Shown one piece after another: positions 1-41,448 of a stretch of DNA of 41,448 nucleotides. A program made the position numbers and the translations under genes. This DNA is from a virus. Where the stretch lies: the UHGV virus genome UHGV-0135480; one strand, 5' to 3'. How positions within the stretch are numbered: the stretch's first letter is position 1; each line of letters opens with the position of its first letter. The notes beneath the pieces were generated by a model, which saw only the letters and a program-made list of their open reading frames with translations, was not told the origin of the DNA and did not search any database.

Positions 1-34
1 GTCTATACGGGTTCAAATCCCGTAGGTCACCCCA
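1..34 (+). tRNA. 3' portion of a tRNA truncated by the window edge (T-arm, acceptor 3' strand, encoded CCA)
   Basis: T-stem acggg(7-11)/cccgt(19-23) around T-loop TTCAAAT(12-18), then 7-nt acceptor strand, discriminator and CCA at 32-34. The 5' half is outside the window, so isotype is unknown. Confidence 0.45.
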
Positions 35-40
35 ATTTAT

Positions 41-116
41 AGTCCAAGTAGCTTATATGGTTAAAGCGCGTGTCTGAAAAACATGAGAAGAGGGTTCAAA
101 TCCCACTGGACTACCA
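41..116 (+). tRNA. tRNA, probable tRNA-Phe (anticodon GAA)
   Basis: Acceptor agtccag-like pairing 41-47 with 106-112, D-arm with GG, anticodon stem cgtgt(69-73)/acatg(81-85) with loop cTGAAaa (U33, GAA at 76-78), T-loop GGTTCAAATCC, encoded CCA 114-116. One acceptor and one T-stem mismatch lower confidence. Confidence 0.55.
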
Positions 117-132
117 ATTTCAAAGGTGCTTA

Positions 133-867
133 ATGAAAGAGATGACAGAACAAGGTAAGGAGATTTTTAATCTCTTAAAAACCGGTAAAGGGTTTTCTAA
201 CCCACTTATTACTGGTGCAGCAGTTCTCGGTGGAACCGTAGCTGCCTCTACATCACTTGTAAGCTCTATTAGCTCTGTATCAGACCCTACAGTAAAGGAT
301 AAGCTTGTTGCTGCTGGACTTACAACAGTTCTGCTTAACAGCTTTACCACGAGTCTGACAAGCACTACATCAACTACCAAAACACTAACAGATTACGGTC
401 AAAAGTCCATTGATGAGTTTTCATCACGTATGCAGGTAGCAAAAGGTTACTCTAATGTTATGGGTGCAGCAGGTGAACAAGTTGGCTGTACACCATTTAG
501 TGGTATTATGGGTGTTGCTACAGAGTATGGTCAAAAAGCTATTGATACGATTAACAGTGCACTAGATAGTGTTAATGGTGTGTTAAGTGGCTTACAAGAT
601 GCTATTGACAAAGGTCTTGATACTATTTCTGATTTAGCTGAGCAAGCTGTTAGTAAGATTAATGAAGGTATTTCAAAAATTACAGCTTATGCAGATGAAG
701 TTGTGCAGATGATTGAAGAAGAAGCTGCTCTTATTGCAGAGTACCTTAAAACGAATATCAATGGGTTCTTAGCAGGTATCTTACCAGACTGGTTTGATGA
801 TACTTGTAAAACTGGTGTAATTGACACTATTGCAACACCAGAAATGAAGAACGCATTACAGAAATAA
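133..867 (+). CDS. hypothetical Ser/Thr/Ala/Gly-rich protein embedded in the tRNA cluster
   Basis: ORF-track frame 70..867 begins with GTG inside the tRNA; first ATG at 133 is preceded by AGGTGCTTA, the same context as the terL start. No recognisable motif. Confidence 0.5.
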   Translation: MKEMTEQGKEIFNLLKTGKGFSNPLITGAAVLGGTVAASTSLVSSISSVSDPTVKDKLVAAGLTTVLLNSFTTSLTSTTSTTKTLTDYGQKSIDEFSSRMQVAKGYSNVMGAAGEQVGCTPFSGIMGVATEYGQKAIDTINSALDSVNGVLSGLQDAIDKGLDTISDLAEQAVSKINEGISKITAYADEVVQMIEEEAALIAEYLKTNINGFLAGILPDWFDDTCKTGVIDTIATPEMKNALQK

Positions 868-869
868 AT

Positions 870-962
870 GGAAGATTAACCCTAAAAGGTAAGGGAGCAG
901 TTTGCTAAACTGCCAGTAGCTGAGAAATCGGTGTACCAGTTCAAGTCTGGTATCTTCCTCCA
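870..962 (+). tRNA. tRNA-Ser (anticodon GCU), type II with long variable arm
   Basis: Perfect 7-bp acceptor ggaagat(870-876)/atcttcc(952-958), 3-bp D-stem, anticodon stem gcagt/actgc with loop ttGCTaa (GCU at 904-906), about 21-nt variable arm, T-stem accag/ctggt with loop TTCAAGT, CCA 960-962. Confidence 0.75.
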
Positions 963-966
963 ATTT

Positions 967-1042
967 GAATCCGTGACAGAAATGGCTATGTGCCTGTCTG
1001 CAAAACAGGTTTATAAGGGTTCGAGTCCCTTCGGATTCTCCA
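967..1042 (+). tRNA. tRNA-Cys (anticodon GCA)
   Basis: Perfect 7-bp acceptor gaatccg(967-973)/cggattc(1032-1038), anticodon stem cctgt/acagg with loop cTGCAaa (GCA 1000-1002), T-arm aaggg-TTCGAGT-ccctt, discriminator U then CCA 1040-1042. A U73 discriminator is typical of tRNA-Cys. Confidence 0.8.
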
Positions 1043-1204
1043 AGTTATTTTACTCTCTCTCAATTAAAATAATAATAATGCCCTGCTATAAGTATTCTTC
1101 CTTTCGCTACCGAAGAGTATTTTTAGACAGGGATTTTTTACAGAGTTATACTTTATAAGAAGCCTTATACAGTATGTCTCTGACGTACATTGTGGTTTCT
1201 CCTT

Positions 1205-1228
1205 GACGGTCTCTGTGCCGTCTTTTTT
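1205..1228 (+). terminator. candidate rho-independent terminator downstream of the tRNA cluster
   Basis: Stem gacgg(1205-1209)/ccgtc(1218-1222), 8-nt loop, followed by TTTTTT(1223-1228). Confidence 0.4.
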
Positions 1229-1264
1229 AAGGGGAAACATGGTTAATTATTTGGAGAAAACATA

Positions 1265-1465
1265 ATGAGTGAGACCGTTTATAAAGAACTTTATGAAGCT
1301 AACAAAAAGCTAGAATTTATGCAGAATACTATCATGGCAATTGCAGATAGATTATCTGTAGCAACAGGTATTGATATCAAAGAAGCCTCTATGGATGCAC
1401 TTCTTGATGCTGTTGATGCAAAGTTCGAAGTTAAGAAAGAAGAGACTGCTACAGACTCTGAATAA
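1265..1465 (+). CDS. hypothetical 66-aa protein immediately upstream of terL (small terminase subunit cannot be excluded)
   Basis: ATG at 1265 with GGAG upstream; position just 5' of the large terminase. Short for a small terminase subunit and no motif seen. Confidence 0.35.
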   Translation: MSETVYKELYEANKKLEFMQNTIMAIADRLSVATGIDIKEASMDALLDAVDAKFEVKKEETATDSE

Positions 1466-1486
1466 TTCTATTTGCGGAGGTGCTTA

Positions 1487-3088
1487 ATGGATTTAAATGC
1501 TGTTAAGCAGAAGCGAGTGGAAGATGTTAGGAAAGTCCTAGCTGGAGAGTTGGGGCTTTCTGATGAAGTAAAAGAAATTATCAAATCATTCGGTAAAGAC
1601 CCCTCTAAATTCCTTCCAACTCAAATTCTGACTTTATTAAGATACACACCAGACCAAGTTAGACTTATCTTCAAATTGATGACTGATAAGAATTATGTAG
1701 CCCCTCAGCCGGGTTCTCAAGAGGTCTTTTTAAATACTAATGCTGACTTGGTTCTCTATGGTGGTGCTGCTGGTGCTGGTAAGACTGCTGCATTGTTAAT
1801 GGACTCTTTAAGATTTATCGAAGACCCTAACTATAATGCTGTATATTTCCGTCGAAATACAACACAGCTACAAGGTGGTTTATGGCCTGCTGCAAAGAAA
1901 CTATTTGGTAAGTTTGGTGGGATTCCTCACGAGCAGAAAATGACTATCACATTCCCTTCTGGGGCGACTATCAAGTTTACCTATCTAGAACTTGAAAAGC
2001 ACGCTGAAGGCCATCAGGGTATTGAATACTCAGCTATTTACTTTGACGAAGGTACACACTTCTCTGCTTCACAGATTTCATACCTACAAACCCGTTTACG
2101 TTCTGGTGCTGAAGGTGATTCATACATGAAGATTTCTATGAACCCAGACAGAGACCACTTTATTTACGATTGGGTAGAGCCATTCTTAGATGAAGAAGGT
2201 TATCCAGACCCTGAAAAGTGTGGTCGTATTCGTTGGTATGTAATGAACGATGGTGTGATGGTTTCTGATTGGGAGAGAGACAAGATTCTTGAAATGTTCC
2301 CTCTTGAGATTCCTCAAACATACACCTTTATCTCTGGTACGATTGATGATAACCCAATCCTTGACTTCTTAGAGCCTAAGTACCGTGGTAAGTTGGAAAA
2401 CAACACCCCTGTAAACGTTGCAAGACTTCGTTTCGGTAACTGGAAGGCTCGTGCAGAAGGTTCAAACTATTGGCAAAGACAATGGTGTGAGATTGTTGAT
2501 TCACTCCCAGAAGATGTATTCGATGTTAGAGCATGGGACTTAGCAGCAACTTTACCATCTGAGATTAACCCTAATCCAGACTGGACAGCAGGTGTTAAGA
2601 TGGGTAAATCTAAAAAAGACGGTTGCTATTATATCATTGATGTAGTAAGATTTAGAGATAGACCCTCTGGAGTCGAAACACAAATTAATTTGACTGCTGA
2701 AAGTGACGGTAAGCGAACTGGTATTTTTATCCCTCAAGACCCAGGCGCTGCTGGTAAATCCTACGCAACATCCCTCATCAGGAAACTTGCCGAGAAAGGT
2801 TATCGAGCAAGAGCCAAACCAACAAATAAAGATAAAGTTACCCGCTTTGCGGGATTTTCTGCTGCTTCTGAAGCTGGACTTGTAAAAGTCTTGAGAGGTA
2901 GTTGGAATGAAGCTTACTTTCAAGAACTTGAAGGCTTTTGTGGTGACGGCAAAACTAAAGATGACCAAGTGGATGCTACCAGTGATGCTTTCAACAGTCT
3001 TAACGAAGTTAAATTATTCAAGCCACCATCAATGGGTGCTCACACAGATTTAGTGAGAGGAAACCCATATGAGGGGCTTAGACGTTGA
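1487..3088 (+). CDS. terL: terminase large subunit
   Basis: Walker A-like LYGGAAGAGKT near the N-terminus, size about 533 aa, position ahead of portal. ORF track starts at TTG 1472; ATG 1487 has GGAGG 6 nt upstream. Confidence 0.85.
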   Translation: MDLNAVKQKRVEDVRKVLAGELGLSDEVKEIIKSFGKDPSKFLPTQILTLLRYTPDQVRLIFKLMTDKNYVAPQPGSQEVFLNTNADLVLYGGAAGAGKTAALLMDSLRFIEDPNYNAVYFRRNTTQLQGGLWPAAKKLFGKFGGIPHEQKMTITFPSGATIKFTYLELEKHAEGHQGIEYSAIYFDEGTHFSASQISYLQTRLRSGAEGDSYMKISMNPDRDHFIYDWVEPFLDEEGYPDPEKCGRIRWYVMNDGVMVSDWERDKILEMFPLEIPQTYTFISGTIDDNPILDFLEPKYRGKLENNTPVNVARLRFGNWKARAEGSNYWQRQWCEIVDSLPEDVFDVRAWDLAATLPSEINPNPDWTAGVKMGKSKKDGCYYIIDVVRFRDRPSGVETQINLTAESDGKRTGIFIPQDPGAAGKSYATSLIRKLAEKGYRARAKPTNKDKVTRFAGFSAASEAGLVKVLRGSWNEAYFQELEGFCGDGKTKDDQVDATSDAFNSLNEVKLFKPPSMGAHTDLVRGNPYEGLRR

Positions 3089-3104
3089 TAGCTAGGTGAG
3101 AAGA

Positions 3105-4571
3105 ATGGCAGATATTACAGAAACACAAGAAAGCTTACCACCATTTAGAATGGGTGAAGTAGGTTCTTTGGGTCTGAAGGTTAAGAATGGAAGAATCTAT
3201 GAAGAACCTCGTCAGGCACTAAGGTTCCCTGAAAGTATTAAAACTTTCCAATTAATGATGCGTGACCCTGCTGTAGCAGCATCTGTAAATATTATTAAGA
3301 TGTTTGTCAGAAAAGTCAACTGGAGATTCGTACCTCCAAAGGGAAAAGAGCAAGACCCTAAAATGCTTGAAAGAGCAGACTTCTTTAATTCTTTAATGGA
3401 TGACATGGAGCATGATTGGGCAGATTTTATTAACTCTGTAATGTCATTCTGCACTTATGGGTTCTGTGTTAACGAAAAGGTTTATAAGAAACGTCAGGGT
3501 AAAAAAGGAAAGTATCAATCGAAATTTGATGACGGTTTAATTGGATGGGCTAAATTACCAATCAGAAACCAATCAACACTTGATAAGTGGTATTTTGACG
3601 AAGACTTTAGAAAAGTTACTGGTGTTAGACAGAATCTGAGAAATGTTTCACATATTGCTGGAGCAATTAATCTTGGAGAAAGACCATTAACAAGAAAACT
3701 TCCACGAGCTAAATTCATGCTGTTTAAGTATGACGATGAATATGGAAATCCAGAAGGTCGTTCACCATTACTTAATGCTTATGTACCGTGGAAGTATAAA
3801 GTACAGATTGAAGAGTATGAAGCAGTTGGTGTTTCAAGAGACTTGGTAGGTATGCCAAAGATTGGTTTACCACCAGATTATCTGGATGAAAATGCAGAAC
3901 CTGAAAAGAAAGCTTTCGTACAATACTGCAAGACTGTTGTTAATGATATGATTGCTAACGACAGAGCAGGTTTAATCTGGCCTAGATATATTGACCCAGA
4001 CACTAAAGAGGATATTTTTGAGTTCTCATTAGTTTCTAGACAGGGTGCTAAAGCATACGATACAGGTTCTATTATTGACAGATACTCTAAGCAGATTATG
4101 ATGGCATTTATGTCAGATGTTCTTGCTATGGGTCAGTCAAAATACGGTTCATTCTCTCTTGCAGATTCTAAGACAAGCTTATTAGCGATGTCAGTAGATA
4201 TTCTGCTGAAGCAAATTAAGAACGTAATTAACCGTGATTTAGTTGCACAGACTTATGCTCTTAATATGTGGGACGATGAAGAACATGTACAAATTACATA
4301 TGATGATATCGAAACCCCAGACCTTGAAGCAATTGGTTCTTATATTCAGAAGACTGTTGCAGTAGGTGCTTTGGAAGTTGACAAAGAGCTATCTAACAAG
4401 CTTAGAGAGCATATTGGTCTTCCTCCTGCTGATGAGTCTCAGCCAGTATCTGAAAAGCTTTCTCCAAATAGCCAAAGCCGCTCAGGAGATGGTTATAAGA
4501 CCGCTGGAGAAGGTACTGCAAAGACACCTTCAGCGAAAGACCCAAGCACAGCAAATAAGGCAAATAAATAA
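3105..4571 (+). CDS. portal protein
   Basis: About 490 aa ORF directly after terL and before the prohead protease. ORF-track start 3096 is GTG; in-frame ATG at 3105. Assignment by synteny and size. Confidence 0.6.
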   Translation: MADITETQESLPPFRMGEVGSLGLKVKNGRIYEEPRQALRFPESIKTFQLMMRDPAVAASVNIIKMFVRKVNWRFVPPKGKEQDPKMLERADFFNSLMDDMEHDWADFINSVMSFCTYGFCVNEKVYKKRQGKKGKYQSKFDDGLIGWAKLPIRNQSTLDKWYFDEDFRKVTGVRQNLRNVSHIAGAINLGERPLTRKLPRAKFMLFKYDDEYGNPEGRSPLLNAYVPWKYKVQIEEYEAVGVSRDLVGMPKIGLPPDYLDENAEPEKKAFVQYCKTVVNDMIANDRAGLIWPRYIDPDTKEDIFEFSLVSRQGAKAYDTGSIIDRYSKQIMMAFMSDVLAMGQSKYGSFSLADSKTSLLAMSVDILLKQIKNVINRDLVAQTYALNMWDDEEHVQITYDDIETPDLEAIGSYIQKTVAVGALEVDKELSNKLREHIGLPPADESQPVSEKLSPNSQSRSGDGYKTAGEGTAKTPSAKDPSTANKANK

Positions 4572-5071
4572 TGGCTGAAGTTATCTCTATTTCAAATGCT
4601 ACACGAGTGCATTCGTATAGGGGTGTCCTTATCATTACTGACAAGTTATCTGTAGAGGCTGGCTCAAGGGTCAGCCTTTCAGGTTATGTAAGTGATGGTG
4701 GAACCTCTGACGTTTTCACTATTTGCAGGTTACTTGATGCACCAATGAGTGGAAAACCGTTTATTTTAGGAAATTGTAGTGAAATTGTTAAAATTCCATT
4801 TGACAGTTCATGCCTTTTGGGTGTAAAGTTATATAACTGCGAGAATAAACGTATAAATGTTAATAGCATTGAAGCCGCTTTCATTACCCTCGATACTGCA
4901 TTTCAATCTCCAATGACAGTTAATAAAGAAACAAACAGACTTGAATACATTTTTTCACAAAATGATTACAAAGTACTTGTCAAAGGTAAAGTATATGATA
5001 TGATTGTAAATGTGGTAGATGAATCTGGTAACCATTCAACAGTCCTTAAACAAAAAGTAAGGTTTAATTAA
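4571..5071 (+). CDS. hypothetical protein (166 aa) between portal and protease
   Basis: ATG overlaps the portal stop (TAATG). No recognisable motif. Confidence 0.45.
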   Translation: MAEVISISNATRVHSYRGVLIITDKLSVEAGSRVSLSGYVSDGGTSDVFTICRLLDAPMSGKPFILGNCSEIVKIPFDSSCLLGVKLYNCENKRINVNSIEAAFITLDTAFQSPMTVNKETNRLEYIFSQNDYKVLVKGKVYDMIVNVVDESGNHSTVLKQKVRFN

Positions 5072-5403
5072 TGGGAACATTAACTATTGATGGTAAGAAT
5101 AAAATCCTCGCCACGCTAACCCCAACGACTATTATTTTACACAATGTAGACCCAACGGCAGACCCTACAGCAAATAAGGTTACTCAGCCAGTGGCTATTT
5201 ATTTTTCTGAACCGGATAATGGCTTGATTGCCTCAGAAGACACAGTTAACATTACTGTTCCAGCTTCTGCAATGGTCTCACACTATAGCTTGTGGGATGC
5301 TAACGATAAATGCGTGGCAACTGGTGCTCTTAGCAAACCTCAATTCTTTGCTGAAGAAGGTATCTATGTTATCTCTTCAGTCTCTGTAGATTTAAACAAA
5401 TAG
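5071..5403 (+). CDS. hypothetical protein (110 aa) between portal and protease
   Basis: ATG overlaps the preceding stop. No motif. Confidence 0.45.
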   Translation: MGTLTIDGKNKILATLTPTTIILHNVDPTADPTANKVTQPVAIYFSEPDNGLIASEDTVNITVPASAMVSHYSLWDANDKCVATGALSKPQFFAEEGIYVISSVSVDLNK

Positions 5404-5414
5404 GGTGAGTAAAA

Positions 5415-6761
5415 ATGAGTTCGAATATCTTCAGACTTGCTGATAGATTATTCAACCAACCTTTACTAGCCACTGAATCATTAGCTCACTCAGCAGCAAC
5501 TTATGTGAATAACAGATTGCTGGGTGATGTCCAAGCAGCAGTAAACTTTGATAAACCCAAAGGTGAAGCAAGAAGTCTTTTAAAAGTAAAAGATGACATT
5601 GCTATTATCCCTATTATGGGTGGTTTAACCCATCGTATGACATTCATTGATGCAATGTGTACAGGTGGATTAAGCTCTTATGAAGGTTTGCGTAGAGGCT
5701 TTGACGAAGCTTTAGCAGATGAGTCAATCAAGACTATTGTTCTGCACATCGATTCTGGTGGTGGTGAAGCTTCAGGTTGCTTTGAATTAGCACGTCACAT
5801 TATGGCTTCAAGAGGCCAAAAGAAAATTATTGCTTATGTAGATGAGTTCGCTTGTTCCGCTGCATACGCTCTTGCATCTTCTGCTGAAGAAATTATTGCA
5901 TCACCAGATGCAGATGTTGGTTCTATTGGTGTAATTATGGTTCATCAGGAATTAACTAAGGCATTTGAAAAGAATGGCGTAACAATTAACGTCATCAAAG
6001 CTGGTGAGTTTAAAGGTATGGGTTCACCATTCCAAGCACTTTCAGAAGAAAGCAAAGAAAGACTTCAAAAGAGAATTAATGATACGTACGCAACCTTTAC
6101 AGGTTTTGTAGCTGAATCTCGTAATCTCTCTGAAGAAGCTGTAAAGAATACTGAGGCGAATGTTTATTCTGCTCAGGAAGCTCTTGAACTTGGTTTAATT
6201 AACTCAATCATGTCTCAAGATGATTTCTTAAATTACTTACAAGGTTCTGAAGAGGCTCCTGTAAGTTTAAACGTTAACAATTCAGGTGAAGAAATGACTG
6301 AACAAGAAAAGCAAGAACTAGAAGCTTTGCGTCTTCAGGTTGCTCAAATGAAAGCTAAAGAACAGGAAGCTGCTTTGTCAGACTTGACTAATAAGATTTC
6401 TGCTTCTGCTGAAGCTTTTGGATTTGATGCAAAAGAAGCTGCAACGACTATTTTAGGTGCTGGTCTTGATAACCCTCTGAGTGTTCTGTTTATGAATGCT
6501 ATGGAAGGTGCTAACCAGAAACTTAATGAAACTATCGCGTCCCATGCTTCTGCAATGGAAGAAAAAGAATCAGAAATTACCAAGCTGAAAGAAACTGCTG
6601 GTGCTGTTCTTGAACATTCCAACGCTATGGAAGAAATGGGTAATGACGGCGAAGCTGATTTGGTTGAAGAAGAAAAAGAACCAGCTAAAAATGCTTCCGA
6701 AGACACCGCTGAACAACGCAAACTGGCTCTCCAGAATGCTCTAAAATCTCTTATCAAATAA
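5415..6761 (+). CDS. prohead protease (S49/ClpP-like) with C-terminal scaffold-like Ala/Glu-rich helical region
   Basis: N-terminal half has S49-like motifs (IDSGGGEASG, CSAAYALASSA). C-terminal about 170 aa is low-complexity E/A/K-rich, as in lambda C/Nu3-type protease-scaffold arrangements. Confidence 0.7.
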   Translation: MSSNIFRLADRLFNQPLLATESLAHSAATYVNNRLLGDVQAAVNFDKPKGEARSLLKVKDDIAIIPIMGGLTHRMTFIDAMCTGGLSSYEGLRRGFDEALADESIKTIVLHIDSGGGEASGCFELARHIMASRGQKKIIAYVDEFACSAAYALASSAEEIIASPDADVGSIGVIMVHQELTKAFEKNGVTINVIKAGEFKGMGSPFQALSEESKERLQKRINDTYATFTGFVAESRNLSEEAVKNTEANVYSAQEALELGLINSIMSQDDFLNYLQGSEEAPVSLNVNNSGEEMTEQEKQELEALRLQVAQMKAKEQEAALSDLTNKISASAEAFGFDAKEAATTILGAGLDNPLSVLFMNAMEGANQKLNETIASHASAMEEKESEITKLKETAGAVLEHSNAMEEMGNDGEADLVEEEKEPAKNASEDTAEQRKLALQNALKSLIK

Positions 6762-6772
6762 GGAACACAATA

Positions 6773-7150
6773 ATGGCATATCAAGGTTTTACTAAGTTAG
6801 GTAAAAGAGAACCTCTGAATGATATCATTCTTTGGGAACAGGTTACCCCAACAGGCCACTCTCGTAAAGAGTACACTCCAGTTGCTTCAACAGAATACCG
6901 TGTAGGTGAAGTTCTGAAAGCAGATGGTACTAAAGTTACAGCAGGGCAAGAAGCTCAGGCTGATTCAGTATGTATCGTTAACTTTTATGCAGACTCACAA
7001 CTGTCTTATCATGGTCAGTTGAAAGTGGTAGGCATCTACCGTGATGCAGAACTGAAAGACATGCTGACTCTTGAATCAAGCGTTGATGCTGATGAAGTCA
7101 AGAAAGCTCTGGCTGCTAAGGGTATTGATTTCGTACCAACTGGCCTGTAA
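6773..7150 (+). CDS. small head protein, possible capsid decoration protein
   Basis: 125-aa ORF between protease/scaffold and major capsid protein (lambda gpD position). Codon usage is E. coli-optimal (CGT, CTG), suggesting high expression. Confidence 0.35.
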   Translation: MAYQGFTKLGKREPLNDIILWEQVTPTGHSRKEYTPVASTEYRVGEVLKADGTKVTAGQEAQADSVCIVNFYADSQLSYHGQLKVVGIYRDAELKDMLTLESSVDADEVKKALAAKGIDFVPTGL

Positions 7151-7183
7151 TAACAATAATAAGACATTCTGGAGAATTTTACA

Positions 7184-8287
7184 ATGTTGACTAATTCTGA
7201 AAAAAGCAGATTTTTCCTTGCTGACCTGACTGGTGAAGTCCAGTCTATCCCAAATACTTATGGGTATATTTCCAACTTAGGTCTGTTCCGTTCAGCACCA
7301 ATCACCCAAACTACTTTCCTTATGGACTTGACTGATTGGGATGTTAGCTTACTGGATGCGGTAGACCGTGATAGCCGTAAAGCAGAGACTAGCGCACCTG
7401 AGCGTGTTCGTCAAATCAGCTTCCCAATGATGTACTTCAAAGAAGTTGAAAGCATTACTCCTGATGAGATTCAGGGTGTACGTCAGCCAGGCACTGCAAA
7501 TGAACTGACTACTGAAGCTGTAGTACGTGCTAAGAAGCTGATGAAGATTCGTACCAAGTTCGATATTACTCGTGAGTTCCTGTTTATGCAAGCTCTGAAG
7601 GGTAAAGTTGTTGATGCTCGTGGTACTCTGTATGCTGACCTGTACAAGCAGTTCGACGTTGAGAAGAAGACTGTTTACTTCGACCTTGACAATCCTAATG
7701 CTGACATCGACGCTTCTATTGAAGAACTGCGTATGCACATGGAAGACGAAGCTAAGACTGGCACTGTAATCAACGGTGAAGAAATTCACGTAGTTGTTGA
7801 CCGTGTGTTCTTCAGCAAACTGGTTAAGCATCCTAAGATTCGTGACGCTTATCTTGCACAGCAGACTCCACTGGCTTGGCAACAGATTACTGGTTCTCTG
7901 AGAACTGGTGGTTCTGACGGTGTTCAGGCTCACATGAATACTTTCTACTACGGTGGTGTTAAGTTTGTCCAGTACAACGGTAAGTTCAAAGACAAGCGTG
8001 GTAAGGTTCATACTCTGGTGAGTATTGACAGCGTAGCAGACACTGTTGGTGTTGGTCATGCTTTCCCTAACGTATCTATGCTGGGTGAAGCTAACAACAT
8101 CTTCGAAGTTGCATATGGCCCATGTCCTAAGATGGGTTATGCAAATACACTTGGTCAGGAACTGTACGTATTTGAATACGAAAAAGACCGTGACGAAGGT
8201 ATTGACTTTGAAGCTCACTCTTACATGCTGCCATACTGTACTCGTCCTCAGTTGCTGGTAGATGTTCGTGCTGACGCCAAAGACTAA
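7184..8287 (+). CDS. major capsid protein (lambda gpE-like)
   Basis: 367 aa, position after protease/scaffold, GGAG RBS, strongly host-optimal codon usage. Similarity to lambda E is recalled from memory (for example the C-terminal region), not searched. Confidence 0.7.
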   Translation: MLTNSEKSRFFLADLTGEVQSIPNTYGYISNLGLFRSAPITQTTFLMDLTDWDVSLLDAVDRDSRKAETSAPERVRQISFPMMYFKEVESITPDEIQGVRQPGTANELTTEAVVRAKKLMKIRTKFDITREFLFMQALKGKVVDARGTLYADLYKQFDVEKKTVYFDLDNPNADIDASIEELRMHMEDEAKTGTVINGEEIHVVVDRVFFSKLVKHPKIRDAYLAQQTPLAWQQITGSLRTGGSDGVQAHMNTFYYGGVKFVQYNGKFKDKRGKVHTLVSIDSVADTVGVGHAFPNVSMLGEANNIFEVAYGPCPKMGYANTLGQELYVFEYEKDRDEGIDFEAHSYMLPYCTRPQLLVDVRADAKD

Positions 8288-8308
8288 TATTCTTAAGGAG
8301 GGTTATGA

Positions 8309-8758
8309 ATGTGTTATACAGGCGACCCAGCCAATAACCCTCTTGATAGAGTAAGAATCCTCTGCACAGACACCAATAATGATGAAATTCTTATTGAGCA
8401 GTCTGTGCTAGAGTGGTTCTATCTAGAATCTGGAAAGGATGAAAAGAAAGCAGCCATCAAAGCTCTTAAATATTTACTCTTTCAAGTAGCCAAGATGGGA
8501 GATGAGAAGGTTGGTGGTGTTTATTTACGTAACTCTTCCAGATTCAAGTCTCTGAAAGCTGTTTATGACGACCTTGTTAAAAGCTCTGTTTCAGGACTAC
8601 CCTATGCAGGTGGTATTAATCAGTGTGATATTGACATGCGTCGTCAGAATCCTTGCTCTGTCAAGAAATACACAGAATATGGTGATGCTGCCAGATACGA
8701 AGGCAGAGATTACTGCAACCGTGTTAATGGCGTATTTATTATCGAGCGAGATGAATAA
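8309..8758 (+). CDS. hypothetical head completion or connector protein
   Basis: 149 aa, strong RBS AAGGAGG, located between capsid and tail genes. Confidence 0.4.
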   Translation: MCYTGDPANNPLDRVRILCTDTNNDEILIEQSVLEWFYLESGKDEKKAAIKALKYLLFQVAKMGDEKVGGVYLRNSSRFKSLKAVYDDLVKSSVSGLPYAGGINQCDIDMRRQNPCSVKKYTEYGDAARYEGRDYCNRVNGVFIIERDE

Positions 8759-9240
8759 TGGTTAAAAGGGTTATTCACCCCGCTAGAGCAAAATTAGTCG
8801 GGGCTATGAAGAACTTGCAAACGGCTAATGCTCAAGTTGGGTATTTTCAAGAACAAGGTCAACATAGCTCTGGTTTTTCTTATCCTGCTTTAATGTATTT
8901 ACAAGAAGTTATTGGGGTTCCTTCAGCTTCTGGTAAAGTATATCGTAGGTTGTTTGAAATCACTATGATGCTAAACAAACAGACCTTGTTAGAGCAGACT
9001 AAGAAGAATCTATATAAGCAACTTAGCAGTCTCAACACGGACCCTTCAAATACCTTAGAAGCATTTGCAAAGAATACTCAAAAGGCAATTAAAAGGGGTT
9101 TTGGTAATTCTGCTATCCTCCCTCCTAACGCACCTTCCACAGTCAAGAAAAAAGGCTTTAACGCACCTCTTGTTGAGACAGGTGACTTAAGGGATAACCT
9201 TGCTTATAAAATTTCTACTAAGAAGGGTATTAAGAAATGA
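8758..9240 (+). CDS. hypothetical head-tail connector protein
   Basis: 160 aa, ATG overlaps the upstream stop; synteny only. Confidence 0.4.
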   Translation: MVKRVIHPARAKLVGAMKNLQTANAQVGYFQEQGQHSSGFSYPALMYLQEVIGVPSASGKVYRRLFEITMMLNKQTLLEQTKKNLYKQLSSLNTDPSNTLEAFAKNTQKAIKRGFGNSAILPPNAPSTVKKKGFNAPLVETGDLRDNLAYKISTKKGIKK

Positions 9241-9638
9241 GACTCTTAAACAGGCACAGCTTTGTAGTAAAGCGTAAAGTCTCTGAAGATGGTTATTATA
9301 ATGATGATGGTGATTGGGTAGCTTCACAAGATATTGTAGAGGTTAACTGTAAAGGTAATATCCAGCCATATATCAAAGGTTCTGTAAAGAATGGTACACA
9401 GATTGCTTTACCGGAAGGTATTAGGCTTACCGATACAAGAATCCTGTATACCACATATAAACTTAGAACTTCAGATGATGTAGAGTGGAATGAGTCTGAC
9501 ATTGTTATGATTGATGGTCATGAGTATGAAGTATTTATGACTATGGATTGGTCACAGCAATTAGCCCATACGTCCCATTATGAATATATCATTATTAGAA
9601 GGGATAAAATGAATGCAGTTAGAAACAGCAGAACTTGA
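9237..9638 (+). CDS. hypothetical head-tail joining protein
   Basis: 133 aa, ATGA overlap with the upstream gene. Confidence 0.4.
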   Translation: MRLLNRHSFVVKRKVSEDGYYNDDGDWVASQDIVEVNCKGNIQPYIKGSVKNGTQIALPEGIRLTDTRILYTTYKLRTSDDVEWNESDIVMIDGHEYEVFMTMDWSQQLAHTSHYEYIIIRRDKMNAVRNSRT

Positions 9639-10212
9639 AAAAGGTCTAGTTAGAACCTTAGTGGATGTTATTGGTCACAGACTAGCTCGTGATAAGAATA
9701 ATAGACCAAATGTAATTAGAGCTTACCCTTCTGATAACTCAAATGACAAAGGTTTAAAACCTGACCAGCCATTTATTACCGTATATTGTCAAGATGCTGC
9801 AACACCTTATGGTTGGGTTCTTGATAAGTTTGTTGAGGATGATGTAGTTTGCTACAGAATTGCTTTTCAGATTCCTGTATTAATTACGGTGAATGGTAAA
9901 GGTGCTCACAGTATTATGCTTGAGCTTAAACAACGATTAGAGATGAGTTCAGTCAGAGATTTAATCCTTGAAGAAACAGGAGCTACAGTACTGGACACTG
10001 GAGCTATCCCGAATGACTATACTTATCTCAATACAGATTTCGAAAATTCTGCACCTCTTGTTGTAACTCTTGTAAAAAACTCAGTCCTGAAGGATGAACG
10101 TGGAAGTATTATTGAGCGTGTCATTGTTGATGGTGAGTTGGTTTATGAAGAAGGACAAGAGCCACCAGAATATACTATCCATCTAGATGTAGACTCCAAA
10201 GGGGTAAAATAA
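9613..10212 (+). CDS. hypothetical tail completion protein
   Basis: 199 aa, overlaps upstream ORF by 26 nt; synteny only. Confidence 0.4.
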   Translation: MQLETAELEKGLVRTLVDVIGHRLARDKNNRPNVIRAYPSDNSNDKGLKPDQPFITVYCQDAATPYGWVLDKFVEDDVVCYRIAFQIPVLITVNGKGAHSIMLELKQRLEMSSVRDLILEETGATVLDTGAIPNDYTYLNTDFENSAPLVVTLVKNSVLKDERGSIIERVIVDGELVYEEGQEPPEYTIHLDVDSKGVK

Positions 10213-11565
10213 ATGTGGAATCCAATTGTTAATGTAGATATTACATTGAACACCGCAGGAACTACAAGAGAAGGTTTTGGTTTGCCACTATTCTTAGCTT
10301 CAACAGATAACTTTGAAGAAAGAGTGCGTGGTTACACTTCCTTAACTGAAGTTGCTGAAGATTTCGATGAGAATACTGCTGCATATAAGGCTGCTAAACA
10401 ACTTTGGAGTCAGACTCCTAAAGTAACTCAGCTTTATATTGGTAGACGTGCTATGCAGTACACTGTATCAATTCCTGATGAGGTTACTGAGAGCACGGAC
10501 TACTCAATTACTGTAGCTGTCGGTGGAGGAATGTCACAACCATTCCAGTACACTTCTCAATCTGAAGATACTGCCGAGAAGGTATTACAACAGTTTAAAA
10601 CACAGATTGAAGCTGACCAATCAATTAAAGATAAAGTATCAGTCAATGTTACTGGTAGCAACGGTTCTGCCACAATGGTCATCTCCAAAGCTGGTGACAA
10701 TGATTTCGTGAAGGTAACCACTACAGCACAAACTGTATCTGTTGCAAGCACAACTGCTGATACAGCGTCAACTGCTCTGGCAGCTATTGAAGCTTATTCT
10801 ACCGACTGGTATTTCATTGCAGCAGAAGACAGAACTCAACAGTTTGTCTTAGCAATGGCTTCTGAGATTCAGGCTCGTAAGAAAATCTTCTTCACAGCCA
10901 ACTCTGATGTAGCAGCACTACAAGGTACAGAATTAAACAGTGCAAATGATGTTCCAGCGCAGCTTGCTAAGAGTATGTATACCCGCACAGTTTGCTTGTG
11001 GCATCACACAGCGGCAGAAGATTATCCAGAGATGGCATATATTGCTTATGGTGCTCCATACGATGCAGGGTCAATTGCTTGGGGTAATGCTCAGTTGACT
11101 GGTGTAGCTGCTTCTTTACAGCCAGCTAATAAGAGACCTCTGACAAGCATTCAGAAGTCAGCTTTAGATGCACGTCACTGTAACTTTATCGACCTTGATG
11201 GTGGTGTTCCAGTGGTTCGTAGAGGGATTACTTCTGGTGGGGAATGGATTGATATCGTCCGTGGTGTTGACTGGTTAGAATCAGACCTGAAAACTTCTCT
11301 GAGAGACTTGCTAATTAACCAGAAGGGTGGTAAGATTACTTATGATGATACTGGCATTACCCGTATTCGTCAAGTCATTGAAACCTCTCTGCAAAGAGCA
11401 GTCAACAGAAACTTCCTGTCATCTTACACAGTTAATGTTCCTAAAGCCTCTCAAGTTGCTTTGGCAGACAAGAAAGCTCGTATCCTGAAAGACGTTACCT
11501 TCGCAGGTATCTTAGCAGGGGCTATCTTGGATGTTGACTTGAAAGGTACAGTGGCTTACGAATAA
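10213..11565 (+). CDS. putative tail sheath protein
   Basis: 450 aa ORF followed by a 148-aa ORF and a strong terminator, matching a sheath-tube pair ahead of chaperones and tape measure. Synteny and size only. Confidence 0.45.
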   Translation: MWNPIVNVDITLNTAGTTREGFGLPLFLASTDNFEERVRGYTSLTEVAEDFDENTAAYKAAKQLWSQTPKVTQLYIGRRAMQYTVSIPDEVTESTDYSITVAVGGGMSQPFQYTSQSEDTAEKVLQQFKTQIEADQSIKDKVSVNVTGSNGSATMVISKAGDNDFVKVTTTAQTVSVASTTADTASTALAAIEAYSTDWYFIAAEDRTQQFVLAMASEIQARKKIFFTANSDVAALQGTELNSANDVPAQLAKSMYTRTVCLWHHTAAEDYPEMAYIAYGAPYDAGSIAWGNAQLTGVAASLQPANKRPLTSIQKSALDARHCNFIDLDGGVPVVRRGITSGGEWIDIVRGVDWLESDLKTSLRDLLINQKGGKITYDDTGITRIRQVIETSLQRAVNRNFLSSYTVNVPKASQVALADKKARILKDVTFAGILAGAILDVDLKGTVAYE

Positions 11566-11580
11566 TAGAGGTAAATTGGA

Positions 11581-12027
11581 ATGGCTATGTATCAGCAATA
11601 TTCCCCTAAAGACGTTGTATGTAGCTGGAATGGTATTGCCATTGAAGGCTTTGCCCCAGACTCATTTTTACGTCTACAGAGAACATCACCACTTATCACA
11701 CCAGTTGTAGGTGCAGGTGGTCAAGTTGCTCTGACAAGAAATGCAGACAAGACAGGTACTATTGAGATTGAGCTAATGCAGACTTCTCTCTCTAATCAGA
11801 TGCTTTCTGCAATTCAAGCTAAACAAGACAATATGGAACTTGAAGAAGATATCTCTTCTAACTTCGTAATCTACGACCCATCAGGCTCTGTTCTGGCAAC
11901 TGGTATTAATGCTTGGTTGCAGGAATTACCGCAGATTGAACTTGGTCGTGACCAGAACTCTAAAACTTGGATTTTTGGTTGTGAGAAGCTAGACTACACT
12001 TCAACAATTCCAGCGTCAAGTGTTTAA
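11581..12027 (+). CDS. putative tail tube protein
   Basis: 148 aa, immediately after the putative sheath and followed by a strong intrinsic terminator. Confidence 0.45.
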   Translation: MAMYQQYSPKDVVCSWNGIAIEGFAPDSFLRLQRTSPLITPVVGAGGQVALTRNADKTGTIEIELMQTSLSNQMLSAIQAKQDNMELEEDISSNFVIYDPSGSVLATGINAWLQELPQIELGRDQNSKTWIFGCEKLDYTSTIPASSV

Positions 12028-12039
12028 TAAATCCTATAA

Positions 12040-12071
12040 GGGGGGGACTTTAAAAGGTCTCCCCCTTTTTT
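12040..12071 (+). terminator. rho-independent terminator after the sheath/tube genes
   Basis: GC-rich stem gggggggac/gtctccccc with 8-nt loop, followed by TTTTTT(12066-12071). Confidence 0.65.
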
Positions 12072-12099
12072 GTTTCTTTTAAAGTATTAAGGAATCACA

Positions 12100-12498
12100 A
12101 TGAAAACAGAATCTAGAGTAATTAATGGTAAGAAAGTAAATATCGTTCTGCTTGGGGCAAGAGATGGTATTAAGATGTCTATGAAGTTGGGTAAAATTGT
12201 TGTTCCAACCTTTGCACAGATGCTATCAAGTCTGACTGATAAAGATAAGAAAGAGGCTCCAATGGTTCCATTTAAAGAACTTGTTGAAGCTTGTTTTGAC
12301 AGAATTGAAGAAATTAACCTTGAAGAAATGGCTACCCTATTATTTCAAGGGGCAACTGTTGATGACTTCCCACTTAATATTGATACATACTTCCAAGCAA
12401 ACTATGGTGAATTTATTGATTACTTAGCATTTGCGCTGGAGGCAAACTTCGGAAGTTTTTTCGAAGCAAGCATTTTCAAAAGCCTAACTTCTCAGTAA
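12100..12498 (+). CDS. tail assembly chaperone (upstream frame)
   Basis: 132 aa acidic ORF directly before the tape measure gene; overlaps a second open frame carrying a slippery heptamer. Confidence 0.5.
   Translation: MKTESRVINGKKVNIVLLGARDGIKMSMKLGKIVVPTFAQMLSSLTDKDKKEAPMVPFKELVEACFDRIEEINLEEMATLLFQGATVDDFPLNIDTYFQANYGEFIDYLAFALEANFGSFFEASIFKSLTSQ
12456..12462 (+). other. candidate -1 programmed ribosomal frameshift slippery heptamer T_TTT_TTC
   Basis: X_XXY_YYZ heptamer lies in the frame of ORF 12100..12498, inside the 70-nt overlap where the -1 frame is open (12429 to 12740). Confidence 0.45.
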
Positions 12499-12500
12499 AC

Positions 12501-12739
12501 ATGGGTAATACTCTACAGACACCACTGACTGATGCTGCTGTAGAGGCAACCTATGAAGAAGCAGACGAGATGAAATTTGTGCTTGCTATTTATGGTATGG
12601 AAGGGTGTAAAGAAACACTTGACCAACTCTTTGCTATGACATTCTCTGATTTATTATCATTGAGACAATTTCTTGAAATTCAGAGGTCGTATAAAGAGGA
12701 AATTGCTTACAACGAACTTAGAAGAGCAGGAAAAATGTA

Positions 12740-12740
<1 letters not shown>
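12501..12740 (+). CDS. tail assembly chaperone C-terminal extension (-1 frame; likely made as a frameshift fusion)
   Basis: Frame is open from 12429, overlapping the upstream chaperone ORF; ATG at 12501 could also allow independent translation. Confidence 0.4.
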
Positions 12741-20756
<8,016 letters not shown>

Positions 20757-20758
20757 TA

Positions 20759-21931
20759 ATGGCAGTAGGTGAAATTCAAATTAGTGCCTTGCCTCAAGCA
20801 GCTTTACCAATTGACCTTAGTGATATCTTCCATCTTAAGCAGGGTATTGAGGATAAGAGGTGTACTCTTGAGCAATTACTTGCTCCACACGCAAGCCTAA
20901 GAAATAACCCTCATGGTGTTACTAAAACACAAATTGGTTTAGATAATGTTATTAATGCTCTTCAGTTAGTCGCTGCAAATAACTTATCAGATATTGTTAA
21001 TGTAGCTGAGGCAAGAGCAAATCTACAGATTATGTCTTCAGAAGAGGTTAATAACCTTGTCCAGCAACATATCAAGGACAAGAGTAATCCACACAATACA
21101 ACTAAGGCACAGGTTGGTTTAAGTAATGTTCAGAACTGGACAACATCTAATCTGTATAACGAAGATGCAGATAAGTATGCTACAGCAAGAGCAGTAAATA
21201 ACTTGTACAAGGCTGTTCAGGCTTCTTATCCAGTAGGTACTATTCATCTTTCTATGAACTCTGCAAACCCTTCTACATACTTAATTTGTGGAGGTACTTG
21301 GGAGTTAGTTTCAAAAGGCAGGGCATTGGTTGGCTATGACTCTGATACAAGACCAGCAGGTTCTGTATTTGGTGCTTCAACTGTCACTTTGTCAGTTAAT
21401 AACATGCCTCAACACTCCCACTCTGTGTCACTTAGTGGTGGTGGTCACACTCATAATGCAACTGTGTCAATTTCAGCTTTTGATTATGGGACTAAGACTA
21501 CAAACTCTTTTGACTATGGGACAAAAGCTACTAACACAACTGGTAACCATACACACAGTGTGTCAGGTAACACAAGCACCAATGGTACTCACAACCATGA
21601 TGTGTATCCTAGAGAAAATGATGGTACTGGTAATGCTGTAGCTGACTCTGATGGTGGTGGTGCAAGAAGGACATCAAGGACTTCTAGTGACGGTGCGCAC
21701 TCACACAGCTTTAACGTCACATCTGGTGCATCAGGTGACCACAGCCACACGGTTGGTATTGGTGCTCACAGCCATACAGTTGGTATTGGTTCACATACGC
21801 ATAGTGGCACTGTAACAGTTTCTTCTTCTGAACATACACATAGTGGCAATACAAATAGTGTTGGTGGAGGTCAGGCAGTTAATATTGAACAGCCATCCTT
21901 CGTACTGTATGTATGGCAGAGAACAGCTTAA
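20759..21931 (+). CDS. tail fibre protein with C-terminal His-x-His repeat domain
   Basis: 390 aa; C-terminal 170 aa is Gly/Ser/Thr-rich with at least 9 HxH triplets (HSHSVS, HTHSVSG, AHSHTVGIG) and two FDYGTK repeats; ends VLYVWQRTA, paralogous to the end of the next gene. Confidence 0.6.
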   Translation: MAVGEIQISALPQAALPIDLSDIFHLKQGIEDKRCTLEQLLAPHASLRNNPHGVTKTQIGLDNVINALQLVAANNLSDIVNVAEARANLQIMSSEEVNNLVQQHIKDKSNPHNTTKAQVGLSNVQNWTTSNLYNEDADKYATARAVNNLYKAVQASYPVGTIHLSMNSANPSTYLICGGTWELVSKGRALVGYDSDTRPAGSVFGASTVTLSVNNMPQHSHSVSLSGGGHTHNATVSISAFDYGTKTTNSFDYGTKATNTTGNHTHSVSGNTSTNGTHNHDVYPRENDGTGNAVADSDGGGARRTSRTSSDGAHSHSFNVTSGASGDHSHTVGIGAHSHTVGIGSHTHSGTVTVSSSEHTHSGNTNSVGGGQAVNIEQPSFVLYVWQRTA

Positions 21932-21941
21932 TTTCTTTACA

Positions 21942-21961
21942 GGGGCTTTATAGCCCCTTTT
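21942..21961 (+). terminator. candidate rho-independent terminator between the two fibre genes
   Basis: Stem ggggct/agcccc with loop ttat, then TTTT. Confidence 0.45.
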
Positions 21962-21977
21962 AAGAGGAAAATTTATA

Positions 21978-24332
21978 ATGGCAGATTACAAATTGAGTGA
22001 ACTAAACTCAATCGACACAATCCGTTCAGATGACCTTCTTCATGTCAGAGTTAAAAAGAGACCTGAAATGCTGGGTGATGAAGACCGTCGAATGACCTAT
22101 CAAGACTTCTTAGCATCTTTTAAACTTGAAAGATTTGTTCAGATTGCTGGTAGCACTATGACGGGTGACTTAGGAATTGTTAAGCTACTTTACGGTGGCA
22201 AGGCTGTATTCGACCCTACAGGCTCTTCTGAGATTACTGTTGGGGATGTTTTAAAGACTTTTAAAATCAACGCAAACGGCCTTAAACTAACTATTGCAGA
22301 CGCTTCAAGGTCGGCAACTGTTTATCATACTTTGAATAAGCCAAGCCCTAATGAACTTGGGATGAGAACTAATGAAGAGAATGACGCAAGGTATGCAAGA
22401 CTAGCCGTGAATAATACCTTTAGAGGTACTCAAGCTATCCTCTCTGACAATGAAGCGCTCATTATTAAAAATATCACTCAAGGTGCTCCACTCTATCTTC
22501 GTGGTCAAGATGCAGATGGTACTAACAGATGGTATCTAGGTAATGATAATAGGGGTACAAATAATCTTGTATTGAAGAATGTAAAGTCTGACGTTTCAAT
22601 TGCTATTTTAGAGAATTTGGTGACAGTCAACAGAACTCTTCAAATTGCTGGCCAAGTTCAGCCTTCAAGTTTTGCTAACTTAGATGCTAGGTATTTTACC
22701 CAGACAGCAGCTAATCAGAGATTTGCGCAGTTAGCTGGTAATAACACTTTTACTGGTACTAACACTTTCTCTAATTTTGTTGCTAAGAAGAATGCTGAAG
22801 CCATCACTCTGCAAAATGTGGACACTGCTCCCTCTTTATATATCCGAGCAAGAAAGTCAGATGGGAATTATAAGTGGTACATTGGTAATGACGGTGATGA
22901 GAACATTTTAAAAATCTATAACTATCTAACAAAAACACAAGTCTCACTAGGTAACACTATTGCCATGAGCAAAACAGTTCAAATTGATGGTCAAGTACAA
23001 CCTTCTGATTGGACTAACATTGATTCTAGATATATTCCGGCAGCCACTTTGAGTAATCTCCCTAAACTTAATGTGTCTAATACTTTCACAAATGTGCAAA
23101 CTATTGTATCTAACAACGAGGGTTTGGTATTAAGGAACTTGACACAGGGGCAGCCACTATATATCCGTGGTGTTGATACTGAGAATGTTTCTAGATGGTG
23201 GTTAGGTGTAGGTGGTCCAAACTCTAATGTGGTAACACTTAACAACAACTATTCTGACACTAAAATCTCACTTGGTGGCTCATCAGTAATGACTAATAAG
23301 AGCTTAGCTATTACTGGTCAAGTACAACCTTCTGACTTCTCTAACTTAGATGCTAGATACTATACCCAAGCTGCCGCAAACGCAAGATATATGCTTGCAA
23401 GCATCACTGGTTCGGCTTCTGAAGCAGATGGTGGTGATGGTGTTGCATGGGATGCAAAAACAGGTCTTTATAAGGTCACTAACACCACTGGACAGTCTTC
23501 TTCACTTGTATATCACATGTTTTTAGGGACTAGTTCTACACCATCTGCACAATTAAAGTTTTCGTTTAAAAATGGTGGGATGTGGTATAGAGCATCAAGA
23601 GATGCCTATGGCTTCGAAGTTAATTGGTCTAAAGTTTACACGGAAGCACAAAAACCAACCCCTTCAGAGATTGGTGCATACACTAAAACTGAAACTGACC
23701 AGAAGATTGCACAGGCAGTAAGTGACTCTACAGACCTTAACAAAATCTATCCAGTTGGTATTGTAACATGGTTTAACAGTAATGTTAACCCTAATACAGC
23801 ACTGCCTGGTCTAACTTGGACGTACCTTAACAATGGTGTTGGTAGAACTATCAGAATTGCAGCAGCAAACGGTTCAGATGTTGCTACAACTGGTGGTTCA
23901 GACTCTGTGACATTATCAGTTGGTAACTTACCATCACACACTCATAGTTTCTCTGCTACCACTTCATCTTTTGATTATGGTACAAAGAACACTAACAACA
24001 CTGGTGCTCACACCCACTCTGTAAGTGGTACAGCTAACTCTGGTGGTGGACACGCACATAGAATCTCACAAGGTGATAACGCTAACGTACCATCTGGTCG
24101 TGTTGCTTCATCAAACTCTGCTCAAACGCACGTTGGTTGGACAGAAAGTGATGGTGTTCACACCCACTCTGTAAGTGGTTCTGCTGCATCTGCTGGGGGG
24201 CATGCTCACTCAGTAGGTATTGGTGCTCATAGCCACACAGTTAGTGGTAACACTGGTGGTACAGGCTCTGGTTCAGCATTCAGTGTAACCAACCAGTTCT
24301 ACAAATTAATGGCTTGGGTAAGAACTGCTTAA
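21978..24332 (+). CDS. long tail fibre protein with three about 110-aa tandem repeats and C-terminal His-x-His repeat domain
   Basis: 784 aa; three internal repeats each containing QG.PLY.RG, W.LG and GQVQPS...DARY; C-terminus has HTHSFS, AHTHSVSG, GGHAHSVGIGAHSHTVSG and ends KLMAWVRTA. Confidence 0.65.
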   Translation: MADYKLSELNSIDTIRSDDLLHVRVKKRPEMLGDEDRRMTYQDFLASFKLERFVQIAGSTMTGDLGIVKLLYGGKAVFDPTGSSEITVGDVLKTFKINANGLKLTIADASRSATVYHTLNKPSPNELGMRTNEENDARYARLAVNNTFRGTQAILSDNEALIIKNITQGAPLYLRGQDADGTNRWYLGNDNRGTNNLVLKNVKSDVSIAILENLVTVNRTLQIAGQVQPSSFANLDARYFTQTAANQRFAQLAGNNTFTGTNTFSNFVAKKNAEAITLQNVDTAPSLYIRARKSDGNYKWYIGNDGDENILKIYNYLTKTQVSLGNTIAMSKTVQIDGQVQPSDWTNIDSRYIPAATLSNLPKLNVSNTFTNVQTIVSNNEGLVLRNLTQGQPLYIRGVDTENVSRWWLGVGGPNSNVVTLNNNYSDTKISLGGSSVMTNKSLAITGQVQPSDFSNLDARYYTQAAANARYMLASITGSASEADGGDGVAWDAKTGLYKVTNTTGQSSSLVYHMFLGTSSTPSAQLKFSFKNGGMWYRASRDAYGFEVNWSKVYTEAQKPTPSEIGAYTKTETDQKIAQAVSDSTDLNKIYPVGIVTWFNSNVNPNTALPGLTWTYLNNGVGRTIRIAAANGSDVATTGGSDSVTLSVGNLPSHTHSFSATTSSFDYGTKNTNNTGAHTHSVSGTANSGGGHAHRISQGDNANVPSGRVASSNSAQTHVGWTESDGVHTHSVSGSAASAGGHAHSVGIGAHSHTVSGNTGGTGSGSAFSVTNQFYKLMAWVRTA

Positions 24333-24339
24333 TCCCTTG

Positions 24340-24368
24340 TTGACTGATTGTTAAGATGGTGTTAATAT
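24340..24368 (+). promoter_or_regulatory. candidate sigma70-like promoter (TTGACT-N17-TAATAT) upstream of the small membrane-protein genes
   Basis: -35 TTGACT 24340-24345, -10 TAATAT 24363-24368; the -10 sits inside the loop of a 9-bp inverted repeat (aagatggtg 24353-24361 / caccatctt 24385-24393). Confidence 0.3.
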
Positions 24369-24411
24369 TCTTTATGGGTATTCTCACCATCTTGGCTGAT
24401 GAGGTGATTAA

Positions 24412-24609
24412 ATGCCTACAATCCTAGCAATTCTTCTAAAAAATCTAGGTAGCTTCTTCTGGAAACTCATTTTATCCCTTCTAAGTGAATACATGATTGA
24501 GAAAGTGTTCTTTAAGCTTGCAAGATACCTTGCGAGTAAAACAGACACACCTATTGATGATGAGTTCGTAGATAACTTAGAAAAAGCTTTTAAGGGGGAG
24601 AATAAATGA
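24412..24609 (+). CDS. small hydrophobic protein, possible holin-like membrane protein
   Basis: 65 aa with an N-terminal hydrophobic segment (ILAILLKNLGSFFWKLILSLL) and charged C-terminus; follows the fibre genes. No endolysin is visible in the window. Confidence 0.3.
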   Translation: MPTILAILLKNLGSFFWKLILSLLSEYMIEKVFFKLARYLASKTDTPIDDEFVDNLEKAFKGENK

Positions 24610-24977
24610 AGTGGCTAGAGGAAGCTTTTAAAAATAATATTGGTGCAATTGTAGTTGGTATTTTTAGTGTTATTGGGATGTATACCACGATGCAAGTTTC
24701 AAGTGGTAAACAAGAAGTGTCTGTCACAACAAAGTTACAGCAGCTAGATAATTATTCCAAAAGTAACTATTCAGCTATTCGTGATTTACAGTCTGACATG
24801 AGACTGATTCAGCTAGGGATGGAGAACCAGAAAGTTCAGTTAGAGAATGTTAAGGGTGAAAACGCAAAACTTACCAAAACTCTTGATAAATTCTCTGACA
24901 GTGTGAATAATCTGGCTCAATCAGTATCAGCCCTCCAAGCTATTACTGAGAAGAACACAAAGAATACTGAAAAATAA
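24606..24977 (+). CDS. membrane-anchored coiled-coil protein, possible i-spanin-like or fibre-associated protein
   Basis: 123 aa, N-terminal TM-like segment (IGAIVVGIFSVIGMYTTMQV) followed by a helical Q/L/K-rich region; ATGA overlap with the upstream ORF. Confidence 0.3.
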   Translation: MKWLEEAFKNNIGAIVVGIFSVIGMYTTMQVSSGKQEVSVTTKLQQLDNYSKSNYSAIRDLQSDMRLIQLGMENQKVQLENVKGENAKLTKTLDKFSDSVNNLAQSVSALQAITEKNTKNTEK

Positions 24978-24985
24978 AATTTTAA

Positions 24986-25011
24986 GGCTCCTTTTGACGG
25001 GAGCCTTTTTT
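24986..25011. terminator. bidirectional intrinsic terminator between convergent late (+) and early (-) blocks
   Basis: Stem ggctcc(24986-24991)/ggagcc(25000-25005), then TTTTTT on the + strand; the A/T run upstream gives a U-tract for the - strand. Confidence 0.6.
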
Positions 25012-25015
25012 GTTT

Positions 25016-25915
25016 TTACTTACCTACTGACAAAGGTGCTTCAATCTTTCCTGCATGTTTGTAGTTGTTGATGCCACCAATAAAGTCACTTGCAGTAAGA
25101 TGTTTTAAGTCACTTAAGGTGTTAAGTTGTACACCAATCTCAAAAGTAGGTGCATGGAACTCTTCATTGTTCATCAGTTCATAAACCTGCTTCATATGGT
25201 TCTGGTAAATCTGAGTGTCTCCAAAGACACCTATCAAGTATCGTGGAGTGTATCCAGTCATCTTACAAAGAACTTCTAAGATGAAGCCATAAGACGCAAT
25301 ATTAAATGGAAGTCCTAAAAAGGTGTCTACAGAACGTTGATACCATTGTAAGTCAACTTCACCTTCGTTAGTAATATAAATCTGAAACAAAACATGGCAA
25401 GGTGCTAAAGCCATCGAGTTTGCTGCAATATCTGCTGCATTCCAAGCATTAACAAGCATGTAGCGGTCTGTGATATCACCCTTCATCTTTGCTACTAAGG
25501 TCTCTAACTGGTCTACAACACAACCATTATGACCCTCAAAGTTCCTCCACTGAACCCCATAGATTCTCCCACCTGCATCTTCTAACCAATCTTGTTCAGA
25601 AGAATAATTAGAACTTAACCAGCGTTTAAAATCATCTGACCAGATAGTCCAGCGTTCTCCGTCATTTTCACCCCATGTGCGGTAACGGAGTTCGCCAAGC
25701 TTATTCTCGCCATTCAGGAACCATAAAGCTTCCCCAATGACTTGCCGTGTAAACACCTGTTTAGATGTTAAGAGCGGGAAACCAGTTCGCATATCAAAAC
25801 GAAACTGAGGTGGAGCAAATGCAGAGGTAACATCTCCAGTTCGTGTAGTACGCAGTTCACCAACGGATAAAACATGGTTCAGGATATTTTTGTAACTTGA
25901 ATCTGCTTGTGACAT
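25016..25915 (-). CDS. thyA: thymidylate synthase
   Basis: 299 aa with ThyA-type N-terminal region (ELRTTRTGDVTSAFAPPQFRFDM) and overall ThyA-like length and composition; ATG start. Confidence 0.85.
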   Translation of the reverse strand: MSQADSSYKNILNHVLSVGELRTTRTGDVTSAFAPPQFRFDMRTGFPLLTSKQVFTRQVIGEALWFLNGENKLGELRYRTWGENDGERWTIWSDDFKRWLSSNYSSEQDWLEDAGGRIYGVQWRNFEGHNGCVVDQLETLVAKMKGDITDRYMLVNAWNAADIAANSMALAPCHVLFQIYITNEGEVDLQWYQRSVDTFLGLPFNIASYGFILEVLCKMTGYTPRYLIGVFGDTQIYQNHMKQVYELMNNEEFHAPTFEIGVQLNTLSDLKHLTASDFIGGINNYKHAGKIEAPLSVGK

Positions 25916-25916
25916 A

Positions 25917-26462
25917 TCAAAAGTGTCCTTTTACTTGTGGAACATAAATTTCAAAAGTTGCTTTACCATCCTCTGATGGTTTTGACTGTACCTTTGTAAA
26001 TACACGGTTATCATACAGCTTCTCAAAGAAGTTTTCAAAAGGTAAATGCACAGTGGCCTCTTGAGTAACTTTATGGAAGACTGTATGGAACACCACACCA
26101 GCATACGGTAAAGCATTGACAAGGACACCTGCACCACCAATTACAAAGACATCTTCATCAATAGAGCTATCAAGATACTTCAAAAATGCTCCAAATGACT
26201 CTTTACTGGCTTTAGCATACATTACATCATCTTTGCCAAAGTCTATGCCTAAGTATGGTACAGAATTTGTTAAGATTAGGTTTGCACGTTCTGGTAGAGG
26301 TTTACTACCCAGAGTCTTAAAAGTCTCATTACCCATGACTACTAAGTTGTTTTTAGTGAGTCTCTTAAACTCTTGCATATCCTGTTTATGTCGAGGCCAC
26401 GGCATACCAGTTGGAGTACCAAACTCTCCATTTTCACCACTTGCAAAGATTAATTTAATCAT
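25917..26462 (-). CDS. folA: dihydrofolate reductase
   Basis: 181 aa starting MIKLIFA..G.PW, resembling DHFR N-termini such as T4 frd; directly upstream of thyA. Confidence 0.8.
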   Translation of the reverse strand: MIKLIFASGENGEFGTPTGMPWPRHKQDMQEFKRLTKNNLVVMGNETFKTLGSKPLPERANLILTNSVPYLGIDFGKDDVMYAKASKESFGAFLKYLDSSIDEDVFVIGGAGVLVNALPYAGVVFHTVFHKVTQEATVHLPFENFFEKLYDNRVFTKVQSKPSEDGKATFEIYVPQVKGHF

Positions 26463-26719
26463 TTTGTAAATCCTTTCTTAATAAACCAGTTGATAACATT
26501 CTTCACAGCTTTACTACGATGGTAGATAAAATGTGGAGAGGGTTGGTATGAACCATAAGCCCAGAAAGCGATAATTTCATTACACCCTGTGCATCGGGTA
26601 CTTTCTTCAGCAATATGACCGTTGACTATTTCACTTACCTCACCTTGTAAGTCTGTACACCCGCAATGTGGACAACGGATAGGTGTTCCATCAGACTCAT
26701 AGCAGTGTTCAATTTTCAT
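26459..26719 (-). CDS. small Cys-rich (zinc-ribbon-like) protein
   Basis: 86 aa with CPHCGC and CTGC pairs; stop overlaps the DHFR start (ATGA-type overlap). Confidence 0.45.
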   Translation of the reverse strand: MKIEHCYESDGTPIRCPHCGCTDLQGEVSEIVNGHIAEESTRCTGCNEIIAFWAYGSYQPSPHFIYHRSKAVKNVINWFIKKGFTK

Positions 26720-27235
26720 CTATTTAACCTCAAAAACTGGTTCAAGAACCAATATAAAGTCTACACAGTCATCTTCTTCATCCAGAATACCATCAAAGTT
26801 CTTAGGTACAAAGTCGAAGAGGCTCATAGAATATCGGTCAGAAGTAACCCTGATAGTGTTCCCTATATTCTCTACAGTTAATATTGTACGGCTTTCTGTT
26901 ACCTCACTTAGAAGATTACTCACAAAGTCATCTAAGAAGTGTTTCATCAGTGACTTGAAGCCTTTAGGGTAATCTGTACCAGAGTATGTTTCAATCTGAG
27001 GAACAAGCTTAACATTTATACTAGTCTTTGTTAAGAACGTTTTAGAGAACATGCTATCAGGTAGCTTACAAACAGTCTTTCCAGTACCTTCATGTTCAAT
27101 CTCAACAAAACCAGCTTCGTCGCCACATGTAACTATTTTAAAAGATGCTTCATTCTCATACTGTGAAGCCATAAACTTTTTAAGCATCTCTTTAAGGAAA
27201 TCTGCATGAGCATCTTGTAAGTAGATATCAATCAT
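26720..27235 (-). CDS. hypothetical protein
   Basis: ORF-track start 27241 is TTG; ATG at 27235 has AGGTGA 6 nt upstream. No motif. Confidence 0.45.
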   Translation of the reverse strand: MIDIYLQDAHADFLKEMLKKFMASQYENEASFKIVTCGDEAGFVEIEHEGTGKTVCKLPDSMFSKTFLTKTSINVKLVPQIETYSGTDYPKGFKSLMKHFLDDFVSNLLSEVTESRTILTVENIGNTIRVTSDRYSMSLFDFVPKNFDGILDEEDDCVDFILVLEPVFEVK

Positions 27236-27248
27236 AATCAATCACCTA

Positions 27249-27608
27249 TTATGGGAACAGACACTTAATGTCGTCGTTTTTGAAAACGAAACTTGTGTAG
27301 TTGTGACCATCAACATCTAGCCAAACAGCCTGAACATCTACACCATCAAGGTTGTGGTAAAGCTCTTTGATGAAGTGGTCTTTTACAATCTGACTGCTAG
27401 TTGTTTCCAACTTAATGTTCGAGATTGCTGAACCTACAGCCATATAGCCCATGACACGTTTCTTCTCAGTATGCTTAATCTTACCATCTTTGTAAGCCAT
27501 AATGAGATTGGAAAGAATTTTTACACCATAATACTTTTCAAGGTGAGTAGGTACACCATAAAAGCCTAATGCGAAGTTTTCAGAGTGGATAATGTTTTCA
27601 CGTTTCAT
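27249..27608 (-). CDS. hypothetical protein
   Basis: 119 aa, ATG start at 27608; no motif. Confidence 0.45.
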   Translation of the reverse strand: MKRENIIHSENFALGFYGVPTHLEKYYGVKILSNLIMAYKDGKIKHTEKKRVMGYMAVGSAISNIKLETTSSQIVKDHFIKELYHNLDGVDVQAVWLDVDGHNYTSFVFKNDDIKCLFP

Positions 27609-27609
27609 A

Positions 27610-27909
27610 TTAATCTGCCAACCTTAAATTAAAATTAACACCAAATTTTTCACATACTTCCAACATATACTCAAGAGAGACATTCCCAGTGAGGTGGATT
27701 ATGTTGGATACACGAGCCTGAGAGATACCACAAATTTTAGCAACTTGCTCTTGAGAAAGACCTCTGGACTTAATCTCTCTCTTAAAACGATGTGCAACAA
27801 AGTCTCTCATTTCGTCTACATCCATTGGACAAATATAACTCTCCATTTCAGCCTCTCTATCAGCCTCCCAATCATCTTGTGGAGCATAAGGGTCAAAAAC
27901 CTCATTCAT
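27610..27909 (-). CDS. XRE-family helix-turn-helix transcriptional regulator
   Basis: C-terminal HTH LSQEQVAKICGISQARVSNI; ORF-track start 27939 is TTG, ATG at 27909. Confidence 0.6.
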   Translation of the reverse strand: MNEVFDPYAPQDDWEADREAEMESYICPMDVDEMRDFVAHRFKREIKSRGLSQEQVAKICGISQARVSNIIHLTGNVSLEYMLEVCEKFGVNFNLRLAD

Positions 27910-28114
27910 CTTTCTTCTTCCGTTTGCGTGAAGTGTCAATCAATGAATCTATGTTTGTAGCTCTAACCTTTTCACGTTCATCGTTAAGATAATCATCAAG
28001 AGCCTTTTCAATCTGTGAATTATCTTGACAGATAACTGTAAAGACTGTAAAGCCGTCTGTATCGTCAATTATCTTACCATAACCGCTTCTGGGATGTACT
28101 TTTTAAGAGCCATA

Positions 28115-28498
28115 TCAAATACCTGTGCAGCTTCTGTTTTCTAAGAAATACTCAACACCATACATAGCTTTTTGCATCAAATCTTCTTTAAACTGGATAC
28201 GGTGGTTGAGCATCGCCTGTACATCAATATCGTCATGGTGTTTCTCTTTAATGTTTGCAGATTGCAGGAAATACTCTGCAAGAACACGATACTGATAGTC
28301 AGTTACCTTATCAGTCATCTCTGTTAAAGACTCTTCAGAGATTGGTTTAAGTAACTCACCATTAGCTAGAGCAACACCTTTAACAATCTGGCAAGTGTCT
28401 TCTGGAACACCTGATAAGTCCACATTTGGAAGTTCTGTTGCATTGACTGGTAAATTCATTGCCATAACCATTGCAGCAGCTAATAAAATCTTTTTCAT
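28115..28498 (-). CDS. secreted/periplasmic protein with N-terminal signal peptide
   Basis: 127 aa; N-terminus MKKILLAAAMVMAMNLPVNA followed by TE is a classic Sec signal peptide. Function unknown. Confidence 0.5.
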   Translation of the reverse strand: MKKILLAAAMVMAMNLPVNATELPNVDLSGVPEDTCQIVKGVALANGELLKPISEESLTEMTDKVTDYQYRVLAEYFLQSANIKEKHHDDIDVQAMLNHRIQFKEDLMQKAMYGVEYFLENRSCTGI

Positions 28499-28542
28499 AA
28501 TGACCTCAAAGTTATATTAAATTTTGTATTACATTGAGTATA

Positions 28543-28571
28543 AAAATAAGCTATAACACCTGACTTGTCAA
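28543..28571 (-). promoter_or_regulatory. candidate sigma70-like promoter for the secreted-protein operon (TTGACA-N17-TATTTT on the - strand)
   Basis: Reverse-strand TTGACA at 28571..28566 and TATTTT at 28548..28543, about 45 nt upstream of the ATG at 28498. The -10 is weak. Confidence 0.35.
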
Positions 28572-28626
28572 CAGATTTTATAGCTTATTTGGCAGATTTT
28601 TTATAAGGCTACTGCCATCCTTCCAA

Positions 28627-28681
28627 ACTATACCAAACCTAACCCCACCTAACCCTACCACACCAGACCTAACCTAACCTT
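28627..28681. repeat. pentanucleotide-periodic tract A1, (ACCNN)x11 on + strand
   Basis: ACC at 28632, 28637 ... 28677 with exact 5-nt spacing (ACCAA ACCTA ACCCC ACCTA ACCCT ACCAC ACCAG ACCTA ACCTA ACCTT). Confidence 0.85.
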
Positions 28682-28682
28682 G

Positions 28683-28751
28683 TTAAAAGACCCTCTTAAA
28701 GACCTTTTAAAAAGGTAAGTCTCATTTTAATGTAGCTGAGACTAACTACCC
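28683..28751. repeat. conserved 69-bp module, copy 1: 33-bp box plus 7-bp-stem hairpin
   Basis: Box ttaaaagaccctcttaaagaccttttaaaaagg (28683-28715), hairpin agtctca-12 nt-tgagact (28718-28743), then aactaccc. Identical to 30094-30162. Confidence 0.85.
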
Positions 28752-28753
28752 AT

Positions 28754-28813
28754 ACCAGACCCTACCTTACCAAACCAGACCTCACCCTACCCCACCATAC
28801 CGTATACTACCTC
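28754..28813. repeat. pentanucleotide-periodic tract A2, (ACCNN)x12
   Basis: ACC at 28754 + 5k for k = 0-11, with one degenerate unit (ATA at 28804). Confidence 0.85.
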
Positions 28814-28814
28814 A

Positions 28815-28863
28815 TTAAAAGACCCTCTTAAAGACCTTTTAAAAAGGAGCCTCCGAAGAGGCT
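28815..28863 (-). terminator. 33-bp box copy 2 plus GC hairpin with UUCG-type loop: intrinsic terminator for the - strand gene ending at 28875
   Basis: On the - strand, hairpin agcctc-ttcg-gaggct (28863..28848) is followed by CC TTTTT from the box complement. Box 28815-28847 is identical to copies 1 and 3. Confidence 0.55.
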
Positions 28864-28874
28864 ACCTAGTCAAC

Positions 28875-29315
28875 TTAGAAAGGTTTTCTGCGTTGCTTGT
28901 TAATGTTAGCTTTCATAGCAGCTAAGTGGTTTTGCTGTTCAATTAGTCGTGAACGTTCTTGGTGGCTAAGTGCCATAGTGTTCACATTCTCAATTGCTTG
29001 AGTAGCTTGCTTTAAAGCACGACCAATTTTACCAGACATTTTACGTTTTGCAATAGTTGCTTGATGCTTAGGTTCAACCACACGATAACCAACACCCATT
29101 GAAGCAACCAGATAAATCTTCTCTTCTTTAAGAAGCTTCTCAATAAACTTCTCAAGTCGGTTTAGACGTGTAAGCGCATAAGCCTTCATTTCATCTTCGT
29201 ACTTAACAATGTCACCTTGATAAGTTGGCTTCACAATACCTAAGAAGGTGTCCATCTCAGAGTGTGATACAGTGTCACCGTAACTAAACTTTGCTGCTAA
29301 TGCTTTTGTATTCAT
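28875..29315 (-). CDS. hypothetical protein (146 aa), cassette gene 2
   Basis: ATG at 29315, stop at 28875 followed by the hairpin/U-tract; basic helical C-terminus. No motif recognised. Confidence 0.5.
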   Translation of the reverse strand: MNTKALAAKFSYGDTVSHSEMDTFLGIVKPTYQGDIVKYEDEMKAYALTRLNRLEKFIEKLLKEEKIYLVASMGVGYRVVEPKHQATIAKRKMSGKIGRALKQATQAIENVNTMALSHQERSRLIEQQNHLAAMKANINKQRRKPF

Positions 29316-29317
29316 AA

Positions 29318-29923
<606 letters not shown>

Positions 29924-30017
29924 TTAGTTGATTGTTAAGTTGTTTGTAAAGAACCCTCAACAGAAGACTCTTTAGAAACTTGGTAGATTTTTAACGTGGC
30001 TACTACCATCCACCCAT

Positions 30018-30092
30018 ACCATACCGAACCTTACCTTACCAAACCAGACCGCGCCTTACCAAACCAGACCAAACATTACTTTACCCTACCTT
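30018..30092. repeat. pentanucleotide-periodic tract B1, (ACCNN)x15
   Basis: ACC (occasionally GCC/ACA/ACT) at 30018 + 5k for k = 0-14; contains the 17-nt subrepeat ccttaccaaaccagacc also present in tract A2. Confidence 0.85.
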
Positions 30093-30093
30093 A

Positions 30094-30162
30094 TTAAAAG
30101 ACCCTCTTAAAGACCTTTTAAAAAGGTAAGTCTCATTTTAATGTAGCTGAGACTAACTACCC
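30094..30162. repeat. conserved 69-bp module, copy 2 (identical to 28683-28751)
   Basis: Box 30094-30126 and hairpin agtctca...tgagact 30129-30154 plus aactaccc; on the - strand the hairpin is followed by TACC TTTTT, so it may act as a terminator or attenuator. Confidence 0.85.
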
Positions 30163-30169
30163 GCACTTT

Positions 30170-30259
30170 ACCGCACCGGACCTTACCGGACCGCACATCA
30201 CCGCACTAAACCAGACATCACATTACCTGACCACACCAAACCAAACATCACATTACTTA
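30170..30259. repeat. pentanucleotide-periodic tract B2, (ACYNN/ACANN)x18
   Basis: AC at 30170 + 5k for k = 0-17 (ACCGC ACCGG ACCTT ACCGG ACCGC ACATC ACCGC ACTAA ACCAG ACATC ACATT ACCTG ACCAC ACCAA ACCAA ACATC ACATT ACTTA). Confidence 0.85.
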
Positions 30260-30289
30260 AAAACCCTCTTAGAAGACTCTTAAGTGATG

Positions 30290-30331
30290 TTGGTGAGTAC
30301 CCGTTGGTTTATGCTGCTCAGTATACTCACC
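30290..30331. other. long hairpin (about 10-bp stem, 22-nt loop) just downstream of the ligase gene, preceded by a degenerate box copy (30257-30284)
   Basis: ttggtgagta (30290-30299) pairs with tactcaccaa (30322-30331); the degenerate box ttaaaaaccctcttagaagactcttaag lies just 5'. Confidence 0.5.
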
Positions 30332-30347
30332 AAATTTTCTATGTCAA
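30320..30347 (-). promoter_or_regulatory. sigma70-like promoter on the - strand (TTGACA-N16-TATACT) reading into repeat region B
   Basis: Reverse-strand TTGACA at 30347..30342 and TATACT at 30325..30320; located between the ligase stop and the repeat region. Confidence 0.45.
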
Positions 30348-30353
30348 CAACTT

Positions 30354-31454
30354 TTATTCATAATCTCGAATAACTAACCCAACAGGGAACTGTAAAGAAC
30401 CCTTACGAGTCATCTTCTGGAACTGTACCGTTAAGGGCTTCCCGATAAACTCTTCAGGATGTTCAGCAAGATACTGTTTCTTCTCGTGTGTAGTTTTCCA
30501 TGAAACATCTACAAAGACGTTAGGAAGAGTCTCTACAACGAACTTGCCATGACCACGTTTGTCAGTCTTTACACCAGTCACTTTAAATTCTTCAGTGTGC
30601 ATCTTCTTGTGCTTAATCAAGAAGTATGAACGGTGACCACACTCATAGAAGGAGTCTTCAGAGATTGAACGGTACATTGCACCTTCAAACTTAGCTTCAA
30701 CCCACTTATCATGGGCTTCATCAAACTCTTCCCAAGAATTTACACGACGAGACTTAACAGGAACAACTTTACAGCCATCTCTAAAGTCATTCAATGGTGA
30801 AGTCTCAATAATATCTCTACGCTCAGGCCACGTCTTAGTGCTGTCACAGATATCGTACCAGTAGAACTGGAGTAGATGTCGGTCTGGATTGTCAGCATTC
30901 TTAATCATAGACACAATATCTTCTAAGTCCCAACCATGAGCATAAATCTCACCATCAAAGTCTTCTACTTGTGGATGCAATTTAAGCAACAAAAGCAAAT
31001 CTGGGGTTAGTTCTGCTGGGACGTTGTAAATAGTATTCTCACGAGAATAAGCCGTGAAGCTAACTAAATCAGCATCTCTTGAGATTCTACAACGGACACC
31101 ATCAAGTTTTGGTTGAGCATCAGCAGGGAACTTCAGATACTTTGCATGACTAACCTTTGCAGCATCATGAGCAAGCTGTACACCTACCTTCTCAGTATTC
31201 TGTGCAGACTCTTTTGTGTAAGCATAGCCTTTACGGTCAACTTGCTTTTTATACTTAGCAGCAACTTCAAAGAGAGCTTGCTGTTCAGCATTACGCTCAT
31301 TCTTTTTACCGATGTTTTTAGGTTCTGCTGTATACTCTTCAAACATCATCTTGCCATTTTCTTTACCGTAGGTTGTAATAACTTTGTCACCTACAGCAAC
31401 GCATGACCAGACGTTAAAAGAGCCATCTTTATTTTGTTTGTACAGAATTGTCAT
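30354..31454 (-). CDS. ATP-dependent DNA ligase
   Basis: Adenylation motif KLDGVRC (K-x-D-G), size about 366 aa; ATG at 31454 has AGAGG upstream (ORF-track start 31490 is another in-frame ATG). N-terminal region of about 95 aa precedes the catalytic motif. Confidence 0.75.
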   Translation of the reverse strand: MTILYKQNKDGSFNVWSCVAVGDKVITTYGKENGKMMFEEYTAEPKNIGKKNERNAEQQALFEVAAKYKKQVDRKGYAYTKESAQNTEKVGVQLAHDAAKVSHAKYLKFPADAQPKLDGVRCRISRDADLVSFTAYSRENTIYNVPAELTPDLLLLLKLHPQVEDFDGEIYAHGWDLEDIVSMIKNADNPDRHLLQFYWYDICDSTKTWPERRDIIETSPLNDFRDGCKVVPVKSRRVNSWEEFDEAHDKWVEAKFEGAMYRSISEDSFYECGHRSYFLIKHKKMHTEEFKVTGVKTDKRGHGKFVVETLPNVFVDVSWKTTHEKKQYLAEHPEEFIGKPLTVQFQKMTRKGSLQFPVGLVIRDYE

Positions 31455-31647
31455 TTTTAACCTCTGAGTGATACCAAGTGTAACAAGCATTACATGCGTA
31501 AAGCTCTAAGTCATTTTTATCTGGTTTATGGAAACAGTTTGACCCACAACGACACCGGAATAGTTTACCATCAACACGAAGAATGAATGTTTCAAGCTCA
31601 CCATCTTCTGTAAGAACTGCGTTCTTAAATTTATCTTCTACAGTCAT
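31429..31647 (-). CDS. small Cys-rich zinc-ribbon-like protein
   Basis: 72 aa with CRCGSNCFH and CNACYTWYH; 3' end overlaps the ligase start. Confidence 0.45.
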   Translation of the reverse strand: MTVEDKFKNAVLTEDGELETFILRVDGKLFRCRCGSNCFHKPDKNDLELYACNACYTWYHSEVKNDNSVQTK

Positions 31648-31850
31648 TTTCTCTTACCACCAATCTCTACGTCAATCACTTGAACATCACCAGCAACATC
31701 AAACTTATGAATGATGCTTTCCACAGTGTAAGTCCAACCCTCGATTCGAACCAACTCACCTTCTCGTGGGACGATTGGGTTACGTTGAGCTACGGTTGTA
31801 GTGGAGTGAACAACATCATAACAGTAGATATAGTTTACTAGGACTTCCAT
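31644..31850 (-). CDS. hypothetical small protein
   Basis: ORF track extends to a TTG at 31949; ATG at 31850 has GTGAGG upstream and avoids overlap with the lipoprotein gene. Confidence 0.4.
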   Translation of the reverse strand: MEVLVNYIYCYDVVHSTTTVAQRNPIVPREGELVRIEGWTYTVESIIHKFDVAGDVQVIDVEIGGKRK

Positions 31851-31860
31851 CTTGAAAACC

Positions 31861-32118
31861 TCACTCAATAACAGTAGTGTGAGATTGACCATTTTTGCCA
31901 TATCTATAAGATGTTGTTGTTTGAGAGTTGTGGCATCTGACAACAACAATATCCCTGCTTATAGCATCACCATTGAGTTTGTAGATTTTGCAGTCTTGCA
32001 TCTCTGGAGGGAGGCTGTAAGAGGCATCTTTGTTTTCATAAGATGGGTTACAGCCAGCCAGAAAAATTACTACAAGTGCAACCATTACTTTCACACAACT
32101 CTTAACCTTATTGTTCAC
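31861..32118 (-). CDS. small lipoprotein (lipobox LAGC), candidate superinfection-exclusion or envelope protein
   Basis: GTG start with GAGAGG RBS; N-terminus MNNKVKSCVKVMVALVVIFLAGC is a lipoprotein signal peptide; mature part about 63 aa with 2 Cys. Confidence 0.55.
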   Translation of the reverse strand: MNNKVKSCVKVMVALVVIFLAGCNPSYENKDASYSLPPEMQDCKIYKLNGDAISRDIVVVRCHNSQTTTSYRYGKNGQSHTTVIE

Positions 32119-32250
32119 GATAGTCTACCTCTCTGTATGTTTTTAAATAGTGAGTGATGAGTTCTGGTAATTCACTACGTTTAACGTTTGAACGAATAAG
32201 TGTCCAGTCAAAACCTTTACCAACCCTTCCCCAGAGACTGTACATTCTCT

Positions 32251-32469
32251 TCATAGCAACTCCAGAATATCAATACGCTCACCTTTGAGTACTCCAGTAC
32301 GGTCTTTTGCAATCTTACCTTCAACAATAAGAATGTGTGCAGACCTTAAAGTGTCGCTGTTAAAGGTTTTTACGAACCTACTAGGCATGACTACAATGCA
32401 CATCTCCTGAATCAGCTCTGGAGTATAGCAGTTATCATGAAGTTGCTGAATAACGTCTGCAAGTGTCAT
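32251..32469 (-). CDS. hypothetical small protein
   Basis: ATG at 32469 overlaps the upstream stop (ATGA); ORF-track start is TTG at 32484. Confidence 0.4.
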   Translation of the reverse strand: MTLADVIQQLHDNCYTPELIQEMCIVVMPSRFVKTFNSDTLRSAHILIVEGKIAKDRTGVLKGERIDILELL

Positions 32470-32675
32470 TTTTGATGTCTCCAATATTCAATATCTACAA
32501 GTTCTTGTGCAATGCTTTTAAGGTTACTTTTAAGGAAAACTTTCTCACCACCAGACAGGGAAGTATTATCAATGAGTCTGTTCATTCTCTCAAACAACTT
32601 CTGCTTACGATTCTTGATAGTCTCCTTTGAAGCACCTTTCATCATTGCTGCATGGGTTCTTCCACGGTGGCTCAT
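32466..32675 (-). CDS. hypothetical small basic protein
   Basis: 69 aa, ATG at 32675 with strong AGGAGG RBS. Confidence 0.45.
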   Translation of the reverse strand: MSHRGRTHAAMMKGASKETIKNRKQKLFERMNRLIDNTSLSGGEKVFLKSNLKSIAQELVDIEYWRHQK

Positions 32676-32726
32676 AAGTCCTCCTATATAAGATATTGTA
32701 TAAGGTACTCTTCCATGAGCACCTTG

Positions 32727-33251
32727 TCAACTTAGTTTTGCAAATTCTCCGTGGAGTTTAATAGCAGCTTCACAGTAAGCTTTATGGGCTTCTTCTGGTG
32801 TGTCAAACATACCAAGATGATAGTTTTTACCTTGTAAACGTATCATTGCTCGAAACCTTTTACTTATCTTCTGTACACCTTTTGGCAACCAAGATGGGGA
32901 CTTTCTTGACCGATTGCAAGAGTTTTGTGAAGCTGTACAAACCCTTAAATTCAAGTACCTATTGTCCCAACCGTCCCCATTCTTATGGTCAACCTGTAAG
33001 GTTTTATCAGGTAGGTAACCATCCACATATAGTATTGCTAGACGGTTAGCTTGGTAGCCTTTACCATCAAGCAATAACTGAACAGACTTGTGACCATCTG
33101 TGTTTACCCTATAATTTCCTGCCTTTTTACCTCCAAAACGAGAGTTGAAGTTCTTATTGCCTCGTGATACCGGCTCTCTAAACTTCCAAGTAAAGACCCC
33201 TGTTTCGGGGTCGTAGTCCAATAGCTCCTTAAGACGAATTTCTGTAATCAT
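32727..33251 (-). CDS. HNH homing endonuclease with C-terminal AP2-like DNA-binding domain
   Basis: N-terminal LKELLDYDPETGVFTW motif, HNH core VDHKNGDGWDNRYLNLRVCTASQN, C-terminal AP2-like segment; ATG at 33251 (ORF-track TTG at 33290 would overlap the polymerase). Confidence 0.8.
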   Translation of the reverse strand: MITEIRLKELLDYDPETGVFTWKFREPVSRGNKNFNSRFGGKKAGNYRVNTDGHKSVQLLLDGKGYQANRLAILYVDGYLPDKTLQVDHKNGDGWDNRYLNLRVCTASQNSCNRSRKSPSWLPKGVQKISKRFRAMIRLQGKNYHLGMFDTPEEAHKAYCEAAIKLHGEFAKLS

Positions 33252-33261
33252 TTCAACACCA

Positions 33262-35961
33262 TCAATGTACTTCCAACCAGCTCTTACCAACCTTACCTGT
33301 GCCAGTTACAAGCGTCTCACTCTTCAAACCTAAATTCTTAGATGCCTGACCATACATCCAGTCAGTTATGGCTTTCACTTCTTGAGTCATACTTTCTGGA
33401 CATTCCCAACTGTTTTCATCGTGGTATGCCAGCAAAAGCCTCGCACCGATTGCTGGTTTTCGTCCATTTAATTTTGTCAAACCTTCTTCACACGCTCTTC
33501 TGCAAGCAAGGTTAATTGCCTCATTTTGAATCTGAGCCTCTGAACCCATGAGCAAATAATTCAACAACTTATGTGGAGATTTACACCACAACCAAGCTCC
33601 AGCAACCTTTACAAAACCACCTTTAGAGATTGCAGCAGTCTTACCAAATACCTCTTCAAGTGCCTTTTTAGTTGCTTTGTAGTCAGCTTCCAAATCATCC
33701 AGCAACTTCTTAATTTTAGGCAAACGGATAAAGTAAGTCTGCTTAGTCAGTGCACCTTCCTGAGTAGTTGCAGCTTTAATCGTCTTAGCAAACTTCTCAT
33801 CACCTGCACCAAACAAAAGTGCATAGATACCATTCTTAGCTTTCTTACGACCCTTGCTAATCTCATGGAGAAGGTTCTCATCCTGAGTAGCTCGACAAGT
33901 CAAGATATCCTGCTCATCATTCAAGCTAAAGTAAATACTGTTCAGTGTGTGTGCATCAGTCCCTGAATAGACAACGTACAGGTCATTCTCAGAGTCATAG
34001 CGAAGGTACTTATCAATCTCTGGGTTGAGGTACTCATCAAAGTGTTTGCAGTAATAGCGTCCATCTTCTTGACGAATAAACTCAATCTCTTCTTTACCTT
34101 GCGTTACCGCTTTGGTGAAGTCTTTATCACCCATAAAGTTACAAAGGAGAACTAGCTGGGCTGAGTTCATGTCTACAGAGACAACGTTAGTACCTTCTTC
34201 ACAAATCCACACTGCCCTCATTGGTTCCCCATAGACAGCAGCACCAGACGGTACGTTTACAATACCATATTGTGTCATACGTCCAGTTGAAGTACCAAAC
34301 ACCATTGCACCAGCACTAAGGCGACCATCAGGACGAATCTGGTTCAACCAACCTTTTTCATCATCCTTTGAGTTCTCAATAGTTCTGCGTCGGTGCATCA
34401 AAGTATAGTACTTAGCAATCTTCTGTCCAAGTTCACCTTCAATCGTATCATAAGATGACTCAGTAAGCTTTGGTGAAGTACGGATTAAGCAAGGCTCAAG
34501 CAAATCTGTGTATTTTTTCACAGACCAGTTATGCTCAATGTACTGGACACCTTCATGTTCAACATAGCTCAAACCACACCGCTCAACCATTTCCTGCCAC
34601 TTAGGATGTTTTGTAATCATCTTTTTATTGTCTTTGAAACGACAAACTTTAACAGGGCGACCATCTGAGTCTTTCTTGTAGTTCCAGTCATCTGGTATCC
34701 AACCAACTGATTTCAAGTAGTCTTTAACAACTGCTACCTGAGTCATACGAGAAACTTCAAACTCAATTGGTGTATACGGTGCATCAATCAATCCTGTGTA
34801 TCGACTTGACTCAAGTTCAAAGTGGTTAACAACGTGGCTGTTATAGTACTTCACAGTTTTGACTGTTTTTACTGACTTCCAGTCTTTGCATTTCTTACCA
34901 ATCTTTGCGTTCAACTCATTGCAAATTGCACGAGCATCCTTCATTGCTACAAAGCCTTCCTTGTACTCTTCACCAGTTACAGAGTTGGTTGGTGTATAGC
35001 AATTTCTCTTTTCAATGTTAAAAATCTTTGTAGTTGGCTTACCAAATGGTTTGATTTCATAAGTCTGCATCTCACCATTACGTACCTGCTGACGATACTT
35101 CGTCTTAGGGTACTTGGTAATTCTTTTCAGTCCATCTGCATGACCAAATGCTTCAACATACTCATTCCAAGCCTTTGCAAACTCTTCTCCAGTGACTTTA
35201 CCTTTGGTCTTAATAGTTGGAGGTAGATGTGGTTCAACCTCTGAAGCAAGCTCATTAGTCAACTTGTCAAGTTCCTTTACATGGAACTCCATAAGCTCTT
35301 TATCAGCTTTCCAGCCATTGATAGCTTGTTGACTCATCCAGAAAGATGTTTCTTTAGCTCGCATGTAGGTTTCATAAGTGTCTATGCCACACTTCTTAAG
35401 CTTGAGATATTCATTATCAAGTGCCCGTTTAGTTTTGGCGTTAATACGGATATCTTCTACAACACGAGTGAAGATTTCTGCATTCCACACACCCCAGTGT
35501 TCAATCTCTGGTTTACGAACACCAACACGAGCACCCCATGCAGCCAAACCATGAGCACCTTTATAACCCTTTGGAGTTGGTCTATCCATCCACTGAACAC
35601 GAGACTGGATAAGAGAATCCTGAAAGAAATTACTCCACGGTTTACACTTTGGATTATCAAAGTTCCATAAATCAGGTGCAATGTGATTGAAAACCCACCA
35701 GTCATAACCGAGACCATTATGGATGCAAAGACGTTTTGCCTTTAACGCAAACTCAATACCTTCACGTAAGCCACCCTTGATGTACTTGGTGTACTTGTGA
35801 CCGAGAATAGGTTCATCTGTAAAGACCCATACAGGTGGCTCTTCATCGTCAGATTTATAGTCTGCGAAAGCCATTACGTGCACTTTAGTGAACTCAAGGA
35901 GTAAACCATCAGTTTCTGTATCACCAACTAAATGTAAGTTTTTAAAATCTACGTTTTCCAT
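33262..35961 (-). CDS. DNA polymerase, family A, with N-terminal 3'-5' exonuclease domain
   Basis: About 899 aa; Exo I motif LVGDTETDGL near the N-terminus, polymerase-domain length and C-terminal His typical of Pol I/T7 gp5-type enzymes; ATG at 35961 has GAGGGA upstream (ORF-track ATG 35991 also possible). Confidence 0.9.
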   Translation of the reverse strand: MENVDFKNLHLVGDTETDGLLLEFTKVHVMAFADYKSDDEEPPVWVFTDEPILGHKYTKYIKGGLREGIEFALKAKRLCIHNGLGYDWWVFNHIAPDLWNFDNPKCKPWSNFFQDSLIQSRVQWMDRPTPKGYKGAHGLAAWGARVGVRKPEIEHWGVWNAEIFTRVVEDIRINAKTKRALDNEYLKLKKCGIDTYETYMRAKETSFWMSQQAINGWKADKELMEFHVKELDKLTNELASEVEPHLPPTIKTKGKVTGEEFAKAWNEYVEAFGHADGLKRITKYPKTKYRQQVRNGEMQTYEIKPFGKPTTKIFNIEKRNCYTPTNSVTGEEYKEGFVAMKDARAICNELNAKIGKKCKDWKSVKTVKTVKYYNSHVVNHFELESSRYTGLIDAPYTPIEFEVSRMTQVAVVKDYLKSVGWIPDDWNYKKDSDGRPVKVCRFKDNKKMITKHPKWQEMVERCGLSYVEHEGVQYIEHNWSVKKYTDLLEPCLIRTSPKLTESSYDTIEGELGQKIAKYYTLMHRRRTIENSKDDEKGWLNQIRPDGRLSAGAMVFGTSTGRMTQYGIVNVPSGAAVYGEPMRAVWICEEGTNVVSVDMNSAQLVLLCNFMGDKDFTKAVTQGKEEIEFIRQEDGRYYCKHFDEYLNPEIDKYLRYDSENDLYVVYSGTDAHTLNSIYFSLNDEQDILTCRATQDENLLHEISKGRKKAKNGIYALLFGAGDEKFAKTIKAATTQEGALTKQTYFIRLPKIKKLLDDLEADYKATKKALEEVFGKTAAISKGGFVKVAGAWLWCKSPHKLLNYLLMGSEAQIQNEAINLACRRACEEGLTKLNGRKPAIGARLLLAYHDENSWECPESMTQEVKAITDWMYGQASKNLGLKSETLVTGTGKVGKSWLEVH

Positions 35962-35991
35962 TTTTACTCCCTCTAAAATCATTAACCTCAT

Positions 35992-36219
35992 ACATTACTG
36001 CAAAAAATTATAAAAAGCAAGTTGACAATGCACTTGACAAGGTGTTAATCTTTGCGAAGTGGGTTTTTACTTAAAAGGTTACTTAACAGTTTAACTATAC
36101 AGATACTTTAAAACTCTTAAAAGATTATTTAATAGCTTTTTAAAAAGCTTTAAAGTATAACGTATAGAATACGTTAAGATAAAAGATTAAAACTTAATAG
36201 TTACTTAAAAGAGGCTTAC
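35992..36219. promoter_or_regulatory. AT-rich divergent intergenic region with tandem TTGACA hexamers and two palindromes
   Basis: TTGACA at 36022-36027 and 36034-36039; 16-bp perfect palindrome agctttttaaaaagct (36134-36149); 8-bp inverted repeat taacgtat-aga-atacgtta (36158-36176) overlapping TATAGAAT. Confidence 0.4.
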
Positions 36220-36642
36220 ATGCAGAAAATGTTTGTTCACCCAGACATAGCTGACTTTGTTAGAGCTTTGCAGAAGTTGGAAGAACTTGACATTGCTGCT
36301 CAACGGGAATATGCTCACCATCACAGGAGAATGGTTGATATACAACATGAAATAGAGTTGTCTGAAAACTATGAAGATGACTTAAAATGCTCTGTATTTG
36401 AGCATATGAAAGATGTTGCTACAGCGAGACGTAAAGCTAAAGACACAGTTGCTTTACTAGATTCTCTTAAAAAGAGGTTGCAAAGTGGTACAGACCTGTG
36501 TAATCTAGCGTCACTGATTAACGATGTTGAAACTTCTTGGGATAGGCACTATTATCCACGTTCTGAAAAGACACTTGACTTTTCTTCATCCGAAAACTTA
36601 AAATGTTCTAGAAAGAAACTTAACCAACTGAGAGAGAAATAA
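36220..36642 (+). CDS. hypothetical protein (140 aa)
   Basis: ATG with AAAAGAGG RBS; first gene of the + strand block divergent from the polymerase. No motif. Confidence 0.5.
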   Translation: MQKMFVHPDIADFVRALQKLEELDIAAQREYAHHHRRMVDIQHEIELSENYEDDLKCSVFEHMKDVATARRKAKDTVALLDSLKKRLQSGTDLCNLASLINDVETSWDRHYYPRSEKTLDFSSSENLKCSRKKLNQLREK

Positions 36643-36643
36643 T

Positions 36644-37444
36644 ATGAATATCGATGTAGAAAAGATGCTTGAAGAGAAAGGTGTTGATGAAGCATTCTTA
36701 ATCAATGCCGTAGAAAGCATGGCTATGATTCTTCGTGGTAATAACTACACAGAACAGTTTATGCCTGCAAGCTATAACTTGCCTGAAGACAAGTCTGATA
36801 ACGGTGCTTTTGCAGAACAGGTTAATATGATGTTGACAGACACTACACTTGCTCTGGCATCTATTGCGGTTGGTGTTGATGCACTTGCTGAGTTCATTTT
36901 TTATGAAATGCAAAAGAATGACTATATCAGGATGTCAGACGAAGATAAGGAACTGTTGCTGACTAAGGACACTGATTTCATTATTGATACGCTTATCTCA
37001 TCAACGAGTGCTGTTATGGCTGTTCTTGAGAAGCGTATGGAAGAGAAACTTTCACGATATGAAAAACTTGATTGGGGCGTAGAAGAATTAAACCCACGAA
37101 TCAAAGAGATTATCCAGCAAACTAAAGAGTCTTTGGAAGAAGCTGTTGAAAATGACTCTGTAGCTGATATAGAACCTCTTCAGGTGAAAGTTGCACTGAT
37201 GATTCCAGCTATCTCTACGATGATGAATATCGTTGCACTAATCCAACTGTCACAGATGATGGGTGTGAGTATTGAGTTCATTGAGGAAATGACTGGTGGC
37301 GTCAGTATGCAAGCAATCAATGATGTTTTGGTGAATATTGGTGCTTCAATCATTGAAGAGAAGCTACGCATTAACTTCGGTGATGATTTTGTGAAGCAAA
37401 TCTCAGCTATGGCTGAAAAAGAGTATGCTGAGCAACTGCACTAA
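36644..37444 (+). CDS. hypothetical strongly acidic protein (266 aa)
   Basis: High Asp/Glu content throughout; followed by a hairpin terminator. No motif. Confidence 0.5.
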   Translation: MNIDVEKMLEEKGVDEAFLINAVESMAMILRGNNYTEQFMPASYNLPEDKSDNGAFAEQVNMMLTDTTLALASIAVGVDALAEFIFYEMQKNDYIRMSDEDKELLLTKDTDFIIDTLISSTSAVMAVLEKRMEEKLSRYEKLDWGVEELNPRIKEIIQQTKESLEEAVENDSVADIEPLQVKVALMIPAISTMMNIVALIQLSQMMGVSIEFIEEMTGGVSMQAINDVLVNIGASIIEEKLRINFGDDFVKQISAMAEKEYAEQLH

Positions 37445-37462
37445 GTCTTTATAAATCTTACA

Positions 37463-37486
37463 AGCCTCCTTAGTTGGGGGCTTTTT
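37463..37486 (+). terminator. candidate rho-independent terminator
   Basis: 8-bp stem aagcctcc/gggggctt (one G-U pair), 5-nt loop, CTTTTT run. Confidence 0.45.
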
Positions 37487-37505
37487 AGTAATTAAGGGAG
37501 ATAAA

Positions 37506-38249
37506 ATGAGTAATATTATCGCATTTACTGGAAAGGCACGTTCTGGAAAAGACACCTCATGTTCTATTGTGAAGAACATCTTAGAGGATGAGTATGGCTA
37601 CAATGTTGCTGTAATGGCCTTTGCAGACAACCTTAAACTGTCTGCATCAAAGATATTTGACCTGACTTGGAATGACCTGTATGGTGAAACTAAAGAGACT
37701 CCACAGGTATTTGACTTATCATATCCTGAACTGATGTTTAAAGTTACGGAAGCTATGGAGTTCACCTTCAGAGATGAACGTTACCATATGGACTTCAAGC
37801 TTATGTCAGAGTTAACCGGACGATTAATCATGGAGCTTAAGAAGGTTGCTAAACCGACTCTATTGACACGTCTGGGGTTTAGTAAAAAGTATAAATTCTC
37901 ATCAAGACAAATTCAACAGGTTTGGGGTACTGAAGTTGTCCGTAAAGTAATGGGCGACAAGTTCTGGTCTAAAGACCTTGAAAAAAGAATGGTTAGATTC
38001 CATGAAATGTGCTCACTTAGAAATCAATATGGTTTTGTCTTAATCAGTGATTTAAGATTTGACTCTGAAGCTGAATGGCTGAGTAGATTTGCACACCAAA
38101 CTATTGAAGTAAAAAGAGACAATGTGGACAAAGTTTCATCACATGTTTCAGAAAATGGGATTTCTACAAAATATGAGCGTGACATTATTCATAATAATGG
38201 TACTCTTGCAGACCTTGAGAACAAGCTAAGAGCCATCATTAAAGTTTAA
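37506..38249 (+). CDS. deoxynucleoside monophosphate kinase (T4 gp1-like)
   Basis: N-terminal P-loop IIAFTGKARSGKDT closely resembles the T4 dNMP kinase N-terminus (recalled, not searched); 247 aa, AAGGGAG RBS. Confidence 0.6.
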   Translation: MSNIIAFTGKARSGKDTSCSIVKNILEDEYGYNVAVMAFADNLKLSASKIFDLTWNDLYGETKETPQVFDLSYPELMFKVTEAMEFTFRDERYHMDFKLMSELTGRLIMELKKVAKPTLLTRLGFSKKYKFSSRQIQQVWGTEVVRKVMGDKFWSKDLEKRMVRFHEMCSLRNQYGFVLISDLRFDSEAEWLSRFAHQTIEVKRDNVDKVSSHVSENGISTKYERDIIHNNGTLADLENKLRAIIKV

Positions 38250-38257
38250 AAGAGAGA

Positions 38258-38458
38258 ATGAAGATGAGAGTAAAAGACAATTTTAAAGTTATTGACCACC
38301 GTTTAGTGGAACTCTCATCTCTTTCCAATGAGGTAATGATTGAACGTCTTAAGAGAGTTGAATCACGAAGGAAAGAGATTGCAGATGAAATTCATGAACT
38401 GGACAAGATTGAAAATGGATTGAAGGCAGAACTACAACGAAGAGGTGCTAATGTCTAA
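38258..38458 (+). CDS. hypothetical small protein (66 aa)
   Basis: ATG at 38258; helical charged protein overlapping the primase-helicase start. Confidence 0.4.
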   Translation: MKMRVKDNFKVIDHRLVELSSLSNEVMIERLKRVESRRKEIADEIHELDKIENGLKAELQRRGANV

Positions 38459-40436
38459 AGGTCGTAAATTGAAAGAGGCTGGTCAGTTTATTGGTCATTG
38501 TGCATGTCCACGTTGTGGTTCATCAGATGCTGGTTCAATCTATCATCATGACGATGATTCTTATTCGATGACTTGCTTTAGTTGTAACAAAGGTTTCCCA
38601 GAGTGGGATTTTGATAAAGGACAAATCGTGAGCACTTATTCTACTGGTTCAGACAATAAAAACCGTACTTTCCGTGGAATGGATTTAGACGATGTAAAAG
38701 AAAACCTTGAAGCAATGGACTTGAAAGACAGGAAGATTCCTGCAAAAGTTCTTGAGCGTTTGGGTATTAAGGTTGACATTGACAGTGATGGTGAAATTGA
38801 CGCGCATTTCTACCCAACTTACAAACGCAATGAAGATGGCAAGCTAGAGCATGTTGGCTACCGTGTTCGTCACCGTTACCCAGAAGACCATCCAAAAGAG
38901 CACCTACGAGGTAAGTTAAAAGACTTTTCTGGTGGTGTTGGAGACATTAAAGGTGAACTGGCAATGTTCGGTTCATGGATTGCTCCAGAAGGTGGTAACC
39001 GTCTATTCATCTGGGAAGGTGAGATGGAATGTGCGACAGCAATCTATATGACTTCTCTTGCGATTAAGGACAAATCTCGTCGTAAGAATTACTGTCATGT
39101 GTCTGTTCCGTCAGGTGCAAACATCAAGTCTATCAAAGATAACTATCAGTACATCACATCATTTGATGAAATTTACTTGTGCTTTGATAACGATGAAGCA
39201 GGTGCTAAAGCTACCAAAGAGGCTGCTGGTATCTTACCTATTGAGAAGGTTCGTTTATTCCAGTATCCAGAAGGTGTAAAAGACCTTAACGAATGGTGGA
39301 CAAAGTTCTATAAAGAGAAAGACACAGTTCTGGAAGGATTTAAGCAGCGTATCTACAACGCACCTCGTTATTGCCCTGCTGGTATCAAGAACTTTGCAGA
39401 TGGTTTTGAGGCAATGAAGAATCGTGGTCAGATTCCATTGATTCCTTTCCCAGAATCTTTCGGGGATTTGAACAGACTGACTTACGGTGGTTATGGTTTG
39501 GGTGAGATTACAACTATTGCAGCACCATCTTCAGTAGGTAAGTCAGCTTACACTCGTGAGATGATTTACTCATCTTGGAAAGAAACTGATTATAATATCG
39601 GTGTAATTCCTGTAGAAGATACCTATGAAGAGTTGATGGAGATGCTCTGTGCAATCCACCTGAGCAAGCAGATTTCTGAGATTCCTTATGATGAACGGGA
39701 TTGGGATGAATTAAAAGGAGCACACGCAGAACTATCTAAAGGCCGTCGTATCCATATCGTTGACCATCAAGGGGCAATTGACCAAGATAACCTGCTAGAG
39801 TTTGTTGACTATCTTGTTAACAGTTTAGACTGTAAGATTATCATTCTTGACCCTATCACGTTAGCCCTGTCACGTTCTGATACGGATGAAGAAGAAGTTT
39901 TGTCTGAGCTATTGCGTCGTTGCAAACGCTACCAGTATGCGCAGGTAAACGTATGTCACGTTCGTAAGAGTGCAGGTGGTCAGAAAGCTAACTCTGAAGG
40001 TGGAGATATCTCTGAAGAGGATATCAAAGGTTCTGGTGCGTATTTTCAGATTTCTATGAATAACATTCTGTTAATGCGTAACAAGGTTGACCCAGACCCA
40101 GTTAAGAAAAACTTGACAAAAATCAAGTTAACTAAGTGTCGTCGTCACGGTAAGTCAACGGGTATTGCTGGTCATACTTGGTACAATCCAGATACAGGGC
40201 GTCTCATTAAAGCATCTGGTTGTGGAGTTGACATTGATGGTGCAGCAGAAAATATCCGTCAACAGTTTGGTATTGGTGAGGCTGAAGACCATTACGATGA
40301 CTCTTTGCCACATTATGAGGATGAAGTGTTTGACCGTGAGACTGGTGAAGTCTATACTGATGAGCAGCGTCAAAGCTCAACGATTCCACCTGTATTAAGT
40401 GAGGATGCAGATGACTGCCCGTTCGAAACTGAGTGA
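38451..40436 (+). CDS. bifunctional DNA primase-helicase (T7 gp4-like)
   Basis: N-terminal Cys4 zinc ribbon (CACPRCGSS ... CFSCNKG), central TOPRIM-like region, C-terminal Walker A (AAPSSVGKSAYT); ATG at 38451 preceded by AGGTGCTA (ORF-track GTG 38445). Confidence 0.85.
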   Translation: MSKGRKLKEAGQFIGHCACPRCGSSDAGSIYHHDDDSYSMTCFSCNKGFPEWDFDKGQIVSTYSTGSDNKNRTFRGMDLDDVKENLEAMDLKDRKIPAKVLERLGIKVDIDSDGEIDAHFYPTYKRNEDGKLEHVGYRVRHRYPEDHPKEHLRGKLKDFSGGVGDIKGELAMFGSWIAPEGGNRLFIWEGEMECATAIYMTSLAIKDKSRRKNYCHVSVPSGANIKSIKDNYQYITSFDEIYLCFDNDEAGAKATKEAAGILPIEKVRLFQYPEGVKDLNEWWTKFYKEKDTVLEGFKQRIYNAPRYCPAGIKNFADGFEAMKNRGQIPLIPFPESFGDLNRLTYGGYGLGEITTIAAPSSVGKSAYTREMIYSSWKETDYNIGVIPVEDTYEELMEMLCAIHLSKQISEIPYDERDWDELKGAHAELSKGRRIHIVDHQGAIDQDNLLEFVDYLVNSLDCKIIILDPITLALSRSDTDEEEVLSELLRRCKRYQYAQVNVCHVRKSAGGQKANSEGGDISEEDIKGSGAYFQISMNNILLMRNKVDPDPVKKNLTKIKLTKCRRHGKSTGIAGHTWYNPDTGRLIKASGCGVDIDGAAENIRQQFGIGEAEDHYDDSLPHYEDEVFDRETGEVYTDEQRQSSTIPPVLSEDADDCPFETE

Positions 40437-40446
40437 TAGCTATAAA

Positions 40447-40470
40447 AGAGAGGGGTTCATACCCTTCTTT
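40447..40470 (+). terminator. candidate terminator hairpin after the primase-helicase gene
   Basis: Imperfect 8-9 bp stem agagggg/accccttct with T-run partly inside the 3' arm; weaker than the others. Confidence 0.3.
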
Positions 40471-40505
40471 GAAGAAAAAGTTTAAATAAATTTCAGGAAG
40501 AGTGT

Positions 40506-40534
40506 TTGACAAAGGTTGATAGGTTCTATAGAAT
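40506..40534 (+). promoter_or_regulatory. sigma70 consensus-like promoter TTGACA-N17-TAGAAT
   Basis: -35 TTGACA 40506-40511, 17-bp spacer, -10 TAGAAT 40529-40534. Confidence 0.55.
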
Positions 40535-40687
40535 GCTCTACATGAAATGTGATGGTGGTGTTGAAGTAGAGAAAAAGTCCTATCACAATACTGTCACAGT
40601 CATCATCACTATACCTGAACATAATATTGGTTGGCTGTTTGTAATAAAAGAAAATGTGTTTGAATATCAAGTATATCGGAGAATATC

Positions 40688-40837
40688 ATGAAACACTCTA
40701 AAGCATTTGAAAAAGTTTTTGGGGATTCCTTAAAAGCCACTGCTGGAAAACCAGCAAAATACTATGAAGAGAAGCGTGTAAGAACTGGAAAAACTGCACG
40801 TAAAGCAGCTTCTAAAGATAAGCACAACTTCCAGTAA
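40688..40837 (+). CDS. hypothetical small basic protein (49 aa)
   Basis: ATG at 40688 with GGAG about 8 nt upstream; Lys/Arg-rich; overlaps (ATGA) the stop of a possible 49-aa upstream ORF starting at 40542. Below the ORF-track length cutoff. Confidence 0.3.
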   Translation: MKHSKAFEKVFGDSLKATAGKPAKYYEEKRVRTGKTARKAASKDKHNFQ

Positions 40838-40844
40838 TTAATGT

Positions 40845-40873
40845 TTGACAATAGAGTATCAACAAATTAGAAT
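40845..40873 (+). promoter_or_regulatory. sigma70 consensus-like promoter TTGACA-N17-TAGAAT upstream of the last gene
   Basis: -35 TTGACA 40845-40850, 17-bp spacer, -10 TAGAAT 40868-40873; ATG at 40910 follows with GAGG RBS. Confidence 0.55.
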
Positions 40874-40909
40874 TGGTACTCTTCATAAATTGAGATAGAG
40901 GTTTAAATA

Positions 40910-41448
40910 ATGTCTAAAGTTGTTAAAATGAAAGCTCCGGTAGAGAAGTACAACGGTACTGAACGTCAAACTCTGCGTTACCTTCTGAAAGATGTCTGGT
41001 TTTATTACCTGAACACTTCACCACGTCCGGGAAAAGGCAAGTCCATTGATAAGAAATTCCCAGGCAAAGACTGTAACTACAGCGTTTCAATTCTGGCAGA
41101 AGATGGTAACAAGCTGTTTAAAGAGTTTACTAAGTCTAAGAAAAACCCAGAAGGTTGGGATAAAGTTACCACTGAAGCAGTTGATGCAGATGACTTCGAA
41201 GAGAAGTTTGGTTGCAAACCACCATTTGAAGCAGACACTTACTACATCTTGAAAGTAAGTCGTGCAGCAGCTTATAAAGATGGTGCTGTATGGACAGCTA
41301 AACAGTCATTCCCTGTAATGCTGATTGAAGAAGTAAATGGTAAGCGTGTAGCTGTTAAGCAGCCGATGAAGAAAATCAAAGCTCAAGCATCTGACAAACA
41401 TGAAGATGATAAGAACTATGATGTAATTCATCCAGATATTGCAGTTGG
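40910..41448 (+). CDS. hypothetical protein, 3'-truncated by the window end (possible replication-associated protein)
   Basis: Open from ATG 40910 to the window edge (about 179 codons, no stop); preceded by a consensus promoter and RBS. Not in the ORF track because it has no stop. Function not recognisable. Confidence 0.5.
   Translation, partial: MSKVVKMKAPVEKYNGTERQTLRYLLKDVWFYYLNTSPRPGKGKSIDKKFPGKDCNYSVSILAEDGNKLFKEFTKSKKNPEGWDKVTTEAVDADDFEEKFGCKPPFEADTYYILKVSRAAAYKDGAVWTAKQSFPVMLIEEVNGKRVAVKQPMKKIKAQASDKHEDDKNYDVIHPDIAV

What the first reader, a model, noticed from the sequence alone, without database searches (positions are those of the whole stretch)
32727..33251. Free-standing HNH-AP2 homing endonuclease immediately downstream of the DNA polymerase gene
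The endonuclease gene starts 11 nt after the polymerase stop on the same strand. Homing endonucleases typically sit next to conserved essential genes that they cleave in endonuclease-free relatives, so this is probably a selfish element using the polymerase locus.
Basis: partly seen in the sequence, partly recalled or inferred. Interest (0 to 1): 0.45.

Follow-up and report, generated by a model that had tools for sequence, protein, structure and literature searches.

The report
Homing endonuclease gene beside phage polymerase
This is an ordinary, already-annotated selfish nuclease gene (HNH nuclease plus AP2 DNA-binding domain) sitting just after the DNA polymerase gene of a Felix O1-like phage, and related phages carry four interchangeable versions of it, or none, at exactly the same spot.

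Summary
A 174-aa ORF lies on the minus strand at 32727-33251 and starts at the 11th nt after the stop of a family-A DNA polymerase gene (33262-35991). It has an I-HmuI-like HNH nuclease domain with its catalytic residues intact, followed by a C-terminal AP2 domain.

The window comes from a Felixounavirus. The selfish-element reading is supported by comparison with relatives:
- **Site occupancy:** the site just 3' of the pol stop is empty in many relatives (61-nt spacer). In others it holds one of four divergent HNH-AP2 types, A to D. The window carries type A, found in about 26 of 260 GenBank records.
- **Reshuffling:** HEG type, pol 3'-end allele and downstream flank are combined independently of one another.
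- **Horizontal transfer:** a type B copy is 94% identical between phages whose polymerases are only about 62% identical.
- **Selection:** type A copies are under purifying selection (pN/pS 0.11-0.27).

Cleavage, target site and biased inheritance are untested.

Near-identical genes are already annotated as HNH/AP2 homing endonucleases, and Felix O1 HNH-AP2 proteins were described in 2004, so novelty is low. The mildly interesting extras are the multi-allelic site, a 69-nt 3' module shared by all four types, and a hypervariable pol 3' end.

The parts
33262..35991 (-). Family-A DNA polymerase gene, the conserved host gene that the endonuclease gene abuts. It is uninterrupted in this window.
   Evidence: ORF. 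Pfam DNA_pol_A 57.8 bits and PHROG 17 E 4e-113. Annotated as DNA polymerase in Felix O1, KhF3, adrianh and Mushroom.
33262..33503 (-). The last ~240 nt of pol, a hypervariable mosaic block. Identity to empty-site relatives drops from 95-99% to 75-81% with a sharp common breakpoint. There is a smaller divergent patch at about 33545-33575.
   Evidence: 44 synonymous + 10 non-synonymous codon differences in 104 codons, against 25 + 1 in the 296 codons upstream, window vs KhF3. At least 8 alleles of this block occur among 36 loci. The window-like allele also occurs without any HEG (pEC-M719-6WT.1, ESCO49).
33252..33261 (-). 10-nt spacer between the pol stop codon and the endonuclease ATG (tggtgttgaa). 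It has a weak GGTG Shine-Dalgarno-like element and no promoter of its own.
   Evidence: Sequence. The promoter scan found no candidate upstream of the ORF on the minus strand.
32727..33251 (-). Free-standing HNH-AP2 homing endonuclease gene, type A, 174 aa. The stop codon TGA is at 32729-32727.
   Evidence: Purifying selection among type A copies, pN/pS 0.11-0.27.
32919..33053 (-). HNH (beta-beta-alpha-metal) nuclease core, residues 67-111. D88-H89 are encoded at 32985-32990.
   Evidence: Pfam HNH_3. Alignment to I-HmuI 1u3e. Residue numbering. Conservation.
32748..32870 (-). AP2-type DNA-binding domain, residues 128-168 (three strands plus a helix).
   Evidence: Pfam AP2 E 1.9e-6, below the curated cut-off. 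Secondary structure E126-129, E132-139, E142-149, H152-170. Superposes on AtERF1 1gcc at rmsd 0.9 A over 50 columns and on TEM1 AP2.
32727..32795 (-). 69-nt 3' module (encoding EEAHKAYCEAAIKLHGEFAKLS*) that is nearly identical in all four otherwise 43-53%-identical endonuclease types. The boundary is sharp.
   Evidence: DNA alignment of types A-D. Protein listing. DNA hits of this segment to Felix O1-type loci.
33195..33212 (-). Perfect 6-bp GC hairpin GACCCC-gaaaca-GGGGTC inside the ORF (codons D14-V19), followed by a T-rich stretch.
   Evidence: Present once in every HEG-bearing locus and in no empty one. The stems are kept with different loops in type D and in L017. It is not kept in distant homologues.
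32676..32730 (-). Conserved intergenic segment starting with TTGACA (32730-32725, overlapping the endonuclease stop codon) and ending with the AGGAGG ribosome-binding site of the next gene. Present in both HEG-bearing and empty genomes.
   Evidence: Alignments. Depositors of phage AYO145A annotate a promoter here, but the hexamers are 22 nt apart and the scan here did not call it.
32466..32675 (-). Downstream 69-aa gene of unknown function (PHROG 5180), which forms the right-hand flank of the insertion site.
   Evidence: The gene is itself absent from some relatives.

Best explanation
The ORF is a free-standing homing endonuclease gene of a Felix O1-like myophage. It is a promoter-less cassette placed just after the DNA polymerase stop codon and is expressed from the polymerase message, probably by translational coupling or re-initiation.

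The protein joins two parts: an I-HmuI-like N-terminal DNA-binding and HNH nuclease module, and a C-terminal AP2 DNA-binding domain.

Proposed mechanism (inferred, by analogy with T4 seg/mob genes and I-HmuI). In a mixed infection the enzyme nicks or cuts a specific sequence in co-infecting relatives that lack this cassette. That site lies at the pol-stop/intergenic junction or within the last few hundred nt of pol. Recombinational repair then uses the endonuclease-bearing genome as template and copies the cassette together with adjoining pol 3' sequence. Its own genome is protected because the insertion and linked substitutions alter the site.

Shown here: the gene anatomy, intact catalytic residues, the fold, purifying selection, presence/absence and type replacement at one exact site, mosaic flanks, and horizontal transfer of a sister type.

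Inferred: enzymatic activity, nick versus double-strand cut, location of the target, and biased inheritance.
For: - **Domains and fold:**
- **Catalytic residues:** D88-H89, N97, N101, N110 and N113 are conserved.
- **Empty site:** a clean indel defines an empty site in KhF3 and others, pol TGA-T|TAGTA|TTGACA, 61 nt to the next gene.
- **Four types at one position:** all four are HNH_3+AP2 genes. GenBank counts at 80% aa identity or more are A 26, B 47, C 55, D 18, out of about 257-262 matching records.
- **Backbone mismatch:** phages 97-99% identical across pol carry A or B. Type A also sits on an ~85%-identical backbone, L012.
- **Same pol-end allele with and without a HEG:** L032 vs L033-35, L022 vs L021, L017/19 vs L010. 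The differences are concentrated in the last ~25 nt of pol, which suggests a short linked tract.
- **Horizontal transfer:** type B is 93.8% identical between L009 and the Hafnia-phage-like L030, whose pol is 60-64% identical.
- **Selection:** pN/pS is 0.11-0.27 among type A copies.
- **Precedent:** promoter-less cassettes, distant cleavage sites, co-conversion and HNH mob enzymes that nick one strand are established for T4 free-standing endonucleases (PMC2988022).
Against: - No activity, target site or inheritance data exist for this protein or, as far as I found, for any Felixounavirus HNH.
- The comparative pattern cannot separate gain by homing from repeated precise loss plus ordinary recombination.
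- The divergent 240-nt pol block is not strictly linked to the endonuclease. pEC-M719-6WT.1 and ESCO49 have the window-like block without any HEG, so reading it as a co-conversion tract is only suggestive.
- The AP2 Pfam score of this particular copy is below the curated cut-off.
- This copy has a unique G121W change in the inter-domain linker, of unknown effect.
Confidence: 0.75

Rival explanations
1. A once-mobile endonuclease gene that no longer homes. The four types and the empty sites would then reflect an old insertion followed by divergence, ordinary homologous recombination between co-infecting phages, and occasional precise deletion. The protein would be kept for some other benefit to the phage, such as excluding competitors or degrading foreign DNA.
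For: - All four types share a 69-nt 3' module and the same hairpin-coding segment, as expected from common ancestry plus partial gene conversion.
- For A, C and some B pairs, HEG divergence tracks backbone divergence. Window vs L012: HEG 86%, pol 85%. L017 vs L024: 85% and 86%.
- Empty sites occur on the same pol-end allele as occupied ones, which loss explains as well as gain.
- Purifying selection fits a useful function.
Against: - The type B copy in L030 is 94% identical on a ~62%-identical backbone with an unalignable downstream flank. That requires site-specific horizontal acquisition, not vertical descent.
- A and B are exchanged on 97-99%-identical backbones, with breakpoints within about 25 nt of the pol stop.
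- Exclusion of competitors through cleavage is itself the homing mechanism, so this rival overlaps the main explanation.
Confidence: 0.15
2. A domesticated AP2-type DNA-binding regulator. The protein would mainly bind DNA to control transcription or replication near the pol operon, with the HNH domain vestigial.
For: - A well-formed AP2 fold.
- Position at a junction next to a segment that others annotate as a promoter.
- The T4 endonuclease I-TevI is known to double as an autorepressor (established knowledge, summarised in PMC2988022).
Against: - The gene is dispensable: many relatives have an empty site.
- The HNH catalytic residues are conserved under purifying selection.
- Four types with different AP2 beta-sheets occupy the same site. 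That is hard to reconcile with one conserved operator.
Confidence: 0.05
3. 'Collaborative homing' partner of the group I intron found in the pol gene of relatives. The free-standing enzyme would cut the intron insertion site of intron-less pol genes and mobilise an ORF-less intron, as F-CphI does for psbA.
For: - Mushroom (type A) and tootiki (type D) carry an ORF-less group I intron in pol motif B, 557 nt upstream of the pol stop.
- That geometry resembles the psbA/F-CphI case (PMC2988022).
Against: - The window has no intron.
- The intron insertion site is identical in intron-less HEG+ phages (L003, L008, L007, L009) and intron-less HEG- phages (L010, L013, L015). A type A or B enzyme that cut it would cut its own genome.
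- Intron and HEG states assort independently, and some introns carry their own Endonuclease VII-family ORF.
Confidence: 0.05

Closest known systems
HNH-AP2 homing endonucleases of Felix O1-like phages as already annotated (for example Mushroom AJF40568.1 'HNH homing endonuclease, AP2/ERF domain', adrianh_21, Felix O1 ORF218), and the HNH-AP2 class described by Magnani et al. 2004 and Wuitschick et al. 2004
   Same: - Same gene at the same locus. Mushroom and adrianh carry type A at about 91-93% nt identity.
- Felix O1 itself carries type D at the same site.
- The Felix O1 genome paper counts six HNH genes (PMC3185647).
- The HNH+AP2 architecture in Felix 01 is cited from Magnani 2004 in PMC5318435.
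   Different: Nothing essential differs. This copy is a 4-aa-longer subtype (174 vs 170 aa) with a 12-nt indel and a unique G121W change. None of these proteins has been tested biochemically, as far as I could find.
I-HmuI (Bacillus phage SPO1, PDB 1u3e)
   Same: It is the best sequence and structure match in the PDB. The order is the same, an N-terminal beta-sheet DNA-binding region followed by an HNH core with a D-H...N...N active site. It is also associated with a phage DNA polymerase gene. I-HmuI nicks one strand (established knowledge), so a nickase is the default expectation here.
   Different: I-HmuI is encoded inside a group I intron and has helical and helix-turn-helix C-terminal DNA-binding modules. 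This protein is free-standing and ends in an AP2 domain. Identity is about 20% and the global TM-score only 0.39.
T4 free-standing endonucleases (mobA-E, segA-G): 'intronless homing'
   Same: Shared features (PMC2988022):
- intergenic position between conserved genes;
- same orientation as neighbours;
- promoter-less cassette riding on the upstream gene's transcript;
- mosaic, co-converted flanks;
- sporadic distribution.

MobA and MobE are HNH enzymes that nick.
   Different: Different phage lineage (Ounavirinae) and a different DNA-binding domain (AP2). Activity and target are unknown here.
SegH/Hef replacing mobC/mobE in T4-related phages (Sandegren et al. 2005, cited in PMC2988022), and the I-HmuI/I-HmuII competition in SPO1/SP82
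   Same: Different endonuclease genes occupy the same genomic site in related phages. The flanking markers of an essential gene are swept along.
   Different: Here four types of ONE family share the site and a common 69-nt 3' end. Competition between them is only hypothesised.
F-CphI / psbA collaborative homing
   Same: A free-standing endonuclease lies just downstream of a gene that carries an ORF-less group I intron in some relatives.
   Different: The intron is absent from the window, and the insertion site is not diverged in HEG-bearing intron-less genomes. The defining relationship is therefore not met.

Membership tests
HNH (beta-beta-alpha-metal) endonucleases, I-HmuI-like / Pfam HNH_3 | Profile match above the curated threshold | tested here: met
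   PF13392 scores 45.3 bits against a cut-off of 24.8, E 6.7e-12. PHROG 99 E 9e-58.
HNH (beta-beta-alpha-metal) endonucleases, I-HmuI-like / Pfam HNH_3 | Catalytic Asp-His general base, structural Asn, and Asn/His metal ligand on the helix | tested here: met
   D88-H89, N97, N101, N110 and N113 align with the DH...N...N segment of 1u3e. D88, H89, N97 and N110 are at least 90% conserved, and N101 and N113 are invariant in 60 homologues. Which of N110 or N113 is the metal ligand is not resolved. Type C has Ser at the N110 column.
HNH (beta-beta-alpha-metal) endonucleases, I-HmuI-like / Pfam HNH_3 | Beta-beta-alpha fold resembling a solved HNH homing endonuclease | tested here: met
   Model pLDDT is 94.3, with strands 86-89 and 102-105 followed by helix 107-112. 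The top Foldseek PDB hit is I-HmuI, E 6.7e-5, probability 1.00. The global TM-score is only 0.39 because the domain arrangement differs.
HNH (beta-beta-alpha-metal) endonucleases, I-HmuI-like / Pfam HNH_3 | Metal-dependent site-specific DNA nicking or cleavage | not testable with these tools
   Needs purified protein and substrate DNA.
AP2/ERF DNA-binding domain (Pfam PF00847) | Profile match above the curated threshold | tested here: not met
   28.5 bits against a cut-off of 33.3, although E is 1.9e-6. The sister types B, C and D pass at 38.4, 47.5 and 39.0 bits, and most homologues carry precomputed PF00847.
AP2/ERF DNA-binding domain (Pfam PF00847) | Three-stranded antiparallel sheet packed on a C-terminal helix | tested here: met
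   E126-129, E132-139, E142-149, H152-170. AtERF1 1gcc superposes at rmsd 0.9 A over 50 columns with target TM-score 0.69. TEM1 AP2 (7et5) superposes at rmsd 1.4 A.
Free-standing homing endonuclease gene (intronless homing) | Located between conserved genes, not inside an intron or intein | tested here: met
   It lies between the pol stop and the PHROG 5180 gene. It is not in frame with pol and no Rfam intron occurs here.
Free-standing homing endonuclease gene (intronless homing) | Presence/absence polymorphism at one exact site among close relatives | tested here: met
   12 of 38 loci have an empty 55-61-nt spacer (61 nt in all but L021, which has 55) and 23 have an HNH-AP2 gene. Further empty sites are shown.
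Free-standing homing endonuclease gene (intronless homing) | Distribution incongruent with phage phylogeny, or horizontal transfer | tested here: met
   Types A, B, C and empty each occur on both the ~97% and the ~85% pol backbones. Type B is 93.8% identical on a 60-64%-identical backbone. For type A itself the evidence is replacement (A vs B on near-identical backbones) rather than long-range transfer.
Free-standing homing endonuclease gene (intronless homing) | Co-conversion of flanking sequence | tested here: inconclusive
   Mosaic breakpoints lie at ~240 nt and within ~25 nt of the pol stop. However, the window-like 240-nt allele also exists without a HEG, so the cause is not established.
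Free-standing homing endonuclease gene (intronless homing) | Cleavage of HEG-less allele, immunity of own allele, super-Mendelian inheritance | not testable with these tools
   Requires biochemistry and phage crosses.
Collaborative homing (free-standing HEG + ORF-less intron) | HEG-bearing intron-less genomes must differ from susceptible genomes at the intron insertion site | tested here: not met
   The insertion-site sequence is identical in HEG+ (L003, L008, L007, L009) and HEG- (L010, L013, L015) genomes.
Terminase-associated HNH packaging factor | Conserved adjacency to terminase/portal genes and universal presence | tested here: not met
   It lies in the replication module between pol and ligase and is absent from many relatives.

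The most novel reading that the evidence does not exclude
The position just after the polymerase stop codon would be a multi-allelic arena where four HNH-AP2 endonuclease types compete. Each would cut genomes that carry a rival type or an empty site.

Two features would follow from this:
- The shared 69-nt 3' module plus the conserved intergenic segment would act as the common right-hand recombination arm, allowing cassette-for-cassette replacement.
- Repeated rounds of cleavage and repair would have made the last ~240-300 nt of an essential polymerase gene hypervariable. At least 8 alleles at 60-85% identity exist in phages that are otherwise 95-99% identical.

The lineage-specific GC hairpin inside every cassette could then be a regulatory or recombination element of the cassette.
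Probability: 0.3. Interest if true: 0.5.

Novelty: already known. Interest (0 to 1): 0.27.

Why it matters
For the window itself it matters little. The gene is a routine selfish element that annotators of related phages have already labelled correctly, and it should simply be annotated as a free-standing HNH-AP2 homing endonuclease.

The comparative picture is more useful. Felixounaviruses are used for Salmonella and E. coli typing and biocontrol. Their polymerase 3' end and the adjoining site form a recombination hot spot containing:
- four endonuclease types;
- ORF-less and ORF-bearing group I introns;
- reshuffled flanks.

Anyone using pol as a phylogenetic or taxonomic marker should avoid its last ~1 kb. 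The system is also a convenient natural set of allelic endonucleases for testing competition between homing endonucleases, and for testing the DNA specificity of prokaryotic AP2 domains.

Tried and rejected
1. **Collaborative homing with the pol intron.** Rejected because the intron insertion site is identical in HEG+ and HEG- intron-less genomes, and the window has no intron.
2. **The GC hairpin (33195-33212) as a family-wide RNA/DNA structure.** Among 79 homologues that share the YDP[ED][TK]GV motif, only the Felixounavirus-type copies keep 6 Watson-Crick pairs and most keep 2-4. The surrounding 141 nt fold no better than shuffles, z = 0.71. It is kept only as an unexplained lineage-specific feature.
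3. **A sigma-70 promoter at the TTGACA overlapping the stop codon.** The scan did not call it. The promoter annotated in AYO145A has a 22-nt spacer. Unverified.
4. **The 240-nt divergent pol block as a HEG-linked co-conversion tract.** Weakened, because two HEG-less phages carry the same block.
5. **Other HNH-AP2 paralogues in the window.** None were found by tblastn. A second paralogue family exists elsewhere in Felixounavirus genomes.
6. **NCBIfam.** No hit for the endonuclease.
7. **Literature.** No experimental characterisation of any Felixounavirus HNH enzyme was found.

Full report
**What is in the sequence**

The finding's coordinates hold a real ORF on the minus strand, 32727..33251 (ATG start, 174 aa). 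An in-frame TTG at 33290 would give 187 aa.

Directly upstream on the same strand is a 909-aa ORF, 33262..35991. It matches family-A DNA polymerases (Pfam DNA_pol_A 57.8 bits; PHROG 17 E 4e-113). The polymerase TGA stop (33264-33262) is followed by the 10 nt tggtgttgaa and then the ATG.

No sigma-70-like promoter is found in front of the ORF. In the sister types the start codon overlaps the pol stop (type B, TGATG) or lies 18 nt inside pol (type D). The arrangement is that of a promoter-less cassette translated from the polymerase message. That reading is an inference from anatomy.

**The protein**

| Test | Result |
|---|---|
| Pfam HNH_3, residues 67-111 | 45.3 bits, cut-off 24.8 |
| Pfam AP2, residues 128-168 | 28.5 bits, cut-off 33.3, E 1.9e-6 (below cut-off) |
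| PHROG 99 'HNH endonuclease' | E 9e-58 |
| phmmer against PDB sequences | I-HmuI (1u3e), E 3.8e-4, then plant AP2/ERF domains |
| AlphaFold2 model from 60 homologues | pLDDT 94.3 |
| Foldseek against PDB | best hit I-HmuI, E 6.7e-5; C-terminal domain on AtERF1 AP2 at 0.9 A over 50 columns |

- In the I-HmuI alignment, D88-H89, N97, N101, N110 and N113 fall on the DH...N...N active-site segment.
- All of these residues are invariant or at least 90% conserved in the 60-sequence alignment.
- The catalytic machinery is therefore intact, and the two-domain HNH+AP2 description is right.

**Where the window comes from**

The region is 90-97% identical to many Felixounavirus genomes (Felix O1-like myophages of Salmonella, Escherichia, Shigella and Citrobacter). 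The closest GenBank match is Felixounavirus LF82P2. The closest IMG/VR contig is UViG_3300045988_004931.

In phage Mushroom the homologous gene is already annotated "HNH homing endonuclease; AP2/ERF domain", and in adrianh "putative HNH endonuclease".

**Presence, absence and replacement**

I oriented 38 related loci on the polymerase and extracted what lies between the pol stop and the next conserved gene.

| State | Example loci | Content after the pol stop |
|---|---|---|
| Empty | KhF3, wV8-like and others (12 loci) | 61-nt spacer (55 nt in L021), pol TGA-T\|TAGTA\|TTGACA... |
| Type A | window, L008, L038, Mushroom, adrianh, L012 | HNH-AP2 gene, 170-174 aa |
| Type B | L007, L009, L018, L022, L030-32 | HNH-AP2 gene, 170 aa |
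| Type C | L011, L017, L019, L024, L025, L037 | HNH-AP2 gene, 175-177 aa |
| Type D | Felix O1 ORF218, tootiki, L026, L027 | HNH-AP2 gene, 167 aa |
| Small gene | L006, L023 | 72-aa paralogue of a downstream gene |

- The four types are only 43-53% identical to each other.
- B, C and D all score as HNH_3 + AP2.
- In the GenBank phage collection, copies at 80% or higher protein identity number about 26 (A), 47 (B), 55 (C) and 18 (D), among about 257-262 matching records. These counts include some duplicate records.

**Evidence bearing on mobility**

1. *Backbone incongruence.* Phages 97-99% identical to the window across pol carry type A (L008, adrianh, Mushroom) or type B (L007, L009, L018). 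Type A also sits on a backbone only ~85% identical (L012). Types B, C and empty are likewise found on both backbones.
2. *Same pol-end allele, different state.* The last 300 nt of pol falls into at least 8 alleles. Several alleles are shared by loci with different states: L032 (B) with L033-35 (empty), L022 (B) with L021 (empty), L017/19 (C) with L010 (empty), L012 (A) with L011 (C), and L031 (B) with L024/25/37 (C). In the occupied/empty pairs, the differences pile up in the last ~25 nt of pol. This suggests the cassette carries a short piece of the pol terminus with it, including a GAGG ribosome-binding motif in type B.
3. *Long-range transfer of a sister type.* Type B is 93.8% identical between Felixounavirus L009 and L030. 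L030 is a Hafnia-phage-like genome (89% to vB_HpaM_Zyzzx) whose pol is 60-64% identical and whose downstream flank does not align.
4. *Independent right flank.* The downstream flank reassorts independently. The window's right flank matches empty-site KhF3 and type D L026, not its closest type A relative L008.
5. *Selection.* Type A copies evolve under purifying selection, pN/pS 0.11-0.27 at pS up to 0.47. The gene is not a decaying relic.

**The polymerase 3' end**

- Against empty-site relatives that are 95-99% identical over the rest of pol, identity falls abruptly to 75-81% about 240 nt before the stop. All of them share the same breakpoint.
- The changes are mostly synonymous: 44 synonymous and 10 non-synonymous codon differences in 104 codons, against 25 and 1 in the preceding 296 codons.
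- I first read this as a co-conversion tract acquired with the endonuclease. Two HEG-less phages, pEC-M719-6WT.1 and ESCO49, carry the same window-like block.
- The safe statement is therefore narrower. The pol terminus next to this site is a recombination mosaic with unusually deep alleles. That is what repeated endonuclease-stimulated gene conversion would produce, but it is not proof of it.

**Features shared by all four types**

- The last 69 nt of the ORF (32727-32795, encoding EEAHKAYCEAAIKLHGEFAKLS) are nearly identical in A-D, with a sharp boundary. The stop codon lies inside a conserved TTGACA that begins the intergenic segment common to occupied and empty genomes. This looks like a common right-hand homology arm, or the remnant of one ancestral insertion whose body has been replaced.
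- A perfect GC hairpin, GACCCC-N6-GGGGTC (33195-33212), occurs once in every occupied locus and never in empty ones. Its loop varies while the stems do not. The same 18 nt occur in a second HNH-AP2 paralogue family elsewhere in Felixounavirus genomes. More distant homologues with the same peptide motif do not keep the pairing, and the local RNA fold is not unusually stable. I leave this unexplained.

**Mechanism proposed**

The model rests on T4 free-standing endonucleases as summarised in PMC2988022: promoter-less cassettes, cleavage sites away from the insertion site, repair with co-conversion, and HNH mob enzymes that nick one strand. It also rests on I-HmuI.

The most likely working is site-specific nicking or cutting of co-infecting genomes that lack this cassette, at or within a few hundred nt upstream of the pol stop. 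Recombinational repair then copies the cassette.

- Shown: anatomy, catalytic residues, fold, selection, polymorphism, mosaicism, horizontal transfer of type B.
- Inferred: activity, target and biased inheritance.

**Rivals**

- *A no-longer-mobile gene kept for another benefit.* This cannot be excluded for type A specifically, since its divergence tracks the backbone.
- *A pure regulator.* Unlikely, given dispensability and the conserved active site.
- *Collaborative homing with the pol intron of relatives.* Rejected, because the insertion site is identical in HEG+ and HEG- intron-less genomes.

**Comparison with what is known, and novelty**

The Felix O1 genome paper already reports six HNH homing endonuclease genes (PMC3185647). 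HNH-AP2 proteins of Felix 01 were described by Magnani et al. 2004, as cited in PMC5318435. A comparative Felixounavirus paper lists homing endonucleases as a variable module (PMC8300805). The gene in the window is 97-98% identical to database entries.

It is therefore already known as a kind and as a gene. Only the population-level picture may be undescribed (four allelic types, the shared 3' module, the hypervariable pol end), and each element of that picture has precedent in T-even and SPO1-like phages.

**Verdict:** observation confirmed, interpretation supported in silico, low novelty, modest interest.

Noticed in passing
window 33195-33212 (minus strand, inside the endonuclease ORF): A perfect 6-bp GC hairpin, GACCCC-gaaaca-GGGGTC, followed by TTTACTT. 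It is conserved at the nucleotide level in all four endonuclease types, with varying loops, and in a second HNH-AP2 paralogue family at another Felixounavirus locus. It uses the codons CCC and GGG in an otherwise AT-rich sequence. More distant homologues do not conserve it, and its function is unknown.
   Followed up: partly
window 32727-32795: A 69-nt 3' end of the endonuclease ORF is nearly identical in four endonuclease types that are otherwise 43-53% identical, and the boundary is sharp. The stop codon sits inside a conserved TTGACA.
   Followed up: partly
window 33262-33503 (and 33545-33575): The last ~240-300 nt of the polymerase gene is hypervariable among phages that are otherwise 95-99% identical across pol. 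There are at least 8 alleles at 60-85% identity, with mostly synonymous differences. A second, longer mosaic block covering the last ~900-1000 nt distinguishes another set of relatives.
   Followed up: partly
window 33818/33819; L002 3855-4159; L005 5337-5620: Relatives (Mushroom, tootiki, L037) carry a 268-311-nt ORF-less group I intron (Rfam RF00028, 61-62 bits) in pol motif B (KNGIYA|LLFGAG). The window has none. The window does have three unique synonymous changes (CTT TTG TTT instead of CTG CTG TTC) in the 9 nt just 3' of the insertion site.
   Followed up: partly
L033 3198-4003 (also L032, L034-L036): In these relatives the same intron is ~800 nt long and contains a 179-aa ORF of the Endonuclease VII family (PF02945, 71 bits). 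The polymerase gene of this genus thus hosts both ORF-less and endonuclease-bearing versions of one intron.
   Followed up: partly
L053, L041, L048, L044 and others (IMG/VR Felixounavirus contigs; not in the window): A second site elsewhere in Felixounavirus genomes also carries several alternative HNH-AP2 types (MGGHQMLTQQTLKEYLHYDPETGVFTW...), including in the contig closest to the window. The window itself has no second copy.
   Followed up: no
window 32466-32675 and relatives L006, L023, L010, L013, L034-36: The 69-aa gene downstream of the site (PHROG 5180) is itself absent from several relatives. Two relatives have an extra 72-aa paralogue of the next gene (PHROG 4230) inserted at the endonuclease site.
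   Followed up: no
window 32889-32891 (codon 121 of the endonuclease): This copy has Trp where all other type A copies have Gly (SPSWLPKG vs SPSGLPKG), in the lower-confidence inter-domain linker. The effect is unknown.
   Followed up: no
L003 930-1454 (phage adrianh): A 174-aa ORF with no Pfam match sits between two pieces annotated as DNA ligase in adrianh. The window's ligase region (30354-31647) lacks it. This may be another variable insertion site.
   Followed up: partly
L145 618-651 (phage AYO145A), equivalent to window ~32697-32730: Depositors annotate a sigma-70 promoter, 'TTGACA(N15-18)TATAAT with 1 mismatch', between pol and the next gene. The two hexamers are actually 22 nt apart, so the annotation is doubtful.
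   Followed up: partly
window 41-1042: tRNA-Phe, tRNA-Ser and tRNA-Cys genes lie here, with a 265-aa DUF7217 ORF (70-867) between the first two. The longest reading of that ORF overlaps tRNA-Phe.
   Followed up: no

What the first reader, a model, noticed from the sequence alone, without database searches (positions are those of the whole stretch)
35992..36219. AT-rich divergent control region between polymerase and + strand early genes, with palindromes
The 228-bp gap between the divergent DNA polymerase operon and the next + strand operon is very AT-rich, contains two TTGACA hexamers 12 bp apart, a 16-bp perfect palindrome (agctttttaaaaagct) and an 8-bp inverted repeat with 3-bp spacer (taacgtat aga atacgtta) overlapping TATAGAAT, plus repeated TTAAAAG-like motifs. 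This looks like an operator-controlled divergent promoter region and possibly a replication origin.
Basis: partly seen in the sequence, partly recalled or inferred. Interest (0 to 1): 0.45.

Follow-up and report, generated by a model that had tools for sequence, protein, structure and literature searches.

The report
Felix O1-type phage early divergent promoter region
This is the strongly conserved, very AT-rich control region between the DNA polymerase gene and the rightward replication-gene operon of a Felix O1-like phage, most likely two back-to-back host-type early promoters plus a long regulatory leader: an ordinary kind of element that has never been mapped experimentally in this phage family.

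Summary
The window is a Felixounavirus (99.6% identical to LF82P2 and NBEco005). The finding is the Felix O1 gene 96 (DNA polymerase) / gene 97 intergenic region.

Three corrections:
- The polymerase starts at 35961, so the gap is 258 bp, not 228.
- The 16-bp perfect palindrome is peculiar to this isolate. All 28 other distinct relatives have one T fewer.
- Against shuffles the two palindromes are only marginal. The doubled TTGACA and the CTTAAAAG-type words are clearly non-random.

The region is under purifying selection: 70% of columns are identical across three genera, against 18-42% at the least-conserved codon position of the flanking genes.

My reading, from sequence and comparison only:
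- A strong sigma-70 promoter faces right (TTGACA at 36022, TG-n-TAATCT).
- A weaker conserved promoter faces left for the polymerase (TTGCTT, 17 bp, TAATGT).
- Their -35 elements abut.
- The palindromes lie about 80-120 nt inside the rightward leader, not over these promoters.

The 8-bp inverted repeat keeps its symmetry through two compensatory changes, but it is unique in the genome and could not be linked to the phage HTH protein.

An origin role is compatible with the data, since this is the least stable duplex in the genome, but it is untested. The 2010 Felix O1 genome paper already assumed divergent early promoters here.

The parts
33262..35961 (-). DNA polymerase gene (Felix O1 ORF96 homologue). 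The true start is the ATG at 35961-35959.
   Evidence: Pfam DNA_pol_A on 33262-35961. This start is annotated in relatives. ORF96 is transcribed early.
35967..35973 (-). Ribosome-binding site GAGGGAG of the polymerase gene.
   Evidence: Read from the sequence. Invariant across three genera.
35992..36020 (-). Candidate leftward promoter P(-) for the polymerase: -35 TTGCTT (36020->36015), 17-bp spacer, -10 TAATGT (35997->35992). Predicted start is near 35985.
   Evidence: Best minus-strand PWM site, score 6.7. The -35 is invariant. The -10 keeps TAnnGT (TAGGGT in Mooglevirus). The 17-bp spacing is fixed while the spacer sequence varies.
36010..36051 (+). Rightward promoter P(+): A-rich UP-like ATAAAAAG (36010-17), -35 TTGACA (36022-27), 18-bp spacer, extended -10 TG (36043-44) plus TAATCT (36046-51). 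Predicted start is near 36058.
   Evidence: The only strong site in the region, PWM score 11.5. It belongs to a genome-wide family 'AAAAAG-N3-4-TTGACA' that is 18-fold denser in intergenic DNA. Nearly invariant in three genera. A TTGACA-N17-TAnnnT promoter is kept in Arno18 and phiEa21-4.
36034..36039 (+). Second TTGACA, lying inside the spacer of P(+) with no -10 of its own. Role unknown; possibly a regulator site.
   Evidence: No -10 lies 16-18 bp downstream. Doubled TTGACA 12-13 bp apart occurs only three times in the NBEco005 genome, all intergenic. In both divergent regions the hexamers are invariant while the bases between them vary.
36058..36105 (+). Promoter-proximal leader: ACTTAAAAGGTT, CTTAACAG and ACTATACAGATAC.
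   Evidence: Paralogous to the leaders after the two other doubled-TTGACA promoters (NBEco005 8575 and 86122). A CT(T)AA(A/C)AG word at about +12 to +20 is also present in Arno18 and phiEa21-4.
36070..36211 (+). Eight CTT(T)AA(A/C/T)A(G/C) words at 36070, 36082, 36106, 36116, 36136, 36148, 36193 and 36204, arranged as pairs 10-12 bp apart.
   Evidence: Seven match the pattern used against 0.49 expected. Positions. CTTAAAAG is 8.8-fold denser in intergenic than in coding DNA genome-wide.
36134..36149 (.). Palindrome AGCTTTTTAAAAAGCT. It is 7-1-7 in all relatives.
   Evidence: Changes are one-sided only, and the hairpin is no better than shuffles (z=-0.9).
36158..36176 (.). Inverted repeat TAACGTAT-AGA-ATACGTTA enclosing TATAGAAT (36163-36170).
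   Evidence: The seven inner pairs are kept in all 13 distinct sequences. Two pairs changed on both sides (A-T to T-A, and C-G to T-A). Unique in the genome. The hairpin is weak: -5.8 kcal/mol, and -3.5 in Moogle. TATAGAA(T/A) without the arms is kept in Arno18 and phiEa21-4.
36209..36222 (+). RBS AAGAGG (36209-14) and ATG (36220) of the first rightward gene.
   Evidence: Read from the sequence. AGAGG is invariant across genera.
36220..36642 (+). First rightward gene (Felix O1 gp97 / Felix01p180 homologue, 140 aa, function unknown). It is followed by a 266-aa gene, dNMP kinase and primase/helicase.
   Evidence: PHROG 4039, unknown function, with no Pfam match. The model is a helical hairpin (pLDDT 72.5) with no informative structural match.

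Best explanation
The region is the main early control region of a Felix O1-type phage.

Two host sigma-70 promoters sit back to back, with their -35 elements one base apart:
- P(+) is strong. It has an A-rich UP-like tract, TTGACA at 36022, an 18-bp spacer and TG-n-TAATCT. It starts near 36058 and drives the operon of gene 97, dNMP kinase and primase/helicase.
- P(-) is weaker (TTGCTT, 17 bp, TAATGT). It starts near 35985 and drives the polymerase gene through a roughly 24-nt leader.

- Its first roughly 50 nt, together with the doubled TTGACA, form a promoter-leader module that the phage uses at three sites. This probably marks a small co-regulated set of immediate-early promoters.
- Its distal part is unique to this locus. 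It holds repeated CTTAAAAG-type words, the A/T palindrome, and the symmetric repeat around TATAGAAT.
- That distal part most likely carries a site for a dimeric DNA-binding protein, a secondary -10-only promoter, or both, tuning expression of the replication operon.

Shown: the sequence features, their conservation, the paralogy and the compensatory changes. Inferred: every functional assignment, including the transcription start sites.
For: Identity and literature:
- The window is a Felixounavirus and the region is Felix O1 gene 96/97.
- ORF96 is transcribed within 5 min, and divergent promoters were assumed here.

Promoters:
- P(+) is the only strong PWM site, score 11.5.
- It belongs to a phage promoter family, AAAAAG-N3-4-TTGACA: 13 pattern matches at 6 intergenic sites (8.57, 9.10, 10.60, 10.69, 50.39 and 86.11 kb) against 5 matches in coding DNA, 18-fold denser in intergenic DNA.
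- For P(-), the hexamers and the exact 17-bp spacing are conserved while the spacer sequence varies.

Selection:
- 70-74% of intergenic columns are identical in three genera, against 18-42% at the least-conserved codon position of the flanks.
- The neighbouring intergenic stretch 37445-37505 is only 56-67% identical to those genera.

Paralogous module:
- It recurs at the other divergent region and at 86.1 kb.
- The doubled TTGACA is conserved there too, with variable bases between the hexamers.

Inverted repeat and deep relatives:
- The repeat is fully paired in 13 distinct sequences, with two double-sided changes.
- Deep relatives keep the order promoter, then words, then TATAGAA, then RBS.
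Against: - No transcription start data exist for any Felixounavirus in the searched literature.
- P(-) scores only 6.7. Sites scoring 6 or more are common: 415 in the window on both strands.
- The simple consensus scan found no promoter inside the gap.
- A perfect TATAAT on the minus strand (36013->36008) is an alternative polymerase -10, although it is not conserved between genera.
- The function of the second TTGACA and of the words is pure inference. CTTAAAAG-type words are common in this phage's intergenic DNA generally, and some are simply the A-tracts of terminators or parts of RBS contexts.
- The inverted repeat is unique in the genome and could not be tied to the HTH protein.
Confidence: 0.6

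Rival explanations
1. Transcription-activated replication origin. The strong P(+) promoter fires into the genome's most easily melted DNA. The transcript, or the opening it causes, lets the phage primase/helicase and polymerase start replication, as at the T7 primary origin (promoters plus an AT-rich stretch) or at T4 oriF/oriG (promoter plus a DNA unwinding element). The comparison with T7 and T4 is from my own knowledge, not tested here.
For: - 36062-36219 is the least stable duplex of the whole 88-kb genome at 100, 160 and 228 bp scales, about 4.5 SD from the mean at 100 bp.
- It lies directly downstream of a strong promoter.
- It sits between the polymerase and primase/helicase genes.
- Sequence conservation is far beyond what a leader needs.
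- The cumulative GC-skew minimum falls here.
Against: - GC skew tracks gene orientation throughout the window, so it says nothing independent.
- There are no DnaA boxes, IHF sites or GATC clusters.
- The promoter-proximal half is a module reused at two other sites, which points to a transcriptional role.
- The first downstream gene product shows no recognisable initiator fold.
- Other origin-like non-coding stretches exist in the same window: promoter, AT-rich module and GGT pentamer runs at 28499-28874 and 29921-30355.
Confidence: 0.15
2. Operator-controlled secondary promoter. TATAGAAT (-10 TAGAAT at 36165-70) is a -35-less promoter used later in infection. The symmetric repeat around it is the operator of a dimeric phage repressor or activator, for example the Cro/CI-type HTH protein at 27610-27909. 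The upstream words and palindrome would be activator sites.
For: - Dyad symmetry is kept through two compensatory changes, including one that weakens the hairpin (C-G to T-A in Moogle, -5.8 to -3.5 kcal/mol). That fits recognition by a protein better than selection for RNA stability.
- TATAGAA(T/A) lies about 57-61 nt before the start codon in Arno18 as in this window, and is retained further upstream (about 106 nt) in phiEa21-4.
- The HTH_3 protein is present in exactly the three genera that have the repeat arms. It was not detected in Erwinia or Pectobacterium relatives, which lack the arms.
Against: - There is no -35, and the PWM score is only 4.3.
- The repeat occurs once in the genome, whereas operators usually recur.
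- The HTH recognition helix (SQ-A/S-RVSN) does not co-vary with the half-site change.
- An 8-bp-arm repeat is not rare by chance in this composition (P=0.16).
Confidence: 0.3
3. RNA-level leader element. The A/U-rich 160-nt leader acts as RNA, either as a nut/boxA-like antitermination site that lets RNA polymerase read through the operon's terminators, or as a translational or stability element with the two palindromes as hairpins.
For: - The Felix O1 paper notes that read-through of the many terminators is unexplained.
- Window 36114-36128, CUCUUAAAAGAUUAU, resembles the lambda nutL boxA-spacer cgCUCUUAAAAAUUAa and is followed by a hairpin-capable palindrome.
- A hairpin sits at the same relative place in the paralogous leader (AGATATC-N6-GATATCT, -8.1 kcal/mol, z=-3.6).
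- One-sided changes in the A/T palindrome are mostly G-U compatible on the + strand.
Against: - The defining 5' half of boxA (GCUC) is absent here. The CUC is not conserved: it is CCC, GAC or GTC in other genera.
- There is no Rfam match at E<=1.
- The whole leaders fold no better than shuffles (z=-1.0 and +1.2).
- The hairpins are weak.
Confidence: 0.15

Closest known systems
Felix O1 gene 96/97 intergenic region as described by Whichard et al. 2010 (PMC3185647)
   Same: It is the same locus, 98.4% identical. The paper assumes that early transcription starts from divergent promoters here, and shows that ORF96 is transcribed within 5 min.
   Different: The paper reports finding no recognisable promoter in this gap. 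Added here are specific conserved promoter candidates, the doubled -35, the paralogous module, and the compensatory changes in the inverted repeat.
Back-to-back divergent sigma-70 promoter pairs in early regions of virulent coliphages and in bacterial divergons (own knowledge)
   Same: Two outward-facing promoters have adjacent or overlapping upstream elements in an AT-rich gap, and an A-rich UP-like tract is shared between them.
   Different: P(+) carries a second TTGACA inside its spacer. It is followed by a 160-nt leader that is unusually conserved and extremely AT-rich.
T7 primary origin and T4 oriF/oriG: a promoter followed by an AT-rich unwinding element (own knowledge)
   Same: A strong promoter reads into the least stable duplex of the genome, next to replication genes.
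   Different: The promoter is of host type rather than phage-RNAP or MotA-dependent. There is no functional evidence, and half of the element is a reused promoter-leader module.
Lambda nutL / rrn boxA antitermination sites (Prasch et al. 2009, PMC2724277)
   Same: A leader-borne CUCUUAAAA-AUU stretch is followed by a stem-loop, downstream of an early promoter.
   Different: It lacks the GC of CGCUCUUA. The 5' half is not conserved between genera. No N-like protein has been identified.
Cro/CI-type operators of temperate phages (own knowledge)
   Same: A 19-bp dyad with 7-8 bp arms whose symmetry is maintained in evolution. A Cro/CI-type HTH protein is encoded in the phage.
   Different: It is a single copy and does not overlap a convincing promoter. 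The phage is virulent, and no co-variation with the HTH protein was seen.

Membership tests
Sigma-70 promoter, rightward P(+) | -35 TTGACA and a -10 TAnnnT, 16-18 bp apart | tested here: met
   TTGACA at 36022, 18-bp spacer, TAATCT with an upstream TG. PWM score 11.5, the top site in the region.
Sigma-70 promoter, rightward P(+) | Conservation of the hexamers in relatives, and membership of the phage's own promoter set | tested here: met
   The -35 is invariant, and the -10 is TAATCT or TAGTCT in three genera. TTGACA-N17-TAnnnT is kept in Arno18 and phiEa21-4. It shares the AAAAAG-N3-4-TTGACA signature with six intergenic sites in NBEco005.
Sigma-70 promoter, rightward P(+) | Transcription actually starts there | not testable with these tools
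   No TSS data for Felixounavirus were found.
Sigma-70 promoter, leftward P(-) | Hexamers with 17-bp spacing, conserved while the spacer drifts | tested here: met
   TTGCTT-N17-TAATGT, or TAGGGT in Mooglevirus. The spacing is fixed and the spacer sequence is variable. The score is modest at 6.7.
Cro/CI-type operator | Dyad-symmetric site whose symmetry is maintained | tested here: met
   Seven of seven inner pairs are kept in 13 distinct sequences, and two pairs changed on both sides.
Cro/CI-type operator | Overlaps a promoter that it controls | tested here: inconclusive
   It encloses TAGAAT, but no -35 is present (PWM 4.3). It lies about +100 to +118 from the predicted P(+) start.
Cro/CI-type operator | Related sites elsewhere in the genome | tested here: not met
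   There is no second copy, with up to 2-3 mismatches allowed, in the 88-kb genome of NBEco005.
Cro/CI-type operator | A cognate DNA-binding protein that co-varies with the site | tested here: inconclusive
   The HTH_3 protein co-occurs with the arms at genus level. Its recognition helix is unchanged where the half-site changes.
Replication origin (promoter plus unwinding element type) | A promoter reading into an unusually unstable AT-rich stretch | tested here: met
   It is the least stable duplex in the genome at 100-228 bp scales, and P(+) lies upstream.
Replication origin (initiator-dependent type) | DnaA boxes, IHF sites, GATC clusters, or iterons bound by an adjacent initiator | tested here: not met
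   There are no DnaA, IHF or GATC matches even with one mismatch. The downstream gene product has no initiator-like fold. The repeated words exist, but they are a genome-wide intergenic feature.
Replication origin | Replication initiates there | not testable with these tools
   This needs marker-frequency analysis or 2D gels.
nut / boxA antitermination site | boxA (C/U)GCUCUU(U)A | tested here: not met
   The window has aaCUCUUA. The CUC becomes CCC, GAC or GTC in other genera. Consensus taken from PMC2724277.
Known structured RNA leader | A match to a described RNA family, or folding better than shuffles | tested here: not met
   No Rfam hit at E<=1. Leader z-scores are -1.0 and +1.2.
T4-type middle promoter (MotA box plus -10) | MotA box about 12 bp upstream of TAnnnT, and MotA/AsiA encoded by the phage | not tested
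   AAAAGCTTTA-N12-TAGAAT (36143-36170) resembles the recalled consensus. That is a resemblance from memory only. The Felix O1 paper states that no T4-like polymerase-modifying proteins are apparent.

The most novel reading that the evidence does not exclude
The two divergent intergenic regions of Felix O1-type phages, this one and the gene 40/41 region, share the doubled-TTGACA promoter module. They could be transcription-activated replication origins. In this reading the strong early promoter opens the genome's least stable duplex, and forks leaving both sites would move co-directionally with all four transcription units. The conserved words and the symmetric repeat would then be loading or regulatory sites for phage replication proteins.
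Probability: 0.12. Interest if true: 0.55.

Novelty: new member of a known kind. Interest (0 to 1): 0.3.

Why it matters
Felix O1-type phages are widely used for Salmonella and E. coli typing, biocontrol and therapy. Their transcription programme and replication origin have nevertheless never been mapped. The 2010 genome paper left open both the early promoters and how the many terminators are passed.

This analysis gives concrete, testable promoter positions. It also identifies a three-member promoter-leader module with a doubled -35, and a short symmetric site under clear selection. These would help in engineering such phages, for example in choosing safe insertion sites or building reporter phages, and in designing the 5'-end mapping experiment that would settle the question. 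It does not reveal a new kind of element.

Tried and rejected
1. Known RNA families: no Rfam hit in 35850-36350 at E<=1.
2. Global RNA structure of either leader: no better than shuffles. The A/T palindrome hairpin has z=-0.9.
3. Host-factor sites: no IHF, DnaA, CRP or GATC matches. There is only a one-mismatch Fis-like match.
4. Operator regulon: no second copy of the inverted repeat in the genome.
5. Co-variation of the HTH protein with the half-site: the recognition helix is invariant, so the test is uninformative.
6. Function of the first downstream gene:
   - No Pfam match, and the PHROG is of unknown function.
   - No relative in the PDB by sequence.
   - Only 9 homologues were found, all Ounavirinae.
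   - The AlphaFold model is a helical hairpin (pLDDT 72.5) with only generic coiled-coil matches and none at E<=0.001.
7. boxA/nut reading: the 5' half is missing and not conserved.
8. The minus-strand perfect TATAAT (36013->36008) as the polymerase -10: it has no -35 at 15-19 bp and is not conserved in other genera.
9. The second TTGACA as an independent promoter: there is no -10 at 16-18 bp in this region or in the paralogous one.
10. Literature: no TSS or RNA-seq study of a Felixounavirus was found. The CRISPRi-ART study of SUSP1 does not address this region.
11. My early impression of strict 12-bp word spacing was corrected to 10-12 bp on exact indexing. No claim of helical phasing or DNA curvature is made.
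12. Distant relatives through IMG/VR added few new lineages.

Full report
**What the window is**

The 1.2 kb around the finding is 99.6% identical to Felixounavirus LF82P2 and 99.4% to phage NBEco005. It matches 255 records, almost all Felix O1-like myoviruses of Escherichia, Salmonella, Shigella and Citrobacter. In Felix O1 itself (98.4% identity) the finding is the gap between ORF96 (DNA polymerase, leftward) and ORF97 (Felix01p180, rightward).

The rightward genes are:
- a 140-aa protein of unknown function;
- a 266-aa protein labelled 'minor tail protein' only through PHROG 4251;
- dNMP kinase;
- a T7-gp4-like primase/helicase.

**Checking the observation**

- TTGACA at 36022 and 36034.
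- AGCTTTTTAAAAAGCT at 36134-36149.
- TAACGTAT-AGA-ATACGTTA at 36158-36176 around TATAGAAT.
- TTAAAAG at 36071, 36117 and 36205.
- GC of 25.4% against 39.4% for the window, the most AT-rich 228 bp of the window.

Three corrections apply.

1. The polymerase most likely starts at the ATG at 35961, which has the RBS GAGGGAG. Position 35991 is only the start of the longest ORF. Relatives annotate the shorter start, and 35962-35991 carries 1-nt indels between genera. The gap is therefore 258 bp.
2. The perfect 16-bp palindrome is due to one extra T found only in this window. All 28 other distinct sequences read AGCTTTT-A-AAAAGCT.
3. Against 3000 dinucleotide-preserving shuffles, the results were as follows:
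   - The palindrome has P=0.025.
   - An 8-bp-arm inverted repeat has P=0.16, or 0.047 when at least 2 G/C are required. Both are unremarkable.
   - The doubled TTGACA has P=0.0007.
   - The CTTAAAAG-type words number 7 against 0.49 expected (P<1/3000). These two are clearly not chance.

**Selection**

I aligned the region with Suspvirus (SUSP2, PC79-13) and Mooglevirus (Moogle, Sf15, ESh21).
- 70-74% of intergenic columns are identical in all three genera.
- The least-conserved codon position is identical in only 42% of columns in the polymerase gene, 32% in gene 97 and 18% in the 266-aa gene.
- The next intergenic gap (37445-37505) is only 56-67% identical to those genera.

Nearly the whole gap is therefore under purifying selection.

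**Promoters**

A position-weight scan finds one strong site, score 11.5. It consists of TTGACA (36022-27), an 18-bp spacer, and TG-n-TAATCT (36043-51), preceded by ATAAAAAG.
- The same 'AAAAAG-N3-4-TTGACA' signature marks six intergenic sites in NBEco005. It is 18-fold denser in intergenic than in coding DNA.
- Distant subfamily members (Pectobacterium phage Arno18, Erwinia phage phiEa21-4) keep a TTGACA-N17-TAnnnT promoter at the same place.

On the other strand the best site is TTGCTT (36020->36015), 17 bp, TAATGT (35997->35992), score 6.7.
- The score is modest.
- The -35 is invariant.
- The -10 keeps TAnnGT (TAGGGT in Mooglevirus).
- The spacing is exactly 17 in all genera while the spacer sequence drifts.

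That pattern is expected of a real promoter.

The two -35 elements are one base apart, back to back. This agrees with the Felix O1 paper, which found ORF96 transcribed within 5 min. The paper assumed divergent promoters between genes 96 and 97, but reported finding none. No transcription-start data for this genus were found.

**The doubled TTGACA and a reused module**

The second TTGACA has no -10 of its own. TTGACA-N6-7-TTGACA occurs only three times in the NBEco005 genome, always in intergenic DNA:
- here;
- in the other divergent region (Felix O1 genes 40/41; NBEco005 8575);
- at 86122.

All three sites are followed about 48-60 bp later by ACTTAAAAGG/ATT-type words, and the first two align for about 100 bp. 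In both divergent regions the two hexamers are invariant across three genera while the bases between them vary. This looks like a small class of early promoters sharing an extra, unidentified recognition feature. A regulator site is my inference.

**The AT-rich leader**

Given P(+), the AT-rich 160 bp (36058-36219) is transcribed leader.
- It holds eight CTT(T)AA(A/C/T)A(G/C) words in pairs 10-12 bp apart.
- Such words are 5-9-fold denser in intergenic DNA genome-wide. Some are just terminator A-tracts or RBS contexts.
- The order promoter, words, TATAGAA(T/A), words, RBS is nevertheless preserved as far as Arno18 and phiEa21-4.

**The inverted repeat**

In 13 distinct sequences the seven inner pairs are always complementary. 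Two pairs changed on both sides (A-T to T-A, and C-G to T-A), with no one-sided breaks.
- The hairpin is weak: -5.8 kcal/mol, and -3.5 in Moogle.
- The C-G to T-A change weakens it further. I read this as favouring symmetric protein recognition over RNA stability.
- However, the site is unique in the genome.
- It lies about 100 nt downstream of the predicted P(+) start.
- The TAGAAT inside it has no -35.

The Cro/CI-type HTH protein at 27610-27909 (Pfam HTH_3) is found in exactly the three genera that have the arms. Its recognition helix does not change where the half-site does. The link is therefore unproven.

The A/T palindrome shows only one-sided changes and no folding signal.

**RNA-level readings**

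- There is no Rfam match.
- The leaders fold no better than shuffles.
- CUCUUAAAAGAUUAU resembles the lambda nutL boxA-spacer and is followed by a hairpin. However, the defining GC is absent and the CUC is not conserved.

I do not file the region as a nut site.

**Origin reading**

The stretch is the least stable duplex of the entire 88-kb genome at 100-228 bp scales. It follows a strong promoter and sits between the polymerase and primase/helicase genes. This resembles the layouts of the T7 primary origin and T4 oriF/oriG (own knowledge).

Against it:
- The skew minimum here only mirrors gene orientation.
- No host initiator or architectural sites are present.
- Half of the element is a reused promoter module.
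- gp97 is a helical hairpin with no informative structural match.
- Other non-coding, repeat-rich stretches in the window are at least as origin-like.

**Verdict**

The region is a conserved early divergent promoter region with a long, selected leader. This kind of element is known, and the literature already anticipated it at this locus. The operator and origin ideas remain open hypotheses that simple experiments would settle.

Noticed in passing
window 28499-28874 and 29921-30355 (read on the - strand): Two non-coding stretches with no ORF of 40 aa or more. Each holds a promoter-like TTGAC(A/T), terminator-like hairpins, and the module CCTTTTTAAAAGGTCTTTAAGAGGGTCTTTTAA (3 copies plus a variant). 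Each also has 100-150-nt runs of GGTNN pentamers (TRF periods 5, 10, 15, 20). Unlike the finding region, they are variable within the genus (mostly 80-90% identity) and occur 1-5 times per genome. Their function is unknown. They are an alternative candidate for an origin or a small-RNA locus.
   Followed up: partly
window 36644-37444 (+): The 266-aa gene is called 'minor tail protein' in many records and in PHROG 4251. It sits in the replication-gene operon, has no Pfam match, and diverges fast (54-58% nucleotide identity between genera). The label looks like propagated annotation.
   Followed up: partly
window 36134-36149: This isolate alone carries an extra T in the T-run, which turns a 7-1-7 palindrome into a perfect 8+8. 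It could be a real homopolymer polymorphism or a sequencing error.
   Followed up: yes
L013 8476-8724 (NBEco005, Felix O1 genes 40/41 divergent region): This is a second divergent control region. It has the same doubled-TTGACA promoter, a good leftward TTGACT-N17-TACCAT promoter, a T4-late-like TATAAATA, and a hairpin AGATATC-N6-GATATCT. About 100 nt of its leader are invariant across three genera, so it is even more conserved than the finding region.
   Followed up: partly
L012 about 25400-31100 (NBEco005 81.2-86.9 kb): An array of small genes is separated by roughly 90-bp spacers of two repeated types. Each spacer has a G/C hairpin without a T-run and an identical RBS context (..ccttaaactaggagattc(t/a)aaaATG).
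   Followed up: no
search results: Records named Campylobacter phage A132/A126, a Staphylococcus phage and a Listeria phage match this Enterobacteria-phage sequence, the Campylobacter ones at about 96-99%. These are probably contaminated or mislabelled entries.
   Followed up: no
window 42-112, 870-959, 967-1039 (+): Three tRNA genes lie at the left end of the window. Their layout differs from that of NBEco005 at the corresponding place, so the window is not collinear with that genome there.
   Followed up: no
L010 2745-3221 (phiEa21-4) and L001 3251-3763 (ASO1A): HNH homing-endonuclease genes are inserted next to the polymerase gene in some relatives: upstream of it in phiEa21-4, and downstream in ASO1A. 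This window has none at either place.
   Followed up: no
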